Notes: generated by a model not told the origin, from the letters alone. DNA of 64,000 nt from an archaeon (GCA_028279705.1 JANQNF010000024.1:269011-333010), one strand, 5' to 3'; positions 1-64,000 are shown, counted from the stretch's first letter. Made by a program: numbers and translations.

Positions 1-34
1 CGGGATGATACGCTAGTTCTACCGGAATAGCGGA

Positions 35-460
35 ATGGTGACTATATTGTCAGACTTCATAACAGATTGTCTGCGAGGAATTTTCGACACCGATGGATCA
101 TTCACATTTAAGAAAAATCACAAAAAAGTGAACTATTACCCGGTTGTCAAGCTTTACATGAAGAGCAAACCTCTGATAAAGCAGGTTGCAGAACTACTGC
201 TTATTTATGGAATAGAGAGCAACGTCCAATATGATGTAAAGGCTTTCGACAAAAGGGGCTTCATTTCTATTACACACCAACTTCATATAAACGGTAAGCG
301 CATGATTGGAAAATTCATGGAGGTAATAGGAACGTCGAATCCTAAGCATGAAACAAAATATCTTTTATGGCGAAAGAAAGGCTTTGTGAAACCAGGTTCT
401 AAATTACACGAAAGAATGAGCGAATTAGGTCTGAATTACACAAAATTTATTAAAGATTGA
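35..460 (+). CDS. Free-standing LAGLIDADG-family endonuclease-like protein (single motif visible)
   Basis: Motif DCLRGIFDTDGS followed by typical beta-strand segments and a C-terminal F..IG..NPKH..KY motif. The start may be TTG at 47 after GGTGA. An upstream frame ends at TAG 28-30. Confidence 0.8.
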   Translation: MVTILSDFITDCLRGIFDTDGSFTFKKNHKKVNYYPVVKLYMKSKPLIKQVAELLLIYGIESNVQYDVKAFDKRGFISITHQLHINGKRMIGKFMEVIGTSNPKHETKYLLWRKKGFVKPGSKLHERMSELGLNYTKFIKD

Positions 461-482
461 CAGTAATTGGTTATAACATGAT

Positions 483-634
483 GCCTCGGTGGCTCAGCGG
501 TTAGAGCGCCACAAGTCCCTAATAAGGATTAGGTGAAGCTCATAAGCGTGTCTTTATGAGCGCTGAGAAAACAGCAGTTTTCGATGATTTGCTGAGATAC
601 GTGGAGGTCACGAGTTCAAATCTCGTCCGAGGCA
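483..634 (+). tRNA. tRNA-Met(CAU), elongator type, with two introns (513-537 at 30/31; 545-598 at 37/38)
   Basis: Acceptor GCCTCGG/CCGAGGC-A, D arm GCTC/GAGC, T arm ACGAG-TTCAAAT-CTCGT. Removing both introns gives the anticodon arm CCACG-CT CAT AA-CGTGG. Both junctions fit BHB geometry (CGCC/GGTG with ACA and AAG bulges; CTCA/TGAG with TAA and ATA bulges). Ile2(CAU) is not strictly excluded. Confidence 0.9.
545..598 (+). ncRNA. Candidate intron-encoded box C/D guide RNA for Cm34 of tRNA-Met
   Basis: D box CTGA 563-566, stem GAAAAC/GTTTTC, 3-nt bulge GAT then GA (C-like box ATGATTT 584-590), second CTGA 592-595. The antisense TTATGAGCG (554-562) is complementary to CGCTCATAA. Confidence 0.65.
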
Positions 635-637
635 TTT

Positions 638-680
638 CCTCCGGGTTGGGAATTCGTTTCCCGCCCGAGGCACTTTTTCT
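638..680 (+). terminator. GC-rich stem-loop plus T-tract downstream of tRNA-Met; also resembles a tRNA 3'-end copy
   Basis: CCT-C-CGGG-TT-GGGAA-TTCG-TTTCCC-G-CCCG-AGG followed by cactttttct. Confidence 0.5.
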
Positions 681-716
681 ATATGTATTTAAAAAACTTC
701 CTACCGATTCAATGGT

Positions 717-950
717 ATGAATAACGCCAATGGTAAAATTGAATACCTTACTACGGATTTACATAAGGATTGTGACGGCAATATCTACAAATTTATGGGT
801 GAGAATAATGCCCCAATTGCTGTTTCGTTCTCTGATGTCTCAAGAAAGCTTGGTATACCTAAAAGTGAAGTGAGGGCATTTCCGGATGGGGAGATAGTAC
901 TGACCACACTTCCGAGCGGGGAGCTCAAGTATACAGTTCGTCGTTCTTAG
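717..950 (+). CDS. Hypothetical protein (AT-rich ORFan)
   Basis: 77-aa ORF with TTTAAA box upstream; no recognised motif. Confidence 0.5.
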   Translation: MNNANGKIEYLTTDLHKDCDGNIYKFMGENNAPIAVSFSDVSRKLGIPKSEVRAFPDGEIVLTTLPSGELKYTVRRS

Positions 951-1058
951 TGCACGAATCGTATGATGTAATGTGCATTCATTCAGTGTTCTTATACTCG
1001 TTCTCGCACTTTTTGAAATTGGGAAAATTTTTATGGCAGCTTCGTCATACTAAATACC

Positions 1059-1547
1059 ATGACCTCAAAAGAGACCATAAAAGTTGTGGTAGAGATACCT
1101 AAAGGCAGCAGGAACAAATACGAATATGACACCAAAACAGGGTACATAAAGTTCGACAGGATGCTTTTTTCTTCTGTCCATTATCCATGCGACTACGGCT
1201 TTATACCTGAGACCCTTGCAAGGGACGGTGACACACTTGATGCCCTCATAATAGTCGAGGAGCCGACATTTCCCGGCTGCATGATAGAGGCAGTGCCTGT
1301 CGGTGTCTTCAAGATGAGTGACGAAAAGGGTCCTGATGAAAAGATACTCTGCGTACCCGTGTCTGATCCAATGTGGAATCACATAAAGGACCTTTCAAAG
1401 GTCCCGCCCCATCTCCTAAAGGAGATTGAGCAGTTCTTCAGAACATATAAAGAGCTTGAAGGAAAGAAGACGAAGATCCAGGGATGGGAAGGTAAGAGGC
1501 CAGCCCTTGGCGTGATAAACGAGTGCAAGAAGATGTACAAGAAGTGA
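1059..1547 (+). CDS. ppa: Inorganic pyrophosphatase (family I)
   Basis: EIPKGSRNKYE, YPCDYGFIPETL, DGDTLD, DEKI motifs. Confidence 0.97.
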   Translation: MTSKETIKVVVEIPKGSRNKYEYDTKTGYIKFDRMLFSSVHYPCDYGFIPETLARDGDTLDALIIVEEPTFPGCMIEAVPVGVFKMSDEKGPDEKILCVPVSDPMWNHIKDLSKVPPHLLKEIEQFFRTYKELEGKKTKIQGWEGKRPALGVINECKKMYKK

Positions 1548-1552
1548 CTACT

Positions 1553-2272
1553 TCATTTTATCCTGAAATAAAGCCTTCTGTTGTTCTTTCCCTTGTTTTC
1601 ACACTTTATGAGTTCAAGGTCCCCTATTTCGCTAGTGTTTTTTATGTGGGTGCCGCCGTCGGCCTGCCTGTCGATGCCCTTTATGTCGACTATGCGTATC
1701 TCCTTTATCCCGGGTGGCAGACCCTTTGCGAGTCTTGATAGTCCTTCTTCCTTTTCCGCATCTTCCCTCGATATGAACGACACCTCGACTTCTGCGCCTT
1801 CTGCAGCTCTTTTGCTTGCTTCCTTTACGAACCCGTCCATGAGCGACGGGTCGTAGTCATCGAGCGAGAAGTCTATCCTGGACTTTTCCTCACCGAGCTG
1901 GTTTCCAGTAATCATCGCGCCGGTCTTCTGGTTTATGATACCGCTTATTATGTGAGACGCTGTGTGGTACCTCATGTGGGTGTGGCGCCTTTCCCAGTCT
2001 ATAGCACCTTTGACAGTGTCCCCCGCTTCCAGCGTCTTGCCTTCAGGACTTTCGACCTCGTGGCTTATCTCACCACCGAACTTGCCGACGAAGACCACCT
2101 TGAAGACAGTGCCGTCGGAAGACCGTGTGACAGTCCCGGTGTCGTATGGTTGCCCACCGGCGTTTGGGTAGAATGCTGTTTCTTCAAGGACGACGAACTT
2201 GCCGTCCTTGACATTCTTTACAGTGGTATTAAACTCCTTGATGTACGAGTCTTTCATGTAAAGCGCTTGCAT
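1553..2272 (-). CDS. alaXM: Alanyl-tRNA editing protein AlaX-M
   Basis: TAFYPNAGGQPYD, MRYHTASH, QADGGTH, NKGKNNRRLY; 239 aa. Confidence 0.93.
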   Translation of the reverse strand: MQALYMKDSYIKEFNTTVKNVKDGKFVVLEETAFYPNAGGQPYDTGTVTRSSDGTVFKVVFVGKFGGEISHEVESPEGKTLEAGDTVKGAIDWERRHTHMRYHTASHIISGIINQKTGAMITGNQLGEEKSRIDFSLDDYDPSLMDGFVKEASKRAAEGAEVEVSFISREDAEKEEGLSRLAKGLPPGIKEIRIVDIKGIDRQADGGTHIKNTSEIGDLELIKCENKGKNNRRLYFRIK

Positions 2273-2313
2273 AGAAGATAATTCTGCGTAGATGATTAAA
2301 AAACTTTAGAATG

Positions 2314-3570
2314 TCACAGGTTCGGATTGACAACTCTTCCCATGAAAAGTATGTTACCAGTATCCTTTTCCTGGATTATGAAGACAAAGGGATGATCAGC
2401 CCTGAATACATTACGTGGCATACCTTTTGATAGCATGACCAACGCAGTAGCAGCGGCAGCTTCCGTACCTTCCTCGTCAACTTTAATGTAAGCCTGGTGT
2501 ATCACATCGCTGATAAAGAGGTTTTCTGTCCCATCCATTCCCGAAAAGTCTGCTCCCGGTAAATTAAATGGTGCTTGCATGCCCATTGAGGTCAGCGTAT
2601 CTACCATGAAGTATTTTGTTTCGAATTCGAATCTTGGCATGTATATGGCATCCAATTTAGTCATTTCCATCTCACTTTTCCACTCTTCCAGACTTTCCGC
2701 ATTTAGCAATGGCTCGACATCGCCAAGAGTCTCATTTGGCAATATTATCAGCATAGAGATATCATCTCCCCTGTATGGAAGTTCCAAAATCTGTAAATGC
2801 CCAAGGTCAGCATAGCTGAAATCCGTTTTATCGTTATCCAAAATCATCATAGGTGCTTTCACAGTGCTTGTCGGAGTAACCTTAAATCTACTTTCTGTTG
2901 TCTTGGATTTATCGAATTGCCATACCCACGAACCTTTGAAATAAATGGCATTCGTAAGCACCATTGCCGTTTCCTGATCCAATGTTCCAGGCGGAATTAA
3001 GTCCCGGATCTTATGATTCGTCTGCTCTTCGATGAAACTGTTTATCGTCTGCCTGGACTTTTCTGCCTCTTTGAAGAAATCCAGATTTGCCGCTTTCCCG
3101 CCGTAATATTTTTCAACAGTCTCCATGTAATCTTTGAGAAACGGATAATCTTCCTGTACCCACAGCGCGTTTCCTGTTCTCAGTTCATAGTCACTGACTT
3201 CCCTGTTTATGTCATTGTAAATTGCTGCGTAATTCGGCCTTATGATGTCATATTCGGGAAAATGGAATACAGTATTTATTTCATCTGCTGTTTGCCCCTT
3301 TGCACCTTCAAGCGTCATGGCAAAAGCTGAAGATATACTGTATGGGGAAAAGAACAGGTTACCACTCTCCTCATTGACAAATTCTGAATAAAGATCGAAT
3401 GCAAACTGATTGTTTGCATTTACCACTTTCTGAATCCCATCCTTCGTTGAGCCAGCATCATCTGCCGTTGGAGGTTGAAGGGGAGCGTATGGGAAAAGAA
3501 ACAATACCGTAGCGCTGGCTGTACCGACAAGTAAAATTGCCAGCAGTGGAGTCAAAATTGCCTTATTCAT
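2314..3570 (-). CDS. Serpin (serine protease inhibitor) with N-terminal signal/anchor
   Basis: NNQFAFDLY, NLFFSPYSI, LTNAIYFKGSW, hinge VDEEGTEAAAAT, FRADHPFVFII. Confidence 0.95.
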   Translation of the reverse strand: MNKAILTPLLAILLVGTASATVLFLFPYAPLQPPTADDAGSTKDGIQKVVNANNQFAFDLYSEFVNEESGNLFFSPYSISSAFAMTLEGAKGQTADEINTVFHFPEYDIIRPNYAAIYNDINREVSDYELRTGNALWVQEDYPFLKDYMETVEKYYGGKAANLDFFKEAEKSRQTINSFIEEQTNHKIRDLIPPGTLDQETAMVLTNAIYFKGSWVWQFDKSKTTESRFKVTPTSTVKAPMMILDNDKTDFSYADLGHLQILELPYRGDDISMLIILPNETLGDVEPLLNAESLEEWKSEMEMTKLDAIYMPRFEFETKYFMVDTLTSMGMQAPFNLPGADFSGMDGTENLFISDVIHQAYIKVDEEGTEAAAATALVMLSKGMPRNVFRADHPFVFIIQEKDTGNILFMGRVVNPNL

Positions 3571-3678
3571 GTTTCTTCATTGAACGATGATATTAAAAAG
3601 ACACGCTTTTTGTTTAGTTTAAAACCGTAGCAAAAACTTGCAGGTTTTCTAAATAATGGTCCAAGGGGATACGTGGGA

Positions 3679-4086
3679 TCAATCCACTATTTCCTGTTCC
3701 AGTCTCCATAGCTGGAGAACCACGAAAACGAGTATGGCCGCGATGACCGCCGGTATGTAAACGTCTACTCCAACGGCAAGGCCGACCCCTGCCGTAACCC
3801 AGAGCGTCGCCGCCGTCGTTATTCCCTGTATGCGGGCCCTCGATGCCATTATGGTACCTGCACCTATGAAACCTATACCGGTCACGATGCCCGCGGCCAC
3901 CCTTGCGGGGTCCATTCCGAATTCACTCACGGAAACGACCGTGAAAAGACACGATCCCATGGAGACGAGCATGTGGGTCCGCAGTCCTGCGGGCTTTCTG
4001 TGAATTTCCCTTTCGAGCCCTACCAGCCCGCCGAGTCCCATTGCTATGACAAGCTTGAGCGTCATTAGGGCGGCATCTTCCCACAT
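3679..4086 (-). CDS. MgtC/SapB family membrane protein
   Basis: GLERE..KPAGLRTH, DPARVAAGIVTGIGFIGAG, GITTAATLW. Confidence 0.93.
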   Translation of the reverse strand: MWEDAALMTLKLVIAMGLGGLVGLEREIHRKPAGLRTHMLVSMGSCLFTVVSVSEFGMDPARVAAGIVTGIGFIGAGTIMASRARIQGITTAATLWVTAGVGLAVGVDVYIPAVIAAILVFVVLQLWRLEQEIVD

Positions 4087-4158
4087 GAATAATAATTTGT
4101 GCGAACCCGTTAAAAAATGCGTGGTAAAAATCTAATTTAAACCTGTCAGGGAAATTAA

Positions 4159-4752
4159 ATGACAGGTGCCATCATGGTGTTCAGGCGAAACGACATAGAC
4201 AACGAGAGGAGATCGCCACGCGTTTTTGTCAAAATGAAGAGCAGGGTGACCCATAACAGGCTGAGGGTCAGTGGTGCCATGAAAGAACTGAAGTCTTTTG
4301 GTCTTGACGAGGGAATGACTGTCGTGGACTTTGGGTGCGGCAGCGGCATCTACACGATAGCTGCTGCAAAGGTCGTTGGAAATAGCGGGACCGTCCATGC
4401 AGTGGACCTTCACCCGACGCTCCTTGAGATGGCAGAGAAGCGTGCGCTTGGAATGGGACTCACAAACATAGACACGATTTATTCGGACCTGGAGACCGGT
4501 GTGGACGAAGACAGCGTGGACATTGTCATTTTCTACAACGTGCTTACGAGTACAAGGAGCGTTCGCGAACTTCTTTTCGAGGCCAACAGGATAATCAAAG
4601 AGGACGGAACGCTTCTTATAAGACAATCCGGTATGACTCAGGACAAGATTAAAGTCATGGTCCTTAAGGACGGTTTCTTCAGCTATCTCGGAAAGAGGGG
4701 AAAGACAATGAAGTTCAAAAAGATAATAGGCGCTTTCCACGAAATCTCGTGA
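4159..4752 (+). CDS. Class I SAM-dependent methyltransferase
   Basis: VVDFGCGSG motif I, VHAVD, SVDIV, RIIKEDG. Confidence 0.88.
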   Translation: MTGAIMVFRRNDIDNERRSPRVFVKMKSRVTHNRLRVSGAMKELKSFGLDEGMTVVDFGCGSGIYTIAAAKVVGNSGTVHAVDLHPTLLEMAEKRALGMGLTNIDTIYSDLETGVDEDSVDIVIFYNVLTSTRSVRELLFEANRIIKEDGTLLIRQSGMTQDKIKVMVLKDGFFSYLGKRGKTMKFKKIIGAFHEIS

Positions 4753-4796
4753 GAAGCTTAATAAACTAAACGACCATATAGACACAACGTGATTTT

Positions 4797-5159
4797 ATGG
4801 ACACCAGCATAATCACCGGAGACAGGGCACTCTCCCTTGAAAAGTGGGCAAAGGCTAACACCATAAGCTCAACGATGGCAAAGTCGCTTTCCGATGCCAT
4901 AGACGACCCCGATGAGACTCCATACCTGCTGAAAAACATAACTGATAGTTTCTCCAAGATGAAGAAGGCATCCAAGAAGGCCGTGAGAGAGTCGCTGATA
5001 AGGGTGCAGATATACTGCTCCATACACGGCAATTCCGACCCGATAAAACTGAGCAAGCAGCTCTATATAGCCCAGACCATGGAGAAGCTAATGTTCGGTT
5101 TCAACATACTCATCGACGGGATGGAAGAAGAGGAAGAAGAAAAAGAGAAAAAGAAGTAG
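4797..5159 (+). CDS. Hypothetical protein
   Basis: 120-aa ORF with genome-typical codon usage and a charged tail. Confidence 0.65.
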   Translation: MDTSIITGDRALSLEKWAKANTISSTMAKSLSDAIDDPDETPYLLKNITDSFSKMKKASKKAVRESLIRVQIYCSIHGNSDPIKLSKQLYIAQTMEKLMFGFNILIDGMEEEEEEKEKKK

Positions 5160-5199
5160 CTAACTTTAATATAAAAAACCAATAATATACTGTGAAAAA

Positions 5200-5934
5200 A
5201 TGGACTTGCTGTCGGTTCTGGTCTTAGGTTTCGCTGCGGGCGCATCCACGCTTCTTGGCGGGCTCATCTACAACTTCTTCAAGGTCGGCAAGCGGTACCT
5301 CCAGTGGGCACTTTCGGGTTCAACCGGCGTTCTCCTTTCCGTGATAATGCTTGGACTCCTTCCAGAAGCTGTCAATCTTGGCGGTCTCATGTACACCGCG
5401 CTGGGCTTCATACTCGGCGGAGTTATTTTCATGGTCGCAGGATTCCTTTTCCCTCACACTTACCTTTACGAGAAGTACGAGGACAGGCTTTACTCGATAC
5501 TAAAGACGGGGTCCCTCGTTCTTGCCGGCATATTCCTTTACAACCTACCAGCAGGACTCCTTGCCGGTGCTGGGTATGCAGTTTCAGCGTCGCTTGGAAC
5601 AGCGATGTTCATTGCAGTCGTCCTGCAGAACATCCCGAGGGGAGTATCTGTCAGCATCCCGATGTCTCAGACAGCCACTGAGAAAAACAAGATACTCGTG
5701 ATGCTTCTTGTTTCCGGGATTCCTGCAATGATCGGTGCAGTGATTGCATTCGGCGCCCTCAGCGGCGCTACCGGCGTCATCCTGTCAACGGGCATATCGC
5801 TTTCTGCAGGCGCCATGGTGTTTGTATTCATAGACCAGATGATGCCCGTAGTCAAAGCTGACAGAAGGATGCACGAAACCGCGATCACTCTTTTCATAGG
5901 CCTTTTCATAGGCGTACTTCTCCTGGGGATCTAG
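5200..5934 (+). CDS. ZIP/ZupT-family transporter-like protein with degenerate metal ligands
   Basis: Multi-TM ZupT layout (STLLGG, GLLPEA, SAGAMVFVFIDQMMP), but the TM4/TM5 motifs read YNLPAG and QNIPRG. Confidence 0.8.
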   Translation: MDLLSVLVLGFAAGASTLLGGLIYNFFKVGKRYLQWALSGSTGVLLSVIMLGLLPEAVNLGGLMYTALGFILGGVIFMVAGFLFPHTYLYEKYEDRLYSILKTGSLVLAGIFLYNLPAGLLAGAGYAVSASLGTAMFIAVVLQNIPRGVSVSIPMSQTATEKNKILVMLLVSGIPAMIGAVIAFGALSGATGVILSTGISLSAGAMVFVFIDQMMPVVKADRRMHETAITLFIGLFIGVLLLGI

Positions 5935-6444
5935 ATGATAACCGTTCTCAGAATCGGCCATCGCGCAGGCAGGGACCCCCGCATAGCCACGCACTGCGCG
6001 CTTACGTCCAGGGCACTCGGTGCTGAACGCATAGTCTATACGGGCGAAAAAGACAGTGACATGGAGAAATCTGTCAGAAAGATCGTCGATAACTGGGGCG
6101 GACCTTTTGAAATAACGTACGAGAAGAGCTGGCGAAAAGTCTTGAAAGATTCTGGTGCAAAGAGCGTGCACCTAACCATGTACGGACTTCCTTTACAGAA
6201 TGAGATATCGAAGATACGGAAGGCTAGAGACGTCATTATAATAATAGGTGGTGAGAAGGTGCCTATGGAAGTGTACAATACGGTTGACCACAACGTAGCC
6301 GTTACGAGCCAGCCCCATTCGGAAGTAGCTTCACTTGCGGTTTTCCTCCACGAATATCAGCAGGGAAAGGGACTCGATAAGAAGTTCAAAAACGCCAAGA
6401 TGAGCCTGGTCCCGCAGAAGTGCGGGAAGAAAATAATTAATTAG
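5935..6444 (+). CDS. trm56: tRNA (cytidine56-2'-O)-methyltransferase aTrm56
   Basis: VLRIGHR..RDPRIATH.ALTSRALGA, VHLTMYG, GGEKVP, NVAVTSQPHSEVA. Confidence 0.96.
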   Translation: MITVLRIGHRAGRDPRIATHCALTSRALGAERIVYTGEKDSDMEKSVRKIVDNWGGPFEITYEKSWRKVLKDSGAKSVHLTMYGLPLQNEISKIRKARDVIIIIGGEKVPMEVYNTVDHNVAVTSQPHSEVASLAVFLHEYQQGKGLDKKFKNAKMSLVPQKCGKKIIN

Positions 6445-6495
6445 TTGTCACTCTTAAGTTATAACTTTATAAATGTATAAGTGATAATGTTTGTT

Positions 6496-7035
6496 ATGGG
6501 TGGAATTCTAACTGACGCTAAATATATTGTAGATGCTATAGACCAAGCTATATACGGTGTAATGGAAAATCCTGATTATGGCGGTCAGGTAGGATGTGTA
6601 ATAGTGGGACCTAACGGTGATGTACTGTGTAGATCATACAACAAGAAAGTCAATGGAAAACGACTTCATGCGGAAGAAATAGCCCTTAATGAAGTTGGAG
6701 ATATGGATATCAGCGGTTCTACAATGTATCTTACTATAGAACCATGTAACGGCAATGTCCATCATGACAGGAAGCATTGCTGCGAGCAGATAGTCAATGC
6801 TGGTGTAGGCAGAGTAGTGATGGCTAACCGCAAGTTCAGATACGAAGGCGGTGCGGATTACATAAGAAAAAGCGACATACCTGTCGACACTATCGAGAAT
6901 GACAAAATAAATCAGCTCTGTGGCCTGCTTGCAAAGAGTGTTAAAGACGGTTCTTTCAGCAAGAAAACATTGAACAAGATAGCGAGTGCCAGGAGTAATA
7001 TTACCCTATTTAGCGAGCAACACTACCCTGCTTGA
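6496..7035 (+). CDS. Zn-dependent cytidine-deaminase-fold protein (RibD deaminase-like, stand-alone)
   Basis: VGCVIV, HAEEIAL, MYLTIEPC...HCC, IVNAGVGRVV. AT-rich; its 3' end overlaps taw1. Confidence 0.8.
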   Translation: MGGILTDAKYIVDAIDQAIYGVMENPDYGGQVGCVIVGPNGDVLCRSYNKKVNGKRLHAEEIALNEVGDMDISGSTMYLTIEPCNGNVHHDRKHCCEQIVNAGVGRVVMANRKFRYEGGADYIRKSDIPVDTIENDKINQLCGLLAKSVKDGSFSKKTLNKIASARSNITLFSEQHYPA

Positions 7036-7917
7036 CTTCTGCTCGTTCTTGTATTTGTAACCTGTGAGCTTGGACAGCTTTTCTGCAAATGCCCTGACAT
7101 CCTTGTGGTAGAGCATGTTCTCCTTTTTCAGCCGCTTCCTGCTGAATCCTACCCACATGTAGCTCTTGGCCTCGATGAAATCGGGACTCGCCTTTTTTAT
7201 GAGCTCTGCGTAGCCTTCAAGATTATTGTCATTCAGACCCTTCACCAGTGTCAGTCTCAGTACCTTTGTACACGAGAACGAGTCCATTAATTCCAGACTC
7301 CGATTGAAGCGTTCCCAGTAGTCCTTTAGCAGCGGACTGTCCACCTTTTTGTAAGTCTCACTATCGGGAGCATCCAGTGATATGTACAGGTTCGTCGGTT
7401 CCGTTATACCTTCCAGCCTTTCTGGGTACTGTCCATTAGTGACGAGGAATGTGGTAAATCCCCTCTTGTGGAATTCTTCGATGAGCTCCGAGATTCTGTT
7501 ATATGCAGTCGGCTCTCCTGAGAGCGATATGGCAGCCTGGTTAGGTTCCTGCGCTTCCTCCCACTTCCTCTTGTCCGCCCTGTCAAGGCCTTTGAAGCCC
7601 GTCAGGAGCAGCCTCTGCTGCTCTATGCACCGGTCTATAACTTCCGATGGTTCATTCACATTTCCCCCGCTTTCCGGACTTTTCATGGTCTTCTCCACTG
7701 CGCGCCAGCAGTATACGCACCTGTTAGGGCACCAAGCGACGCTTGGTGTCATCTGAAGGCACCGGTGGCTCTCTATGCCGTAGAACTTCTGTTTGTAGCA
7801 AACGCCTTCGCCGCGAAGGGACTTTTTAGTCCATTCGCATATCTTCACAGCGGAATGCCTGCCTGCCATCCTGTACTGCTGCCTTCGAAAAAGCTTCTCA
7901 AGGTCCTGATTAACCAT
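7006..7917 (-). CDS. taw1: 4-demethylwyosine synthase Taw1/TYW1 (radical SAM)
   Basis: HSAVKICEWT, CYKQKFYGIESHRCLQMTP, CPNRCVYCWR, AISLSGEPT. Confidence 0.96.
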   Translation of the reverse strand: MVNQDLEKLFRRQQYRMAGRHSAVKICEWTKKSLRGEGVCYKQKFYGIESHRCLQMTPSVAWCPNRCVYCWRAVEKTMKSPESGGNVNEPSEVIDRCIEQQRLLLTGFKGLDRADKRKWEEAQEPNQAAISLSGEPTAYNRISELIEEFHKRGFTTFLVTNGQYPERLEGITEPTNLYISLDAPDSETYKKVDSPLLKDYWERFNRSLELMDSFSCTKVLRLTLVKGLNDNNLEGYAELIKKASPDFIEAKSYMWVGFSRKRLKKENMLYHKDVRAFAEKLSKLTGYKYKNEQKSSRVVLLAK

Positions 7918-8012
7918 AACAAGAATAGCGTGAAAGCTCTTTAAAAACTGACGATGTCGCCAAGCAAAGGTTTAAAAATGTTTGTACCAATCTATGGAAT
8001 CTGGGTGATGAT

Positions 8013-8825
8013 ATGCACAGTAAAATGATTTTATCTGGTAATGGAATGTATGGTAACGGAAAATCCAAAAATGAAATATATAATGCTGGTACGGAGGCTC
8101 TTAAGTGCATAACACAAAACGGTTACAATACCATAGTCCTCGGTCCATGGACTAATCCGGTCTTCAAGGCTTTTATCAGGAACGAGAAAGAGTTTAATAA
8201 AAAATTAAAAGTATGCTTTGCGTCGAATTCGGTTGAAAAATATGCAGATGGCTTTTGTGGAAAAATATCCGATGATGAAATTTACGAAAAAGTCAGCTTG
8301 GACGACCTCGGCGATTCTCACATCTACATAACAACAGCGGATCTTATGGAATTTCCGATAAATGCCATGATAAGGGGTCTAAAACGCAATCCCGGGGGCA
8401 CTGACGAACTTTCACTGAAAGATGATAATGAATATACCGAGCAATTCAAGACAATTGTCGTTGCACGCGGTGGGCAGTTTGGTATGAGAAATTATCTTCA
8501 TGGTAAAGACTCGACAATAGCGGTAGAAATCGGCAAGGATCGTGCAAACAAGATCAATAAAGAAATCAAAAAACGCTTCAGACTGAAAACAGAGCCAAAT
8601 CTCAGAGTCCACAATGGCGACATTTTCATCAACAGCGAAGGGAACTACATTTCCGACGTTCCTGTAAGTCACATGAATTACCATACTTCTGAAATCATGA
8701 AATTCAATGACATTGCTCTTGGGATTGATGGAGTCGTTGCCACAGGAATTGTCCCTGGTGAACACGTAGACGCCTTTTATACCGGAATAGGCAACCACGT
8801 ACAACTCATGAAGGAACTCGTGTGA
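8013..8825 (+). CDS. Divergent ribose-5-phosphate isomerase A-like protein
   Basis: Alignable landmarks (TIVLGPWT, IYITTAD, IAVEI, FINSEGNYISD, IDGVVATGIV), but the canonical GTGST, DGADE and KGGGG motifs are absent. Confidence 0.55.
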   Translation: MHSKMILSGNGMYGNGKSKNEIYNAGTEALKCITQNGYNTIVLGPWTNPVFKAFIRNEKEFNKKLKVCFASNSVEKYADGFCGKISDDEIYEKVSLDDLGDSHIYITTADLMEFPINAMIRGLKRNPGGTDELSLKDDNEYTEQFKTIVVARGGQFGMRNYLHGKDSTIAVEIGKDRANKINKEIKKRFRLKTEPNLRVHNGDIFINSEGNYISDVPVSHMNYHTSEIMKFNDIALGIDGVVATGIVPGEHVDAFYTGIGNHVQLMKELV

Positions 8826-8866
8826 CATGGTGTCTCTTTAAAAGCCGCCTGTTCATCTAATCTAAC

Positions 8867-9682
8867 ATGAATGTAAACAACAGTGTATGTCTCGTAGGTT
8901 GCGGCTCCATAGGAACGATCATAGCCGAATATCTGGACAGCGACAGCGCTTTTGATCTTTCTTATCTTCTCGACAGCGACGCTTCCGCTGCCAAGAAACT
9001 TTCTGGAAAGCTGAAGTCCGGGCCAATAATCATACGTGAATTAGCTGAGATGGACGACGTGGACCTCGTCATAGAGGCAGCTTCACAGGACTTTGTAAGG
9101 CAGAACGGTAAGGCTGTTCTCGGGAAATCGGACATCATGGTACTGAGTGTCGGTGCACTAGCTGATGAGAAGCTTCTTGGGGACATGAAAAAGACCGCAG
9201 AAGAAAATGGAAAGAGTATCTACATACCATCAGGCGCCATACCGGGACTGGACGGCATAAAGGCGGCGTCCATTGAAGGGCTAGAAAATGTGCTTCTCAC
9301 TACCAGGAAGCCTCCGGAAAGCTTTGAGGATTCTTCATATGTTAAAAAGAAAGGCATTGAAATAAAGTCCATAAAAGAACCCATGACCATTTTCGAGGGC
9401 AGCGCAGAGGAGGCTGCTTTGATGTTTCCAAGGAACGTCAACGTCTCAATAGCACTCTCGCTTGCCGGCATTGGTGCTGAGAAGACAAGAGTCAGGGTAA
9501 TAGCTGACCCTTCTGTTGAGAGGAACGTCCATGAAATAGAGGCGAATGGAGATTTCGGCAAAATGGAGCTGCGTACAGAAAATCTGCCTTCTCCGAAAAA
9601 CCCAAGAACTTCTTACCTTGCTGCCCTTTCGGCAATAGCGATGCTGAAGGGAATGACCGGCAGCATCCAGGTAGGAACTTAA
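8867..9682 (+). CDS. nadX: L-aspartate dehydrogenase
   Basis: GCGSIG, VIEAAS, LSVGAL, PSGAIPGLD, FPRNVNV, PSPKNPRTSYLAALS. Confidence 0.93.
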   Translation: MNVNNSVCLVGCGSIGTIIAEYLDSDSAFDLSYLLDSDASAAKKLSGKLKSGPIIIRELAEMDDVDLVIEAASQDFVRQNGKAVLGKSDIMVLSVGALADEKLLGDMKKTAEENGKSIYIPSGAIPGLDGIKAASIEGLENVLLTTRKPPESFEDSSYVKKKGIEIKSIKEPMTIFEGSAEEAALMFPRNVNVSIALSLAGIGAEKTRVRVIADPSVERNVHEIEANGDFGKMELRTENLPSPKNPRTSYLAALSAIAMLKGMTGSIQVGT

Positions 9683-9704
9683 ATCACGGACTGCTTTTTG
9701 TTAC

Positions 9705-10322
9705 ATGGACATAGAATTCATAGTCAGTGAGATGCGCAAGAAAGTCGGTGGCAAGGCAATAGTGTGGAACGAAGACCCTTTCTGCGTACTCATTTCCACG
9801 GTTCTTTCCCAGCGGACCAAGGACGAGAACACAAAGAAGGCGTCTGACAGACTGTTCTCGGTTTACAAGACACCGTGGGAAATAGCAAATGCTCCCAATG
9901 AAAAGCTTGAGGAACTGGTAAGGCCAAGCGGTTTCTACAAGGTCAAGGCCGAGAGGATAAAGACGATATCAAAGCAGCTCATCGATAAGTTCAGTGGGAA
10001 GGTTCCAAGGAAGCGCGAGGACATGATGCAGCTGGAAGGTGTCGGGCCCAAGACTGCAGGCTGCGTCCAGGTGTACGGGTTCGACGACGACGCGCTGCCT
10101 GTTGACACTCACGTTCACCGTATTTCCAACAGACTGGGACTTGTGAACACGAAGACTCCGGAAGAAACCGAACCCGTCCTAAAGGAATCCATTCCGAGAA
10201 AGCACTGGAAGGAAATAAACCTTCTCATGGTAAGGTACGGGCAGAATGTCTGCCTGCCGAGGAATCCCAGATGCACTATTTGCGGGCTGAAGAAAGTATG
10301 CGGATACTATAACTCAGGATGA
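9705..10322 (+). CDS. nth: Endonuclease III
   Basis: LSQRTKD, HhH LEGVGPKTA, PVDTHVHRISNRLG, C-terminal C-X6-C-X2-C-X5-C cluster. Confidence 0.95.
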   Translation: MDIEFIVSEMRKKVGGKAIVWNEDPFCVLISTVLSQRTKDENTKKASDRLFSVYKTPWEIANAPNEKLEELVRPSGFYKVKAERIKTISKQLIDKFSGKVPRKREDMMQLEGVGPKTAGCVQVYGFDDDALPVDTHVHRISNRLGLVNTKTPEETEPVLKESIPRKHWKEINLLMVRYGQNVCLPRNPRCTICGLKKVCGYYNSG

Positions 10323-10872
10323 ATATCGACATGGATGTTGATGACACCATTTCTATTACCGCGTTCATTCCAAACGGCCTCGGTGCGAAGAAGAACGGGA
10401 AACTTATTGCAGAAATCACACCGAGGACGAAAACCGCTAGGCCGAGTTTTCTTTCTTCTGTTTTCCGCATGACGTTTCCAATGAGGACTAGTGTAATAGT
10501 GGAGAATACGAAGAAAAGGAATGACGCAAGCGTATGCGGCATGCCGGCATCCACTGGGAATATTCCCACAAAGCACAGGAAGAACGTTGTCAGGAACAAT
10601 GTAGCAAGGCCGTACTCGCTTTCCTCTCCACTGAATATTCCTGATTTTCTTATTCCAAGCGAAAACACGACTCCCAGTGCTCCCCCCATTATCAGTCCGT
10701 TGTTGAAGATTGGTGCGGACGGCAGCGTGGTCCTTCCAAGATCGGAAAGCCAGCTTCCCGTCCACGTGAACCACGGTGACAGTGATATCGCGATGAATAT
10801 GGACGACAATGACACGACGGCTGCAATAATGCCGCATATTGCAGCGATATTCAGTGGTATTGGGTTTTTCAT
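10276..10872 (-). CDS. DUF998-like membrane protein
   Basis: SPWFTW..SWLSDLG, FNNGLI, GIFP...H motifs; multiple TM helices. Confidence 0.75.
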   Translation of the reverse strand: MKNPIPLNIAAICGIIAAVVSLSSIFIAISLSPWFTWTGSWLSDLGRTTLPSAPIFNNGLIMGGALGVVFSLGIRKSGIFSGEESEYGLATLFLTTFFLCFVGIFPVDAGMPHTLASFLFFVFSTITLVLIGNVMRKTEERKLGLAVFVLGVISAISFPFFFAPRPFGMNAVIEMVSSTSMSIFILSYSIRILSSARK

Positions 10873-11111
10873 TTAGAACCCTTCTTCTGCGCTTTTATGC
10901 GCTTCTTTTCGAGCTTCAACCGCTTCTTCTCGAGATCATAGTCTATTTCATCTTTGGATTTCTGAGGCTTCTCTTCCACAGGCTTTTCGGCAGGCTTCTT
11001 CTTATGCAGCCTTGCGATGACGAGCTTGCTTAAGTATTTACCAAAATATCCAATGAAGCCTGCGATGAAAATGACCAATATCCATTTTGCCGCTTCCACT
11101 GGTTCTATCAT
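10869..11111 (-). CDS. Small membrane-anchored hypothetical protein
   Basis: One TM (FIAGFIGYFGK) plus a Lys-rich tail; 4-nt overlap with the next gene. Confidence 0.7.
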   Translation of the reverse strand: MIEPVEAAKWILVIFIAGFIGYFGKYLSKLVIARLHKKKPAEKPVEEKPQKSKDEIDYDLEKKRLKLEKKRIKAQKKGSK

Positions 11112-11150
11112 AGAAATAATATGGAAAAGATAAAATAAAAGAATGAAGGC

Positions 11151-11597
11151 TCACGCCTTCACCACAAGGGTCTTTGCCGCCATGTCACCAACTCTCTGCT
11201 TCTTCTCGCTTGCAAGCACCACGATGAGCCCGACGATGTACATCCCGATGCCATCGATCATTCTCAGTATGGTTCTTACGAGGGCGTCCATGTATGTCAC
11301 CTGCTTGCCGTTCTCCTTGACGACTTTTATGTTCACCATTCTTTTACCTATCGTCTGTCCTGTCGTGCCCTCGAAGTATGTGAAATATCCAAGTCCTATC
11401 AGTAGAGACAGTACTGTGAAGAGCATCGAAGAGCCAGCGAGGCCGGCAGCAGCCGCGGGGTTCGTGTAGTTTGTCATGTTCATCATCATAGCCTGCATAC
11501 CAAGCGGTAGTGACAATACGACCATGACGATTGCAAGTATTATGGTGTCAACTATGATGGCAACGACCCTGTTTATTACGTCAGCATTTTCGGCCAT
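11151..11597 (-). CDS. RDD family protein
   Basis: R.VAIIVD, YF..FEG..GQTIGK, QRVGDMAAKTLVV; SD GGAGGT before ATG 11597. Confidence 0.92.
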   Translation of the reverse strand: MAENADVINRVVAIIVDTIILAIVMVVLSLPLGMQAMMMNMTNYTNPAAAAGLAGSSMLFTVLSLLIGLGYFTYFEGTTGQTIGKRMVNIKVVKENGKQVTYMDALVRTILRMIDGIGMYIVGLIVVLASEKKQRVGDMAAKTLVVKA

Positions 11598-11663
11598 AGA
11601 ATACCTCCACTTTTTAATTGGAGTCCTTCTAATAAATAACAAGTCATAAAGAGAGGTGTACAT

Positions 11664-12290
11664 ATGGTCAGAAGCGTACATGGTTATGCAAAAGCCACGG
11701 TCGTACTGCTCGTGGCAAATTTCATAATGTTCATACTACAAATAGTCGTGGCTCCGTTCACGGAACTGGTAGCACTCACGCCCACGATGGCGTTCTCGGG
11801 CTACTACTGGCAGTTCTTCACCTACATGTTCGCCCACGGTGGAATAACCCATCTAGGACTCAACATGCTTGCACTCTTCATGTTCGGCGGCGTGATGGAG
11901 AGGACTCTTGGGACCGGCAGGTTCCTGGCACTCTATTTCATCTCCGGCATTTTCTCAGGGATGTTCCACCTGGCGCTGACTGGAATTTCAGACATCCCGC
12001 TTCTTGGCGCAAGTGGTGCAGTGTTTGCCGTTCTTGCAGCATATGCGTTCAAGTTCCCAAGAAACATCATATTCGTCTTCCCGGGCATCCCTGTACCGTC
12101 AGCGCTTCTTGTAGCATTCTTTGTCATTTTCGAGCTGTTTTCAGGCATTTTCGGCCTCCAGGAAGGAATTGCAAACTTCGGGCATCTCGGCGGTATAATA
12201 TCGGGACTTGCGCTCATGTATTACTGGAAGAGGACGGAAAAGGCAGGGCCGGAGCCGGAGACTGTCGAATGGGTATGGGAGAGCTGGTGA
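11664..12290 (+). CDS. Rhomboid intramembrane serine protease
   Basis: WQFFTYMFAHGG..HL..NM, GASGAV, ANFGHLGG. Confidence 0.95.
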   Translation: MVRSVHGYAKATVVLLVANFIMFILQIVVAPFTELVALTPTMAFSGYYWQFFTYMFAHGGITHLGLNMLALFMFGGVMERTLGTGRFLALYFISGIFSGMFHLALTGISDIPLLGASGAVFAVLAAYAFKFPRNIIFVFPGIPVPSALLVAFFVIFELFSGIFGLQEGIANFGHLGGIISGLALMYYWKRTEKAGPEPETVEWVWESW

Positions 12291-12294
12291 TTGC

Positions 12295-12843
12295 ATGAGA
12301 GTCTATTTCGTGACAGGCAACTCGATGAAGTTCAACGAGGCAAAGTCCATACTTTCCGGACATGGTGTGGAAGTCGTTCAGAAGAAGCTTGATATAGACG
12401 AGGTTCAGGACAAAGATCCGGCAAAGGTGTCCAGGCTGAAGGCAAAGCTCGCATACAATGTCCTGAAAGAGCCGCTTTTAGTGGAAGACACCGGACTTTG
12501 TATAGAGTCCATGAACGGCTATCCCGGGACCTTGGTGAAGCACTTTTTCAGCGCAATGGGCCCGCAGGGACTCGTTCGATACCTTGACGGCAAGGACAGG
12601 ACTGCAGATGCCGTCACCGTTGTTTCATACTGCGACTCCGAAGGCAATGTCACGAGCTTTGAAGGAAGGACGAGCGGCAGGATAAGCGAGACCGTCAAGG
12701 CAGGCTATGACTTCGCATGGGACGTCATCTTCGTCCCAAACGGCTACGAAAAGACGTACTCTGAGCTTGGGATGAAAGAAAAAAACGAGATATCGCAGCG
12801 AAGCAAGGCTGTCAGGAAGTTCGCCGAATGGATTAAACAGTAA
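12295..12843 (+). CDS. Non-canonical purine NTP pyrophosphatase (Ham1/RdgB)
   Basis: FVTGN..KFNE, VEDTGL, GYPG, FAWDVIF.P, KNEISQRSKA. Confidence 0.93.
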   Translation: MRVYFVTGNSMKFNEAKSILSGHGVEVVQKKLDIDEVQDKDPAKVSRLKAKLAYNVLKEPLLVEDTGLCIESMNGYPGTLVKHFFSAMGPQGLVRYLDGKDRTADAVTVVSYCDSEGNVTSFEGRTSGRISETVKAGYDFAWDVIFVPNGYEKTYSELGMKEKNEISQRSKAVRKFAEWIKQ

Positions 12844-12880
12844 GAAAAGAATAACAAGAACCTAAACTGGAACTTGCTGG

Positions 12881-13348
12881 CTAACAGAATCGCTCTTCTA
12901 AAACAGTGTCATAATCCTTGTGTCCGATTCCTATACTGCGTGCACCCGGAATAGAGGAAGTCATGAAAGGGTCCAGCCTTTTCGCAAACCATTCGGACCT
13001 TTTCTTCAGTCTCACGATTTCTCTCTTTGTCATGTTTTTGGGGAGATCTCTACGACCTAAATATGAATTTCCATCTATCATTTCGAAGATTTCCGATGCT
13101 ATGGGATCACTCTTGTCATTTTTCATTTCTTTCTCCATGTATCTTAGTGCACTCCTCCTTGTCCAGAATCTTTTCGTCTTTTCATTAACGGATGGTAGAA
13201 TTTCAGGATTTTCAGGATTTGAATAGTAAGATAACACGTGATACAACGGGTATTTCAATGATTCATACTTTACACACCTTCCCAGACTGGTTTTCTCTGA
13301 CCCTATATACAAGTCCACGTGCTTTTTCTCGTCCATAACAATCGACAT
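12881..13348 (-). CDS. Hypothetical protein (AT-rich ORFan)
   Basis: 155-aa ORF; no motif recognised. Confidence 0.55.
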   Translation of the reverse strand: MSIVMDEKKHVDLYIGSEKTSLGRCVKYESLKYPLYHVLSYYSNPENPEILPSVNEKTKRFWTRRSALRYMEKEMKNDKSDPIASEIFEMIDGNSYLGRRDLPKNMTKREIVRLKKRSEWFAKRLDPFMTSSIPGARSIGIGHKDYDTVLEERFC

Positions 13349-13457
13349 CGCAGCTAGTTTTAAAAACCCGTTTCATTACTGCAAGATCACACTTTAAAAT
13401 TTTTCAGTGACAGCTCAATCATTTGCCGTTTTTATTCCTTTCCCCTAAAAGTAATTA

Positions 13458-14021
13458 ATGGGCAGTGATACAGAATCTCTCGTAAATGATTTTGTCTACG
13501 GCGGCAAGAAAGCCAAGGATTTGTCACTATTGGGACTTTCACTGATGGGTGACAGGGGAGCCGATGCCCTCATAGGGATAATCAAAGATGACAGGGTTTG
13601 CAAGAAGCGATGGTTTTTAGGTGCATTGGTCAATGGCAAGTACAAGGAAACCCCACTAGGAAAGCTTCACGCTGAGAAGATAATCACGAACCTTGCTTCT
13701 ACAGAAAGTCTCACTGCGCTTGAGTACCTTCAAAATTCCATCAGTACACTTGAGGCCGGGGAACCCCGCATATGGGAGGGCGATTACACCGGACCCAGCT
13801 ATTCCGAGATCCCGCTTCGCACTGTGGAGACCACACCTTACGTTTTCACTTCAGCTGACAGTGCCCTTTCCAGGTTCCTGGACTATGAATGTGAAGCTGA
13901 TTCAAAGCTTGAAAGTAACGAAAAGGACTCCGAATACGTCAAGCATTCCAATACTTATGATGAAGATTTCCATGGACTAATCTTCGATTCGATATCCAGG
14001 CTCAGGGATTCACTCGAATAA
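13458..14021 (+). CDS. Hypothetical protein
   Basis: 187-aa ORF; possible HEAT-like helices near the N-terminus. Confidence 0.55.
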   Translation: MGSDTESLVNDFVYGGKKAKDLSLLGLSLMGDRGADALIGIIKDDRVCKKRWFLGALVNGKYKETPLGKLHAEKIITNLASTESLTALEYLQNSISTLEAGEPRIWEGDYTGPSYSEIPLRTVETTPYVFTSADSALSRFLDYECEADSKLESNEKDSEYVKHSNTYDEDFHGLIFDSISRLRDSLE

Positions 14022-14045
14022 AAGTGGATTATAATATCAACGCTT

Positions 14046-14618
14046 TCATTCTTTCTTCTCTTCAGACCCTTCAGGAGGCTTTTCCTCGGCGGGAGCTTCC
14101 TCTTTCTGTTCTTCAGCAGACTCCTCTTCTTGCTTTTTCTTTTCCTGTTCTATTTCATAGTTCTTGTCCTTTTTTGCCTCGGATTTCTCAAGCTGCTGCA
14201 GTTCGTCAGTTATGCTTTTTCCGTCCTCGCCTTCTTTCTTCTCTTCCTTTGCGCCTGCAAAGACCTTCTCAAGCTTTTCCTTACCTTCCTTGACGACTTT
14301 GGCGTTCACCTGTGCAAGTTCGTCTGAGACGGTGTTTCCCCTGATGGACTTTCTCTTCCTCTGGCCTTCAAGCCTTGGGTGGAATCCCGGCGTGCCTGAG
14401 AGGAGGACCTTCTTTCTCCCACTTCCGTTTACGTCCTTTCTCATGGGAAAGCCGTCCTTGTCGGAACCTCCGGTCACTTCAAGCTCGTATCCTTCAAGAC
14501 CTGCAACGCTTCCTGAGAACTTCTCGCCTATCTTCTTTCCGTTTATGCCCTCTCCAGAGACTTCCTTCTGGTAGGACTTCCTAGTCTTTGGGTCTGATAT
14601 AACCAATTTGTATGCCAT
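14046..14618 (-). CDS. rps6e: 30S ribosomal protein S6e with acidic C-terminal extension
   Basis: YKLVISDPKT, GYELEVTGGSDKDGFPMRKD, GQRKRKSIRGN; SD GAGGTGA. Confidence 0.96.
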   Translation of the reverse strand: MAYKLVISDPKTRKSYQKEVSGEGINGKKIGEKFSGSVAGLEGYELEVTGGSDKDGFPMRKDVNGSGRKKVLLSGTPGFHPRLEGQRKRKSIRGNTVSDELAQVNAKVVKEGKEKLEKVFAGAKEEKKEGEDGKSITDELQQLEKSEAKKDKNYEIEQEKKKQEEESAEEQKEEAPAEEKPPEGSEEKKE

Positions 14619-14631
14619 ATTTTCACCTCTT

Positions 14632-14673
14632 CCCAGATTGCGGAGCGGCTTTTTCGTCCGACTCATCTCCGGG
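14632..14673 (-). promoter_or_regulatory. Structured 5' leader of rps6e
   Basis: CCCGGA/TCTGGG outer stem and GAG-T-CGG/CCG-CTC inner stem, between TATA TTTAAA (14702-14707) and the SD. Confidence 0.45.
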
Positions 14674-14715
14674 TTGATAAGAAACTTATAGTCGGGCAAC
14701 GTTTAAATAGTTACC

Positions 14716-15543
14716 CTATATGTACGAAATCTCAAGCCACTTGTGCACAATCTTCTGCGGCTCGCTGAAGTAGAACTTGAAAAGGCACGTCAGGTCGTCT
14801 CTCTGCTGCGGGTTCTTCTTTTCTATGTTGAAGTGGAAGGATGCCATCTCGTCGTAGGCGAGCGCACTTATGTCCCTTCCGAAGACACCTGTCTTCTTTT
14901 CGTAGAAGTTGGTGTATATCAGATAGTGCGAATCCTCGAGCTTGTTTATCTTCTCGTCCACGTCGTCACTCACGTTGTACAGTTCGGAGTCTATGCTGTC
15001 CAGGTTTGAATGCTGGGTCGAGTTACACTTGAACGTGTATTTTATGTTCTCCATCCCGTGGAGGCCGGCAGTTATGTTCAGGTAGAAGAATCTTTCCTCA
15101 GTCTCTGACGAGCCTGTGTGTATGAAGACGAACTTTTCACCGTCCATGTAATCAGGAGTCTCGGAGTACTTGAACTTGGTTAACTTCAGTACAGTGCAGT
15201 CCTCAGAGCACACGTTTTCAACATCCTCGCTTGGATCGCATACCCCGTTGCCGCAGCACGGATACGTCAAGTTGTTGACACATTTGAAGTCCGTTGCGCC
15301 CGAACACATGTCGTCTGTGCACGGGTTTCCATCATCGCACGTATCAGGACATCCCGCATCGTCCATGTCGCAGACACCGTTGTCGTTAGCGTCGTAGCAG
15401 CATATACCTCCTATGATTATCTTTGGCTGGAGACATTGCCCGCCTGTCGGCTCTGTCGCTTCAGGGACTGTTTCGCCGATGCAGCCGCTCACAATGACCA
15501 CTGCCAGAAAAATCCCGATAAGGTACACTGATTTCGCTTCCAT
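14716..15543 (-). CDS. Cys-rich lipoprotein
   Basis: Lipobox-like IVSGC; CCYDANDNGVCD, CDDGNPCTDDMC, CCGNGVCD modules. Confidence 0.8.
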   Translation of the reverse strand: MEAKSVYLIGIFLAVVIVSGCIGETVPEATEPTGGQCLQPKIIIGGICCYDANDNGVCDMDDAGCPDTCDDGNPCTDDMCSGATDFKCVNNLTYPCCGNGVCDPSEDVENVCSEDCTVLKLTKFKYSETPDYMDGEKFVFIHTGSSETEERFFYLNITAGLHGMENIKYTFKCNSTQHSNLDSIDSELYNVSDDVDEKINKLEDSHYLIYTNFYEKKTGVFGRDISALAYDEMASFHFNIEKKNPQQRDDLTCLFKFYFSEPQKIVHKWLEISYI

Positions 15544-15614
15544 TAGTTAAGAATTGTCAGAACTAGAATAAAAATATATTACTCTTTATAATACTTTCTG
15601 CCAAAGCAAAGTGT

Positions 15615-15830
15615 ATGAAAGGCATGATTCTTGCCACGGTAGTCATACTCGTAGGCCTGACTTTACTTATGTCAGGAACCCAGACGATGACTGGATACTA
15701 CGCAGAGCCGTCAGGGTACGGATTTTACCATATATGGACTGCAAACCTCTACATAGCGGTCTCGCTTACACTAATGGGACTCGTTTCGATGTTTTTCGTA
15801 GTCAAGAAACTCGACAGGTTCTTTTTCTGA
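15615..15830 (+). CDS. Small two-TM hypothetical protein
   Basis: 71 aa with two hydrophobic segments. Confidence 0.6.
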   Translation: MKGMILATVVILVGLTLLMSGTQTMTGYYAEPSGYGFYHIWTANLYIAVSLTLMGLVSMFFVVKKLDRFFF

Positions 15831-15831
15831 G

Positions 15832-17088
15832 TTACCTGTACTTCTTCTTCCTCGCGTAAGAACTCAGCCCGTCTTCCTCGATTTCATCCACGCCGTACCT
15901 GCTCTTGCTGTCACCGTACCTGTCGGGTTCATGATCTTCTTTCTGAACTTCGGGTTTCACGGATGCTTGTTCCATTATGTCGAATTTCTTGGAATCCTCT
16001 CTAGATGTCGCGCTTTCAACGATCTTCACGTTCCCTTGCGACATGGAACTTGTAAGGAACTTCCAAATAACTTTTCCTTCTGGTGAGAGGCAGTAGAGGT
16101 TGCAGTCCAGTGAACCGAATATCACCGCCCCGCCAGCTTCGACAACGGACGATATTATGGCACCACGGGTCCTGAACTTCCAGTTGAGCTTTCCGGTTTT
16201 CATGTCGACTGAATAGAAGTTCTCATCACACGAGCCGAAGTAAACTGACCCGTCCTTTACAAGCGGCGTGCAATGTACCATTCCCTGCGTGCGAAACTTC
16301 CAGATAAGCTCGCCGTTCTCACTGACCGCATAAAGGTTCTTGTCCCTGGAACCGAAGTAAAGAACACCATCTGAAATGGTTATCCATTTCCATGTCTTGG
16401 CACCATGCATCTTAAACTTCCAGATAAGTTTTCCCGTTTCCCTGTCCACTTTGTAGACGTTGTGATCAAATGAGCCGAAATAGATGTATTTACCTGACAC
16501 CGTCCCGGAATATGCAAGTCCCTTCGTATTGAATTTCCATGCAAGGCTTCCGTCGTGGTTTACCGCATAGAAGATGAAATCCCATGAACCTATGTAGACC
16601 CTTTTTTCATCGACTGTCGCGTCCAGGTCTATGCAGTCGTTAGTCTTGAACTTCCACACGAGTTTTCCAGACATATCAACAGCATAGATGTGGTGGTCCA
16701 TTGAACCGAAGTAAACCACGCCGTTGATGGCTGCCGGCCTCGAGCGCACGACACCGTCTGTCCGAAACTTCCAGATAAGCTTCCCATCCAGCGAAAGGCA
16801 GTAGAGGTGCTTGTCAGTCGAACCAACGAATATACGGTTTTCATAGATTATGGGTGAATATATTATGTCTTCTGCGCGAAACTTCCATAGCTCCTGCCCG
16901 GTTCTAGTGTCAACAGCATAAATGTAATGGTCATTGCAGCCGAAATAAACGATGTCGTTTCTGATGAATGGACAAGCTATTATACTTCCCCCTTCCCCCA
17001 CCTCGAATATATCGTCTTCCTCATTCCCAGATTCCAATAATGCCATATTCCTGGCATCACCAAAAGATGCGTTTTCCACGCTTGTCAC
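15832..17088 (-). CDS. PQQ-like (BamB-type) beta-propeller repeat protein
   Basis: About eight repeats of VYFGS.D...YAV...G.L.WKF.T. Confidence 0.9.
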   Translation of the reverse strand: MTSVENASFGDARNMALLESGNEEDDIFEVGEGGSIIACPFIRNDIVYFGCNDHYIYAVDTRTGQELWKFRAEDIIYSPIIYENRIFVGSTDKHLYCLSLDGKLIWKFRTDGVVRSRPAAINGVVYFGSMDHHIYAVDMSGKLVWKFKTNDCIDLDATVDEKRVYIGSWDFIFYAVNHDGSLAWKFNTKGLAYSGTVSGKYIYFGSFDHNVYKVDRETGKLIWKFKMHGAKTWKWITISDGVLYFGSRDKNLYAVSENGELIWKFRTQGMVHCTPLVKDGSVYFGSCDENFYSVDMKTGKLNWKFRTRGAIISSVVEAGGAVIFGSLDCNLYCLSPEGKVIWKFLTSSMSQGNVKIVESATSREDSKKFDIMEQASVKPEVQKEDHEPDRYGDSKSRYGVDEIEEDGLSSYARKKKYR

Positions 17089-17097
17089 AAAAATCCC

Positions 17098-18771
17098 TCA
17101 CATCTTCTCAGGAGCTTCTATTCCAAGCAGGTTCAGCGTGTTCCTAAGCGTTATCCTAACGGCGCCCACAAGTGCGAGCCTGGCTTTCATCTCCTTCTCA
17201 GAAGCCTTTAACACTGGAACCGCCTGGTAGAACTCGTTGAATGCGTCGCAGAGCTCGTACGTGTAAGTTGCAACGTAATGCGGCCTCATCTCGCGTCCGG
17301 CCTTCTCCACGAGCTCTGGGAACTCCGAGACCTTCTTTAGGAGTGCTATTTCTTTTTCCTCCCTGAGGACTGAAGCATCGTACTTCCAAGCCTTTTTCCC
17401 GGCTTTCCTCTGTATGGAGCAACACCTTGCGTGCGTGTACTGCAGGTAAGGCGCGTTGTTTCCTTCAAAGCTCAGAGCCCTTTCCCAGTCGAAGACGATG
17501 GTCTTTTCGGGCGACACCTTGACCATGTCGTACTTGAGCGCACCGAGCGCAACTATTCTTGCAGTCTCCGCAAGTTCGGACTTTGTGAGACCGGGATTCT
17601 TCTTTTTCGTGACACTGAGTGCCGTTTCCATCATCTTCTCTTTTAGGTCTTCGTACAGTATGACCCTGCCTTCCCTGGACTTCATCTTGCCTGACTCAAG
17701 GTTCACAAGGCCATAAGAAAGGTGGTACTCCTTTTTTGCCACAGGCGACTTCATTATCTCAAGGCTCTTGAAAAGCTGCCTGAAGTGGAGGTCCTGCTCT
17801 GAACCAACCACGTGGATTATACTCGCCGGATTGTACTCCTTGTCCTGCATCCGCGCCAGTATGAAGTCCTTTATCGAATAAAGCGGCGTTTCGTCCTGGG
17901 TGAGCAGCACGTAGATTCCCAGTTTGTCCTTCTCAAGGTCCATCACTATCGCCCCGTCGCTCATCTTTGCGGTACCTTTCTTTTCCAGCTCTTTTGCAAG
18001 CAATATTGCCGGCCCCTCTACCTCACTCTCAAAGTAGAAACGGTCGAATTTCGCCCCAAAATCGGCGTATATTGTATCAAAATAGTCAAGGCTCCACTGC
18101 CTTGTCTTTTTCCACAGTTTGACAAGATCAGGCTTTCCTGCATAGAGGTCCTTGTTTATCTCCTTTATCTGCAGTTCCACCTCGTGGTTTGTGGCTTTCA
18201 TGCTGGCTTTGGCATATATCTCTCCGAGCCACTTTCCCCTGTCTTTTGCAGGTTCTTTCTCCTTCAGGTTCAAAAGTCCCCACATGCACCTGGCAACGTG
18301 CGGACCTATGTCACCTTGGTAATTAACCCTTTTCACGTCACTGCCGGCAAATGACATGGTCCTTGAAAGCGCTTCCCCGAGCGTAAGATTCCTTGCGTGT
18401 CCTATGTGCACTGCCTTGTGTGTGTTCGGATGCGCAAACTCTATCATGACCCTTTCCTTCTTAGCGCCGGAGCCGTAGCGCTTGCCTTCTGCAAGAACCT
18501 TTCCAAGAACCTTTCCCCCGAGCTTTTCCCAGTCAGCATAGAAGTTGACGTAAGGCCCGATCGCCTTTATCTCTTTCACCGACCCTGCGGGTTTGAGCTT
18601 TCTCGCCAGTTCTGAAGCTATCGCGGGAGGCGCCTTCTTCATCTTGGCGGCAAGTGAAAAACAAGGGAAAGCGACATCGCCCATCTCAGGTTTAGGCGGA
18701 CTTTCCAGGAGGGAGACGTCGAGCTTCTCCTGCCCCAGTGCCTTTTCCACGTCATTCCTTAGGAGCTGCAT
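17098..18771 (-). CDS. argS: Arginyl-tRNA synthetase
   Basis: MGDVAFPCF, GPYVNF, PNTHKAVHIGHARN, KMKSREG, GNNAPYLQYTHAR, C-terminal APEKM. Confidence 0.97.
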   Translation of the reverse strand: MQLLRNDVEKALGQEKLDVSLLESPPKPEMGDVAFPCFSLAAKMKKAPPAIASELARKLKPAGSVKEIKAIGPYVNFYADWEKLGGKVLGKVLAEGKRYGSGAKKERVMIEFAHPNTHKAVHIGHARNLTLGEALSRTMSFAGSDVKRVNYQGDIGPHVARCMWGLLNLKEKEPAKDRGKWLGEIYAKASMKATNHEVELQIKEINKDLYAGKPDLVKLWKKTRQWSLDYFDTIYADFGAKFDRFYFESEVEGPAILLAKELEKKGTAKMSDGAIVMDLEKDKLGIYVLLTQDETPLYSIKDFILARMQDKEYNPASIIHVVGSEQDLHFRQLFKSLEIMKSPVAKKEYHLSYGLVNLESGKMKSREGRVILYEDLKEKMMETALSVTKKKNPGLTKSELAETARIVALGALKYDMVKVSPEKTIVFDWERALSFEGNNAPYLQYTHARCCSIQRKAGKKAWKYDASVLREEKEIALLKKVSEFPELVEKAGREMRPHYVATYTYELCDAFNEFYQAVPVLKASEKEMKARLALVGAVRITLRNTLNLLGIEAPEKM

Positions 18772-18909
18772 GGTATCACTATAAGTTTATTCCGGTCCGG
18801 AATTTAAATGTTGAGAAATGCACGATTCGTCCAGTGCACGGTTCTTGGTCATAGGTTTATAAAACTTTTTGTCATCATTATGCAGCAAAAGAATTCAGGA
18901 GAAATCGAT

Positions 18910-19467
18910 ATGAAAATTCGCAATACATCAAAAATCATTGTTTATAGCGGAGTCGGCAACATTTGTGCACGTTACAATGAAGCAAAAGACACTATTGAAT
19001 ACACAAGCGAAGCGAAAGATCCGTTTTCTAATTACGTTGAAGTGAGAGCACCTTTTTTATCCCTTGGACCAACTTTTGCGAAAAAGACATTCTCAGGCAA
19101 CAGTGATGAAGTCACAAAGGATGTATTGAAAGACCTTTGTTATTCAATCGAAGATTATTCAAAAGACGCGGGTATCAACGAAAGTCTTATAGGGTACGGG
19201 AGCTGGGCGGTGAAGGCTGCAGGAGAATTCGTACTGCAAGGTGTAAGAAGCCGTGGCGGCATGGTAGTTTTTGCCATCTCCAATGACCCCATAAATAAAC
19301 GCGGTTCAGGCGCACCCCTGGTAATGGAAGCCGCTCTTGACCAGTTCGGGAAGAAAAAGAAAGGGGTATTGATTGCCGCGCCTGTAGGAGATATCGTCTA
19401 CCCCTTATCAGAAATCGACAGTCTTACCATGAAATATCCAGAGCTATTTGACCCGAATGCTTGTTAG
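18910..19467 (+). CDS. Hypothetical protein (AT-rich island)
   Basis: ORF with GGAGA upstream of ATG 18910; no motif recognised. Confidence 0.55.
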   Translation: MKIRNTSKIIVYSGVGNICARYNEAKDTIEYTSEAKDPFSNYVEVRAPFLSLGPTFAKKTFSGNSDEVTKDVLKDLCYSIEDYSKDAGINESLIGYGSWAVKAAGEFVLQGVRSRGGMVVFAISNDPINKRGSGAPLVMEAALDQFGKKKKGVLIAAPVGDIVYPLSEIDSLTMKYPELFDPNAC

Positions 19468-19621
19468 GATCAAATCATTTCTTTACCACATTTAGCTGCG
19501 ATAAAGCATCTACATACGAATCGTCGAGCTCATCCTGGTCGATGTTCGGCATTTTTTGCATCCTTTCTGACCATGTACATAGCGCACCAACTGCCACTTA
19601 ATGGTTTTTCATAGCTAAAAG

Positions 19622-20083
19622 TCAGATTCTCTTACTGAAAGATTGTGAATTGCGTATCTCCCAGAAATCCTGGACAACATCGAAAATTTCAGAGTCATTC
19701 ACGAGACCTTCTGGAATTTCGCTTAAATAATCTACAACACTTTTATCCAACTTGACCATTTTTTCGGTGTTTTGATGTTCATTTAGTGCCGTTCTCGCAT
19801 AGTCTTTCAGATCCGAAAGCACTTTTTCTTTTTCGGTTTGGTGAAGACCATCTGCATTTACATCATTAGAATTGTTGGTGCTTGTTATTTCATTGAATTT
19901 TTTACAGATAGCAGAATACATTTCTCCCGATTGTTCAAAACATTCTCCTGAAACCTTACCATGACCGTGCCGTCTTTCTACTGCTTTGTATGCAACTTCT
20001 GCAAGATCGCGAAGCTTCCCAATCTCGTCTAGACTGTTTGCCTTCAGTGCACTTTCAAAGTAATTTTTCAGTAATTCGAACAT
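19622..20083 (-). CDS. Hypothetical all-helical protein (AT-rich island)
   Basis: ORF of about 153 aa; no motif recognised. Confidence 0.55.
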   Translation of the reverse strand: MFELLKNYFESALKANSLDEIGKLRDLAEVAYKAVERRHGHGKVSGECFEQSGEMYSAICKKFNEITSTNNSNDVNADGLHQTEKEKVLSDLKDYARTALNEHQNTEKMVKLDKSVVDYLSEIPEGLVNDSEIFDVVQDFWEIRNSQSFSKRI

Positions 20084-20155
20084 AGTAGATACTGACGAGA
20101 CGAAACTATATGACCACAAGTAACAAGGCCAAGGAATCAATTAACCGTGGACTTT

Positions 20156-20405
20156 TCACTTCTGACCATTCTTCATCATTAAATATATTTTTGTTGGATC
20201 AGCCGCTGGCTCAATTAACTGTCCCTGACTGTCTGTCAGGCAATCTCCTATTTCGTCATCTGGAAGTTTGGTAGCGGTAACTAGATTACTCCGGTCGCTG
20301 TAAGCCTTTGTACCAACAGGATTTACATTTCCAATAAAGTCAAATCCGCATGTGCCTAGCGATTTATTCACTCTTTGACTCAGATATACTACTAGAATAA
20401 CTCAT
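20156..20405 (-). pseudogene. Small ORF, possibly frameshifted
   Basis: GGAGG plus ATG at 20405 opens only 13 codons; a 71-codon frame continues from GTG 20371 in another frame. Confidence 0.3.
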
Positions 20406-20639
20406 CGCCTCCTTAATGTCTTATTATTGAAATTAAGGTGCCGATAGAAATATAAATCTTACTAAAAAAATTCGTTTTTAGTGATACTTTATTGCACCAT
20501 AAAGGACTTTTTAAGATGAAAATTCGGTAATAGTTTTTTACACCGGATTAGACTTTTATTCGATTCTATTGCAGAAACTTCGGCTAAATTTAAACATGTT
20601 GGTAAAGAATGCTAGAATCACCGGCTAATTGAAATGGAA

Positions 20640-20712
20640 TGGGCCCGGCCGGATTTGAACCGGCGATCCCCGCCACGTCAAGGCGGTGTCATAGCCACTA
20701 GACCACGGGCCC
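20640..20712 (-). tRNA. tRNA-Val(GAC), no intron, no encoded CCA
   Basis: GGGCCCG/CGGGCCC-A acceptor, CCGCC-TT GAC GT-GGCGG anticodon arm, GCCGG-TTCAAAT-CCGGC T arm. Confidence 0.97.
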
Positions 20713-20766
20713 TCGTAGGTATTAATTGTTTGGCGTGTTTTTATTTCTACGCCTCATAATCTTCGT

Positions 20767-20967
20767 ATGAAAGGTATAGTAATACCTGTGGATCTGGACA
20801 ATGCAATTGATGTGTACTTTAGTGAAATTCTAAATTGCGGTAACACCTTTGCAGAAGACGCCTACTTTAGAGCGTTGTATGATACGTTCGATAAAGATGC
20901 TGTCGATAGTGCACTCAGGGAATACGGCGGAAAACGTGAAAGGCGTGGCATTGAACCGCTATCCTAA
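20767..20967 (+). CDS. Hypothetical protein
   Basis: 66-aa AT-rich ORF. Confidence 0.4.
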   Translation: MKGIVIPVDLDNAIDVYFSEILNCGNTFAEDAYFRALYDTFDKDAVDSALREYGGKRERRGIEPLS

Positions 20968-22253
20968 TCTTCCTTTGATAAATAATGTACTTTTCCTTTG
21001 ATTATTGTCGCCCTGCAGCGCCCGGGGAAGTTCATGCCTTCGTATGGGCTCCAGCCGCTCTTGGTGCCGAGGTCAGTGATCTTCACGGTTTCAGTTTTCA
21101 TATCGATTAACGTGAGCGTTGCTTCCTTTCCTGCCTTTATCTCCCTTTGCGGCAGCTTGAACGTCTTCGAAGCGTTTCCTGAGGTCATCTTCAGGAGGTC
21201 GTCGAAAGGTACCTTGAAGTGTGCACTCAGTGTGGATATGAAATTTGCGTAGCTGTCAAGACCCGGCATGCCTGAACAGAAGGGTGCGTACAGCTTGTCG
21301 TTGATCCTGTGCGGTGCGTGGTCTGTTTCTATCCAGTCTATCTTGCCGCGGAACAGTTCCTTTACGAGTCCCTGCACAGAATCGTCCCTTCTTAGCGGCG
21401 GGTTCACCTTGTAGAACAGCCCTCTGGACTTCTTCTTCATGGACTCGTATGTAAGCAGCAGATGATGGGGAGTCACGCCGCATGTAACTTTCAGCGTCTT
21501 CATGTCCCTTGCCAACCTTACCGTTTCTGGCAGGCTCGCATGGCATATGTGAAGAGTTCCCTTGAATCCGGACACTGACGCGAAATTGACCTGGTCCCTT
21601 GCCGATTCTATCTCAGCCCCCGGCGGCCTTATGTCGCACCACGTCTCCGGGCTGTTGACGCTCCACACCTCTTCACGGAACTCTGATTCCTTCTCGCAGT
21701 GGACAGCAAGCACCCCCCTGTAGCTGAGCTCTGACAATGCTTTGTATACCATCCTCTGGTCCTTTCTTTCCGGGACTGCGAGCTCGCCTGTCGATTCCCC
21801 TGCGTATAGTTTCAGGCCGACTACCTCATCGTACTTCTTCACGGCCTCGACGGCTTCCCTTATCTGTGACTTGTTTGCGGTCACCCCGCAATAGAGACCG
21901 TACTCGACCGGGGTCTCGCTGCTTTTCATGGTTTCTATCCTCTTCTCCACGTCAGTATGGGTAAGAATCGGCGGGCTCGTGTTCGGCATGTCGTGTACCC
22001 GCGTCACCCCGCCGTGGAGCGCAGCGTGCCCAGCAGTACTTATCGTCTCCTTCTCCTTCTGGTTCCAGTCCCTACAGTGGACGTGTGGGTCTATGAAACC
22101 CGGCATTATCACGTCAGCCGTTATGTCAGGCTTCCTGTTGGACAGGTTCGTCATCCTGCGTATCTTGCCCTCATGTATCTCGATGAACAGGTTCGTGTGT
22201 ATCTTCCCAGGACCGCACACCACGGTCTTTCCATAAAGCAGTAATGAGCTCAT
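20964..22253 (-). CDS. pyrC: Dihydroorotase
   Basis: PGFIDPHVHCRD, DMPNTSPP, CGVTPHHL, KVNPPLR, TDHAPH; in an operon with pyrK and pyrD. Confidence 0.93.
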   Translation of the reverse strand: MSSLLLYGKTVVCGPGKIHTNLFIEIHEGKIRRMTNLSNRKPDITADVIMPGFIDPHVHCRDWNQKEKETISTAGHAALHGGVTRVHDMPNTSPPILTHTDVEKRIETMKSSETPVEYGLYCGVTANKSQIREAVEAVKKYDEVVGLKLYAGESTGELAVPERKDQRMVYKALSELSYRGVLAVHCEKESEFREEVWSVNSPETWCDIRPPGAEIESARDQVNFASVSGFKGTLHICHASLPETVRLARDMKTLKVTCGVTPHHLLLTYESMKKKSRGLFYKVNPPLRRDDSVQGLVKELFRGKIDWIETDHAPHRINDKLYAPFCSGMPGLDSYANFISTLSAHFKVPFDDLLKMTSGNASKTFKLPQREIKAGKEATLTLIDMKTETVKITDLGTKSGWSPYEGMNFPGRCRATIIKGKVHYLSKED

Positions 22254-23041
22254 AGCTTCCCCTTCTTTCCGCTACCGTCCCTTTTGTACTTTCCGAATTC
22301 ATCAACCTTCTTTAACTGCTCGAGCGTGAATACCGGACCGTCCTTGCACACTCTCCATCCTGTCGGGTCGAGCGTGCATGACCCGCACACTCCGAAACCG
22401 CACTTCATGTATCTTTCTAGCGAGAATTCGCCTGGTATTTCCTTTTTGTTGCAGATTTCAAAAACCTTGACCATCATCTTCTCCGGACCGCAGCAGTATA
22501 CGTAATCTATGTTACCACTCTTTACTGAATCTACCAGACATTCTGTGCAGAACCCCTTGTGACCGAATGACCCGTCGTCCGTTGCGTACGTGGTCTTTAC
22601 CTTGCTCTTCTCAAACCTCTTCTGGTAGAGCAGGAACTCCTTTCCGGCAGCTCCCGTTATCATATGAACGTTTTTCCCCTTCCTTGCCATCTCGTCTGCA
22701 AGTAACGCAAGCGGGGCCGTCCCATAGCCCCCACCTATGAGAACGACGTTGTCACCTTTCATTGAAAACGGCTTTCCGTAGGGTCCCTGTATCCCGACGC
22801 GGTCGCCTGTACCGAGCTTGAACAACTCTTTCGTGAAGCCGCCCACCCTTCTTATGGTGAGCGCGAACGATCCCCTTTCCTGGTAAGATATCCCAAAAGG
22901 CTTCTGTCCACTTCCCGGAAGCCAGAGCATCACGAACTGGCCAGGCTTTGCACCGACCCTTCCTGAAAACCAGAATGTCTTCGTGTCCTTTGCTTCGTCT
23001 ACCGCCTTCTCTATCTTCATCATCACTGGTCTCTCATTCAT
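22250..23041 (-). CDS. pyrK: Dihydroorotate dehydrogenase electron-transfer subunit
   Basis: KPGQFVML, GPYG, GGGYGTAP, CGPEKM, ERYMKCGFGVCGSC, VCKDGPVF. Confidence 0.93.
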   Translation of the reverse strand: MNERPVMMKIEKAVDEAKDTKTFWFSGRVGAKPGQFVMLWLPGSGQKPFGISYQERGSFALTIRRVGGFTKELFKLGTGDRVGIQGPYGKPFSMKGDNVVLIGGGYGTAPLALLADEMARKGKNVHMITGAAGKEFLLYQKRFEKSKVKTTYATDDGSFGHKGFCTECLVDSVKSGNIDYVYCCGPEKMMVKVFEICNKKEIPGEFSLERYMKCGFGVCGSCTLDPTGWRVCKDGPVFTLEQLKKVDEFGKYKRDGSGKKGKL

Positions 23042-23948
23042 GCGCAAGACCCACCATTTCATTCACGGACGGATAGCCTTCACTCTTCATAAATACGGAC
23101 ATCTCGTCTGCAATCTTTCTGAAAACGTCCATGTCCCTGTAGTGCACTGCAGAACCTACACCGACTGCAGAAGCCCCGGCCATGATCATCTCTATCGCAT
23201 CGATGCCGGTCGTTACCCCGCCAGTGCCGATTACTGGTATCCTCACCGCTTTGTAGACATCGTATACGCAGCGCACAGATATTGCCTTTATTGCAGGGCC
23301 AGACAGACCGCCGAACTTGAAATCCAGGACAGGCTTTTTAGCCCTGGCGTCTATGAACATCCCGGGACCTACGGTGTTTCCCATGTTTATTGCGTCCGCA
23401 CCTGCCTTTTCTGCAGCCTTTGCGACTTCACCGAGTGCCTGGATGCTCGGTGAAAGCTTCACTATCACCGGCAGCTTCGTGCTCTTCTTTACAGCAGCCG
23501 TTATTTCGTACGTGGCTTCAGGCGTTCCCTGCCCCGCCAGCATGCCGTATCCGGGCGTGTGTGGGCACGAAAGCGGCAGCTCCACTGCAGAAAAGTCTCC
23601 TGGAAGGAAGTTTCCGGCCATGTATGCGAACTCTTCTGCATCAGTTCCGAGTATGCTCGCTATTACGGGTACACCGACTTCACCGAGTCCCGTGAATTCC
23701 TTCCTGGACTCAGAAAGCCCCGGATTCGAGTAACCCACGGCATTGATCATGACGTCCCCGTCAACTTGTATTATGGGCGTTTTGTGACCCTTTCTCGGCT
23801 CCCTGCTTACTGATTTTATGGTGACCGCACCGGCCCCGTTTTGGGCAACGTTTTTCAGCGATGACTTGGTGACTCCAAGTATACCTGATGCAAGAATGAG
23901 CGGATTTTTCAATTTCAGCCCGCAGAGATCCACTTTCAGTCCAGACAT
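23034..23948 (-). CDS. pyrD: Dihydroorotate dehydrogenase (family 1B)
   Basis: LKNPLILASG, NAVGYSNPG, LSCPH, VKLSP, GGLSGPAIK. Confidence 0.95.
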   Translation of the reverse strand: MSGLKVDLCGLKLKNPLILASGILGVTKSSLKNVAQNGAGAVTIKSVSREPRKGHKTPIIQVDGDVMINAVGYSNPGLSESRKEFTGLGEVGVPVIASILGTDAEEFAYMAGNFLPGDFSAVELPLSCPHTPGYGMLAGQGTPEATYEITAAVKKSTKLPVIVKLSPSIQALGEVAKAAEKAGADAINMGNTVGPGMFIDARAKKPVLDFKFGGLSGPAIKAISVRCVYDVYKAVRIPVIGTGGVTTGIDAIEMIMAGASAVGVGSAVHYRDMDVFRKIADEMSVFMKSEGYPSVNEMVGLAHE

Positions 23949-24034
23949 ATTATTTTCTTGTTTCAATAATATAAAATGTAAAGCCACGATTCCAGACAAA
24001 TTTTTTAAACTTCATAATCATAATTCTATTCCCT

Positions 24035-27000
24035 ATGTCCAGAACCAACGTATCTGACAGTGACGTGAAGCCGGAGGCAGTCGAAAAGTTCAGGTTCTTC
24101 CTAAGTGACGAGTACGGAAAGGAACTGTACAAGGCAGCCGAAGAGGAAAAGTCTCTTCTCGTCAATTTCGACAAGCTGGACAAGCGCTTTGACGACCTTT
24201 CACAGATGCTTCTTGAAAATCCTGCAAATTTCATGAAGGTCGCTGACACGGCCGTAAGCGGAATAGACCTGCCGGGCCCGGTCAGGGTAAGGTTTTCCGG
24301 ACTTCCGGAAACCAGTACCGTAAGCGTCCGCGACCTGAGATCCAAGCACATAGGAAAGTTCATCTGCGTCGAGGGTATAGTCAGGAGGGCTTCTGAGATA
24401 AGGCCCGAAATAGTTGCAGTTGACTGGAAATGCCATGAATGCGACAGTGTGACGAGGCATCCTGTCAACGGAACGTTCATATCCAAGCCGTTTAAGTGCG
24501 GAAACGTCACTGACGGGAGGGCATGTGACGGCAAGGCGTTCCTTGAGAACAACAAGGTGATGATCGATGCCAGGTGGATAACCGTGGACGAGCCTTTCGA
24601 GCTCACGGACGGCGACAAGCCTTCCCAGGTCAACATATGGTTAAGTGAAGACCTGGTTTCCCCGGACGGCAGGAGGATGTCAGACCCTGGTAACAGGCTC
24701 AAGATAACGGGTGTCTTAAGGGAAGTTCCCAAGGGAAAGATAGGCTCGGTAAAGCTTGACTTCTATCTTGACGCAAACCACGTTGAACCGACAGACACCA
24801 CGTGGGAAAAACTCCAGATATCAAAGGAAGAGGAAGAGCAGATAAAGGAGTTTTCAAAGGACCCGCTAATTTATGATAAGCTCGTCGCTTCCATGGCACC
24901 GTCGCTTTACGGGCTGACCCACATAAAGGAATCGGTCATACTCCAACTCTTTGGTGGTGTACCAAGGAAGCTTCCTGACGGTAGCAATTTCAGGGGTGAC
25001 ATCCATATCCTGATAATAGGTGACCCCTCTGCGGGTAAGTCTCAGCTATTAAAGCTCGTCCCGGAGATAGTGCCGCGCGGCAGGTACGTGAGCGGAAAGG
25101 GTGTATCTACTGCAGGTCTTACCGCAACTGTCACAAAGGACGAACAGTTCATGGGTGGCTGGGTACTTGAAGCAGGTGCACTTGTCCTTGCAAACAAGGG
25201 GCTTCTTTGTATGCACCCGGAAACGAGAATAGTTGCAGATGACGCGATAATGCCTTTCAGGTCCGCTCTTAACGGGAATGTTCAGAGGGCCATGTGCAAC
25301 GGCAGGCCGGTCGAGATAGGGAAGAGTGGCAGCATAGTCTATTCGTATGACGGTTCCGGTGTAAGTTCCGCGGTTTCCGATATCGTGGGAAGACGCAGGT
25401 ATCGCGGCAAGATGATATCCATGCTTCTGGATTCTGGATTCTCGATAGACCTGACGCCAAATCATCCGCTCATCGACGGTAATTCCCTTGGATGGAAGAG
25501 TGCAGGAGATTTCATCGAGGGTGACTATGTGCTCGCTCCTCTGAAGATACCCGGGAACCAAAAAGATGCCCTTCTGATAGACCTCCTTCCCCAGGATTGG
25601 AATGTCTGTCTTTCCAATGAAGACAAGGCCGAACTGAAGATCCGAATTTCCGGCAAATATGCAACCATGAGCGAATTCAACAGTAAATACGGGTTCGACA
25701 GAAGCGTGCTTTCCGGTGGCGGGCAACCTGACATAAAGTCGTTCAAGAAGGCACTGTCAGGCCTTGGCATACATGACGAATGGTCAAGGAGAGTTTTCAA
25801 ATTCGGCAAGAAGATGGCTTTCATAGGACCGAAAACCTCAAAGCTCACGCCTGAGCTCGGCTATCTGCTGGGTTTTATCCTCGGTGACGGCCATGTCACG
25901 CGCAGGGGAATACGGGTCATACAGTCTCTGAAGCATGCTGACTACATTAAGAGGTTCACTTATTGCTGGGACAGGACCTTCGACAAGAAGCTGCGTACGT
26001 ACGAGTACAAAACCAAGGCCAATATAAGGGGAAGGAAAGTTGAATCCGACTGCGTCGTCATGTTTTCGGGAAACAGGACGCTCGTCCAGCTTTATGAATG
26101 CCTTGTCGGCAGCGACATGAGCAACGTGCTGAAAATGCCCGACGACGTCCTCAGGGGATTCGTCGCAGGCTGTTTTGATGCGGACGGTTGCCTTTCGTCA
26201 AAGGTTTCCAGAAAGAATGGGAGGGAGTATGAGGTCGTCCATTCCGAGATACTGCTTTCAAGCGACAGGCAAGCCAGCCTGAATTTCATGATGACACTGA
26301 GGCGTCTCGGCGTCTATTCCAGGCTCGTCCGGGCAAAAGGAGTCTATAACGTAAGGATAACGGGAAGAGCCGACGTGGAGAGGTTCAGGAACTGCATAAA
26401 AGAACATTCTGCAAAGATGCGTAAATGCATGCCCGAGAGGAAGATCAAGGTATCTTCCGCCGGCAGCAAGGTGCCCGCGGGTTTAGTCAGGGATTTCTGT
26501 CAGGAACTCATAGAAAACGTGAATACGTCAGAGCTGAATGCCGCAGGACTTTCAAGCACCGCGTACTGCTACAAGAACGAAAAATACATGCCTTCCAGAG
26601 AACAAGTTCAGAAGCTGATGAAAATGTTCGGCAGCCGTGTCAGCGGTGGTATGAAGAAAAAAATGACAGCGCTGCTGCAAGGAAACGCATTCCCCGATCG
26701 GGTAAAAAAGATAAGGCGTTATGATTATGACGGCTATGTATACGACATGACGGTTCCGCGGACTGCAAACTTCATTGCAGACGGTGTATTCTGCCACAAC
26801 TCGATAGACGAGTTTGAAAAAATGAGCCAGGAAGACCAGGTTGCAATGCACGAGGGCATGGAACAGGGCAGCATAAGCATAGCAAAGGCAAGCATCGTTG
26901 CCACGCTTCCGGCAAAGACTTCCATACTCGCAGGCGGCAATCCTAAGTTCTCGCGTTTCGACCCGATGAGGAGCATAAGCGAGCAGATTGACATACCACC

Positions 27001-27661
27001 GACGCTCCTTTCAAGGTTCGACCTCAAGTTCACGCTAAGGGACGTTCCCGAAAGCAAGGCTGACAAAAAGATCGTCGAGCACGTACTCAAGAGCAGGCAT
27101 GAAGCTGACATCATAAAGCCTGCGATAGTGCCTTCAATGGTGAGGAAGTACATAGCATATGCAAAGGAAAACTGCTTCCCCCAGATGACGCCTGACGTAA
27201 GCAAGCTCCTGAAGAACTTCTATGTGAAGACTAGGTCAAGGGCAGAGGGCGGCGGGCCCGTCCCCATAACACTCAGGCAGTTTGAGGCACTCATGAGGCT
27301 TGCGGAGGCTTCCGCAAGGGTAAGACTTTCAAATGACATAACAAAGGATGACGCAAACAGGGCGATAAGGCTCATGAAAGACTCACTCCGGGATCTTGGC
27401 TACGATACCGAGACAGGTGAGATTGACATAGATAAAAGCGAAGGTGCTACATCCTTTAGCGAAAGGTCCAAGATAACGAGGATACTCAACATGATAGATG
27501 AGCTTTCCGGCGACAGCAAGGAGATCGTCCCTGTAGCAAAGCTCAAGGACAACGCTGCAAAGGACGGCATAGAGTCCGGCGAAGTCGATGACATAATCGA
27601 AAGGCTCAAGAGGGACGGTGTATTGTTCGAGCCAAACCCTGGGTACATCCAGAGGCCATGA
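24035..27661 (+). CDS. mcm: MCM replicative helicase (intein-containing)
   Basis: Zn finger, Walker A GDPSAGKSQ, AGLTA, LEAGALVLA, Walker B SIDEFEKM, LLSRFDL, ITLRQFE, C-terminal wHTH. Confidence 0.97.
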   Translation: MSRTNVSDSDVKPEAVEKFRFFLSDEYGKELYKAAEEEKSLLVNFDKLDKRFDDLSQMLLENPANFMKVADTAVSGIDLPGPVRVRFSGLPETSTVSVRDLRSKHIGKFICVEGIVRRASEIRPEIVAVDWKCHECDSVTRHPVNGTFISKPFKCGNVTDGRACDGKAFLENNKVMIDARWITVDEPFELTDGDKPSQVNIWLSEDLVSPDGRRMSDPGNRLKITGVLREVPKGKIGSVKLDFYLDANHVEPTDTTWEKLQISKEEEEQIKEFSKDPLIYDKLVASMAPSLYGLTHIKESVILQLFGGVPRKLPDGSNFRGDIHILIIGDPSAGKSQLLKLVPEIVPRGRYVSGKGVSTAGLTATVTKDEQFMGGWVLEAGALVLANKGLLCMHPETRIVADDAIMPFRSALNGNVQRAMCNGRPVEIGKSGSIVYSYDGSGVSSAVSDIVGRRRYRGKMISMLLDSGFSIDLTPNHPLIDGNSLGWKSAGDFIEGDYVLAPLKIPGNQKDALLIDLLPQDWNVCLSNEDKAELKIRISGKYATMSEFNSKYGFDRSVLSGGGQPDIKSFKKALSGLGIHDEWSRRVFKFGKKMAFIGPKTSKLTPELGYLLGFILGDGHVTRRGIRVIQSLKHADYIKRFTYCWDRTFDKKLRTYEYKTKANIRGRKVESDCVVMFSGNRTLVQLYECLVGSDMSNVLKMPDDVLRGFVAGCFDADGCLSSKVSRKNGREYEVVHSEILLSSDRQASLNFMMTLRRLGVYSRLVRAKGVYNVRITGRADVERFRNCIKEHSAKMRKCMPERKIKVSSAGSKVPAGLVRDFCQELIENVNTSELNAAGLSSTAYCYKNEKYMPSREQVQKLMKMFGSRVSGGMKKKMTALLQGNAFPDRVKKIRRYDYDGYVYDMTVPRTANFIADGVFCHNSIDEFEKMSQEDQVAMHEGMEQGSISIAKASIVATLPAKTSILAGGNPKFSRFDPMRSISEQIDIPPTLLSRFDLKFTLRDVPESKADKKIVEHVLKSRHEADIIKPAIVPSMVRKYIAYAKENCFPQMTPDVSKLLKNFYVKTRSRAEGGGPVPITLRQFEALMRLAEASARVRLSNDITKDDANRAIRLMKDSLRDLGYDTETGEIDIDKSEGATSFSERSKITRILNMIDELSGDSKEIVPVAKLKDNAAKDGIESGEVDDIIERLKRDGVLFEPNPGYIQRP
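25208..26800 (+). mobile_element. Intein with LAGLIDADG homing endonuclease in MCM (531 aa)
   Basis: Starts CMHPETR, block B LTPNHP, LAGLIDADG motifs LLGFILGDG and FVAGCFDADG, ends VYDMTV...NFIADGVFCHN followed by S. Insertion is immediately before Walker B. Confidence 0.95.
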
Positions 27662-27697
27662 CGAGCTTTTTTAAACGACTTCTGACAATATATTCTC

Positions 27698-27985
27698 ATG
27701 AACTGCCCGAAGTGCCAGGGAGGCACGTACCTTGCCGACGAGGACCTTGTCAAGGTGCTTGAAAATTCCACTCCAATGAAGCTTCTCATAAAGCAGACGT
27801 TCGTCTGCCGCGCCTGCGCGGAAAGGACAAGCAGGATAATAAGCGACGACATGGATGCGAGGAAGAAGGAGATTCAGGACGTCACTTCAGGCGTCCAGAC
27901 GGTTTCCCTTGCGGGCAACGCAGTTACTCCTGCCCCACCGACCGACCAGGCAGGTGCTGGCATACAGTTCCTCGACAGTGTCTAG
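27698..27985 (+). CDS. Zinc-ribbon protein
   Basis: CPKC ... CRAC. Confidence 0.75.
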   Translation: MNCPKCQGGTYLADEDLVKVLENSTPMKLLIKQTFVCRACAERTSRIISDDMDARKKEIQDVTSGVQTVSLAGNAVTPAPPTDQAGAGIQFLDSV

Positions 27986-28003
27986 ATTCTTAAAAAACTG
28001 AAT

Positions 28004-28034
28004 GTTTAAACTGGTGTTTAAACCGGGTTTAATA
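28004..28034. promoter_or_regulatory. Three phased GTTTAAAC-like palindromes
   Basis: GTTTAAAC at 28004 and 28016, GTTTAATA at 28027, upstream of the half-ferritin genes. Confidence 0.4.
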
Positions 28035-28067
28035 AGCAACTTCTGACAATCATAAAATACGGTAAAA

Positions 28068-28298
28068 ATGGATAACGAAGAGATAAAGAAAACACTGGAA
28101 CAGAGTCTTGAATGGGAAGACCAGTTCGTCCTGTCTTATGACAAGGATTTCATCTGGGAGCTGCTGCGATCGCTTGGTGACAACAAGTTCAAGCGGATAG
28201 AGCCGCTTCTTAGGGAAAACATTGCAGATACCCAGAAGCACCGAGACATGCTAAAGGAAATCCTTGAAAAGATAAAAAATGGTGAATATGCACTCTGA
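28068..28298 (+). CDS. Two-helix ferritin-like protein (half bundle)
   Basis: L..SLEWE...Y followed by I.DTQKH..ML pattern. Confidence 0.65.
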   Translation: MDNEEIKKTLEQSLEWEDQFVLSYDKDFIWELLRSLGDNKFKRIEPLLRENIADTQKHRDMLKEILEKIKNGEYAL

Positions 28299-28476
28299 CA
28301 CCAGGGAGATCCTAAGGGACCTCCTTGAACAGGAAGTGGCCGTAAGGGACCTCTACCTGAAGATCTTGAAGTACATAAATAACAAAGAGATATCTGACCA
28401 GATAAAGCTCATTATGAACGACGAGAACAAGCACATAGACAACGCAAAGAAGATGATTGCCATTCACGACGAGTGA
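28288..28476 (+). CDS. Two-helix ferritin-like protein (half bundle)
   Basis: LLEQE....DLY ... IMNDENKH (ExxH); overlaps the previous gene. Confidence 0.7.
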   Translation: MHSDTREILRDLLEQEVAVRDLYLKILKYINNKEISDQIKLIMNDENKHIDNAKKMIAIHDE

Positions 28477-28504
28477 GCATCCAACGAAACGTTTATATAC
28501 TACT

Positions 28505-28522
28505 TATGAAATATAATTCATA
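28505..28522. promoter_or_regulatory. ArsR/SmtB-type operator palindrome
   Basis: TATGAA-atataa-TTCATA abutting the ArsR start codon, downstream of TTTATA. Confidence 0.6.
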
Positions 28523-28827
28523 TGAAAAGAAAATCATACGATAACTTCTTCATTAATTTCGCCACGCGCTCGAAGTTCGACATAATAATGGCACTGAGGG
28601 ACGGGCCGCTCAGCGTGGGCGAGATCGCGGAGAAGGTCGGCGACGAGCAGAGTGCAGTGTCCCACAATCTCACTAAGATGGCCAGGTGCCACATACTGGA
28701 CGTGAAACGCGAGGGAAAGCAGCGGATATATTCCCTAAACAAGGACACGGTCATTCCCATGCTAAGAATCGTTGAAAAGCATGTGAAGCACTGCTGCGTC
28801 GGGAGGTGCGACAATGAGTGCAGATAA
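28522..28827 (+). CDS. ArsR/SmtB family regulator
   Basis: LSVGEIAEKV..EQSAVSHNL, KREGKQRIYSL, C-terminal HCC..RC..EC. Confidence 0.92.
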   Translation: MKRKSYDNFFINFATRSKFDIIMALRDGPLSVGEIAEKVGDEQSAVSHNLTKMARCHILDVKREGKQRIYSLNKDTVIPMLRIVEKHVKHCCVGRCDNECR

Positions 28828-29962
28828 GATTTACATGGACAGTGCGGCCACCACGAGGGTCGATCATGAAGTGATGAAAGCAATGCAGCCATACTTTTCC
28901 GAAGACTTCGGCAACATGGCAAGCCTTCATTCGCGCGGCAGGGAAGCCGAACACGCTGTCGAGAAGGCAAGGCGCGACATAACAAAGAAGGTCAACGGAA
29001 AGGACCACAGGCTCATATTCACAAGCGGCGGGACGGAATCGAACAACTTCGTCCTGAAGGGACTTGCTTTCGCAAAAAAGGACAAAGGACACATAATCAC
29101 GACCAAGATAGAGCACGACTGCATACTGAGCACTGCGAAATGGCTGGAGAAGAGGGGATTTGATGTCACTTACCTTCCTGTAGACAGGGAAGGGTTCGTC
29201 GATCCGGCAGAGCTTGAGGGCGCTATAAGAAAGGACACGATAGTTGCTTCAGTGATCCATGCAAACAACGAGATAGGTACTATAGAGCCTGTCAGGGAGC
29301 TTGGAAAGGTCGCACATGAGCACGACGTACTCTTCCACACGGACGCCTGCCAGAGCTTTACAAAGGTTCCAATAGACCTGAAGAAGGACAACATTGACCT
29401 CATGACCATAAACTCTCATAAGATATACGGGCCAAAGGGCGTTGGCGGTCTTTTCGTTCGCCAGGGTGTGAAGCTTGAGCCACTCCTTCACGGCGGTGGA
29501 CAGGAGTACGGCTTTCGGAGCGGCACGGTGAACGTCTCAGGCATAGCGGGTTTTGCCAAGGCTGTCGACATAATGAAGGACAAGCACGTCAGCCATATGG
29601 AGAAGCTGAGAGACATGCTCATCGACGGTGCCCTGAAAATAGATGCATCATGGCTCAACGGCTCGAGGAAGCAGCGCCTGTGCAACAACGCGCACTTCTC
29701 GTTCAGTCACATAGAGGGGGAATCGCTCATAATCCACCTTGACCTCAAGGGGATTGCGGCTTCCACGGGCTCAGCATGCTCTTCGAAGTCGCTGGAACCA
29801 AGCCACGTTCTTACGGCCATAGGGCTTAAGCCAGAGGAAGCGCACGGGTCCATAAGGTTCAGCCTGGGAAAGGAGAGCACGAAGGAAGAGATTGAACGTA
29901 CGCTTGAATCGCTCAGTGACGCAGTGGAAACCCTGAGGAAGATAAGCCCGTTTAAGAGGTAG
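28814..29962 (+). CDS. iscS: Cysteine desulfurase IscS/NifS
   Basis: IYMDSAATT, FTSGGTESNN, HANNEIGT, SHKIYGPKGVG, STGSACSS. Confidence 0.96.
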   Translation: MSADKIYMDSAATTRVDHEVMKAMQPYFSEDFGNMASLHSRGREAEHAVEKARRDITKKVNGKDHRLIFTSGGTESNNFVLKGLAFAKKDKGHIITTKIEHDCILSTAKWLEKRGFDVTYLPVDREGFVDPAELEGAIRKDTIVASVIHANNEIGTIEPVRELGKVAHEHDVLFHTDACQSFTKVPIDLKKDNIDLMTINSHKIYGPKGVGGLFVRQGVKLEPLLHGGGQEYGFRSGTVNVSGIAGFAKAVDIMKDKHVSHMEKLRDMLIDGALKIDASWLNGSRKQRLCNNAHFSFSHIEGESLIIHLDLKGIAASTGSACSSKSLEPSHVLTAIGLKPEEAHGSIRFSLGKESTKEEIERTLESLSDAVETLRKISPFKR

Positions 29963-29970
29963 GTGTCATT

Positions 29971-30372
29971 ATGTCAATGAATTATAGCAAAAAGGTGATG
30001 GAGCATTTCAAGAACCCGAAGAACATGGGTGAAATGAAGGATGCTGACGGCGTTGGGAAGGTCGGAAATCCTGTCTGCGGCGACGTCATGCACATCTACA
30101 TAAAGGTAGGGAAGAAAGACGGCAAGGAAATAATAGAAGACATAAAGTTCCAGACGTTTGGCTGCGTTTCTGCCATAGCTGTTACCTCGATGACCACGCT
30201 GCTTGCGAAGGGAAAAACGCTTGAGGAGTCCCTGAAGATAAAAAGGGACGACGTTGCCAGTGCGCTTGACGGGCTGCCTCCCATAAAGATGCACTGTTCA
30301 AACCTCGCCTCTGAAGCACTTGAGGCTGCAATAAATGATTACATGAAGAAAACCAAGAAAAAGGGAAATTAA
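29971..30372 (+). CDS. iscU: Fe-S scaffold IscU/NifU
   Basis: YSKKVMEHF.NP.N.G, GNPVCGD, FQTFGC, LPPIKMHCS. Confidence 0.96.
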   Translation: MSMNYSKKVMEHFKNPKNMGEMKDADGVGKVGNPVCGDVMHIYIKVGKKDGKEIIEDIKFQTFGCVSAIAVTSMTTLLAKGKTLEESLKIKRDDVASALDGLPPIKMHCSNLASEALEAAINDYMKKTKKKGN

Positions 30373-30416
30373 TAAAAGTCAGGAGGAGAAAGATATAGGA
30401 TTTAATGGTGATTTGT

Positions 30417-30632
30417 ATGGCAAAGATAACAAAGGACACGACGCTTGGGAAGGCACTTGAAGTCCCGGGCGCCGAGAAGATATTGGATCATTTCAACACG
30501 CCGTGCGTCCACTGCCCGATGGCTGCGATGGAGATGAACAAGCTTAAGCTTGGCGAGATCGCTTCCATGTACGGACTGGACCTTGAAGGCATGCTGAAAG
30601 AGCTGAACAAGAAAGCCGGGGCGAAGAAATGA
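30417..30632 (+). CDS. DUF1858-like redox disulfide domain protein
   Basis: ITKDTTL, PCVHCPMA, L.EIA..YGLD...LKELN. Confidence 0.8.
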   Translation: MAKITKDTTLGKALEVPGAEKILDHFNTPCVHCPMAAMEMNKLKLGEIASMYGLDLEGMLKELNKKAGAKK

Positions 30633-31162
30633 GGGTATTCTGTCTTACTGCAGGTTTCGTGGTTTTGGCATTACTCATGGCGTCTGGCTGCATAAGCTCC
30701 GCCGTACCTGCAGCCAAGGCTCCAGGCGTAACAATGAAGGATGCAGGGGCAGCAGAAACTCTCCCGGAAGCGGTAGATTATGTGCCTGAAGAAATCACGG
30801 TCGAGGAACCGGTGAAAGAAATGGCAAAAGAGCTCCCTGAAGGTGCACTGGTGTCTGTCACTGGAATAGAAACGGACAAGGACGTTTACCATTCCAGGGA
30901 ACTCTTGAGCTTCAATGTCACGATAGATTCCAGCGTCGCCCTCGATGACGTAACCGTGAGGGCCAGCGGAATAAGCGGCAAGATGGACATCGCTGAAATG
31001 GCAAGTCTTGCAGAAGGAGAAAACGTCGTGGAGTTTGAGTACACGCTTCCAAGCTGCAACAGGTGCAGTGGTATAAGTCCAGGTGACCACGAAGTGAGCG
31101 TGCATCTGGTTTATGGCGATGTGATAGCGGAGGATTCAATTGCGATTGAAATTCAACAGTGA
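30629..31162 (+). CDS. Lipoprotein with Ig-like domain and CxxC
   Basis: Lipobox MASGC; TDKDVY; LPSCNRC; translationally coupled to the previous gene. Confidence 0.7.
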   Translation: MRVFCLTAGFVVLALLMASGCISSAVPAAKAPGVTMKDAGAAETLPEAVDYVPEEITVEEPVKEMAKELPEGALVSVTGIETDKDVYHSRELLSFNVTIDSSVALDDVTVRASGISGKMDIAEMASLAEGENVVEFEYTLPSCNRCSGISPGDHEVSVHLVYGDVIAEDSIAIEIQQ

Positions 31163-31530
31163 TTAATATGGTACTATTTTGCATTCCGTGCCTGGCGCTT
31201 TTGGTCTATTTTCTAATCATGGGTATATTCTTCCCAAAATACCGGGTCTACATAAAGGAAGGCTGGAGATGCTTTTCCGACAAGCTGCGCGGCAAGAAAT
31301 GTTCAGTATCATTCGATAACAGGATGAGGCTCGCATTCAGCGCGTGGCTGACGAATCATAGGATGGTGCGACTTGGCCGATGGTTCAGCAACGAAAAGAA
31401 CTTCAACTGGTTCCTTATCGCAGCTACAGTCATAACAACAGTCATCACAATATACTTCGCAATACTTTTCATACAGTTCCAGCTTGACTCGCCTTGTGAT
31501 GTCGGCGACGTATGTACTGTTGATTTCTAG
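31159..31530 (+). CDS. Membrane protein with CIPC motif
   Basis: Two TM segments, FCIPC, C-terminal PC....C. Confidence 0.65.
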   Translation: MINMVLFCIPCLALLVYFLIMGIFFPKYRVYIKEGWRCFSDKLRGKKCSVSFDNRMRLAFSAWLTNHRMVRLGRWFSNEKNFNWFLIAATVITTVITIYFAILFIQFQLDSPCDVGDVCTVDF

Positions 31531-31531
31531 G

Positions 31532-32005
31532 TCACGCTATCACTGACGATATCCACGTTCCAATGTTGTGCGTCAGAAACACTATGAAAAGCATCAGTGC
31601 GATGTGTTCTGATATCGTCCATAGAGGATTCTTTTCGTCCCTCTTTGCTATGAAGAAGCTGAGTATTGTTATGAGAATGAGTCCCCATATGATACTTAAC
31701 GATATCGCTTCCTGAAGCGGCAGTACAAGAACGGGGAGAATGAAAGTTGAAGAAACGATGAATTTAGCAAGGAACGTGGACAACGTGGATTCCCTTACCT
31801 CCTTTGAGTTCTTCTCCGAGGCCTCTTCTGAGATGTGCATGCCAAGCGAATCTGAAAGCGAATCAGCTATTGCTATTATCAGTATGCCGCTTATGATCAC
31901 GGCAACAGAGCTCGTGCTCGCGTTCAGCCCCACCATTAGCGCCAGCGTCGTTATTATGGCAGTGGTCAGCCCGAAGCTGAAGCCCTTCTTGAAAGAAATC
32001 TTCAT
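31532..32005 (-). CDS. VIT1/CCC1-like membrane protein
   Basis: SFGLT..IITTL, AIADSLSDSLGMHISEE. Confidence 0.75.
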   Translation of the reverse strand: MKISFKKGFSFGLTTAIITTLALMVGLNASTSSVAVIISGILIIAIADSLSDSLGMHISEEASEKNSKEVRESTLSTFLAKFIVSSTFILPVLVLPLQEAISLSIIWGLILITILSFFIAKRDEKNPLWTISEHIALMLFIVFLTHNIGTWISSVIA

Positions 32006-32038
32006 GAGTATATTCTTCTGGCGTTTGCTTAAATGGTT

Positions 32039-32266
32039 TTACCAGGAGCTGATGCAATGATTTATATTCTGAAAATCCAGCGTGTTACTAATCTTCTGGA
32101 CGGATTTCTTGTCGGCTTTCAAATGATGACGGTCGAAGTATTTCCCGTCATTTTCTGAACCGTTGTAAGAGAAGCCCTCACCGTCGTATTCATTGAGCAT
32201 TCGGGTGATGTACCCATAAGAGTCCCTCAATGAAAATATCACAATGTTTTTCATTCCTTCACTCAT
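32039..32266 (-). CDS. Hypothetical protein
   Basis: 75-aa AT-rich ORF. Confidence 0.4.
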   Translation of the reverse strand: MSEGMKNIVIFSLRDSYGYITRMLNEYDGEGFSYNGSENDGKYFDRHHLKADKKSVQKISNTLDFQNINHCISSW

Positions 32267-32308
32267 GAGATTATACTAAGTATGCAAAAACTTTTAAGAT
32301 GATATGTC

Positions 32309-32701
32309 ATGACTAGAATAGGTATGACTAAAGTATTCTTTTTCGGGAGTCACAGCGACGGTGATGACGCTGCATTCAAATTACTTTCAGAGATATCCGG
32401 AAGGGTCCAGGGAGAATTCGTGAAATGCGAATCCCCAATGGAACTGGAGATCCCAAGAGATGGAAACCTGGCAGTTGTCGACGTTGTCAAGGGTATAGAG
32501 GATGTCACATTATTCACGGACATTGACAAGTTCAGGAAAGTTAAAAGCGTCAGCGCCCACGACCTTGACCTTGGAACGTACCTCAAGGTCCTCGTCGAGA
32601 CGGGTGAAGTGAAAAGCCTGAAGATAATAGGAATACCTCACGGGTCTGACGTAAGCGAAGTAAAAGGCAATTTCTTGGGCATGTTATCTTCCCAGGTTTA
32701 G
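32309..32701 (+). CDS. Divergent hydrogenase maturation protease-like protein
   Basis: FFG...DGDD.A, VVDVVKG, SAHD.DL, IIGIP; lies near hydA. Confidence 0.7.
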   Translation: MTRIGMTKVFFFGSHSDGDDAAFKLLSEISGRVQGEFVKCESPMELEIPRDGNLAVVDVVKGIEDVTLFTDIDKFRKVKSVSAHDLDLGTYLKVLVETGEVKSLKIIGIPHGSDVSEVKGNFLGMLSSQV

Positions 32702-32753
32702 TTCAAAACGAATTCGTTGAGGCCTTTTTAAAACTTTTCACGTAAAAGCTTTT

Positions 32754-33152
32754 ATGAACTATACGTCCCAGTATATGAAGTTCAGTCTTTATTTAAAAGA
32801 AGCTGGGAACGCAGCAAATAAGGGAGATCTCTTATCGACTAAATACAACCTCTTGATGATGAGGAATTCTGTTCATGACTGTGGCGATATGGATCTTAAA
32901 GAAGATGCAGAGACTTTTGAAAACGATATTATGAAGGAGTGTCTCAATAATTTTTCTACAAAACTTATGGGAAATTCATTCAAGATCGGTGTTGGTTATC
33001 ATGAAAACATTGAAGATCTTGACAGGGTTCCCGATATCGACTTTTTGGTAAGTTTAATGAATGGTAATGTTTGTGAATTAAAACCATACACCGAAGATCT
33101 CAAGTATATCGAAGCTGTACATGAAATTATAGAGAATTGTCATATGAATTAA
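32754..33152 (+). CDS. Hypothetical protein (AT-rich ORFan)
   Basis: 132-aa ORF; no motif recognised. Confidence 0.55.
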   Translation: MNYTSQYMKFSLYLKEAGNAANKGDLLSTKYNLLMMRNSVHDCGDMDLKEDAETFENDIMKECLNNFSTKLMGNSFKIGVGYHENIEDLDRVPDIDFLVSLMNGNVCELKPYTEDLKYIEAVHEIIENCHMN

Positions 33153-33160
33153 ATAGTATT

Positions 33161-34450
33161 CTATCTTTTCAGTTTCAGTTCAAGGAAATGGGTAGAACAT
33201 GAGAAGCACGGATCGTATGCGCGTATCAGCATCTCAAGCTTGTGCTTTATGCCTTCATCTTTTCCGTTTATGAGACTTGGCATGATCTTCTTTATGTCGT
33301 ATTCCATGTTCCTCACATTCTGGCAGGTCGGTGTCATTATGTTCGCATAAGTGCACTTCCCTTCAGAATCGAACTTGTAGTGGTGGTAGAGCGTTCCCCT
33401 CGGTGCGTCGCACGCTGCAACACCCTCACCGGCTTTCAGCTTCAATTTCGGCCTTTCAGCTTTCATTCCCTTAACGGCGTACTTTTCGAGCGTCTCGATG
33501 CCCTTGTCGCAGAAATGTACCATTTCAAGCGCCTGTGCGACGTTTATCATGAACGTCGAGAAGCTTGGGAATTTAAACGCATACTTGTGTATCAGTTCCC
33601 TGGCGGACCTTGACATATATTCTCCGCTTATGTTCAACCTGGCAAGTGCACCAGTCATGTAGGGCTTACCTCCGAATTTCGAGTATTTGGCCGTCGACCT
33701 GTATATGGTTTCCTCTTCAAGGCTCTTTATGTAATCCTTCACTTTGAAACCCTTACCGCCGAAGACACAGATGTCGCCGTCGTAAAGGTCATAGTCTTTC
33801 TTCTTAGCGACTGCGAGGTACTGGGTCTCGTTCTCGAATTCGGGATATGTGAACGAAGCAAATATGTCAACGACCTTCATCGAAAGCTTTTTCAGCTCTC
33901 GGAATTCCCCTATTATCCCGGAAATCTCTGCCTTCGAAGGCACCGAATTGAAGTGCCCGACCCTACAATTCACGGGGTGAAGCGGCCTTCCGCCGATCTT
34001 CTTCACAATCCCCGATGAAATCCTCTGGAGGTCTATTGCAAGTTTCATCACGTCCTTGTGCTTTCTTGCAATCTCCATGACATCACTGACGCCGAGGTAG
34101 TCGGCTGCCGCGAAGAAGAACAGGTGCGCGGTGTGGCTGTGTACGTTGCTTGCATGGAGAAGCAGCCTCCTCAGGTCGTGCGTCTGGGCTGAAACCTTTA
34201 TTCCCAGCGCATTCTCTACAGCCTTTATGGACGTCACCGTGTGGACAACCGAACATATGCCGCATATCCTCTGCGAGACGCTCGGTACCTCATCGTAACG
34301 CTTTCCCAGTATCATGTGCTCGAAGTACCTTGAAGGCTCATATACCGCTATTTCAGCCTTTTTGACACTATTCCCGTCCATTTCCACATCAAGCCTGGCG
34401 TGACCCTCGACCTTTGTCAGGCAGTCGATTTCATAGCTTTTGTGGCTCAT
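33161..34450 (-). CDS. hydA: Group 3b [NiFe]-hydrogenase large subunit
   Basis: TKVEGH, L1 QRICGICSVVH, APRGTLYH, L2 RAYDPCFSCSTH plus an 8-aa cleavable tail. Confidence 0.95.
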   Translation of the reverse strand: MSHKSYEIDCLTKVEGHARLDVEMDGNSVKKAEIAVYEPSRYFEHMILGKRYDEVPSVSQRICGICSVVHTVTSIKAVENALGIKVSAQTHDLRRLLLHASNVHSHTAHLFFFAAADYLGVSDVMEIARKHKDVMKLAIDLQRISSGIVKKIGGRPLHPVNCRVGHFNSVPSKAEISGIIGEFRELKKLSMKVVDIFASFTYPEFENETQYLAVAKKKDYDLYDGDICVFGGKGFKVKDYIKSLEEETIYRSTAKYSKFGGKPYMTGALARLNISGEYMSRSARELIHKYAFKFPSFSTFMINVAQALEMVHFCDKGIETLEKYAVKGMKAERPKLKLKAGEGVAACDAPRGTLYHHYKFDSEGKCTYANIMTPTCQNVRNMEYDIKKIMPSLINGKDEGIKHKLEMLIRAYDPCFSCSTHFLELKLKR

Positions 34451-35193
34451 TTTTCCACCTTCTCTCCCGTATACTTACTGAACATGAACGCTATGTGCTT
34501 TTTGTCAATCCCGTGCCCCTCAAGCAGTTTCGCTTCTTCCGCCCAGTTCCCGTCGTCAAGCGGTCCCCTGCAGCCGTCGCACGCCGTCCTGCTCGCCGGG
34601 CACGGCGCATCGCATCCCGCGTTGGTCACCGGTCCCATGCACGGTACGCCGTCCTTGAACAGGCAGCGCGTCCCGTTCTTCTTACATTCAACGCAGACCG
34701 GATAATCGGGCTCCCGGGGCTTCTTCCCGAGCAGCATGTCCCTGACGACTTCGACGACCTCCCTCTCGCTTATTGGGCAGCCGAACATCTTGTAATCGAC
34801 ATGGATGTGCTTGTGAACGGGATCGGCATGAGGATATGACTTGATCGCTATTTCCTTTCCGTAGACCATCTTATGATAAGCGTTGTGCTTCTTCTCGTCG
34901 GGGTTCCTCAGTGCGGGTATGCCGCCAAGGCAGGCGCACGTCCCAAACGCTATGACGTACTTTGCCTTTTCCCTCACTTCCCGCACGAGCTCTGCGTTCT
35001 CGTGGTTCGATACTGCCCCGTCTATGAACGCGATGTCGTAGCAGTCTCCCTTGGGCTCCTCATTCAGCATCCAGAAGTCCGTGACATCGATGTTTTCCAG
35101 TACATGCGGAAGCTTCTCGTTTGCAAGCAGCAGCTGGAAGTAGCACCCCTTGCACGAAGTCATGCCGAAGAAGGCGACCTTTGGCTTCACCAT
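34447..35193 (-). CDS. hydD: Group 3b hydrogenase small subunit
   Basis: TSCKGC, GTCACLGGIP, GCP, PVCVEC, CMGPVT.AGC.A.CP, CDGCRG. Confidence 0.93.
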   Translation of the reverse strand: MVKPKVAFFGMTSCKGCYFQLLLANEKLPHVLENIDVTDFWMLNEEPKGDCYDIAFIDGAVSNHENAELVREVREKAKYVIAFGTCACLGGIPALRNPDEKKHNAYHKMVYGKEIAIKSYPHADPVHKHIHVDYKMFGCPISEREVVEVVRDMLLGKKPREPDYPVCVECKKNGTRCLFKDGVPCMGPVTNAGCDAPCPASRTACDGCRGPLDDGNWAEEAKLLEGHGIDKKHIAFMFSKYTGEKVEK

Positions 35194-36020
35194 ACGTCCT
35201 CCTGCATCAGTCTCAGCTCGTAAAGCGTGAAAACGGGACCGTCCCTGCATACGTACTTGTCTCCTATGTTGCAGTGGCCGCATTTTCCTATGCCGCACTG
35301 CATCATCCGTTCCATCGACAGGTGTATGTCGTCTGCGTCTATGCCAAGCGCCTGCATCTCATGCGAAACGAACTTCAGCATGACAGGCGGGCCGCATGAG
35401 AGTCCCACGGTCTGCTCAGGCTTTATCTTCAGTTTTTTCACCTGCTGCGTCACCATGCCAACGCACCCATCCCATGCAGTGCATCCTTTCTCCACGGTCT
35501 GTATTATCTCCACGCGGCCTGCGTCCGCCCACTTCTCCATTCTTTTCGAGTAAATGAGATCATCTACTTCCTTAACGCCGTATACGAGCCATATCCTGCC
35601 GTAATCCTCGCGGTTCTTTGTCATGTATTCCATGGCCGAAGCAAGTGGCGGGAATCCTATGCCGCCCGCGACTATCACCACGTTCTTCCCCTTTATTTCG
35701 CTGAGCGGGAAGCCCCTTCCGTACGGACCCCTCACGCCGATCGTGTCGCCCTTTACCAGGCCGAACATGGCACTTGTCACGTTGCCGACATTTCTCACGC
35801 TTATCTCAATGTACTTCTTATCGGGAGACGAGCACATGGAAAACGCTGCCTCGCCTACTCCCATGAGCGAGAACTGTGCCAGCTGCCCGGGAAGGAAGTC
35901 AAACTTCTTCCTGTCGCGTTCCCTTACAAACTCCAGCCTGAACGTCTTTATGCCGGGGGCCTCGTCTGTTATCTTCACGACCTTCGTTTCCATGGGCATG
36001 TACGTATCATTTCTTTCCAT
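35187..36020 (-). CDS. hydG: Group 3b hydrogenase FAD/NAD(P) subunit
   Basis: PGQ, RGPYGRGFP, AGGIG, CGPPVM, ERMMQCGIGKCGHC, VCRDGPVF. Confidence 0.93.
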   Translation of the reverse strand: MERNDTYMPMETKVVKITDEAPGIKTFRLEFVRERDRKKFDFLPGQLAQFSLMGVGEAAFSMCSSPDKKYIEISVRNVGNVTSAMFGLVKGDTIGVRGPYGRGFPLSEIKGKNVVIVAGGIGFPPLASAMEYMTKNREDYGRIWLVYGVKEVDDLIYSKRMEKWADAGRVEIIQTVEKGCTAWDGCVGMVTQQVKKLKIKPEQTVGLSCGPPVMLKFVSHEMQALGIDADDIHLSMERMMQCGIGKCGHCNIGDKYVCRDGPVFTLYELRLMQEDVW

Positions 36021-37023
36021 ATTTTTCCCTCACTTTTGCCACTTCTTCTGTTATGTCTATTTTTGCCATGCACTCAGTTATGCACCTTCCGCAGCCAACG
36101 CAGTGCTGCTTTCCGTCGTTTTCAAGACCATAAACGAGCTTGTGATAGAAGAACTGCTTTAGCCTTTCTGCCCTGTGCTGCCTGAAGACCACATTGCCGG
36201 CCACCCTGCTGAACCTTAGAAGCATGCAGTAGTCCATCTCCCTTTTAACCACGCCTTTTCTGAGGTCTGAAATATCCGGTTCGTGCTTGAGGCTGAAGCA
36301 AAAGCACGTCGGGCACGCCGCCGTGCAGGAAGCGCACGAAAGGCACCTTTCAGCCACGTCCTTCCATATCTTGCTGCTTGCGGCCTTCTTCATCACAGCG
36401 GGAAGTTCCAGCGTATCGATAACCTTCTTGCATCCGACCTCCGCAGTTGCGGACATCTTTCCTGACTTTTTGAAAAAGCTTCTGGCGGCTTTCACAAGTT
36501 CCATACCTTTATCGCTTCCCACTTCAACGTGGTATTCCTTTCCGTTCTCTGTGAAAAGCAGGTCGAACCCTTCCCTGAGTTCGTCAGTCTCCATTGATTC
36601 ACAGAAACAGTTCTCGCCAGCCTTGCTACACTCAAGCGCAATTATCAGCGTGTTGTCCCTTCTCTCTTTGTAGTGTCCTTCCACGTCACCGTGTCCCAGC
36701 ATGGCCTTGTCGAGCACCATGATCGCGTGCATGTCGCACGGCCTGATGCCGAATATGGCGCGTCTTGTATCATCGAAAACCTCGCATATACTCTTGTTTC
36801 CGTAACTGACCAGCGTCTCTCCATCCGGCATGAATATACCCTTTGCAGGAAACTCGGTGTTCACGTAGCCTGAAATGTCTACTTCCTGGCCCTTTTCCAT
36901 CTTCAAGAAGTTGAACCCTTCACCGCTTTTCACTGGCACGAAAACCTCCATTTTCGAGGCGACTACATCTAAAAATCTCTGAAGGTCTTTCTTTCCAAGC
37001 TTATAGTATATGGAAGCTGACAT
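36007..37023 (-). CDS. hydB: Group 3b hydrogenase Fe-S subunit
   Basis: GIRPCD, CFC, RCLSCASCTAACPTCFC, HK, CVGCGRCITEC. Confidence 0.93.
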   Translation of the reverse strand: MSASIYYKLGKKDLQRFLDVVASKMEVFVPVKSGEGFNFLKMEKGQEVDISGYVNTEFPAKGIFMPDGETLVSYGNKSICEVFDDTRRAIFGIRPCDMHAIMVLDKAMLGHGDVEGHYKERRDNTLIIALECSKAGENCFCESMETDELREGFDLLFTENGKEYHVEVGSDKGMELVKAARSFFKKSGKMSATAEVGCKKVIDTLELPAVMKKAASSKIWKDVAERCLSCASCTAACPTCFCFSLKHEPDISDLRKGVVKREMDYCMLLRFSRVAGNVVFRQHRAERLKQFFYHKLVYGLENDGKQHCVGCGRCITECMAKIDITEEVAKVREKYGKK

Positions 37024-37115
37024 GAAACCCAATATAACTAGTGTGTATTTGGTCGTTATATTTGTTGCATGGCCAACTGTCACATTTTCCAGCTTAATAC
37101 CAAGTGCCATTGAGG

Positions 37116-37634
37116 TTAGTGTTTAGTGTATGCCCACTTTCCGCATACTTCGTACGGAACATCTTCATTGAACACTAACTGACTATAATCGGCAAACTTG
37201 CAGACCTTTCCCAGTACAGGATCAATGGCCATATCACCTTCCACGTAAAGCACGTGCGCACCCCATGATTTTCCCGACGGCCTGAGCGGAACCGGTGACA
37301 GTTCTCTCTTGACAAAATCTTTTCCGTAATGGTATTCATCACTATTGTAGAAATCCTCAAAACTTATTCTTTCAGCGTTTCTAATGTCAGAAACCGCTTG
37401 CATAGGAACTATATAAAGTTCACCGAAAATGATTAACTTGTGGTCTTCTACACGTCTTTTCTTCCTGATATAATTTGCCATAGTCCAGCAATCTTTCACG
37501 TTCCTGATTTTCAACTTTTTATAATTCCCGTCAGGTACCAATATCTCATGCCATTTCTTCAGCTTTTTATCTAAATTCATTAGGATAATTCTCTCGGATA
37601 ATTTTTTAAACTGATCCATTGGGGTTTTTCGCAT
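37116..37634 (-). CDS. Hypothetical protein (AT-rich ORFan)
   Basis: 172 aa; WGAHV....GD.AIDP resembles a transglutaminase/papain-like His-Asp segment. Confidence 0.55.
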   Translation of the reverse strand: MRKTPMDQFKKLSERIILMNLDKKLKKWHEILVPDGNYKKLKIRNVKDCWTMANYIRKKRRVEDHKLIIFGELYIVPMQAVSDIRNAERISFEDFYNSDEYHYGKDFVKRELSPVPLRPSGKSWGAHVLYVEGDMAIDPVLGKVCKFADYSQLVFNEDVPYEVCGKWAYTKH

Positions 37635-37695
37635 GGCGGGTTATGTACATGATTTTTATATAACCTGCTCCTATGCATTATTTGTGTGATTTTCC

Positions 37696-38076
37696 GTGCA
37701 TGACATGTCAGTTGCCCAGGCTGTAAGCGAGGGCATAATAGAGAAGCTCAAGGGAAAGAGGCCGAAGAAGATAGACATAAAGATGGAAGTCGGCAAGCTG
37801 CGATTCCATAATACAGACCAGGTGGAGTTCTGGCTAAACGAGATACTGCGAAAGGAGTTTGGTGATCAGCTCTCAGTAAAAGCGGACATCAAGGTTATAG
37901 AGCCAACCATAAAGTGTTCATGTGGCTACAATGGCAGCGTGGAGGACGTGCACACGGACGAGGAAGGATCGCATCACGGAATCTACGAGATGAAGTGCCC
38001 AAAGTGCGGCTCTGACGAATACGAGCTTGCAAGCGGAAACGAATGCAACATAATATCGGTCAACGTGACGGAATAG
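37696..38076 (+). CDS. hypA: Hydrogenase nickel chaperone HypA
   Basis: MHD.SVA, CSCG ... CPKCGS, GNEC.I.SV. Confidence 0.9.
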   Translation: MHDMSVAQAVSEGIIEKLKGKRPKKIDIKMEVGKLRFHNTDQVEFWLNEILRKEFGDQLSVKADIKVIEPTIKCSCGYNGSVEDVHTDEEGSHHGIYEMKCPKCGSDEYELASGNECNIISVNVTE

Positions 38077-38095
38077 TCATTATTTAACATTTTGA

Positions 38096-38551
38096 CTAAA
38101 TATCCTTCAGTTTATTGATAACATAATTCCTGTCAACAATTCTGACGCTAAAATTCTCAGATTTTTCGCCATTAATTGCTATTCTGTAAATTTCATTTGC
38201 CCAATTCCCGCCTTCAAGGGCGGACTTTTCAACTATTGCCTGGTATGGACCTTCAGCAGTTTTGTTTGCGGTTGCGATATGCATAAGTGAGCCGTCACTT
38301 GCCAATTCAGCCCTGTAAACAAATGACCCGGTCTCACCTCCTATTTCCATGGAATCTGATGTCAGATATGTAATGTTTCCTCGGTCTGTTATTTCAAGAT
38401 AATGTTCGAATACAACGTGTTCCGTTTTCTTGGTCCCTCCAAGCTGATCCCTATGTCTTTTATGCCACTTGTTTAGCGCACCGCCTATACTTTCTGTGTC
38501 ATATAAACCTTTTCTAATAATGTTTGAGTGGAAGTTGGCAATTCCTTTCAT
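38096..38551 (-). CDS. Hypothetical protein (AT-rich ORFan)
   Basis: 151-aa ORF. Confidence 0.55.
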   Translation of the reverse strand: MKGIANFHSNIIRKGLYDTESIGGALNKWHKRHRDQLGGTKKTEHVVFEHYLEITDRGNITYLTSDSMEIGGETGSFVYRAELASDGSLMHIATANKTAEGPYQAIVEKSALEGGNWANEIYRIAINGEKSENFSVRIVDRNYVINKLKDI

Positions 38552-38695
38552 TTTTTTGCAAATTCTGGATCATCAATACCATTCGGAATCATATCATTTG
38601 TATCAAATCCTGCATTTTTGTCTGCAGTGGAAACTTCACTCCTTCCTCCTACCATAGCATGTATTTGGAAGTAAAATTTATAAGATGGAGTAGAG

Positions 38696-39052
38696 TCATA
38701 CTGCAATTCCGAGCTCTTTTTTGACATAATTCAAGCCAACGAATTCACATGGAAGCTTTCCACATATTCCCGACCTGTATAATTCTTGAATTTCACCTTC
38801 TACCATGTAAAGTTCCCCGCTACCGTTGTAGTCCTTGTTGAGATGAGTCCTGTTGACAAGTTTTCCATTCTCGTTTTCTGGTACATATATGTAGAAATTT
38901 GGGCTTCCTTTGTTGTTTATGAAATTTGCTGAAAAGAAATGTACTTCGCCGTTTTTATCTGTTACTTTTATGTAATCTTTCATGGACGTGTATTTACTTT
39001 TATCGAACCAGTCTACATCCGTATAGTATTCGTATTCGCCATTTTCTGACAT
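38696..39052 (-). CDS. Hypothetical protein (AT-rich ORFan)
   Basis: ORF of about 118 aa. Confidence 0.5.
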   Translation of the reverse strand: MSENGEYEYYTDVDWFDKSKYTSMKDYIKVTDKNGEVHFFSANFINNKGSPNFYIYVPENENGKLVNRTHLNKDYNGSGELYMVEGEIQELYRSGICGKLPCEFVGLNYVKKELGIAV

Positions 39053-39132
39053 AGTTAAAGTACTATACAAAGCAAAGTTTTTTAAAGAAAATTCATGCAA
39101 TTTTTGTATATGGTGTGGGAGTAAATACTAAT

Positions 39133-39576
39133 ATGGTAAAAAACGTCCTCATGGGCATAGGCAACGAGATGAAGGGCGACGACGGCATAGGAAACTTCAT
39201 AGCTAGAAAGTTCAGCGCACCCAGGTGGGAGAGCATACCGTGTGAGACTGTTCCCGAAAACTTCACTTCTGTTATAAAGAAAGAGAAGCCGGAGCTTTTA
39301 GTCATAGTTGACGCGACCGAGATGGGACTCGATCCCGGTGAGATCAAGAGGATACCAAAAGAAAAGCTCAATTCCGAGATGGTTGGCACGCACGGGATGC
39401 CGCTCAAGCATATGGTTTCCTATCTGGAGGAAAGTGCAGGAAAAGTGATTTTCATAGGTATCCAGCCTGGTGACATGGTCATTGGAAACGAGATGAGCGA
39501 CGCTGTCGCGAAAGCTGGAAAAATTGTAATGAAAATTCTTCAGAATGGAAAAATCAGAGAGATCGAAAGCTTGTGA
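39133..39576 (+). CDS. hycI: Hydrogenase maturation protease HycI
   Basis: MGIGNEMKGDDGIG, ETVPENF, IVDA.EMGL.PG, THGMPL, IGIQP. Confidence 0.93.
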   Translation: MVKNVLMGIGNEMKGDDGIGNFIARKFSAPRWESIPCETVPENFTSVIKKEKPELLVIVDATEMGLDPGEIKRIPKEKLNSEMVGTHGMPLKHMVSYLEESAGKVIFIGIQPGDMVIGNEMSDAVAKAGKIVMKILQNGKIREIESL

Positions 39577-39595
39577 TGTCCACCAAAGGTAGCGA

Positions 39596-40855
39596 TCAGT
39601 TCCTTTTCGGCCTTCTGCCGAATCTAGGTTTTGAACGACTGCGGTTGTTCCTTCCGCTACTTCCCGGCTTGCCAGGACGGAACCCGCCCCTGCGCGGGGG
39701 ACCCCTGCCTCTTCGCTGGCTGAAACTGTCCCTGACCATGTGTACCCTCTCAAAGCGCGGGACCTCTGCCTGGACTATGTCCAGGTCCTCTTCCCTGTTT
39801 ATGCGCCTGAAGTTGTCGTGGTCCCTGTTTGTAAGAAGTGTTATTGCGTCACCGTCCTCTCCAGCACGTGCAGTCCTTCCTATCCTGTGGATATATTCTT
39901 TTCCGGTCTTTGGCACGTCGTAGTTATAGACATGGGTCACGTTCTTTATGTCAAGACCCCTTGCGGCCACGTCCGTTGCCACGAGCACGTCTATCTTCTC
40001 TCTCTTGAGAGATTCCAGTGACTTTTCCCTCATGTGCTGGGTCATGCCGCCGTGTATCTCCATTGCGTCTATTCCCTGCTTTCTGAGGTTCTTTGCAACT
40101 ATAGACGTCTCGTCCTTTGTACCGCAAAATACTATCGCAAGGCCCGGGGTTGCGTGCTTTAGCAGGTGCACGAGTATGGGGAACTTGTCGTTTTGGTAGT
40201 GAATGTCGTAGTAGAACTGCCTTAGCTTTCGTGCATCGACCTGAGACTTCGTCCATACCATGACGGGATTTCGAAGATGCCTTTTCATTATGCCTTCTAT
40301 GTCATAGGAAATGGTCGCGCTGAACATGAGCGTTTGCCTGTTCTTTGGAACCTGGCGTATTATCCTCTCAACATCATCGATGAAACCCATGTCAAGCATC
40401 CTGTCGGTCTCGTCGAGAACGAGGAACTTTACATTGCTGAATGATATCGTCCCCCTGCTCATGTGGTCCAGTATCCTTCCCGGAGTTCCGACAACTATCT
40501 CAGACGTTCTTATGTTCTTTATCTGGGGCTCTATTCCGACGCCGCCGTAAACGCTTATCGCTTTCAGTCCGGAATCCTTTCCAAAGTCGTTGAAGACGCT
40601 GTTGACCTGTACGCAGAGCTCCCTTGTCGGGGTAAGCACGAGGACCTGCAGGCCCTTCCCGCGCTCTATCTTGTCCATTATCGGAAGCGCGAATGCAATG
40701 GTCTTTCCGGAACCCGTTTCTGCCTGGCCTACGACGTCCTTTCCTTCGAGTATTCTTGGTACAGCCTTTTCCTGTATATCAGTAAGCGTCTCAAAGCCTA
40801 GCTTTGCTGCGGTCTCTAAAAGCTTCCTGCTAAGATTAAGTTCGTTGAATTTCAT
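39596..40855 (-). CDS. DEAD-box RNA helicase
   Basis: Q motif, AETGSGKT, PTREL, TPGR, DETD, SAT, ARGLD, HRIGRTAR, RG-rich tail. Confidence 0.95.
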   Translation of the reverse strand: MKFNELNLSRKLLETAAKLGFETLTDIQEKAVPRILEGKDVVGQAETGSGKTIAFALPIMDKIERGKGLQVLVLTPTRELCVQVNSVFNDFGKDSGLKAISVYGGVGIEPQIKNIRTSEIVVGTPGRILDHMSRGTISFSNVKFLVLDETDRMLDMGFIDDVERIIRQVPKNRQTLMFSATISYDIEGIMKRHLRNPVMVWTKSQVDARKLRQFYYDIHYQNDKFPILVHLLKHATPGLAIVFCGTKDETSIVAKNLRKQGIDAMEIHGGMTQHMREKSLESLKREKIDVLVATDVAARGLDIKNVTHVYNYDVPKTGKEYIHRIGRTARAGEDGDAITLLTNRDHDNFRRINREEDLDIVQAEVPRFERVHMVRDSFSQRRGRGPPRRGGFRPGKPGSSGRNNRSRSKPRFGRRPKRN

Positions 40856-40874
40856 AGTTCCACTGTTTCGATTT

Positions 40875-41321
40875 TCATCCAGAAGTTATACCGACGACCT
40901 TTATCTTGAAGACGAGCGTCTTTCCGGCAAGCGGATGGTTCATGTCGACCTCCGCGCCCTTTTCCGTCACCTTGACGACTCTCACCTCGAGGTTTATGCC
41001 GTTTGGCATCTGCATACCGAGCACCATGCCAGCCTTCAATTCCCTTTCCTTTGGAAGGTGGTCCTTTGGTATCAGCCTGACGAGTTCGGGCTTGTGTTCA
41101 CCGTAGGCCTGCGAAGGCTTGAGTGTGACAGTCTTCTCCTCACCAATCTTCATGCCCTCGACAGCCTTGTCGAAACCCGGTATCATCTGTCCGCCGCTTA
41201 CTTTGAACTCAAGCGGCTCTCCTCCGTGCTTCTCGGTGCTGTCGAAAACGTCGCCGTTTTCAAGCTTTCCTTCGTATTCAACCTTGACCTTATCTCCAGT
41301 TTTTACAGTTTCTTCTGCCAT
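40875..41321 (-). CDS. slyD: FKBP-type PPIase (SlyD-like)
   Basis: YEGKL..G.VFDS, MIPGFD, AYGE, VDMNHPLAGKTL.F. Confidence 0.93.
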   Translation of the reverse strand: MAEETVKTGDKVKVEYEGKLENGDVFDSTEKHGGEPLEFKVSGGQMIPGFDKAVEGMKIGEEKTVTLKPSQAYGEHKPELVRLIPKDHLPKERELKAGMVLGMQMPNGINLEVRVVKVTEKGAEVDMNHPLAGKTLVFKIKVVGITSG

Positions 41322-41361
41322 GAGAACTACATCATGCTAGCATATATTTAAGTGTTAGGCT

Positions 41362-42384
41362 TTACCTGAACTTGCCCTTTCCGAAGAATTCTTGCACCGT
41401 GGCTTCTGACAGACCCCTTATCATCGTTGGCAGGTTTCCCTTGACCGCACCGACGCCCCGCGTGCAGCCGTAGTAGCAGGGAGTCTTGGTGTAGCATCGT
41501 TTTATCGGACATTGCATCTTCTTCTTTACGTCTTTCCATTCACTATTGATGTCGATTTTCTTCAAGTCAAAGAATGCAGGAAGTTCCAGACAGGGGCTCA
41601 GCTTCCCTTCAGAATCTATCCTGATGGAATTGGTAAAAGCATCACACGGCCCGAGCTCTTCACCACGCAGATACTTTATGTTTCCCTTGATGAATGCCGA
41701 GTGTAGTGGCGATATCTTATTCCCGACTTTTTCCATCTCGGCTATGACGTCTTCTATGTTTCCTTTCTTCGGCAGGTCCAGCTTCTTATCAGAAGCCGAC
41801 GCGTAGTTACGATTGTCATTGTAACTGTTGAACGTGAAGCACAACCCGAGACCGTGCACAAATTCGTGTAGTTTTTCCATCTCCTTGTAGTTTATGCTCG
41901 TTATGGTGGCGTGAACGCCTCCTTTCAGTCCCTTGTGCTTTGACAGAGCCTTGATGTTCTTGATTACGATGTCGAATTTGTCCACTCCCCTTATGCGCTT
42001 GTATACCTTCCTGTCAAGCGTATCGAGGCTGACTGTAACCGTGATCTTACCGCGGGTGTTTGCCATGTCTAGCTTTTCCAGCGTTTTCTCAGAAAGCAGT
42101 ATGCCGTTAGTTATGACATTGACGTCGAACTTCAGGTCGTCCAGGATCTTTATTACATCGAAGACTTCCTTCTTGACAAGGGGGTCGCCTCCCTGGAGGA
42201 AAATGGTGTGAATGCCGAACTTTTTCAGGTCATTGAATACCTTTTCCACATCCTTCAGTGACATCTCTTTTTCGCGTCGTTTCCAGATACTGCACATGGC
42301 ACAGCGTGAGTTGCATCTTGTGGTAACGTCGTAGACGCAGAGAGTAGGCTTTCCCGTGAATGCGTTGAAAAGGCTTTTCCACAT
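41362..42384 (-). CDS. Radical SAM protein with SPASM/twitch-like C-terminus
   Basis: CNSRCAMC, QGGDP, ITNG, SLD, CDA...I.IDSEG..SPC, C....C...C. Confidence 0.9.
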   Translation of the reverse strand: MWKSLFNAFTGKPTLCVYDVTTRCNSRCAMCSIWKRREKEMSLKDVEKVFNDLKKFGIHTIFLQGGDPLVKKEVFDVIKILDDLKFDVNVITNGILLSEKTLEKLDMANTRGKITVTVSLDTLDRKVYKRIRGVDKFDIVIKNIKALSKHKGLKGGVHATITSINYKEMEKLHEFVHGLGLCFTFNSYNDNRNYASASDKKLDLPKKGNIEDVIAEMEKVGNKISPLHSAFIKGNIKYLRGEELGPCDAFTNSIRIDSEGKLSPCLELPAFFDLKKIDINSEWKDVKKKMQCPIKRCYTKTPCYYGCTRGVGAVKGNLPTMIRGLSEATVQEFFGKGKFR

Positions 42385-42408
42385 AGTATGTGTATGTAAC
42401 ACCTGCTA

Positions 42409-42786
42409 TTAATCTTTCTTGTAGTCGGCGAGAAGGAACTCGTCTGTGAACGTCAGGCACTTCACCGGGCAGACGTTGACGCATTCCCCGCAGAACGTGC
42501 ACCTGAATGTGTGATATGATATCTTCTTTTCTTTCGGCTTGAAGACGACTGCGTTTGCTGGACAGACCTTGACGCACAACTGGCAACCTATGCACTTGTT
42601 CTTGTCGTATGCTATCTTTCCGCGGAAGTTCTCTGGTACGGGTACGGGTGGGTTGAGCTTTGCCTTCCCCTTGCCGACAGCTTCAAGCAGTGCGTTGACT
42701 GACTTCGGGGCGTGCTTTGCGGGGAACTGGTTTGTAAACGCCCTCTTGAACAGCTGCCTGAAAAGCTCTTTTTGCATCGTTATCAT
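42409..42786 (-). CDS. mbhN: Membrane-bound hydrogenase subunit N (2x[4Fe-4S], NuoI-like)
   Basis: FRGKI, CIGCQLCVKVCP, CTFCGECVNVCP. Confidence 0.92.
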   Translation of the reverse strand: MITMQKELFRQLFKRAFTNQFPAKHAPKSVNALLEAVGKGKAKLNPPVPVPENFRGKIAYDKNKCIGCQLCVKVCPANAVVFKPKEKKISYHTFRCTFCGECVNVCPVKCLTFTDEFLLADYKKD

Positions 42787-42787
42787 A

Positions 42788-43795
42788 TCATGACACCTTC
42801 AGTAGTATATCCACTCCTACAAGCAGAAGACCAAGCAGTGCTGCCAGAGTCGTGTAACCCCAGTAGACCTTCACTACCTGCGTGATCCTAAACCTTGCTA
42901 CTGCCACCCTTATGAAGGTTGAGCTTAGGAAGACCACAACGAAAAGCTTTGCAAGGAAGCAAAGGACGTTTGCAATCATTCCAGTGTTTCCTGCCTGCAC
43001 AAGCCCGAGCTGTACAGGCGTCATCGGAAGGAACAGTGCTATTATCAGCGAGCCCAGTGCTACCATCTTGACAGCGCTTGTGAGGTAGAAGAGTGCGAGG
43101 TTCCTTCCAGAGTATTCTGCCAGGAGACCGCCAGCTATCTCAGTTTCTGCCTCAGCGGCGTCGACGGGTATTGCTCCCATCTCACCGGTGGTGACGAATA
43201 TGAGCACGACGAGCAGCAGCAGAAGTCCTACAGCGCCGATTGGACCCACGAGCGACCATATGTTAGCAGCGGAAACTGCGGCAAGGTCGAATGCGGTCCC
43301 AATGCTTCCAGTCATTGACATGAGCCATGCTATCGAAACTATGGTTATTGCAAGCGGGACCTCGTAGCTTAACATCGCGACCATCTCTCTCTGGGCACCG
43401 ACCGTTGCATACGGGGAACCTGATGCGAAGCCACCTACGACCAATGCAAGCGACGGGAAGATGAGGACATATAGTATCACTATGAGATCGCCGCTTCCTG
43501 CAAGTATCGCCGGGATCTGCAGGAACGGTATGTACATGAGCAGCATGAGCGATGATGCAAGTGCCACTACCGGCATGAAGTTGAAAACCCAGGAAACTGC
43601 GTTCTTTGGTACTATGTTTTCCTTCATCATGAGCTTTTTGAGGTCGATGAATGGCTGCCTCAGCGGCGGGCCTATCCTTGCCTGCATCCTTGCGGCAAGC
43701 CTCCTGTCTATGCCCTTGTATATGAGGCCCAGGATTATTCCAAGCACGGCTACTGCCGGTATCATCGCGACATTCATGAGCAGCGGATCCATCAT
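42788..43795 (-). CDS. mbhM: Mbh subunit M (NuoH-like)
   Basis: ARMQARIGPP..QPF.D..KL..KE, SGSPYA.VGA.RE, AEAETEI..G..AEYSG. Confidence 0.93.
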   Translation of the reverse strand: MMDPLLMNVAMIPAVAVLGIILGLIYKGIDRRLAARMQARIGPPLRQPFIDLKKLMMKENIVPKNAVSWVFNFMPVVALASSLMLLMYIPFLQIPAILAGSGDLIVILYVLIFPSLALVVGGFASGSPYATVGAQREMVAMLSYEVPLAITIVSIAWLMSMTGSIGTAFDLAAVSAANIWSLVGPIGAVGLLLLLVVLIFVTTGEMGAIPVDAAEAETEIAGGLLAEYSGRNLALFYLTSAVKMVALGSLIIALFLPMTPVQLGLVQAGNTGMIANVLCFLAKLFVVVFLSSTFIRVAVARFRITQVVKVYWGYTTLAALLGLLLVGVDILLKVS

Positions 43796-45039
43796 TTCAG
43801 CGCCTCCCTGATTTTTCTGGTCTTTTCTACAGAAAGCCTGTGAAGGTTTTCCTGCGTTAATATGCTGCTTGTCTTGCCTGCGACTACTGCCCTGTTTGTG
43901 CATGACATGCACGGGTCTATGGATGCAGCAATGATTGGAATGTCGGCTATCTGCTCGTTCATGAGCATCGGGACCCATGCAAGCATGTTGTTGTATGTCG
44001 GCGCCCTTACCTTCCACGCATAAGGAGAATCCTCACCTACCATCTTAACGTAGTGGAACACCTCACCTCTTGGTGCCTCCAGCCTGCCTGTGCCCTCACC
44101 TTCGACACCCTTCAGTTCGGCAAGCAGTTTTGGTATCTTTTCCTCGTAAACTATCTTGCCTTCTGGCATCTGGTTAAGGCAATCGTTGATAATCTCTGCG
44201 GACTGCTTGACTTCCAAGAGCCTCGTGATTATCCTGTCGTAAACATCACCGCGAGTCTCCCCCGTTACCATGTCAGGCATCATCGGTTTCATATCCAGCT
44301 CCGGGTATGCAGCATATGTCTCATCTACCCTTATGTCCTTCCTGACTCCTGATGCTCTTGCAGTTGGCCCAACAGCGCACGTTACCAGTGCTTCCTTCTT
44401 GGTGAGTATTCCCGTGTCCCTGCACCTCGACTTTACGACCGGATCTTTCAGGAAAATCTTCCCGAGCTTGTCAAAGCTCTTCAGGTAATAATCAGTCGTT
44501 TCCTTCAGCCTTGGGACCTGTTTTTCGTGTATGTCCCTCCTGACGCCGCCTATGGTCACGATGGCCTTTGTTATCCTGTTGCCTGTCAGATACTCTATCG
44601 TGTCGAGCACGTTCTCCCTGAGCTTCCATGTGTAGTGCATCACGGAATCGAAGCCCAGCTCGTGAGCAGCCACCCCTGCCCATAGCACGTGCGAGTGAAT
44701 CCTTTCCAGTTCCGCTGCAATTGTCCTTATGTATGACGCCCTTGCGGGCACTTCTATCCCGGCAGCGTTTTCTACAGCCTTTGAGAAGGCCATTATGTGA
44801 CATATATTGCAAATCCCGCATATCCTTTCTGCAAGGAACATTATCTGGATGGGATTCCTTCTCGTTCCCATCCATTCAACGCCCCTGTGTACCTGGCTGA
44901 GTTCAAAGTCCACTCCCGTCACTTTCTCACCCTCAATGGACATGTTAAGCTTTACAGGTTCCTTGAGTGCGGGGTGTACCGGACCTACTGATATTGAATA
45001 TGACGTGTCGCCATCTGCGTCCTTCTTTTTCTCTAACAT
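43792..45039 (-). CDS. mbhL: Mbh catalytic [NiFe] subunit L (group 4d-like)
   Basis: GPVHPALKEP, ERICGICNICH, EAPRGE, SIDPCMSCTNR plus C-terminal extension; all four Cys ligands present. Confidence 0.95.
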   Translation of the reverse strand: MLEKKKDADGDTSYSISVGPVHPALKEPVKLNMSIEGEKVTGVDFELSQVHRGVEWMGTRRNPIQIMFLAERICGICNICHIMAFSKAVENAAGIEVPARASYIRTIAAELERIHSHVLWAGVAAHELGFDSVMHYTWKLRENVLDTIEYLTGNRITKAIVTIGGVRRDIHEKQVPRLKETTDYYLKSFDKLGKIFLKDPVVKSRCRDTGILTKKEALVTCAVGPTARASGVRKDIRVDETYAAYPELDMKPMMPDMVTGETRGDVYDRIITRLLEVKQSAEIINDCLNQMPEGKIVYEEKIPKLLAELKGVEGEGTGRLEAPRGEVFHYVKMVGEDSPYAWKVRAPTYNNMLAWVPMLMNEQIADIPIIAASIDPCMSCTNRAVVAGKTSSILTQENLHRLSVEKTRKIREALK

Positions 45040-45047
45040 TCTATCAC

Positions 45048-45560
45048 CTAGTTTGTTCTCCTTACAAGCTTATCCGGACATGTCTTGTCCCTTCTCCATG
45101 GGAACACGCCCTTTGGGAACGACTCGTCGAGGAACAGTCTCCTTGAGTCCGGTATGCCATCGATTGTTATCCCAAGCATCTCCTGCATTTCCCTCTCGGA
45201 GATGAGAGCGCCCGGTATGAGGCTTGTTATGCTCTCAATGACCGCATCCTTCTTTGGCAGCGTGACGCGCATGCTCACAGTTATCTCCCCTGCCTTTTTG
45301 GCATAGTTTATGGTGAAATGGTAATTCATGACAATGTCCTTTTCATTATCGTAACCTGAGCATACGACGAAGTGTGGATACGGGTACTGCTTGCAAAGGT
45401 GCGCCACAGCGTCTTTCAAATACTTCCTGTCTATGTCAAACCACACCCTCTGCAATTTGTATGTCTTCTTGAGCTTGTGGGGAACCTTTTCCACCTTCCC
45501 GTTCTTGACTTTCGTCTTGAACTTCTTCTTGAATGAACTCAGTACGCTTTCTGGTGTCAT
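45048..45560 (-). CDS. mbhK: Mbh subunit K (NuoC-like)
   Basis: SITSLIPGA..SEREMQEMLGI..DGIPDSRRLFL...FP.GVFPWR. Confidence 0.9.
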   Translation of the reverse strand: MTPESVLSSFKKKFKTKVKNGKVEKVPHKLKKTYKLQRVWFDIDRKYLKDAVAHLCKQYPYPHFVVCSGYDNEKDIVMNYHFTINYAKKAGEITVSMRVTLPKKDAVIESITSLIPGALISEREMQEMLGITIDGIPDSRRLFLDESFPKGVFPWRRDKTCPDKLVRRTN

Positions 45561-45985
45561 TTCTTCGCCTCCAGGTCTTCAAGCTTCTTCCATGCCTTGA
45601 CCACGCCGTCTATTATCGCTTCAGGCCTCGGCGGGCACCCTGCGACATAGACGTCGACTGGCACGACCTTGTCTATAGGTCCATCTATGTTGTATGATTC
45701 ATAAAAGCATCCGCCGCTGTTGCCACAATTACCGATCGACATAACGACTTTCGGATCAGGCGTCTGGTCGTAGACCCTCTTGAGCTTATCCTTCATGTCT
45801 TTTGTGACGGGTCCTGTCACCAGCAGCACGTCAGCGTGCCTTGGAGTGCCCACAAGCTTTACACCAAACCTCTCCGCGTCATACCTTGGAGTGAGAGCCG
45901 CGACTATCTCTATGTCACAACCGTTGCACGAACCGGTGTTTACATGGAACACCCACAGTGACCTGTTGAGATCCTTTATGCTCAT
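45557..45985 (-). CDS. mbhJ: Mbh small subunit J (NuoB-like)
   Basis: GSCNGCDIE, PRHAD, GNCG..GG, VAGCPPRP. Confidence 0.95.
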   Translation of the reverse strand: MSIKDLNRSLWVFHVNTGSCNGCDIEIVAALTPRYDAERFGVKLVGTPRHADVLLVTGPVTKDMKDKLKRVYDQTPDPKVVMSIGNCGNSGGCFYESYNIDGPIDKVVPVDVYVAGCPPRPEAIIDGVVKAWKKLEDLEAKK

Positions 45986-46323
45986 ACCGCGCCTCCCAGT
46001 AACAAAACCGCCGCCACTACGACTACCAGCAGCACGAACGAATAAACGTAATCGTTGACTATGCCCGTGTGGAACTTCATCAGCCACTTGTAGTACCTCT
46101 TCATCGCTTCGAAGAATCCCCAGTAAAGGTTTTCTGGATGCACGTTTTCTTCAGGTGCCTTCCCGCCTGAAAAGAACGCGACCGTCTGCTCCGTTCCCTT
46201 CTTGTACTTCTTTGTCCCTGTTGATCTTATGATGTAGACTATTACCAGTATTATTACCGCTGCAACGACAAAGGAAAGCGGGTTCCACATTCCAGACTGT
46301 GTAATGAAAAGCCTTCCTATCAT
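45982..46323 (-). CDS. mbhI: Mbh subunit I
   Basis: SG.WNP, Q...F.SG, YWGF, HTG.VNDYV; matches the position in the operon. Confidence 0.85.
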   Translation of the reverse strand: MIGRLFITQSGMWNPLSFVVAAVIILVIVYIIRSTGTKKYKKGTEQTVAFFSGGKAPEENVHPENLYWGFFEAMKRYYKWLMKFHTGIVNDYVYSFVLLVVVVAAVLLLGGAV

Positions 46324-47861
46324 ATTACCCCTCCTATGTACGCTGCCTTTCCAAGCAGTGCCTGGACAGCGGGTGTAACTATGAGGTCAAGTGCAACGTT
46401 TGGGAACAAACCAAAGACTATTATGAAGAACGCAAGCACGCACATGACAAATGCCATGCTGAGCGGAAGCGGTGCCACAATGCCCCTGTATGGTGCTCCA
46501 AGGAAGACTGAAGCGAATATCTTGACAAACAGCGCAAGCATCATCATGCTTCCCGCTATGCCTATTATTGCAAGCATCGGATTCAGGAAGTATACGGATT
46601 CGTATATTAGAAGCTTGCTTGCAAAGCCGTTCATAGGCGGCATGCCTGAAATTGCAAGAAGAGCTATTGCAAACATCACAGTCAGGAATCCCGACCTGTG
46701 ACCAAGGCCGCTCAGTTCAGTTATGTCTTGCTTTTTGGTCACGTAAAGTATGCCGCCTGCAACAAGGAATATAAGGCTCATGTCAAGCACGTCGTTAATC
46801 ATGTGGAACACTCCGCCTGAAAGCGCCTGGACGGCAAAACCATCCATTCTCGAAATGGAAACCATCGAAGTCCCAACACCCATCAGTATGTATCCTACTT
46901 CGGCCACTGCTGCATAACCTATCAGCCTCCTGAGGTTCTTCTGTGGAAGCGCCATCGTGACACCGACAAAGATCGAGGCTGCGCCGAGGACGACTGCAAG
47001 CCAGCCAAGAGTACTTCCCATGACCGGGACGAAAATGGTAAAGCAGATCCTAAACAGCACGTATAGTGAAAGCAGTGCTGTTGTGACAAGCATTATGGTC
47101 ACGTTTACCGGCGCCTGCTGGTATGCGTCGGGCTTCCACATGTGCACAGGGAACGCGCCGCTTTTTAGAAGCAGCGCCGATGCGAGCATGGACAGTGCGG
47201 CAACGTCAAGGAAAGACGAGCTTATGGCCATCTCGGCAGCTATTGCTGCCATGTTGAGCAGGTGGTACTTGCCATATAGTATGCCCACGCCGAAAAGCAG
47301 AAACAGTGCGCCCACTGCGGAAACCACAGTGTACTTGAACGCGGCCTCAAGCGACTTTCCGGACCTGTTGTAGGCCACGAGTCCTGCCGAAGCTATGGAC
47401 GATACCTCAAGGAAGACGAAAAGTGTGAAGAAGTCGCCTGTCAGGCACAGGCCTGCCATGGCTGCAGTCAGCAGCAGTAGAAGCGTGTAGAACTTGTCAA
47501 CGCCTCCTTTATCGGACATGTACTTCCATGAATATATGAAAGCAAGAAGCGCGATGCTTACTGCCGTAACTGCGAACAGCGCAGACATAGCGTCAGCAAC
47601 GAGGACTATTCTTATTGGAAAGCCGAATGGTGACGTCAGGCTTGGCACTGAAGCGCCGAGCGCGTAAACGCGAGCACCGTTTGCAAGCACGTCCTGGCCC
47701 ATCAGGAGCACTACCAATTCGGTGAATGCAAGCATCAGAAGAACCCAAAGGTTCCTAAGGAAGCTACCAAGCTTTCCAAAGAGCGGTGCAGCAAAGGCTG
47801 CAACGAGAGGAAGTGCTATCGCAAGAGCCGGTGAATGCTCGATAAGGAACTCTACGCTCAT
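46320..47861 (-). CDS. mbhH: Mbh subunit H (MrpD-like antiporter)
   Basis: TGDFF.LFVF.E, EAA.KY, K.G.FP.H.W.PDAY, GMPP.NGF.SK. Confidence 0.93.
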   Translation of the reverse strand: MSVEFLIEHSPALAIALPLVAAFAAPLFGKLGSFLRNLWVLLMLAFTELVVLLMGQDVLANGARVYALGASVPSLTSPFGFPIRIVLVADAMSALFAVTAVSIALLAFIYSWKYMSDKGGVDKFYTLLLLLTAAMAGLCLTGDFFTLFVFLEVSSIASAGLVAYNRSGKSLEAAFKYTVVSAVGALFLLFGVGILYGKYHLLNMAAIAAEMAISSSFLDVAALSMLASALLLKSGAFPVHMWKPDAYQQAPVNVTIMLVTTALLSLYVLFRICFTIFVPVMGSTLGWLAVVLGAASIFVGVTMALPQKNLRRLIGYAAVAEVGYILMGVGTSMVSISRMDGFAVQALSGGVFHMINDVLDMSLIFLVAGGILYVTKKQDITELSGLGHRSGFLTVMFAIALLAISGMPPMNGFASKLLIYESVYFLNPMLAIIGIAGSMMMLALFVKIFASVFLGAPYRGIVAPLPLSMAFVMCVLAFFIIVFGLFPNVALDLIVTPAVQALLGKAAYIGGVI

Positions 47862-48196
47862 TCCAAAAGCCTCCTCTTTCGCGTGTCAAGGCTTTTCCAG
47901 TGCCCGTAAAGCATTATCGTAAACGACAGCATAAGCGCTGTTACTGCAAGGCCTATTACTATGGACGTCAGGGTAAGCGCCTGCGGAACAGGAAGCACCA
48001 TCGCGGTCTGCGGGGCATTTGTGAATATCGGTGCAATCCCGCCTTCCCTGTATCCAAGCGACACAAGGAACAGGTTGACACCGCTTCCGATAACGCTGAT
48101 TCCCATCACTATCTTTATCAGGTTCCTCCTGAACACGACAGCATAAATTCCAAGCGATATCAAAAGCGCCACTGCGACGAAGTGTATGCTTATCAT
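47858..48196 (-). CDS. mbhG: Mbh subunit G (MrpC-like)
   Basis: NLIK, GVNL, PVPQAL.LT.IVI. Confidence 0.92.
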   Translation of the reverse strand: MISIHFVAVALLISLGIYAVVFRRNLIKIVMGISVIGSGVNLFLVSLGYREGGIAPIFTNAPQTAMVLPVPQALTLTSIVIGLAVTALMLSFTIMLYGHWKSLDTRKRRLLE

Positions 48197-48663
48197 TTAC
48201 TATCATCCCCCGAGTAGCTGAACATAAGAATCATTATTGCAGAAAGCGCGGCAAAGACTTCGATGCCTACAGCGATGTTCATGAGCGGAAGCACACCGCC
48301 GCTGACGAGATATCCGGGATTTGGGCCGAATGGTATCACCGTCCCGAACCAGTTTCCTGTGTTTGCAAGGAAGTTGCTGAAGAACGTTACTGATATACCG
48401 GCAAACGCAAGCGCTGCAAAAAGCAAAAGACCTATGCTTTCTGCTGCGGACAGGCAGTCCTTCTTCAGTATCTTTCGCGAACCGTCTTTTCCGTATGCTA
48501 CAAGGAACAGTGCCACAATTGTTGCCATCACCGCCCCGCCTGGGAAACCGCCGCCCGGGGTCAGGTGGCCGTGCATTATTACGTAGAGGCCGAATACCAC
48601 TGTCGGCACCACGAGCACACATGAGACCGTCTTCACAATTACGGACATTCCCTCATCGCTCAT
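48193..48663 (-). CDS. mbhF: Mbh subunit F (MrpB-like)
   Basis: HGHLTPGGGFPGG, NIAVG.EV. Confidence 0.92.
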   Translation of the reverse strand: MSDEGMSVIVKTVSCVLVVPTVVFGLYVIMHGHLTPGGGFPGGAVMATIVALFLVAYGKDGSRKILKKDCLSAAESIGLLLFAALAFAGISVTFFSNFLANTGNWFGTVIPFGPNPGYLVSGGVLPLMNIAVGIEVFAALSAIMILMFSYSGDDSK

Positions 48664-48932
48664 TCTTCCGACCTCCTGAATAAAAGGAATATCGCACACG
48701 CTGCTGCGAAAAGAACGCTGGCCTCGCCTATGGTGTCAAGGCCCCTGTAGTCAAACAATACCGCAGCTACAATGTTATTGGACCCGGTTTCTGCCTGCCC
48801 GTTCTGTATGAAATAATCATCCATGGCGGCATTCTCTGGACTGCCGAAATCGTGCATATATACCGTCGTCCCGACAAGCATCGCAAGAAGCGCCAGGAGC
48901 GTCAGCGCCTTAATCGCTTTTACTTTGCACAT
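48660..48932 (-). CDS. mbhE: Mbh subunit E
   Basis: NIVAAVLFDYRGLDTIGEA.VLF. Confidence 0.9.
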   Translation of the reverse strand: MCKVKAIKALTLLALLAMLVGTTVYMHDFGSPENAAMDDYFIQNGQAETGSNNIVAAVLFDYRGLDTIGEASVLFAAACAIFLLFRRSEE

Positions 48933-49174
48933 TTCTCAATCCTCTCCGTCTTGTTTATCGCGATCACGAATATCGCAGTCGTGAGTCCCGCGCCAACCGC
49001 AGCTTCCGCAATGGCAACGTCAGGTGCGTGAAGCATGTAGAACTCCACCGAAAGCAGAAGGCTCATTGCCGCAAGATATATTACCGAAACCAGCAAATCT
49101 TTTCCTCTCAGCGCCATGAAAGCCGTTACCAGTATACCTGCCAGAAGCATACCGTGGATTGCTTCCGCTATCAT
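48920..49174 (-). CDS. mbhD: Mbh subunit D
   Basis: LHAPDVAIAEAAVGAG. Confidence 0.9.
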   Translation of the reverse strand: MIAEAIHGMLLAGILVTAFMALRGKDLLVSVIYLAAMSLLLSVEFYMLHAPDVAIAEAAVGAGLTTAIFVIAINKTERIEKCAK

Positions 49175-49518
49175 TTCTTGGCACCCCCGAGCTTGTCTAC
49201 TATCGCCCTGTCTGGCATAACACCGCTTTTGTGGGCGGCCCTTGCTATGGCGTGCGCACCCGTAGGGTTTGTGAACAGCAGTACCATCATCACAACGAAG
49301 ACGTGCATTGAAAGCGATGCATAGACCGCGTCCCCTGCAAGAACCATGAGTATGCCGTATATTATGATGCCGAGGTAGATGAATATCGAGCCGAACGTCG
49401 TGCACTTTGTTGCCCCGTGCATCCTCGTGTAGACGTCAGGGAACCTGTGAAGTGCTATGGTCCCAAGCGTCTGGAAAATCACTCCTATCCCAAGGAAGAG
49501 GTAAACAATCTCCATCAT
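49171..49518 (-). CDS. mbhC: Mbh subunit C (MrpG-like)
   Basis: RFPDVYTRMHGATK..T.G, TNP.GAHAIARAA. Confidence 0.92.
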   Translation of the reverse strand: MMEIVYLFLGIGVIFQTLGTIALHRFPDVYTRMHGATKCTTFGSIFIYLGIIIYGILMVLAGDAVYASLSMHVFVVMMVLLFTNPTGAHAIARAAHKSGVMPDRAIVDKLGGAKK

Positions 49519-49778
49519 TTTCCCCCCTCCAGGCTCTTTGACACAAATATGGTCGTCACGAAGGCGAGCATCGCGTAGACGATTGCAACATCTATGTATA
49601 TAATCTCCTTGAATGAGACTCCAAGCAGGACGAGCGCTGCAACGACCAATGTGTTTATTGTGTCGGCTGCAACCATCCTGTCAGGTGCAGTCCTTCCGAG
49701 GATTACCCTGACGACTGCTATCAGCATCAGCAGCACCATGCCGCCGGAAAGCGCAAGAAGCGTTGTTTCCATGCTCAT
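49515..49778 (-). CDS. mbhB: Mbh subunit B (MrpF-like)
   Basis: R...G.T.PDR.VA.D, DVA.VYA.L.FV.T. Confidence 0.9.
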   Translation of the reverse strand: MSMETTLLALSGGMVLLMLIAVVRVILGRTAPDRMVAADTINTLVVAALVLLGVSFKEIIYIDVAIVYAMLAFVTTIFVSKSLEGGK

Positions 49779-50290
49779 TCTGCTATCCTCCTTGCCCAGT
49801 TGATGAATGAGCCGCAAACCTCTTTTGCATCGGGGTCTTTAGTCTTGAGGTTTATGCAGTGAACGTAAAGGTTGTTCCCGTCGTCGATGTCAACGGAAAG
49901 CGTTCCGGGAGTCAGTGTGATGGAATTTGCAAGAAGCGAAACTGCAAAATCATTTGTAAGCCCTGTCTGGATCTTGACTATGCCCGGGTTTATTTTTCCA
50001 GTGACCACCCTGTAGGCGACATCGATGTTTGCTTTTGCCATGCTGAAGAAGAAGGGGCCGATTGCGTATATCACGAACTTCAGCCACCTCATAGGATTGA
50101 GGTAACCAAGGCCCGAGTCTGCACCTACGCCCACGATGAGCTTCTTTGCAAGCAGCGCCGTGACGATTGAGAACACGACACCGACCACCACTTCGCCTGT
50201 GCTCCAGAAGAGGATTTCCGTTCCTGAACCAAACGTCAGCGCCAGGTATAATATCATTGAAAAAATAAACGAAACTGCAATAACTGCCAT
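49775..50290 (-). CDS. mbhA: Mbh subunit A (MrpE-like)
   Basis: ANIDVAYRV, INPGIV, LANSITLTPGTL. Confidence 0.92.
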   Translation of the reverse strand: MAVIAVSFIFSMILYLALTFGSGTEILFWSTGEVVVGVVFSIVTALLAKKLIVGVGADSGLGYLNPMRWLKFVIYAIGPFFFSMAKANIDVAYRVVTGKINPGIVKIQTGLTNDFAVSLLANSITLTPGTLSVDIDDGNNLYVHCINLKTKDPDAKEVCGSFINWARRIAE

Positions 50291-50348
50291 ACAAATTATG
50301 TGTGGCAGGTTTTTATATTTATTTTGCGTTCCGTTTCACATCTTATCG

Positions 50349-50813
50349 TTAGATGTTGATGAAAATACTTTCCGAAAGTCCGTCGCCGTATTTTTCACAT
50401 GCTCTATTGTAGATGTCAATAGCTCTCCTGTATTTTCCACCCTCTTCAATTTTCAACATATCTCCGGACTTCAGCACCTCTTCTGCAGTGTCACCCAATT
50501 CAATTACCCATCTGGCATTGCTAAGATTACTCTCTATCTCCTCACTCCCCGATACCGTAACTTTCCCCAGGTACTTTTTGGCACAATTGTATAATACTTC
50601 ATTTAGCTTTACTACAGCTTTATCGTATTCCTCGCTTCTCATTTCACTGGGAATTGAATTGAGCGATTCAACCGCGTTCTTAATGTTCGTTACGACATCG
50701 AAGGCATTTTCGGCATTGCATACACCTTCTGCACCATTTATAGCATCCTTTATATAATCCTCGGCAACAGAAAGATAGAAATCCACATCGTCACTGACAA
50801 GTTCTTCACTCAT
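50349..50813 (-). CDS. Hypothetical acidic helical protein (AT-rich ORFan)
   Basis: 154-aa ORF inserted between ftrB and mbhA. Confidence 0.55.
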   Translation of the reverse strand: MSEELVSDDVDFYLSVAEDYIKDAINGAEGVCNAENAFDVVTNIKNAVESLNSIPSEMRSEEYDKAVVKLNEVLYNCAKKYLGKVTVSGSEEIESNLSNARWVIELGDTAEEVLKSGDMLKIEEGGKYRRAIDIYNRACEKYGDGLSESIFINI

Positions 50814-50856
50814 CTGATGATTTTATAAGTAAATTTTATAAAGAGCAATCTCAGGC

Positions 50857-51129
50857 TCACTTAACAAACAGGTTGCAGTGGCATTTTCCGTCCTTTGCGA
50901 TCTCGTCCTTGTGGTAGACGCACGGGCAGATGTTTTTGTCGTCGTTTTCCTTGTTTCCCGTTACGAGCCTGCACGGGCAGTACTTTGCCCCGTACTTCTT
51001 CTCGTTCCCAAGAAGTCCCCTGCATACGTTCTCGACGACCACGTCATCGGGATTCAGCCTGAAACCCTGGGACAGGGCGTACTTGGCGTACTCCTGCTTC
51101 ATCTTCTCAATCTTTTCTTTTTCTCCCAT
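50857..51129 (-). CDS. ftrB: Ferredoxin:thioredoxin reductase catalytic subunit
   Basis: LNPD, YG..YCPCR, ICPC, CHC.LF signature. Confidence 0.93.
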   Translation of the reverse strand: MGEKEKIEKMKQEYAKYALSQGFRLNPDDVVVENVCRGLLGNEKKYGAKYCPCRLVTGNKENDDKNICPCVYHKDEIAKDGKCHCNLFVK

Positions 51130-51175
51130 GCTCCCAACTCCAAAACAAAAATAATTGTTTGAAAACAAAACGCGT

Positions 51176-51343
51176 TTACTGGCTTATTGCGTCGACCGGG
51201 CACGATGACACGCCTTCGCCGATGCACGGCGCCTTAGCATCCTTGACATGGGCCTTTCCGTCGTCCTTCATCTCGAACCCGTCAGGGCATACTGCGGCAC
51301 AGCTCCCACAACCGATGCACTTATCTGCGTCAACTGATACCAT
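51176..51343 (-). CDS. fdx: Single-cluster [4Fe-4S] ferredoxin (55 aa; absent from ORF track)
   Basis: Manual translation MVSVDADKCIGCGSCAAVCPDGFEMKDDGKAHVKDAKAPCIGEGVSSCPVDAISQ; SD GGAGGT upstream. Confidence 0.95.
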   Translation of the reverse strand: MVSVDADKCIGCGSCAAVCPDGFEMKDDGKAHVKDAKAPCIGEGVSSCPVDAISQ

Positions 51344-51393
51344 ATGCAAAACCTCCGTTGATTTATTGTAACATTTCCTTAAAATAGTTTAAT

Positions 51394-51726
51394 CTAGCCG
51401 AGGCCCTTGTCCAGCCATTCCCTGACCATCGTTTCTGCCTTGTTGCCCACGAACTCTGCCACTACCTCGCCACTTTTGAACATCATCACAGCAGGTATGC
51501 CGCTCACGCCGTACTTCTGGGCGTTTTCCGTGTTCTCGTCAACGTTCACCTTTACAAGTACGAATTTTCCACCATACTCCTCGGTGAGCTTCTTTAGCAC
51601 GGGAGCGAGCATGTTACATGGGCCGCACCACGGTGCCCAGAAGTCAACGACCACTGGAATTTCCCCGGACTTCTTGACTACCCTTTCATCAAACTCGCTG
51701 TCAGAAACTGCGATTTCGTTTTCCAT
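51394..51726 (-). CDS. trxA: Thioredoxin
   Basis: VVDFWAPWCGPC, VNVDEN, GIPA. Confidence 0.95.
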   Translation of the reverse strand: MENEIAVSDSEFDERVVKKSGEIPVVVDFWAPWCGPCNMLAPVLKKLTEEYGGKFVLVKVNVDENTENAQKYGVSGIPAVMMFKSGEVVAEFVGNKAETMVREWLDKGLG

Positions 51727-51777
51727 TAGAAATGATGTGGTCCATCCAATAAAAATGTTACCATTTCAAGCATGATT

Positions 51778-52548
51778 TTATTTCCCCCTTGTTACCTTGT
51801 CCAGGAACCTGATGAACTTTTTTTCAGGCATGAGTTCGTGATGCACAAACTTTCCCTTGTAGTAAATACCAAAAGTTCCAAAAGGCGAACCCAGTTTCTG
51901 AGCCTTGGAATAATCAGTTAACTTTATTATTTCTGTTTTCAGACCATACTTTTCTGCAACATCAGACATTATCTTCGAGTACTCTTCTGTGAACGGACAC
52001 TGATTTGAATAGACGAAGGACACGTCTTTCTTACTGCCAAAAACGCCCTCCTTTGCATTATCTGTAAACACGGGAGCCTTCGCGTTCTTATTCAGCTTCA
52101 GTGACAGGAGCTCGAAATAAGGGTATGCCTTATCACATGTCTCAAAACCATACTTAACAAAAAATGTCTTATCTGTCAGAAATCCCATCTTCTTTTCTGA
52201 CGTAACGACGCAAACACCATCTTTTCCCTGCTTTTTGGCGTCATTTATGCACTCTTCAAGAAGCTTTTTTCCAAGGCCCTTTTGCTGGAATCTTCCGGCA
52301 ACCCATAGACAGTTGATAACAATATAATTCTTGCCAATCACAGGTTTCCATACCTTTTCTATCGGCATGTACTCGACAAAAAGCTTTCCCCTCTCATTAA
52401 ACCTTTTGAATACAAGACCGTCGTTATACCTTTCCTTAAGCCACGCTTTCTTCCCATCAGCTCTACTTGCATTTTCCCTGTCGTTTCCTATAGCGCAGCA
52501 TATATGTTCACTGTCAATATTATCCTTTGTGATTTCTATGATGTCCAT
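51778..52548 (-). CDS. YoaP-like GNAT acetyltransferase
   Basis: NI..EHICCAI, KK.WL, FVEY.P.E, INCLWV.G..QQKGLG, QCPF, FG.YY.GKF. Confidence 0.85.
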   Translation of the reverse strand: MDIIEITKDNIDSEHICCAIGNDRENASRADGKKAWLKERYNDGLVFKRFNERGKLFVEYMPIEKVWKPVIGKNYIVINCLWVAGRFQQKGLGKKLLEECINDAKKQGKDGVCVVTSEKKMGFLTDKTFFVKYGFETCDKAYPYFELLSLKLNKNAKAPVFTDNAKEGVFGSKKDVSFVYSNQCPFTEEYSKIMSDVAEKYGLKTEIIKLTDYSKAQKLGSPFGTFGIYYKGKFVHHELMPEKKFIRFLDKVTRGK

Positions 52549-52549
52549 T

Positions 52550-53176
52550 TCACTCTCCGTTTATCATTTCTTTTCCCGAAATAAAAATACTGAGACAGTA
52601 AACGAATGCGCCAATGAGGCCCATCCAGAATGGAAGCACCATCGTAAATCCGTGAAGCAGTGCACCAAACATAAGGAGAACGGATGTCATTTTCGTAAAT
52701 ATTTTATTTCTGAATGAAACAACGCCAAAGATAAGATACCCAAAACTGAACACCAAAGTGAACACACTGAATGATGAGATTATCATCGGACTTTGTAAAT
52801 ATGCAGATTCTGTCAGGAACGCAATTCCAGGGCTGGATGACAAAAGCGAGGGCCATACTACAGCTTCCCAGCTTAGCATCGCAAACCTTAAGAGAAGACT
52901 CAGAAGTATCATCAAAAGTCCTATACCTGAAAAAATACTCATCTTGTAGTTTTTGTGAAACACGTACCCAAAGAAGCCAATGATCCCGATGAAAACTGCA
53001 GCCATCGATGTAAGATTTATAGCTATCCAGAACGGACTTTCCACGAGTGCTGCGTAGTTTGCCTGGATCATTTCGACAGGGAGCATTAACTGCCACAAAA
53101 TCCCAGTCAAGAACAATAGTACTGCATATGACATGTTCGAATATCCCGCAATTCTCATGAAGTTTGCTGTATCCAT
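52550..53176 (-). CDS. Multi-pass membrane protein
   Basis: 208 aa with about six TM segments; part of the AT-rich operon. Confidence 0.7.
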   Translation of the reverse strand: MDTANFMRIAGYSNMSYAVLLFLTGILWQLMLPVEMIQANYAALVESPFWIAINLTSMAAVFIGIIGFFGYVFHKNYKMSIFSGIGLLMILLSLLLRFAMLSWEAVVWPSLLSSSPGIAFLTESAYLQSPMIISSFSVFTLVFSFGYLIFGVVSFRNKIFTKMTSVLLMFGALLHGFTMVLPFWMGLIGAFVYCLSIFISGKEMINGE

Positions 53177-53671
53177 TTATTCACCATCCACAGGAACAAG
53201 AAATCCGATTTCCGAATCCTTGTCTTCAAAACCGCGAAACTTACTGCTATCATAAACCTGGATCAGATAATCGCTGTTTTGCTTTAGCTTCGCCTCCGAT
53301 ATTTCTGCCGGGATTTCATTTTCGTGATCAAGTTCGGTGACTTTGAATGTAAATCTTGCAAACGTCGAAGGTGGTACAACCATTGCCAGCATGCCGACTG
53401 GAATGTCGTCAAAGCTTTCCACTTTCACACCAACGAAAACACTGAATTCGCTTGTCTTCTTGTTATCTGACTTTACATGAACCTCGTACATAAGGTTCTT
53501 GTCCACCTGGGCTTTCCCGAAATACTCAGAATGCTTGCTGTAAAGCCGCATGAACCTTTTCCATAAAAGGCCAATTTCATTTTTCTCATCCCAGCCGCTC
53601 TCGCTATGGAAAGGGTCGCCGAAAAAACTGCACCCGACAAGCTTCAATTTGCCCATTTTTGATACTTCCAT
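53177..53671 (-). CDS. GyrI-like small-molecule-binding domain protein
   Basis: KLVG, EIG.LW.RF, FVGV.V, P...FA.F, YD..F, EI...VPV. Confidence 0.8.
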   Translation of the reverse strand: MEVSKMGKLKLVGCSFFGDPFHSESGWDEKNEIGLLWKRFMRLYSKHSEYFGKAQVDKNLMYEVHVKSDNKKTSEFSVFVGVKVESFDDIPVGMLAMVVPPSTFARFTFKVTELDHENEIPAEISEAKLKQNSDYLIQVYDSSKFRGFEDKDSEIGFLVPVDGE

Positions 53672-53742
53672 CCTTACTGCTTCACTCGGGCATCTTATAA
53701 ATCTAAGCTTTTTTGTGATCAATAATCCTATAAAAAATGAAT

Positions 53743-54105
53743 TCATTCAAAGAACATTCCGGATATCCGTTTCCTTTTTTCCGCCTCTTTAATATCCTTG
53801 CCAGCGCCCCTGGTGTTATTGTATACGTCGAATGTATATCCAAGATAGATGGTGCCCTTTCTTGTTATTCCGTACATACCGTGCTTTATTTTTCTTATGA
53901 GATTCCTGCTCATAAGGATTCTTAGATGGTTTGACAGTGTAGTCTTTTGCACGAATGTCCTCTTGATAAGGTCATTGAAGGAAAATGGCCTTTCAAAAAG
54001 AAGTGCAAGTATTTTGAAGCGGACAGGACTACTGATCGCAAAAACAACTGATACTATCTCCTCCTGATTCTCCAAAAGAAGGTCCTTTACTAATCCTTTT
54101 TCCAT
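53743..54105 (-). CDS. ArsR-like winged-HTH regulator
   Basis: SSPVR.KIL..L, KTTLSNHL..L...LI.K...G.Y.IT.KG. Confidence 0.85.
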   Translation of the reverse strand: MEKGLVKDLLLENQEEIVSVVFAISSPVRFKILALLFERPFSFNDLIKRTFVQKTTLSNHLRILMSRNLIRKIKHGMYGITRKGTIYLGYTFDVYNNTRGAGKDIKEAEKRKRISGMFFE

Positions 54106-54187
54106 ATGCTTCCAAACCTCAGCTATTCCTCGCAAGGAATAACTTATGCACATTCTATCTACTCCCTTTGTGCGCTATCCGACCTGT

Positions 54188-54394
54188 TCACTTCTTTCTC
54201 TTGGACTTTTTGCAGATCTTCCTCACTTTAGGCTTCGGCCTTGCTCCGCGGCCTTCCATGACCTCCAGCTTGTACCTTGCACATTTCTTGAAAGTCCCCT
54301 TGCAGTATTTCTTCAGTATTTCCGGACTCCGTCCAGTTGTTTCATAGAACATCCTCAGCGTGCAGCAGTCGTAGAGATCGCATTTTCTTGCCAT
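54188..54394 (-). CDS. Small Cys-containing basic protein
   Basis: C.LY..C ... YC.G.F..CARY pattern. Confidence 0.6.
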   Translation of the reverse strand: MARKCDLYDCCTLRMFYETTGRSPEILKKYCKGTFKKCARYKLEVMEGRGARPKPKVRKICKKSKRKK

Positions 54395-54395
54395 A

Positions 54396-54779
54396 TCATC
54401 CGCCTATCAGTTCAAGGAAACCTTCCTTGTTTTTATATCCGGTATAAACGCTGCATTTTATGATCAGTGTTGGTATGTGCGTTGGCATAAGACCGAGCTG
54501 TTCTGCCTTTTCCCTCTCGCTTGCTATGTCAATGTAGATTATTTCACTATCGATCTCATCTTCTATGTCTTCGATTACAGGCAGAGTATCCTTACATGCA
54601 GGGCATGTCGGTGAGTGGAACATGACAACCTTGTCTGATAGTCCCTTCTGCACGCATACTTGCGGGTCTATGACCATACCGTCAGTTATCACGATTACCT
54701 CCCCATCGTCCTGGGCTTGTATGCAGCCGCTCACGACTACCACGGCGATCATAATCATGAGAACATGTTTATATTTCAT
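54396..54779 (-). CDS. Thioredoxin-fold lipoprotein
   Basis: Lipobox VVSGC, CPAC, IPTLII. Confidence 0.8.
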   Translation of the reverse strand: MKYKHVLMIMIAVVVVSGCIQAQDDGEVIVITDGMVIDPQVCVQKGLSDKVVMFHSPTCPACKDTLPVIEDIEDEIDSEIIYIDIASEREKAEQLGLMPTHIPTLIIKCSVYTGYKNKEGFLELIGG

Positions 54780-55189
54780 AAAATTTGTTTCACCTCGCTG
54801 CATGTCCAGTTGACACATTCCAGGCCGTGGCAGTCGGCATCGGAAACACATGCGCCCTCGTTTCCGCAGATGTCACCTGTGTAGCCGCACATCCCGGCAG
54901 TCGTGTACTCTGCGCATTCACCCTGCTGATATTGGGGCAGCGTGAATGGACAGTCGAGTGTCCTCCCGTTGACCTTGACTATCCTGAATCCCTCGGTGTA
55001 GACCTCCCTTATTGATTGGAAGGAGCCGTCCCTGCAGGGATAAACTTCTTTGTAGCCATTGGCATTGCAATACTCTGTCATCTTCGGCTCTTCACCTGCG
55101 ATATAATCGTAAACATACAAACCGGTAGGTACAATCACGACTATAACGACCAGCGCAATGATAAGCGTGTTCGTAAGATCCAATTTCAT
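54776..55189 (-). CDS. Membrane-anchored Cys-rich protein
   Basis: N-terminal TM; C-terminal CVSDADC....C....C module. Confidence 0.65.
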   Translation of the reverse strand: MKLDLTNTLIIALVVIVVIVPTGLYVYDYIAGEEPKMTEYCNANGYKEVYPCRDGSFQSIREVYTEGFRIVKVNGRTLDCPFTLPQYQQGECAEYTTAGMCGYTGDICGNEGACVSDADCHGLECVNWTCSEVKQIL

Positions 55190-55257
55190 AACAATATAAT
55201 ATCCTGATAATCCTTATTAATCTGGCTGACAAAAACAATACACTCCTGGTGATTTCC

Positions 55258-56394
55258 ATGAAATTTGCCCACATTTCTGATACGCATCTTGGTTTCCGGC
55301 AGTATGGAATATATGAAAGGGAGACTGATTTCTACAGGATGTTTGAGAAGGTCGTATCTAAGATAGTTTCCGAGAGGCCGGATTTCGTGCTTCATTCAGG
55401 TGATCTTTTTGATGCCCCGAAACCTCCCCCGAGGGCACTTTGGGTTGCACAGCGCTGCTTTTCAAAGCTCAGGGAGAAGGGCATACCTGTATATGCCATA
55501 ACCGGAAACCACGACATGCTCATGCGCAGGGGCGCAATGCCTCCCCAAGTGCTTTTCAGGGATCTCGGCGTAAGACTTTTAACCGATGAGGAGCCGTTCG
55601 TGGAACATAAAGGAACCCTCATATGCGGCGTCCCGTACTTTTCCAGGCACTACTCAGATGTACTCAAGGAAACGCTTTCGACACTCTCCCGAAAAGCGGA
55701 CAAATACGCAAAATCCATAATCATGATACATCAGGGAACCGACAGGCACATGCCCAAGGGATTCGAGATCGACATGAACTCGGTTCCGAAGAACTTCAGC
55801 TACTATGCAATGGGTCACCTTCATGCGAGGATAACGGAGAGCTACGGAAAGGGGAAGCTTGTCTATCCGGGTTCCACGGAACTTTGGAGCCTCAACGAGT
55901 ACGATGATTACAAAAGGAACGGAAAGGGATTTACCCTCGTTGACATGCACGGCGACGTCCCTTACGTGCAGAATGTCACGCTTGAACTGGAGCGCGAGAT
56001 AATAAAGCAGAGGCTTGATGCAGGGAAGCTCGAAGAAAGGCTTAACATGCTCAGGGAAAAGCTTGCCACACTTACAAAGAAGCCCCTTCTTTACCTGGAC
56101 GTGAGGGAAGGCGGTTTCGAGCGCTCGACACTCCACGACATGCTGGCTTCGAAGATATCGGACATTGTCCTTAGCATGAGACTTTCCTACATTTCACGTG
56201 AGGATGGCGGTAAGGTAGAGCTCAAGCGGACGTTCGACCTTCCGCAGATAGACGACATCATAATGGAAATCATGAAAGATCGGAAGAAGGCAGAACTTGC
56301 TGGTGCCCTCTTCAGGTCTCTTTCCGTCGGCAATGACGAGCAGGCGCGAGGCGAGGCTGGCGCGTTCTACGAATCTATGGGTGGTTCAAAGTGA
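55258..56394 (+). CDS. mre11: DNA double-strand break repair nuclease Mre11
   Basis: HISDTHLG, HSGDLFD, ITGNHD, HQG, YAMGHLH, YPGS. Confidence 0.95.
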   Translation: MKFAHISDTHLGFRQYGIYERETDFYRMFEKVVSKIVSERPDFVLHSGDLFDAPKPPPRALWVAQRCFSKLREKGIPVYAITGNHDMLMRRGAMPPQVLFRDLGVRLLTDEEPFVEHKGTLICGVPYFSRHYSDVLKETLSTLSRKADKYAKSIIMIHQGTDRHMPKGFEIDMNSVPKNFSYYAMGHLHARITESYGKGKLVYPGSTELWSLNEYDDYKRNGKGFTLVDMHGDVPYVQNVTLELEREIIKQRLDAGKLEERLNMLREKLATLTKKPLLYLDVREGGFERSTLHDMLASKISDIVLSMRLSYISREDGGKVELKRTFDLPQIDDIIMEIMKDRKKAELAGALFRSLSVGNDEQARGEAGAFYESMGGSK

Positions 56395-58367
56395 TAATCA
56401 ACTCTGTCCGGATGAGAAACTTTAAGTCCCACGCAGACACTGCCATTGAATTCGGGTCAGGTATAAACGTGATACTCGGCGAAAACGGTGCAGGAAAGAC
56501 CAGCGTTCTTGAGGCCATATCCTTTGCCCTGTTCAAGAACTATTCCGGCAACCTTGAAAAGCTTGTCAGGAGTGGTTCCAGAGAGATGTCAGTGGACGTG
56601 ACATTCACGAGCCACGGCAAGGTCTACAAAGTCTCGAGGAGAAGGACAAAGAGTGCTACCGATTCCAGGCTTGTCGTGATCGACGGCAGCGAGAAGGAGC
56701 TTCGCTCTGGTGATGCGGGCGTTGACGAGGAGATAGGAAACATTCTCCGAATGGACAGGTACGTTTTCAGCAACGCGATCTATGTAAGGCAGGGGGAGAT
56801 AGAGAAGCTGCTCACAGAGACTTCTCACAAGAAAAAGCAGCTCATAGGAAGGCTGCTTGGCATAGAGTCGCTTGAGAAGGTGTGGGAGATGATGAAGCCC
56901 CTTATAGACACGTACGCCACAAGAAAATCCGTCACGGAAGGGGAGATAATGCGCGAGGCGGATATAAGAAAAGAACTCGATTCAGTGGACGGTCAGTCTG
57001 CCGAGGCGAAGGAGCGTCTTTCGAAGATAACAAGTAACATTTCAAAGATCTCTGCTGGACTGAAGGACGCGGAATCCGAAGAGAAGGTTCTTGCTGAAAA
57101 CGAAAAGAAATACTTCGAGGCTTCAGTGAAGGCGGATGAAGCGAGGAGCGCGCTTGAAAGAGAGAATGTAAGGATGGACGATGCGGTGAGGAAACTTTCG
57201 GAAGCTGACGAATCGGCCAAGATGCTTGCTGAGATTTCAGGCAGGCTCAAAACCTGTCGCAGGGCGGAAATTGAGAAGATTATGGAAAGCTGCAGGAAGA
57301 AGATAAGCGCTATCGACGAGAAGACGGGATTCCTGCGCGGGAGGATATCTGACATGGCAGAGTATGACGGGAAGCTTGAAAGTGCCGCAGCCAGCTGTCC
57401 CCTCTGCGGTTCCGTACTGACCGAAGATCACAGGAAAAACATGGTGAAGGAGCGCAGGGACAAGATAGCCGCGATGCAGGACGAAGTAAAGGCACTGGTT
57501 GGCGAAAGGGCAGCGCTGTCGTCGGAAATAGCCAAAAATGGTGCAAATCTGGACGAAATCGTGAAGCTTGAAAGAAGGGCTGCCGAACTCAATATAGTTG
57601 CAGGGGGGCGTGCTGAGCTTGCCAGTGCAGTCGATAAAGGAAGGAAAGCCACTGGTGAACTCAAAAGGAACTTAGCTTCACTTGAGAAGGTCATGAAAAC
57701 GTTTGAAAGCGGGCGGAAGGCGCACGCCGACGTCAAGGAGAGAGTGAAACTGCTTCGTGACGAGCTTGGCGGCCTGAATGTTGCACGGGGAAACCTGGAA
57801 GGAACGCTCCAGCAGCTCGAAAGGTCGCTTGAGACGCTAAAGAAGGAAGAATCTTCCCTGAAGGCCAAGAAGAAAGAGCATGGGAATCTTACTGACTTTA
57901 TCAGTATACTTAACGAGATACGCAGGGTGTTTGACAAGTCCGGGCTGCAACTGGAACTTAGGAAGAGGGCAGTGCCGATGATAGAGAACCACATGAGGGA
58001 ATTCTTCAGGGAGTTCAACTTCGAATATTCGGACATATCACTTGACGGCGACTACGACGTCACGCTCTATGGACCTGGCGGGGAAAGCAGCACGGAAATG
58101 ATGAGCGGCGGCGAGAGGATAGCAGTCGCTCTCGCTCTCAGGCTAGGCATAGCAAGGACGCTTGCGGGATCCAGTGCCGAGACTGTCATGCTGGACGAGC
58201 CCACTATATTCCTGGACGAACAGCGAAGGCTGGACCTCATAGAGGTCCTGAACAAGATGACAGTCATACCCCAGATGATAGTCGTGACACACGATTCCGC
58301 AATGGAGGATGCTGCTGATAGGATAACGGTCGTAAAGAAGAAGAAAGGCGTATCTTCGTGTGAATGA
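56391..58367 (+). CDS. rad50: Rad50 ATPase (short coiled coil)
   Basis: NFKSH, GENGAGKT, Q-loop RQGEI, hook CPLCG, SGGE, LDEPT, VTHD. Confidence 0.93.
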   Translation: MIINSVRMRNFKSHADTAIEFGSGINVILGENGAGKTSVLEAISFALFKNYSGNLEKLVRSGSREMSVDVTFTSHGKVYKVSRRRTKSATDSRLVVIDGSEKELRSGDAGVDEEIGNILRMDRYVFSNAIYVRQGEIEKLLTETSHKKKQLIGRLLGIESLEKVWEMMKPLIDTYATRKSVTEGEIMREADIRKELDSVDGQSAEAKERLSKITSNISKISAGLKDAESEEKVLAENEKKYFEASVKADEARSALERENVRMDDAVRKLSEADESAKMLAEISGRLKTCRRAEIEKIMESCRKKISAIDEKTGFLRGRISDMAEYDGKLESAAASCPLCGSVLTEDHRKNMVKERRDKIAAMQDEVKALVGERAALSSEIAKNGANLDEIVKLERRAAELNIVAGGRAELASAVDKGRKATGELKRNLASLEKVMKTFESGRKAHADVKERVKLLRDELGGLNVARGNLEGTLQQLERSLETLKKEESSLKAKKKEHGNLTDFISILNEIRRVFDKSGLQLELRKRAVPMIENHMREFFREFNFEYSDISLDGDYDVTLYGPGGESSTEMMSGGERIAVALALRLGIARTLAGSSAETVMLDEPTIFLDEQRRLDLIEVLNKMTVIPQMIVVTHDSAMEDAADRITVVKKKKGVSSCE

Positions 58368-58401
58368 TCCAGTTAAAAATCTTTTTGAACTATAATTCAA
58401 A

Positions 58402-58629
58402 ATGGTGGTAAAAAATTTAGGAAACCCGCGAATTCACTGCTTATGCAAGGACCCGGGAAATGAAGACACCTTTTACATACCTGAATTCTACAGAACATGC
58501 AAAATTCCAATTGATGAAAAAGAGAACTTGAAGAAATATGATAGTAAAATAGTCAGGAGTTATATACTCGGCGAAAACGGGGTTCCAGACCCGAGCAAAG
58601 CTTTCATAAGGAAACATTCGGGACAGTGA
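58402..58629 (+). CDS. Hypothetical protein (AT-rich)
   Basis: 75-aa ORF. Confidence 0.4.
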   Translation: MVVKNLGNPRIHCLCKDPGNEDTFYIPEFYRTCKIPIDEKENLKKYDSKIVRSYILGENGVPDPSKAFIRKHSGQ

Positions 58630-58636
58630 CTCCCCC

Positions 58637-58939
58637 CTACCTCATCATCACCTGAATGTGGGGCACGTTCCCCAGCATGAGTGCAGATTTTCTGTCTATG
58701 ATACCGTTTTCGGCGAGCAGGCTGACAATCTTTTCACCAACAACGTTCATGACGTGGGACCTTTCTGCCATGTCCATGATCTGTTCCGCGTCTGCCCTTT
58801 CCTCGCCGTAAAAGGAGATGTCAACCTCGAAGTCAACATCACCGTATTTCAGGGCCTTTCCTAGAAGTTCGGCGTCGCAGACTGCGAGTACGGTACTCAC
58901 GCCTGACTTGTGCTCCCTGAAACAAAACTCTCCTGCCAT
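58637..58939 (-). CDS. DUF424 family protein
   Basis: LAVCD.ELLGK, FYG, NVVGE..V, VPH.Q. Confidence 0.85.
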   Translation of the reverse strand: MAGEFCFREHKSGVSTVLAVCDAELLGKALKYGDVDFEVDISFYGEERADAEQIMDMAERSHVMNVVGEKIVSLLAENGIIDRKSALMLGNVPHIQVMMR

Positions 58940-58952
58940 GCAAGTTCCCGTC

Positions 58953-59255
58953 CTATCCGTGCATCTTATGGTAACCATAAAGCAAAATGCACGCTATGAC
59001 ATAACCGGCGACGATTACGTACAGTATGTTCATTATTCCCGCTTCCGTTCCGGCAAACATCCCAAATGTCTTCTTTCCGGTTCCGGGGATTTCCATCGAT
59101 TGGATGCCCGAAATCGCGGATTCCATTACCATCTGCGGCTGTTCAATGCCCGGCACCATGACGACCGGCACCACTGGAAGATACATGAGCACGATGGAAA
59201 CCAGAATGAAAGTCACGAGTTTGTACTTGGTGGGCTTGAAGAAACTATATTCCAT
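58953..59255 (-). CDS. Small membrane protein
   Basis: FFKPT..KL start and two TM segments. Confidence 0.6.
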   Translation of the reverse strand: MEYSFFKPTKYKLVTFILVSIVLMYLPVVPVVMVPGIEQPQMVMESAISGIQSMEIPGTGKKTFGMFAGTEAGIMNILYVIVAGYVIACILLYGYHKMHG

Positions 59256-59313
59256 GTTGTATAATGGATGAAAAACCTATTTATTTTTAAGTTGACAAAT
59301 TGAATCAGATATT

Positions 59314-60954
59314 ATGAGTCCGTTTAGCGCTTCCTTATTGTCTTTGTTCATCATAACGGTACTACTTGTTCCATCCGTTACTGCCCAGATGTCACACTCC
59401 GCAGGCGAGATAACGGGCGACGGTACCATAGCAAGCACTCTCAGGATAAACAGTGGAAGTAACAGTGTCAGTGTAGGGAACTCACCTCCCAACCCCCAGG
59501 AAACGTTCCACGTCTTTGGTAATGCAAGGATAGGCTCATCCACCGTCTACGCACAACTCCAGTTCGCCGACAGCAGCGTTTACATTGACAGTGAAGACGG
59601 GATCAATCTCCGCCTGATAACTCCGGGCGCTTCAATACTAATCGATGACAGGGTGCAGGTCAGCGGAGACATATCACTTACAGGCGATGTCGACGGCTAC
59701 GACATAAGCGAATCTGCACCCGTGTGGGCAGCAGACTCTGACACCGGAAACGAACTGCAGACTTTAAGCGCTTCAAGCGGTACCGTAACGCTCTCGGATA
59801 GTGGGGGCAGCGTGACCTGTGAAGAGATAACGGGTGATGCCGGTCTTTGTGACGGCGTTGATGATGTCGGGCTGACGTCTTACACTGATACCAATGCGGA
59901 AACCGAATGTGACGGTACGAACGTCTACCTTGACGGCGACGGTAACTGCGACACGATAACTGCAACAACTGATACAAATGCAAACACCCTCTGCGCGGGT
60001 ACCGACTTCTACCTCGACGGTGAAGGAAACTGCGATCTGATCACAGACACCAACACTAACGCTGCCACATTGTGCAGTTCCGGTGAATATCTTGGCGGCG
60101 GCAGTGACGGCTGCCTGGACATTCCTTCAGGCGGCGGTTCAGGTGACATAACGAGCGTAACCGGCAGTGCACCGCTGACATTCAGCGGCTGCACGTCTGG
60201 AACGTGCACACTGGGCTTTCAGCCAAAGATAGGAAGGGCACGTATCCCAGGCTACAGTAACACATACTTTACCTATATCGGCGGAGGTACAGGATATTCC
60301 AGCAATCCGGCTGATCTTGTGGTAAACAACGTCGTAAGAAATGATCCCAACTTCGATCTTGAGGTTCTCGGCCAGGGTAAGGTTCTTCTGAGCAGCAGTG
60401 ACGATGATGCAGGCGGTGCCGGACTTATCTATTTCCCTGATGGCGGGTCATTTTACATGCGCGAGTCAGGGGAGTCGTCTGCGAGCGGTTATGGTGAGAA
60501 CAGTAATGGTGAATACTGTAATATTTTCGTAATAGACGGCGGAGCCGAAGGCGACTGGTGCGACGGCAGCGAGAAGATCACTGTGTCAAGCGGGGTCGAA
60601 TTCGAGATCGGCTGCCCTTCCGGCTTCACCAGTATAAAACGTGCTGACAACCAGCTGGGCTGCATGCAGACCTCAGAAAACGGGGTTGCCAACTGGCGCA
60701 CTGCCATGAACAATTGCTTCACGTCGTACGGGGGAAGATTACCTACCCTTAACGAATGGTTCATCTCTATCTATAATTATAACCTGAATAATGAGGCGGA
60801 CGACTGGGAGCTTACCGGGAACATAGAGAGATTGCCGTCAGTCATTATGGTGGATTATGATTCGGGTTACTCTCCTGCCATCAACGGTCTTCGGTGGAGC
60901 ACCGGTAACATGCAGGGGAATTCGTATGCTTATCGCTGCTGGATCCCAAGATAG
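59314..60954 (+). CDS. Secreted surface/adhesin-like protein with Cys repeats and C-terminal C-type-lectin-like domain
   Basis: Signal peptide, D/G/T/S-rich stalk, then CPSGF..., W..A...C...GGRLPT..EW ... YRC at the C-terminus. Confidence 0.75.
   Translation: MSPFSASLLSLFIITVLLVPSVTAQMSHSAGEITGDGTIASTLRINSGSNSVSVGNSPPNPQETFHVFGNARIGSSTVYAQLQFADSSVYIDSEDGINLRLITPGASILIDDRVQVSGDISLTGDVDGYDISESAPVWAADSDTGNELQTLSASSGTVTLSDSGGSVTCEEITGDAGLCDGVDDVGLTSYTDTNAETECDGTNVYLDGDGNCDTITATTDTNANTLCAGTDFYLDGEGNCDLITDTNTNAATLCSSGEYLGGGSDGCLDIPSGGGSGDITSVTGSAPLTFSGCTSGTCTLGFQPKIGRARIPGYSNTYFTYIGGGTGYSSNPADLVVNNVVRNDPNFDLEVLGQGKVLLSSSDDDAGGAGLIYFPDGGSFYMRESGESSASGYGENSNGEYCNIFVIDGGAEGDWCDGSEKITVSSGVEFEIGCPSGFTSIKRADNQLGCMQTSENGVANWRTAMNNCFTSYGGRLPTLNEWFISIYNYNLNNEADDWELTGNIERLPSVIMVDYDSGYSPAINGLRWSTGNMQGNSYAYRCWIPR
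59884..60123 (+). repeat. Three intragenic repeats (D/N)TNAxTxC..(.)YL(D/G)GxG.C
   Basis: TDTNAETECDGTNVYLDGDGNCD / TDTNANTLCAGTDFYLDGEGNCD / TNTNAATLCSSGEYLGGGSDGC. Confidence 0.8.
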
Positions 60955-60958
60955 ATTA

Positions 60959-61528
60959 CTACTCCTTCCCGTATCCCCTGGCCTGCATGGCAAGTGCCAT
61001 CTTTTCGGACCTGTAAAGCATCTTTCCAAAAAGGGGTATAAGCACTGGAAAGTACGTACTGAATATGTTCGGGCTTCTGAAATTCATCGCCCTTGACCGC
61101 TGGGCATTCATTATGTTTGCAGCCAGGTCGCTTACGCCCGGGACGAGCGAGAGTGCCAATATCAATGTCATTGATACGCTTTCTGGAAGGAAGTCAAATG
61201 CTTTTGCCAGGCTGCTTGGAGGGGTGGTCTCAACGAAAAGGAACACAAGCGATGCCAGTATCAGTATCCTCAGTGAAAACAGTATGCCGTAGTATAGCCC
61301 TGCTACGCTGAACATGATACCGTTGAACGTGAGTGCCTGTACCACTATTATGAGCACGAAGACAAAAGTCATGGGCTTTATCCATGGAACAAACCTTGAA
61401 TGCAGCCTGAAGCCAAAAAGCAGCGAAACAAGGACGATCGCAGAAACTGCCATGAATGCCAGGTTGACAAAGAAAATCATTGACGTGCTTGCTATTACAA
61501 GCAAAAACAGCTTGAGTTTCGGATTCAT
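60959..61528 (-). CDS. ecfT: ECF transporter T component
   Basis: NPKLKL, ETTPPS.L, AQRSR, AMQARG. Confidence 0.9.
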   Translation of the reverse strand: MNPKLKLFLLVIASTSMIFFVNLAFMAVSAIVLVSLLFGFRLHSRFVPWIKPMTFVFVLIIVVQALTFNGIMFSVAGLYYGILFSLRILILASLVFLFVETTPPSSLAKAFDFLPESVSMTLILALSLVPGVSDLAANIMNAQRSRAMNFRSPNIFSTYFPVLIPLFGKMLYRSEKMALAMQARGYGKE

Positions 61529-62259
61529 CTGAACGCACCCGGTATCTTTATGCCAAGCGTTTCCAGGGCCTTCCTGTCAGAAAGCACTTTCTTCGTTGGA
61601 CCCTCTTTTACTATCATACCGTTTTCGATGAGCACGACCCTGTTTGCATACTGTGCCAGATTGTCCGTGTCGTGCTCTATTACTATCACGGTCTTGCCTT
61701 CCTTGTTCAGGCGTTTCAGTATCCCGTATACGTTCACGCAGCTTCTGTGGTCCATCTGCGATGTGGGCTCGTCAAGGATTATGACTTCAGGTTCCATCGC
61801 GAGCACTGAGGCTATGCAGAGTTTCTGCTTCTGCCCGTGAGAAAGATTGTGCGGCATCACGTCTTCTGAGCCTTCCATGCCCACCATTGCAAGCGCTTCC
61901 CCGACCCTCTTGTCGACGTTTCCCATCTTCAGGTTGTTCAAACCAAACGAGACCTCGTCCTTTACGGAAAGACTGAAAATCTGCCAGTCCGGGTCCTGGA
62001 ACACAAAACCTACCTTCCCTGCCATGTCGGCGACCTTGTTCTTTTTCGTATCCTTGCCGCAGACGACCACAGAGCCGGAGAACTTGCCCCTTATTGCGTG
62101 CGGTATGAGGCCGTTGAAGCAATATGCAAGCGTGGTCTTTCCAGAGCCCGTGGGTCCAGTTATGCCTACGAAATCGCCGTCCTTTATTGTAAGATTGACG
62201 TTCTTCAGGACTTCCTTTCCCGGATAACTGAAGAAAACGTCCTTCATTTCGATTGCCAT
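61525..62259 (-). CDS. ecfA: ECF transporter ATPase
   Basis: GPTGSGKTT, VFQDPD.QIF, LSHGQKQ, LDEPT, EHD. Confidence 0.93.
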   Translation of the reverse strand: MAIEMKDVFFSYPGKEVLKNVNLTIKDGDFVGITGPTGSGKTTLAYCFNGLIPHAIRGKFSGSVVVCGKDTKKNKVADMAGKVGFVFQDPDWQIFSLSVKDEVSFGLNNLKMGNVDKRVGEALAMVGMEGSEDVMPHNLSHGQKQKLCIASVLAMEPEVIILDEPTSQMDHRSCVNVYGILKRLNKEGKTVIVIEHDTDNLAQYANRVVLIENGMIVKEGPTKKVLSDRKALETLGIKIPGAFR

Positions 62260-62804
62260 GATGAAAACCTGTCAAGTCTGAACCTGAAAACCAGCAGCCA
62301 TGCCAGTACCACCTCGATGGCACCCTGCGCCACGTTCATTATCATGATGGCCCACCATGGAACGAACGTCATCGATTCTGCCGGACTCCATCCCGTCCAT
62401 ACGGGGATGGCAAAATAATAATTTGCCGGTATGACTATCAGCACCCTCAGCACGACTGCAGCAGCTATCGCCAGCACAAGCAGTGACGGCTTTCTGAAAT
62501 CCTGCAGCTTCAGCCCCATGGTCTTTTGCATGATCATTGGTATGACTATCATGGGCATGGTCGCTACCCACTTGAGCGCGGCTCCAAGCCACGTACTGGG
62601 CGCAACCAGCGTTATCATGATTGCGACCACGACGGAGACGATGATAGACGTCCTGCCGCCGTAAAGAAGGTATGCGATTATCCACGACACTGAGACGAGG
62701 TCTATCCACATTCCCCACGGCGATGCCCATCCTACGTGGACTACCTGCAGGACCACTGATATTGCAGCAAGAGCGGCTGCTGCTGTTATTTCGTACGTTT
62801 TCAT
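62244..62804 (-). CDS. ECF transporter S component (probably riboflavin/FMN)
   Basis: AxxxA motif in TM1 and about six TMs; substrate inferred from coupling to ribK. Confidence 0.8.
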   Translation of the reverse strand: MKTYEITAAAALAAISVVLQVVHVGWASPWGMWIDLVSVSWIIAYLLYGGRTSIIVSVVVAIMITLVAPSTWLGAALKWVATMPMIVIPMIMQKTMGLKLQDFRKPSLLVLAIAAAVVLRVLIVIPANYYFAIPVWTGWSPAESMTFVPWWAIMIMNVAQGAIEVVLAWLLVFRFRLDRFSSWQSK

Positions 62805-63460
62805 TCTATCAGAACCTCCACTGTGATATCGTCACCGTCGGAAAGTCCGAGCTTTTCCCTGAGGTTATGCTTCGATACTATCTCCAGCGTTCCCGAGCCG
62901 TAATGGCTCCTCTCAGGTATGACGACCGCACACTCGACACCATTAATCCTGCAGATGAAGCACTTGAGTGCTCCAAAAGTCCTCTCCTCTCCTTCGAAAC
63001 CTTTCACTTCTAGACCTTTCATCGAGGAAAGCTGCTCTTTATAGCCCCGGTCATCGATCGTCTTGAGCTTTATGTTGAGTGTCCCCGGATACGGATCGAA
63101 TCCTGTCACGGACTTTATCTTTTCAGCATAGCCCTTCTTTCCGATGTAATACTGCCCTTCAAGCATACCTGAAACGACTTTGCCCTTTATTATTATCTTG
63201 TTGCTTTCAACGAGCGCCTCGTTCAGCCCGTTTCTCACTTCAAGCATGAATTTCTTTCCTTCGGGAGTTACCTGAATTATGTAGCCGCGTATGCCCTTCT
63301 TCCTTGTCGTAAATCCCTTCTTCTCAAGCGTTATCAGCCACCTGCTCACGCTCTGCTGCGATATCTTAAGGTCGCTTCCCATCTTGCAGGTCGTCACCGC
63401 TACCGGACGGGCAAGCCCGCCCTTCTTTGCAAGGTATATCAGGATGTTTAGTATTTCCAT
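62801..63460 (-). CDS. ribK: CTP-dependent riboflavin kinase with N-terminal wHTH (RbkR type)
   Basis: SQQSVSR.L..LE..G HTH; G.VVSG..EG.YY, PYPGTLN, PERSHY, LR..L.L.DGD. Confidence 0.93.
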   Translation of the reverse strand: MEILNILIYLAKKGGLARPVAVTTCKMGSDLKISQQSVSRWLITLEKKGFTTRKKGIRGYIIQVTPEGKKFMLEVRNGLNEALVESNKIIIKGKVVSGMLEGQYYIGKKGYAEKIKSVTGFDPYPGTLNIKLKTIDDRGYKEQLSSMKGLEVKGFEGEERTFGALKCFICRINGVECAVVIPERSHYGSGTLEIVSKHNLREKLGLSDGDDITVEVLIE

Positions 63461-63474
63461 TGCTATAATATGTT

Positions 63475-63492
63475 CTACTCATATATAAGTAG
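63475..63492. promoter_or_regulatory. 18-bp palindrome, candidate RbkR operator
   Basis: CTACTCAT-AT-ATAAGTAG (one mismatch) overlapping the TATA region of ribK; an extra half-site TTACTCA is adjacent. Confidence 0.6.
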
Positions 63493-63550
63493 CTTACTCA
63501 CATCACAGTTCCTTTGTCATAAGCAAATTTTTAATGCTTACTGGGCAGAA

Positions 63551-64000
63551 CTATTTTGACGATTTTGCATAAATGACAGGGTCCCACCCATAATTACTTT
63601 TTTTGATGCTCATGATGTAGTTATCATCAACCTTTTGTATCTCATCCGACTTATTGGTCAGGCAGGTGTCGATGACGAAAGAGTCTTTTATGTCATTCTT
63701 CTTGATCGCCTCTTGCCTGAAACCCTCGAATGCCCTCTTATTGCTTGCATAGACCAGCCCGCCTTCAGGGATTTTCTCATCCAGCACGTTCATTAGTTTT
63801 ACCAACAGATCGTATCCGGTTCCAAAGCAGCCGACCACATTCGACAGATAGGCTTTGTTGAATCCTCCTCTCTTGATCGCATCAGAGATGTCGCCTTTTT
63901 CTAAGGTGAGATTCTTCACCTTTTCCCTTATCCTATCAAGGCGTTCATTATCTGATGAGAAATAACCGTTTCTGAGAACGTATTCTGCTTTGTAAACATC
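63551..64000 (-). CDS. Hypothetical protein, probably 5'-truncated by the window edge; methyltransferase-like C-terminus
   Basis: EKGDI...FNKAYLSNV...GGLVY; the frame appears to run towards the window end. Confidence 0.5.
   Translation of the reverse strand, partial: DVYKAEYVLRNGYFSSDNERLDRIREKVKNLTLEKGDISDAIKRGGFNKAYLSNVVGCFGTGYDLLVKLMNVLDEKIPEGGLVYASNKRAFEGFRQEAIKKNDIKDSFVIDTCLTNKSDEIQKVDDNYIMSIKKSNYGWDPVIYAKSSK

What the first reader, a model, noticed from the sequence alone, without database searches (positions are those of the whole stretch)
538..598. Self-targeting, circularly permuted box C/D guide hidden in the tRNA-Met intron, aimed at anticodon C34
Seen: TTATGAGCG (554-562) directly precedes a D box CTGA (563-566) and is the reverse complement of CGCTCATAA, tRNA positions 30-38. 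The fifth base upstream of the D box (G558) pairs with C541, the wobble C34. After the D box come a perfect 6-bp stem GAAAAC/GTTTTC, a 3-nt bulge GAT, tandem G.A/A.G and U.U pairs, which is kink-turn geometry. A second CTGA lies at 592-595. In the linear intron the C-like box lies 3' of the D box, so C-D'-guide-D order appears only in the excised circle. The ninth guide pair (G562-C30) exists only after intron 1 is removed. Known: the D+5 rule, L7Ae binding to k-turns, circular archaeal introns, and the euryarchaeal tRNA-Trp intron guiding its own Cm34/Um39. I recall a tRNA-Met intron sRNA being proposed for Nanoarchaeum, so novelty needs a literature check. Inference: a minimal guide coupling two-step splicing to anticodon 2'-O-methylation.
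Basis: partly seen in the sequence, partly recalled or inferred. Interest (0 to 1): 0.8.

Follow-up and report, generated by a model that had tools for sequence, protein, structure and literature searches.

The report
Intron-borne methylation guide in tRNA-Met
The intron of this archaeal methionine tRNA gene carries a small protein-binding kink and a stretch that pairs with the tRNA's own anticodon, an arrangement conserved across a whole phylum of tiny archaea that most likely directs methylation of the anticodon's first base before the intron is cut out.

Summary
Window 483-634 is an elongator tRNA-Met(CAU) gene with two introns (513-537; 545-598). In the canonical intron, UUAUGAGCG (554-562) abuts CUGA (563-566), then a 6-bp stem (567-572/577-582), a GAU bulge and GA (586-587): a kink-turn. 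C34 (541) pairs with the fifth base upstream of the box.

It is not a one-off. The same layout occurs in tRNA-Met introns of at least 212 of 371 genomes of the phylum. In 75 of 80 contexts a k-turn or K-loop follows the box, with 33 different covarying stems. Pairing extends into intron bases, so the substrate is the unspliced precursor. The same genome has the same device in tRNA-Leu(UAA), Arg(UCU) and Glu(UUC) introns, each aimed at position 34. Fibrillarin, Nop5 and L7Ae are encoded.

The "circular permutation" reading is not supported. D' before C' is the normal internal C'/D' order, and the second CUGA is the splicing-helix strand, not conserved as a box. This is a C'/D'-only half guide with no terminal C/D motif.

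Most likely it guides Cm34 before splicing (about 0.65). The main caveat is that single-site C/D RNPs lost site specificity in vitro. It is a new variant of a known kind (tRNA-Trp intron guide; Nanoarchaeum tRNA-Met intron candidate).

The parts
483..634 (+). Elongator tRNA-Met(CAU) gene, no encoded CCA. Exons are 483-512, 538-544 and 599-634.
   Evidence: Rfam RF00005 scores 49.4 bits. The acceptor stem is GCCTCGG/CCGAGGC. The genome's other two CAU tRNAs are initiator-like (C80) and Ile2-like (C42). Full-length orthologues are found in relatives.
513..537 (+). Intron 1, non-canonical, between nt 30 and 31. It has an internal hairpin and a relaxed BHB (H helix 507-510 with 532-535; bulges 511-513 and 536-538).
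   Evidence: The boundaries are fixed by the need to rebuild the anticodon stem CCACG/CGTGG. The 3' end GG(Y)GA(A/T) is conserved in relatives that carry the intron. The BHB was assigned by eye, which is an inference.
538..546 (+). Target strand: nt 31-37 of the tRNA plus the first two intron bases. C34 is at 541.
   Evidence: It pairs with 553-561. Covariation is seen at nt 31 and at intron position i2.
545..598 (+). Intron 2, canonical 37/38 position, 54 nt. The BHB has central helix 539-542/593-596, bulges 543-545 and 597-599, and inner helix 546-547/591-592.
   Evidence: Direct reading of the sequence. A constrained fold accepts this structure at -40.3 kcal/mol.
553..562 (+). Antisense (guide) element. 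G558 pairs with C34 and is the fifth base upstream of the box.
   Evidence: It is conserved in 212 of 371 genomes by pattern. The contiguous duplex is 8-10 bp in 64 of 80 contexts.
563..566 (+). D'-like box CUGA. Only the GA is invariant in relatives: UUGA 49, AUGA 16 and CUGA 15 of 80, with UCGA and UGGA also seen.
567..582 (+). Canonical (C) stem of the kink-turn: 567-572 paired with 577-582, loop 573-576.
   Evidence: Relatives show 33 distinct stems. All 6 pairs show changes on both sides, with 99% of cells paired, on a model-fitted alignment of 48 sequences.
583..589 (+). C'-like box GAUGAUU: a 3-nt bulge at 583-585, the sheared G586 A587 opposite A566 G565, and U588 opposite U564.
   Evidence: Direct reading. 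The RUGA/GAUGA motif follows the stem or K-loop in 75 of 80 contexts.
592..596 (+). The second CUGA(G). It is the 3' strand of the BHB central helix, pairing with C32-A35, and is not a D box.
   Evidence: Relatives have UGGG, UAAG, GGUG and similar at this place.

Best explanation
The canonical intron of this elongator pre-tRNA-Met carries half of a box C/D methylation guide. It has an internal C'/D'-type kink-turn (the L7Ae site, on which Nop5 and fibrillarin would assemble) and, directly 5' of the D'-like box, a 9-10-nt antisense element. That element pairs with nt 31-38 of the same precursor plus one or two intron bases. This places the ribose of the wobble base C34 opposite the fifth guide position, the site fibrillarin methylates, to give Cm34.

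The guide:target helix and the bulge-helix-bulge splicing structure both use C32-A35, so they exclude each other. The precursor would first sit in the guide conformer, be methylated in cis or by a second precursor in trans, and then refold for cleavage by the broad-specificity splicing endonuclease.

Shown here: the sequence anatomy, its conservation and covariation, the machinery genes, and the computed conformer energies. Inferred: L7Ae binding, methylation at C34, and the order of events.
For: Anatomy. The guide, box, stem, 3-nt bulge, tandem G.A pairs and U.U pair are all present at the stated coordinates.

Conservation. By exact pattern, 39 of 91 genomes of the order match, with 42 matches against 4 control matches. 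In the class, 212 of 371 genomes match, or 64 of 98 high-quality genomes. The pattern undercounts: 4 of 4 pattern-negative relatives whose tRNA-Met locus I held still have the layout, with UCGA or UGGA boxes or a long hairpin loop.

Kink-turn. 75 of 80 tRNA contexts have a k-turn (44, with 33 distinct stems) or a K-loop (31) right after the box, against about 16.5 of 80 in shuffles. On 48 sequences aligned to a model, all 6 stem pairs show changes on both sides, and 96.9% of cells are paired against 79.1% in shuffles.

Guide helix. It extends beyond the invariant loop. The pair between nt 31 and guide position 2 forms in 63 of 80 contexts, as G:C 29, A:U 22 and U:A 12. The second intron base is paired in 32 of 80, with six pair types. 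The duplex therefore forms on the unspliced precursor.

Independent repeats of the rule. In the same genome, introns of tRNA-Leu(UAA), Arg(UCU) and Glu(UUC) carry different antisense sequences in the same register, each putting nt 34 at box+5. Their orthologues in relatives keep the layout with covarying stems.

Machinery. Fibrillarin (253 bits), Nop5 (197 bits) and L7Ae (106 bits) are all on the window's own contig. Fibrillarin scores over the cut-off in 197 of 198 genomes of the class.

Folding. The centroid fold of the precursor contains the 538-545/554-561 helix. The guide conformer scores -51.6 kcal/mol and the BHB conformer -40.3 kcal/mol.

Known biology. Cm34 of archaeal elongator tRNA-Met is guided by box C/D RNAs that pair across the exon-intron junction before splicing (Grosjean 2008, PMC2584109, passage read; Hori 2014, PMC4033218).
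Against: - No terminal C/D motif exists. Hardin and Batey 2006 (PMC1635284, abstract read) report that a single-site C/D RNP is active in vitro but not specific for the methylation site, and that both motifs are needed for specificity.
- The D'-like box is mostly UUGA or AUGA rather than CUGA.
- The guide duplex is short, at 8-10 bp.
- The core of the helix is the invariant anticodon loop, so most of its pairs cannot show covariation.
- nt 31 is unpaired with the guide in 17 of 80 contexts, and in 10 of 48 in the model alignment.
- The model-fitted alignment leans towards the structure it was built on.
- There are no expression, circular-junction or modification data. No listed sequencing run is on record as RNA.
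- The pattern is missing from 159 of 371 genomes, although incompleteness and variant boxes explain at least part of that.
Confidence: 0.65

Rival explanations
1. The element is a structural or timing device rather than a site-specific guide. The antisense hairpin masks the anticodon loop and blocks BHB formation, and the L7Ae-bound kink-turn stabilises or chaperones this state. Splicing or export to translation is held back until the RNP is remodelled. No methylation occurs, or only non-specific methylation.
For: The guide conformer is computed to be about 11 kcal/mol more stable than the BHB conformer. A single k-turn without a second motif was not site-specific in vitro (abstract). L7Ae binds k-turns in many RNAs that are not methylation guides; this is established knowledge that I am recalling.
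Against: A mere mask would not need the helix to abut the box in a fixed register. Four different tRNAs place nt 34 exactly at box+5. The register is kept in the Glu, Arg and Leu orthologues found by whole-gene similarity. The register seen across the phylum was fixed by my search pattern and so is not an independent test. Cm34 of tRNA-Met is a known C/D-guided modification made on the precursor. Fibrillarin and Nop5 are retained in essentially all of these very small genomes.
Confidence: 0.15
2. The guide is circularly permuted and becomes a proper C-D'-guide-D RNA only as the excised circular intron. It acts after the first intron is removed, so that two-step splicing is coupled to methylation.
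For: Archaeal tRNA introns and C/D sRNAs do circularise (Randau 2012 and Breuer 2021, passages read). The ninth pair G562-C30 exists only after intron 1 removal.
Against: D' then C' is the normal internal order, and many relatives have plain K-loops. The second CUGA is not conserved and belongs to the BHB helix. Some relatives lack intron 1 yet keep the guide (for example L013, L016 and L018; not counted). Pairing at guide position 1 is mostly absent or a G.U wobble. Covariation with the second intron base shows the target is the unspliced precursor, which an excised circle could still reach in trans but does not require.
Confidence: 0.07
3. The element is inherited baggage. The intron family spread by transposition or duplication among tRNA genes and keeps a hairpin and k-turn by descent or for its own propagation, with no role in tRNA modification.
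For: The Met and Leu k-turn stems in this genome are similar (GAAAAC/GUUUUC against GAAAC/GUUUC). tRNA intron transposition is described in other archaea (recalled from the literature, not read here).
Against: Each tRNA's antisense element matches its own anticodon loop. Stems drift while staying paired, with 33 distinct stems. The layout survives reduction to introns of about 30-40 nt, which argues for selection on the parts themselves.
Confidence: 0.06
4. The resemblance is chance, or the guide is really aimed at another RNA such as rRNA.
For: None specific. BHB introns always carry about 4 nt complementary to the anticodon region.
Against: The 9-nt antisense is separate from the 4-nt BHB strand at 593-596. 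Conservation and controls argue against chance. No rRNA target was sought.
Confidence: 0.02

Closest known systems
Box C/D guide in the pre-tRNA-Trp intron of Euryarchaeota (Haloferax, Pyrococcus)
   Same: The guide sits in the canonical 37/38 intron and targets the wobble C34 of its own tRNA. Guide pairing competes with the BHB structure, methylation precedes splicing, and it uses L7Ae/Nop5/fibrillarin. Sources: reviews PMC4090602 and PMC11408192 (passages); PMC2584109.
   Different: The Trp intron is a complete sRNA, with C/D and C'/D' motifs and two guides for C34 and U39. Here there is only a C'/D'-type motif and one guide. The host tRNA is Met, and also Leu, Arg and Glu. The introns can be as short as about 31 nt.
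Stable 66-nt intron of Nanoarchaeum equitans elongator tRNA-Met, proposed as a C/D box sRNA (Randau 2012, PMC3491384)
   Same: The same tRNA species and the same intron position class. It was proposed as a methylation guide, and its hairpin is noted in the paper (passages).
   Different: That paper describes a box C (with one mismatch) plus a consensus box D. Its main text names no target: 'anticodon', 'C34' and 'wobble' each occur 0 times (supplements not seen). I could not obtain its sequence, so homology is untested. N. equitans belongs to another lineage; this is recalled, not tested.
Trans-acting guides for Cm34 of pre-tRNA-Met: Pyrococcus sR49 and haloarchaeal sR-tMet
   Same: The same target nucleotide. 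Pairing spans the exon-intron junction, so the substrate is the precursor (PMC2584109; PMC4033218).
   Different: Those are separate genes. Grosjean 2008 states that the tRNA-Met guide was 'always exonic' (not intronic) in the archaea surveyed. Here it is inside the intron of its own target.
Engineered half-mer (hemi) box C/D RNPs
   Same: One k-turn plus one guide, which is the architecture seen here.
   Different: They are synthetic. The single-site RNP was reported active but not site-specific (PMC1635284, abstract). Here the guide is covalently linked to its target through a 3-18-nt hairpin loop, a configuration that study did not address as far as the abstract shows.
Human SNORD97/SCARNA97 guiding Cm34 of elongator tRNA-Met
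   Same: The same modification on the same tRNA, made by box C/D RNPs (PMC6601510, seen in the search listing and abstract only).
   Different: These are eukaryotic, trans-acting, full-length snoRNAs.

Membership tests
Archaeal box C/D sRNA | Terminal C box (RUGAUGA) and D box (CUGA) forming a k-turn | tested here: not met
   There is no C box 5' of the guide. The only other CUGA (592-595) is the BHB strand and is not conserved. Rfam gives no C/D match on 538-598 at E up to 10.
Archaeal box C/D sRNA | Internal D' and C' boxes forming a k-turn or K-loop | tested here: met
   CUGA 563-566, stem 567-572/577-582 and GAUGA 583-587. The motif is present in 75 of 80 contexts against about 16.5 expected, and the stem covaries.
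Archaeal box C/D sRNA | Antisense element directly upstream of D or D', with the target at the fifth paired position | tested here: met
   G558 pairs with C541 (C34). The duplex is 8-10 bp in 64 of 80 contexts. The same register is seen in the Leu, Arg and Glu introns.
Archaeal box C/D sRNA | L7Ae, Nop5 and fibrillarin encoded by the organism | tested here: met
   for the own genome. Fibrillarin is over the cut-off in 197 of 198 genomes of the class.
Archaeal box C/D sRNA | 2'-O-methylation at the predicted site, and protein binding | not testable with these tools
   No modification or RNA data are available. No listed run is on record as RNA.
Intron-encoded tRNA guide (pre-tRNA-Trp type) | The guide lies in a BHB intron at position 37/38 of the tRNA it targets | tested here: met
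   Intron 545-598 with a canonical hBHBh' structure.
Intron-encoded tRNA guide (pre-tRNA-Trp type) | A complete bipartite sRNA with two guides (C34 and U39) | tested here: not met
   There is one motif and one guide. Nothing is aimed at nt 39.
Intron-encoded tRNA guide (pre-tRNA-Trp type) | Guide pairing includes intron bases, so it acts before splicing | tested here: met
   The first intron base is paired in 57 of 80 contexts. The second is paired in 32 of 80, with six pair types.
N. equitans tRNA-Met intron sRNA | Sequence or structure homology to that intron | not tested
   Its sequence was not on hand. My one scan of named genomes was lost to a pattern slip.
Kink-turn (k-turn) RNA motif | Canonical stem, 3-nt bulge, then tandem sheared G.A/A.G pairs | tested here: met
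   The sequence geometry is at 563-589. The GA of both strands is kept in relatives while the stems vary. The three-dimensional fold itself is not testable here.

The most novel reading that the evidence does not exclude
A whole archaeal phylum of tiny genomes uses natural single-kink-turn (C'/D'-only) box C/D guides. The phylum is probably Micrarchaeota-like, judged from its ARMAN-2-type splicing endonuclease. The guides are built into the canonical introns of at least four tRNAs (Met, Leu-UAA, Arg-UCU, Glu-UUC) and methylate nt 34 of their own precursor before splicing.

This would give these introns a selected function. It would also show that the bipartite C/D plus C'/D' architecture is not obligatory in vivo. 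Specificity might be restored by the covalent guide-target hairpin, or by two precursors pairing reciprocally on one Nop5 dimer. A simple pattern scan found no conventional bipartite C/D sRNA gene in this genome, so half guides may even be the lineage's main mode.
Probability: 0.3. Interest if true: 0.8.

Novelty: new variant of a known kind. Interest (0 to 1): 0.62.

Why it matters
Why archaea keep tRNA introns is an open question. The reviews and the endonuclease paper I read name the tRNA-Trp intron as the single clear case of an intron that serves its own tRNA. This finding adds tRNA-Met, and in the same genome Leu, Arg and Glu, in a phylum where more than half of the tRNA genes can be interrupted.

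It also offers a natural, minimal, one-motif guide of 30-55 nt. That bears directly on a mechanistic dispute: whether box C/D enzymes need two motifs for site specificity. The question becomes testable with one short RNA and three recombinant proteins.

There is a practical point as well. Standard tRNA finders miss or mislabel this gene.

Tried and rejected
- ARAGORN with default settings found no tRNA in 1-3000. With introns allowed it called the gene tRNA-Leu(gag) with a 75-nt intron. I rejected that call in favour of the Rfam model and manual parsing.
- Folding the intron alone is uninformative (z -0.77).
- A variable-offset pattern scan meant to test the box register without bias gave mostly chance matches and a truncated list. 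A genome-wide offset scan was equally noisy, with 10-24 hits at every offset. I dropped both as tests. The register argument rests on the four independent tRNAs.
- My automatic BHB parser failed on genes with intron 1 and on some relatives. I do not use BHB statements for relatives beyond the variability of the CUGA site.
- The scan of named genomes was wasted. My pattern had one N too many, so it returned only 3 bacterial chance matches. No organism names were obtained and other phyla, including N. equitans, were not examined.
- MAFFT misaligned the variable stems, so RNAalifold found only the invariant helix. I replaced this with a covariance-model alignment.
- The first constrained fold had the stem's 3' strand off by one. 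It is superseded.
- Pattern scans for conventional bipartite C/D sRNA genes in the own genome gave 0 hits, with controls of 0 and 1. The patterns are strict, so this is a lead only.
- Sequencing runs: no RNA holder is listed. The only full holder is a DNA run that may be the source sample. I did not use read laying because DNA contigs cannot show splicing or circles.
- Paper PMC92551 (Clouet-d'Orval 2001) is not held. Supplements of Randau 2012 and Grosjean 2008, which may list targets or guide sequences, could not be seen.
- Not-in-print claim. Searches found no paper in the held library that describes an intron-borne guide for tRNA-Met outside N. equitans, or for Leu, Arg or Glu. The phrase 'box C/D' cannot be searched with its slash, so a relevant paper could have been missed.

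Full report
**What is there.** Window 483-634 (+) is a tRNA gene. Rfam's tRNA model matches it end to end (49.4 bits, E 6.8e-09) with an 88-nt insertion in the anticodon arm. ARAGORN misses it with default settings and mislabels it when introns are allowed.

Reading the sequence gives:
- acceptor stem GCCTCGG/CCGAGGC;
- D arm 492-507;
- nt 27-30 at 509-512;
- intron 1 at 513-537, between nt 30 and 31;
- nt 31-37 (G CUCAUA) at 538-544;
- intron 2 at 545-598, the canonical 37/38 position;
- nt 38-73 at 599-634.

The anticodon is CAU. Intron 2 can form a textbook bulge-helix-bulge (BHB) structure. The anticodon stem continues through G538-C600. The central helix is C539-A542 with U593-G596. The bulges are 543-545 and 597-599. 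The inner helix is G546-C592 and C547-G591.

**Which CAU tRNA.** The window's assembly (1.9 Mb, 88 contigs, 91.8% complete) holds two other archaeal-type CAU tRNAs. One begins with A and ends with U (initiator-like) and sits on contig C80. The other, on C42, has an acceptor stem identical to that of the genome's tRNA-Ile(GAU), which makes it Ile2-like. By exclusion, the window's gene is the elongator tRNA-Met. Neither of the other two carries the device described below.

UUAUGAGCG (554-562) is the exact complement of tRNA nt 30-38. CUGA (563-566) follows directly. G558, the fifth base upstream of that box, pairs with C541, which is C34.

After the box come GAAAAC (567-572), loop AGCA, GUUUUC (577-582), a GAU bulge (583-585) and GA (586-587). 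This allows the sheared pairs A566.G586 and G565.A587, and then U564.U588, which is kink-turn geometry.

In the primary transcript the helix runs G538-C561 to A545-U554, plus G546.U553. The centroid fold of the whole precursor contains it.

**Conservation.** Whole-gene similarity search found orthologues of 75-88% identity in relatives that keep guide, box, stem and GAUGA.
- An exact pattern (CUCAUA, 3-18 nt, AUGAG, 3 nt, UGA) matched 39 of 91 genomes of the order, with 42 matches against 4 for the reversed pattern. Of 46 distinct contexts, 43 were tRNA-Met genes.
- With G.U allowed at one position, it matched 212 of 371 genomes of the class, or 64 of 98 high-quality ones.
- The phylum search returned only members of this same class: 119 of 198 genomes at 85% completeness or better.
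- Matches are patchy in some families. Examples are 17 of 44 in f27 and, by my count of the rows, 3 of 17 in f40.
- The pattern undercounts. All 4 pattern-negative relatives whose tRNA-Met locus I held still have the layout, with UCGA or UGGA in place of NUGA, or a hairpin loop longer than 18 nt.

**Anatomy across 80 tRNA contexts.** Of the 90 unique pattern contexts held as loci, I dropped 10 as not in a tRNA.
- A k-turn (stem of at least 4 bp, 3-nt bulge, GA) follows the box in 44 contexts. A K-loop (2-9 nt, then RUGA) follows in 31. Neither is found in 5. Shuffles of the same sequences give about 16.5 of 80.
- The k-turn stems have 33 different sequences.
- The box is UUGA in 49, AUGA in 16 and CUGA in 15, so only the GA is fixed.
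- nt 31 pairs with guide position 2 in 63 of 80, as G:C 29, A:U 22 and U:A 12.
- A37 faces U in 71 of 80.
- The first intron base is paired in 57 of 80.
- The second intron base is paired in 32 of 80, with six pair types.
- The contiguous duplex is 8-10 bp in 64 of 80.

I built a covariance model from 10 sequences and searched it over the 80 loci. It aligned 48 matches at E up to 3e-4. On that alignment 96.9% of cells are paired against 79.1% in shuffles, and all six stem pairs show changes on both sides. That alignment is fitted to the model's structure, and the genomes are related, so these numbers overstate independence.

**The same device in other tRNAs.** Scanning the own genome for "anticodon-loop complement, 2 nt, NNGA, stem, 3-nt bulge, GA" picked out four tRNA introns among the 22 intron-containing archaeal-type tRNA genes examined: Met(CAU), Leu(UAA), Arg(UCU) and Glu(UUC). 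Each antisense element matches its own anticodon loop, and each puts nt 34 at the fifth position upstream of the box.

In tRNA-Arg the guide pairs with the intron's first base (G) rather than the mature A38. That again points to the precursor as substrate.

Orthologues of the three genes in relatives keep the layout while the stems change. These are four independent antisense sequences obeying one spacing rule. I take this as the strongest argument that the spacing serves fibrillarin's +5 rule and is not just a hairpin.

**Machinery.** Nop5 (196.7 bits) and fibrillarin (253.3 bits) are adjacent on the window's own contig, and L7Ae (106.2 bits) is on the same contig. Fibrillarin scores over the family cut-off in 197 of 198 genomes of the class, although these genomes are only 0.3-2.0 Mb.

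The genome also encodes a 400-residue splicing endonuclease. It matches the three-unit epsilon-type enzyme of ARMAN-2 (PDB 4FZ2) over its whole length (E 9.9e-93). [quoted passage not shown] This fits the many non-canonical introns seen here. It also suggests, as an inference only, that the phylum is Micrarchaeota or close to it.

**How it most likely works.** The guide helix and the BHB central helix both need C32-A35, so the two structures exclude each other.

With each structure enforced, the whole precursor folds to -51.6 kcal/mol in the guide form and -40.3 kcal/mol in the BHB form. The local anticodon-arm segment gives -14.6 against -2.4 (one search had a coordinate slip). These energies ignore proteins and the non-canonical pairs.

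The likely sequence of events is as follows, and all of these steps are inferred:
1. The transcript first adopts the guide form.
2. L7Ae binds the kink-turn.
3. Nop5-fibrillarin methylates C34.
4. The RNA refolds and the endonuclease removes the intron.

This order matches what is reported for the trans-acting guides of pre-tRNA-Met and for the pre-tRNA-Trp intron, where pairing includes intron bases and so methylation must precede splicing (Grosjean 2008, PMC2584109).

**What does not hold.** The "circularly permuted" reading is unnecessary. In every box C/D RNA, D' comes before C', separated by a short loop, and many relatives show exactly such K-loops.

The second CUGA (592-595) is the BHB strand. 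Relatives have UGGG, UAAG, GGUG and similar there. There is no C box 5' of the guide.

So this is half of a box C/D RNA, a C'/D' motif with one guide, whether linear or circular.

The link to two-step splicing is also weak. In the sequences printed, only some relatives carry intron 1. Guide position 1 faces nt 30 mostly as G.U or a mismatch.

**Main objection.** Hardin and Batey (2006, PMC1635284; abstract only) reduced an archaeal C/D RNP to a single site. They found it active but no longer specific for the methylated position, and concluded that both motifs are needed for specificity.

A natural half guide must solve this some other way. It could use the hairpin that ties the guide to its target, the tRNA body, or two precursors on one Nop5 dimer. 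Otherwise the element has a different role, such as masking the anticodon and timing splicing with L7Ae. I give the methylation-guide reading 0.65 and the structural reading 0.15.

**Comparison with the literature.**
- Reviews from 2014 and 2024 name only the pre-tRNA-Trp intron as an intron that guides modification of its own tRNA (PMC4090602 and PMC11408192, passages).
- Grosjean 2008 states that the Cm34 guide of tRNA-Met was never intronic in the archaea surveyed.
- Randau 2012 found a stable 66-nt intron in N. equitans elongator tRNA-Met and proposed it as a C/D box sRNA with a box C variant and a box D. The main text names no target (supplements not seen).
- My searches of the held library found nothing on tRNA-Met intron guides in other lineages, on Leu, Arg or Glu introns, or on natural single-motif guides. 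The search tool cannot match "C/D" with its slash, so a relevant paper could have been missed.

**Verdict.** It is a phylum-wide, covarying, intron-borne half guide aimed at nt 34, present in four tRNAs of this genome. It is a new variant of a known kind. No expression or modification data could be obtained.

Noticed in passing
Outside the window, same assembly: G000:C3:110508-110679 (-), G000:C3:260920-261041 (+), G000:C35:162038-162192 (-): Introns of tRNA-Leu(UAA), tRNA-Arg(UCU) and tRNA-Glu(UUC) carry the same device: an antisense to their own anticodon loop, 2 nt, a UCGA or UUGA box, a hairpin, a 3-nt bulge and GA. Each puts nt 34 at box+5. The layout is conserved in relatives, with covarying stems.
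   Followed up: partly
window 35-460 (+): A 141-residue ORF ending 23 nt upstream of the tRNA gene matches the LAGLIDADG_3 homing-endonuclease-like domain (PF14528, E 4.1e-13). Any link to the intron-rich tRNA gene is unknown.
   Followed up: no
window 627-634 and 664-671: The last 8 nt of the tRNA (CCGAGGCA) recur 30 nt downstream, just before a run of T. This could be a remnant of an integration site or chance.
   Followed up: no
Outside the window: G000 contig C74 (about 144.6-148.0 kb) and short contigs C31, C57, C65, C78, C88: C74 holds a dense array of about 40 intron-less tRNA genes. Several short contigs hold Ile-Ala tRNA pairs of the kind found in bacterial rRNA operons. The assembly is 1.9 Mb, while relatives are 0.3-2.0 Mb. 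Some contigs may be mis-binned bacterial or viral DNA despite the 0.35% contamination estimate.
   Followed up: no
Outside the window: G000:C70:42086-42204 (+) and G000:C35:258203-258325 (+); also L026 and L049 in relatives: The introns of tRNA-Ile(GAU) and tRNA-Thr(UGU) share a motif, GTCAGAAAAAGCGT(T/C)AAC, flanked by a stem. Similar AAAGCGTT(A/C)(A/G)CGGAAAA strings occur in T-loop introns of relatives' tRNA-Met genes. This may be a second conserved intron module of unknown role.
   Followed up: no
Outside the window: G000:C35:15035-15526 (-) and G000:C3:65012-65284 (+): The genome has a 400-residue epsilon-type splicing endonuclease, a full-length match to ARMAN-2 EndA (PDB 4FZ2, E 9.9e-93). 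It also has a second, shorter endonuclease-domain gene in a 237-residue open frame.
   Followed up: partly
Whole own genome: Pattern scans for conventional bipartite box C/D sRNA genes (C box, guide, D', C', guide, D box) found none: 0 hits, with reversed controls of 0 and 1. The patterns are strict, so this is only a lead that standard guides may be rare or divergent here.
   Followed up: partly
L089:1372-1433 (+), in a relative: The covariance model of the tRNA-Met guide arm gave a second match (20 bits, E 0.0036) about 70 nt upstream of that genome's tRNA-Met gene. It was not examined and may be another tRNA with the same device.
   Followed up: no
window 2314-3570 (-): A 418-residue serpin (PF00079, E 3.1e-120) sits among housekeeping genes: inorganic pyrophosphatase at 1059-1547 and an AlaX-like editing protein at 1553-2272.
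   Followed up: no
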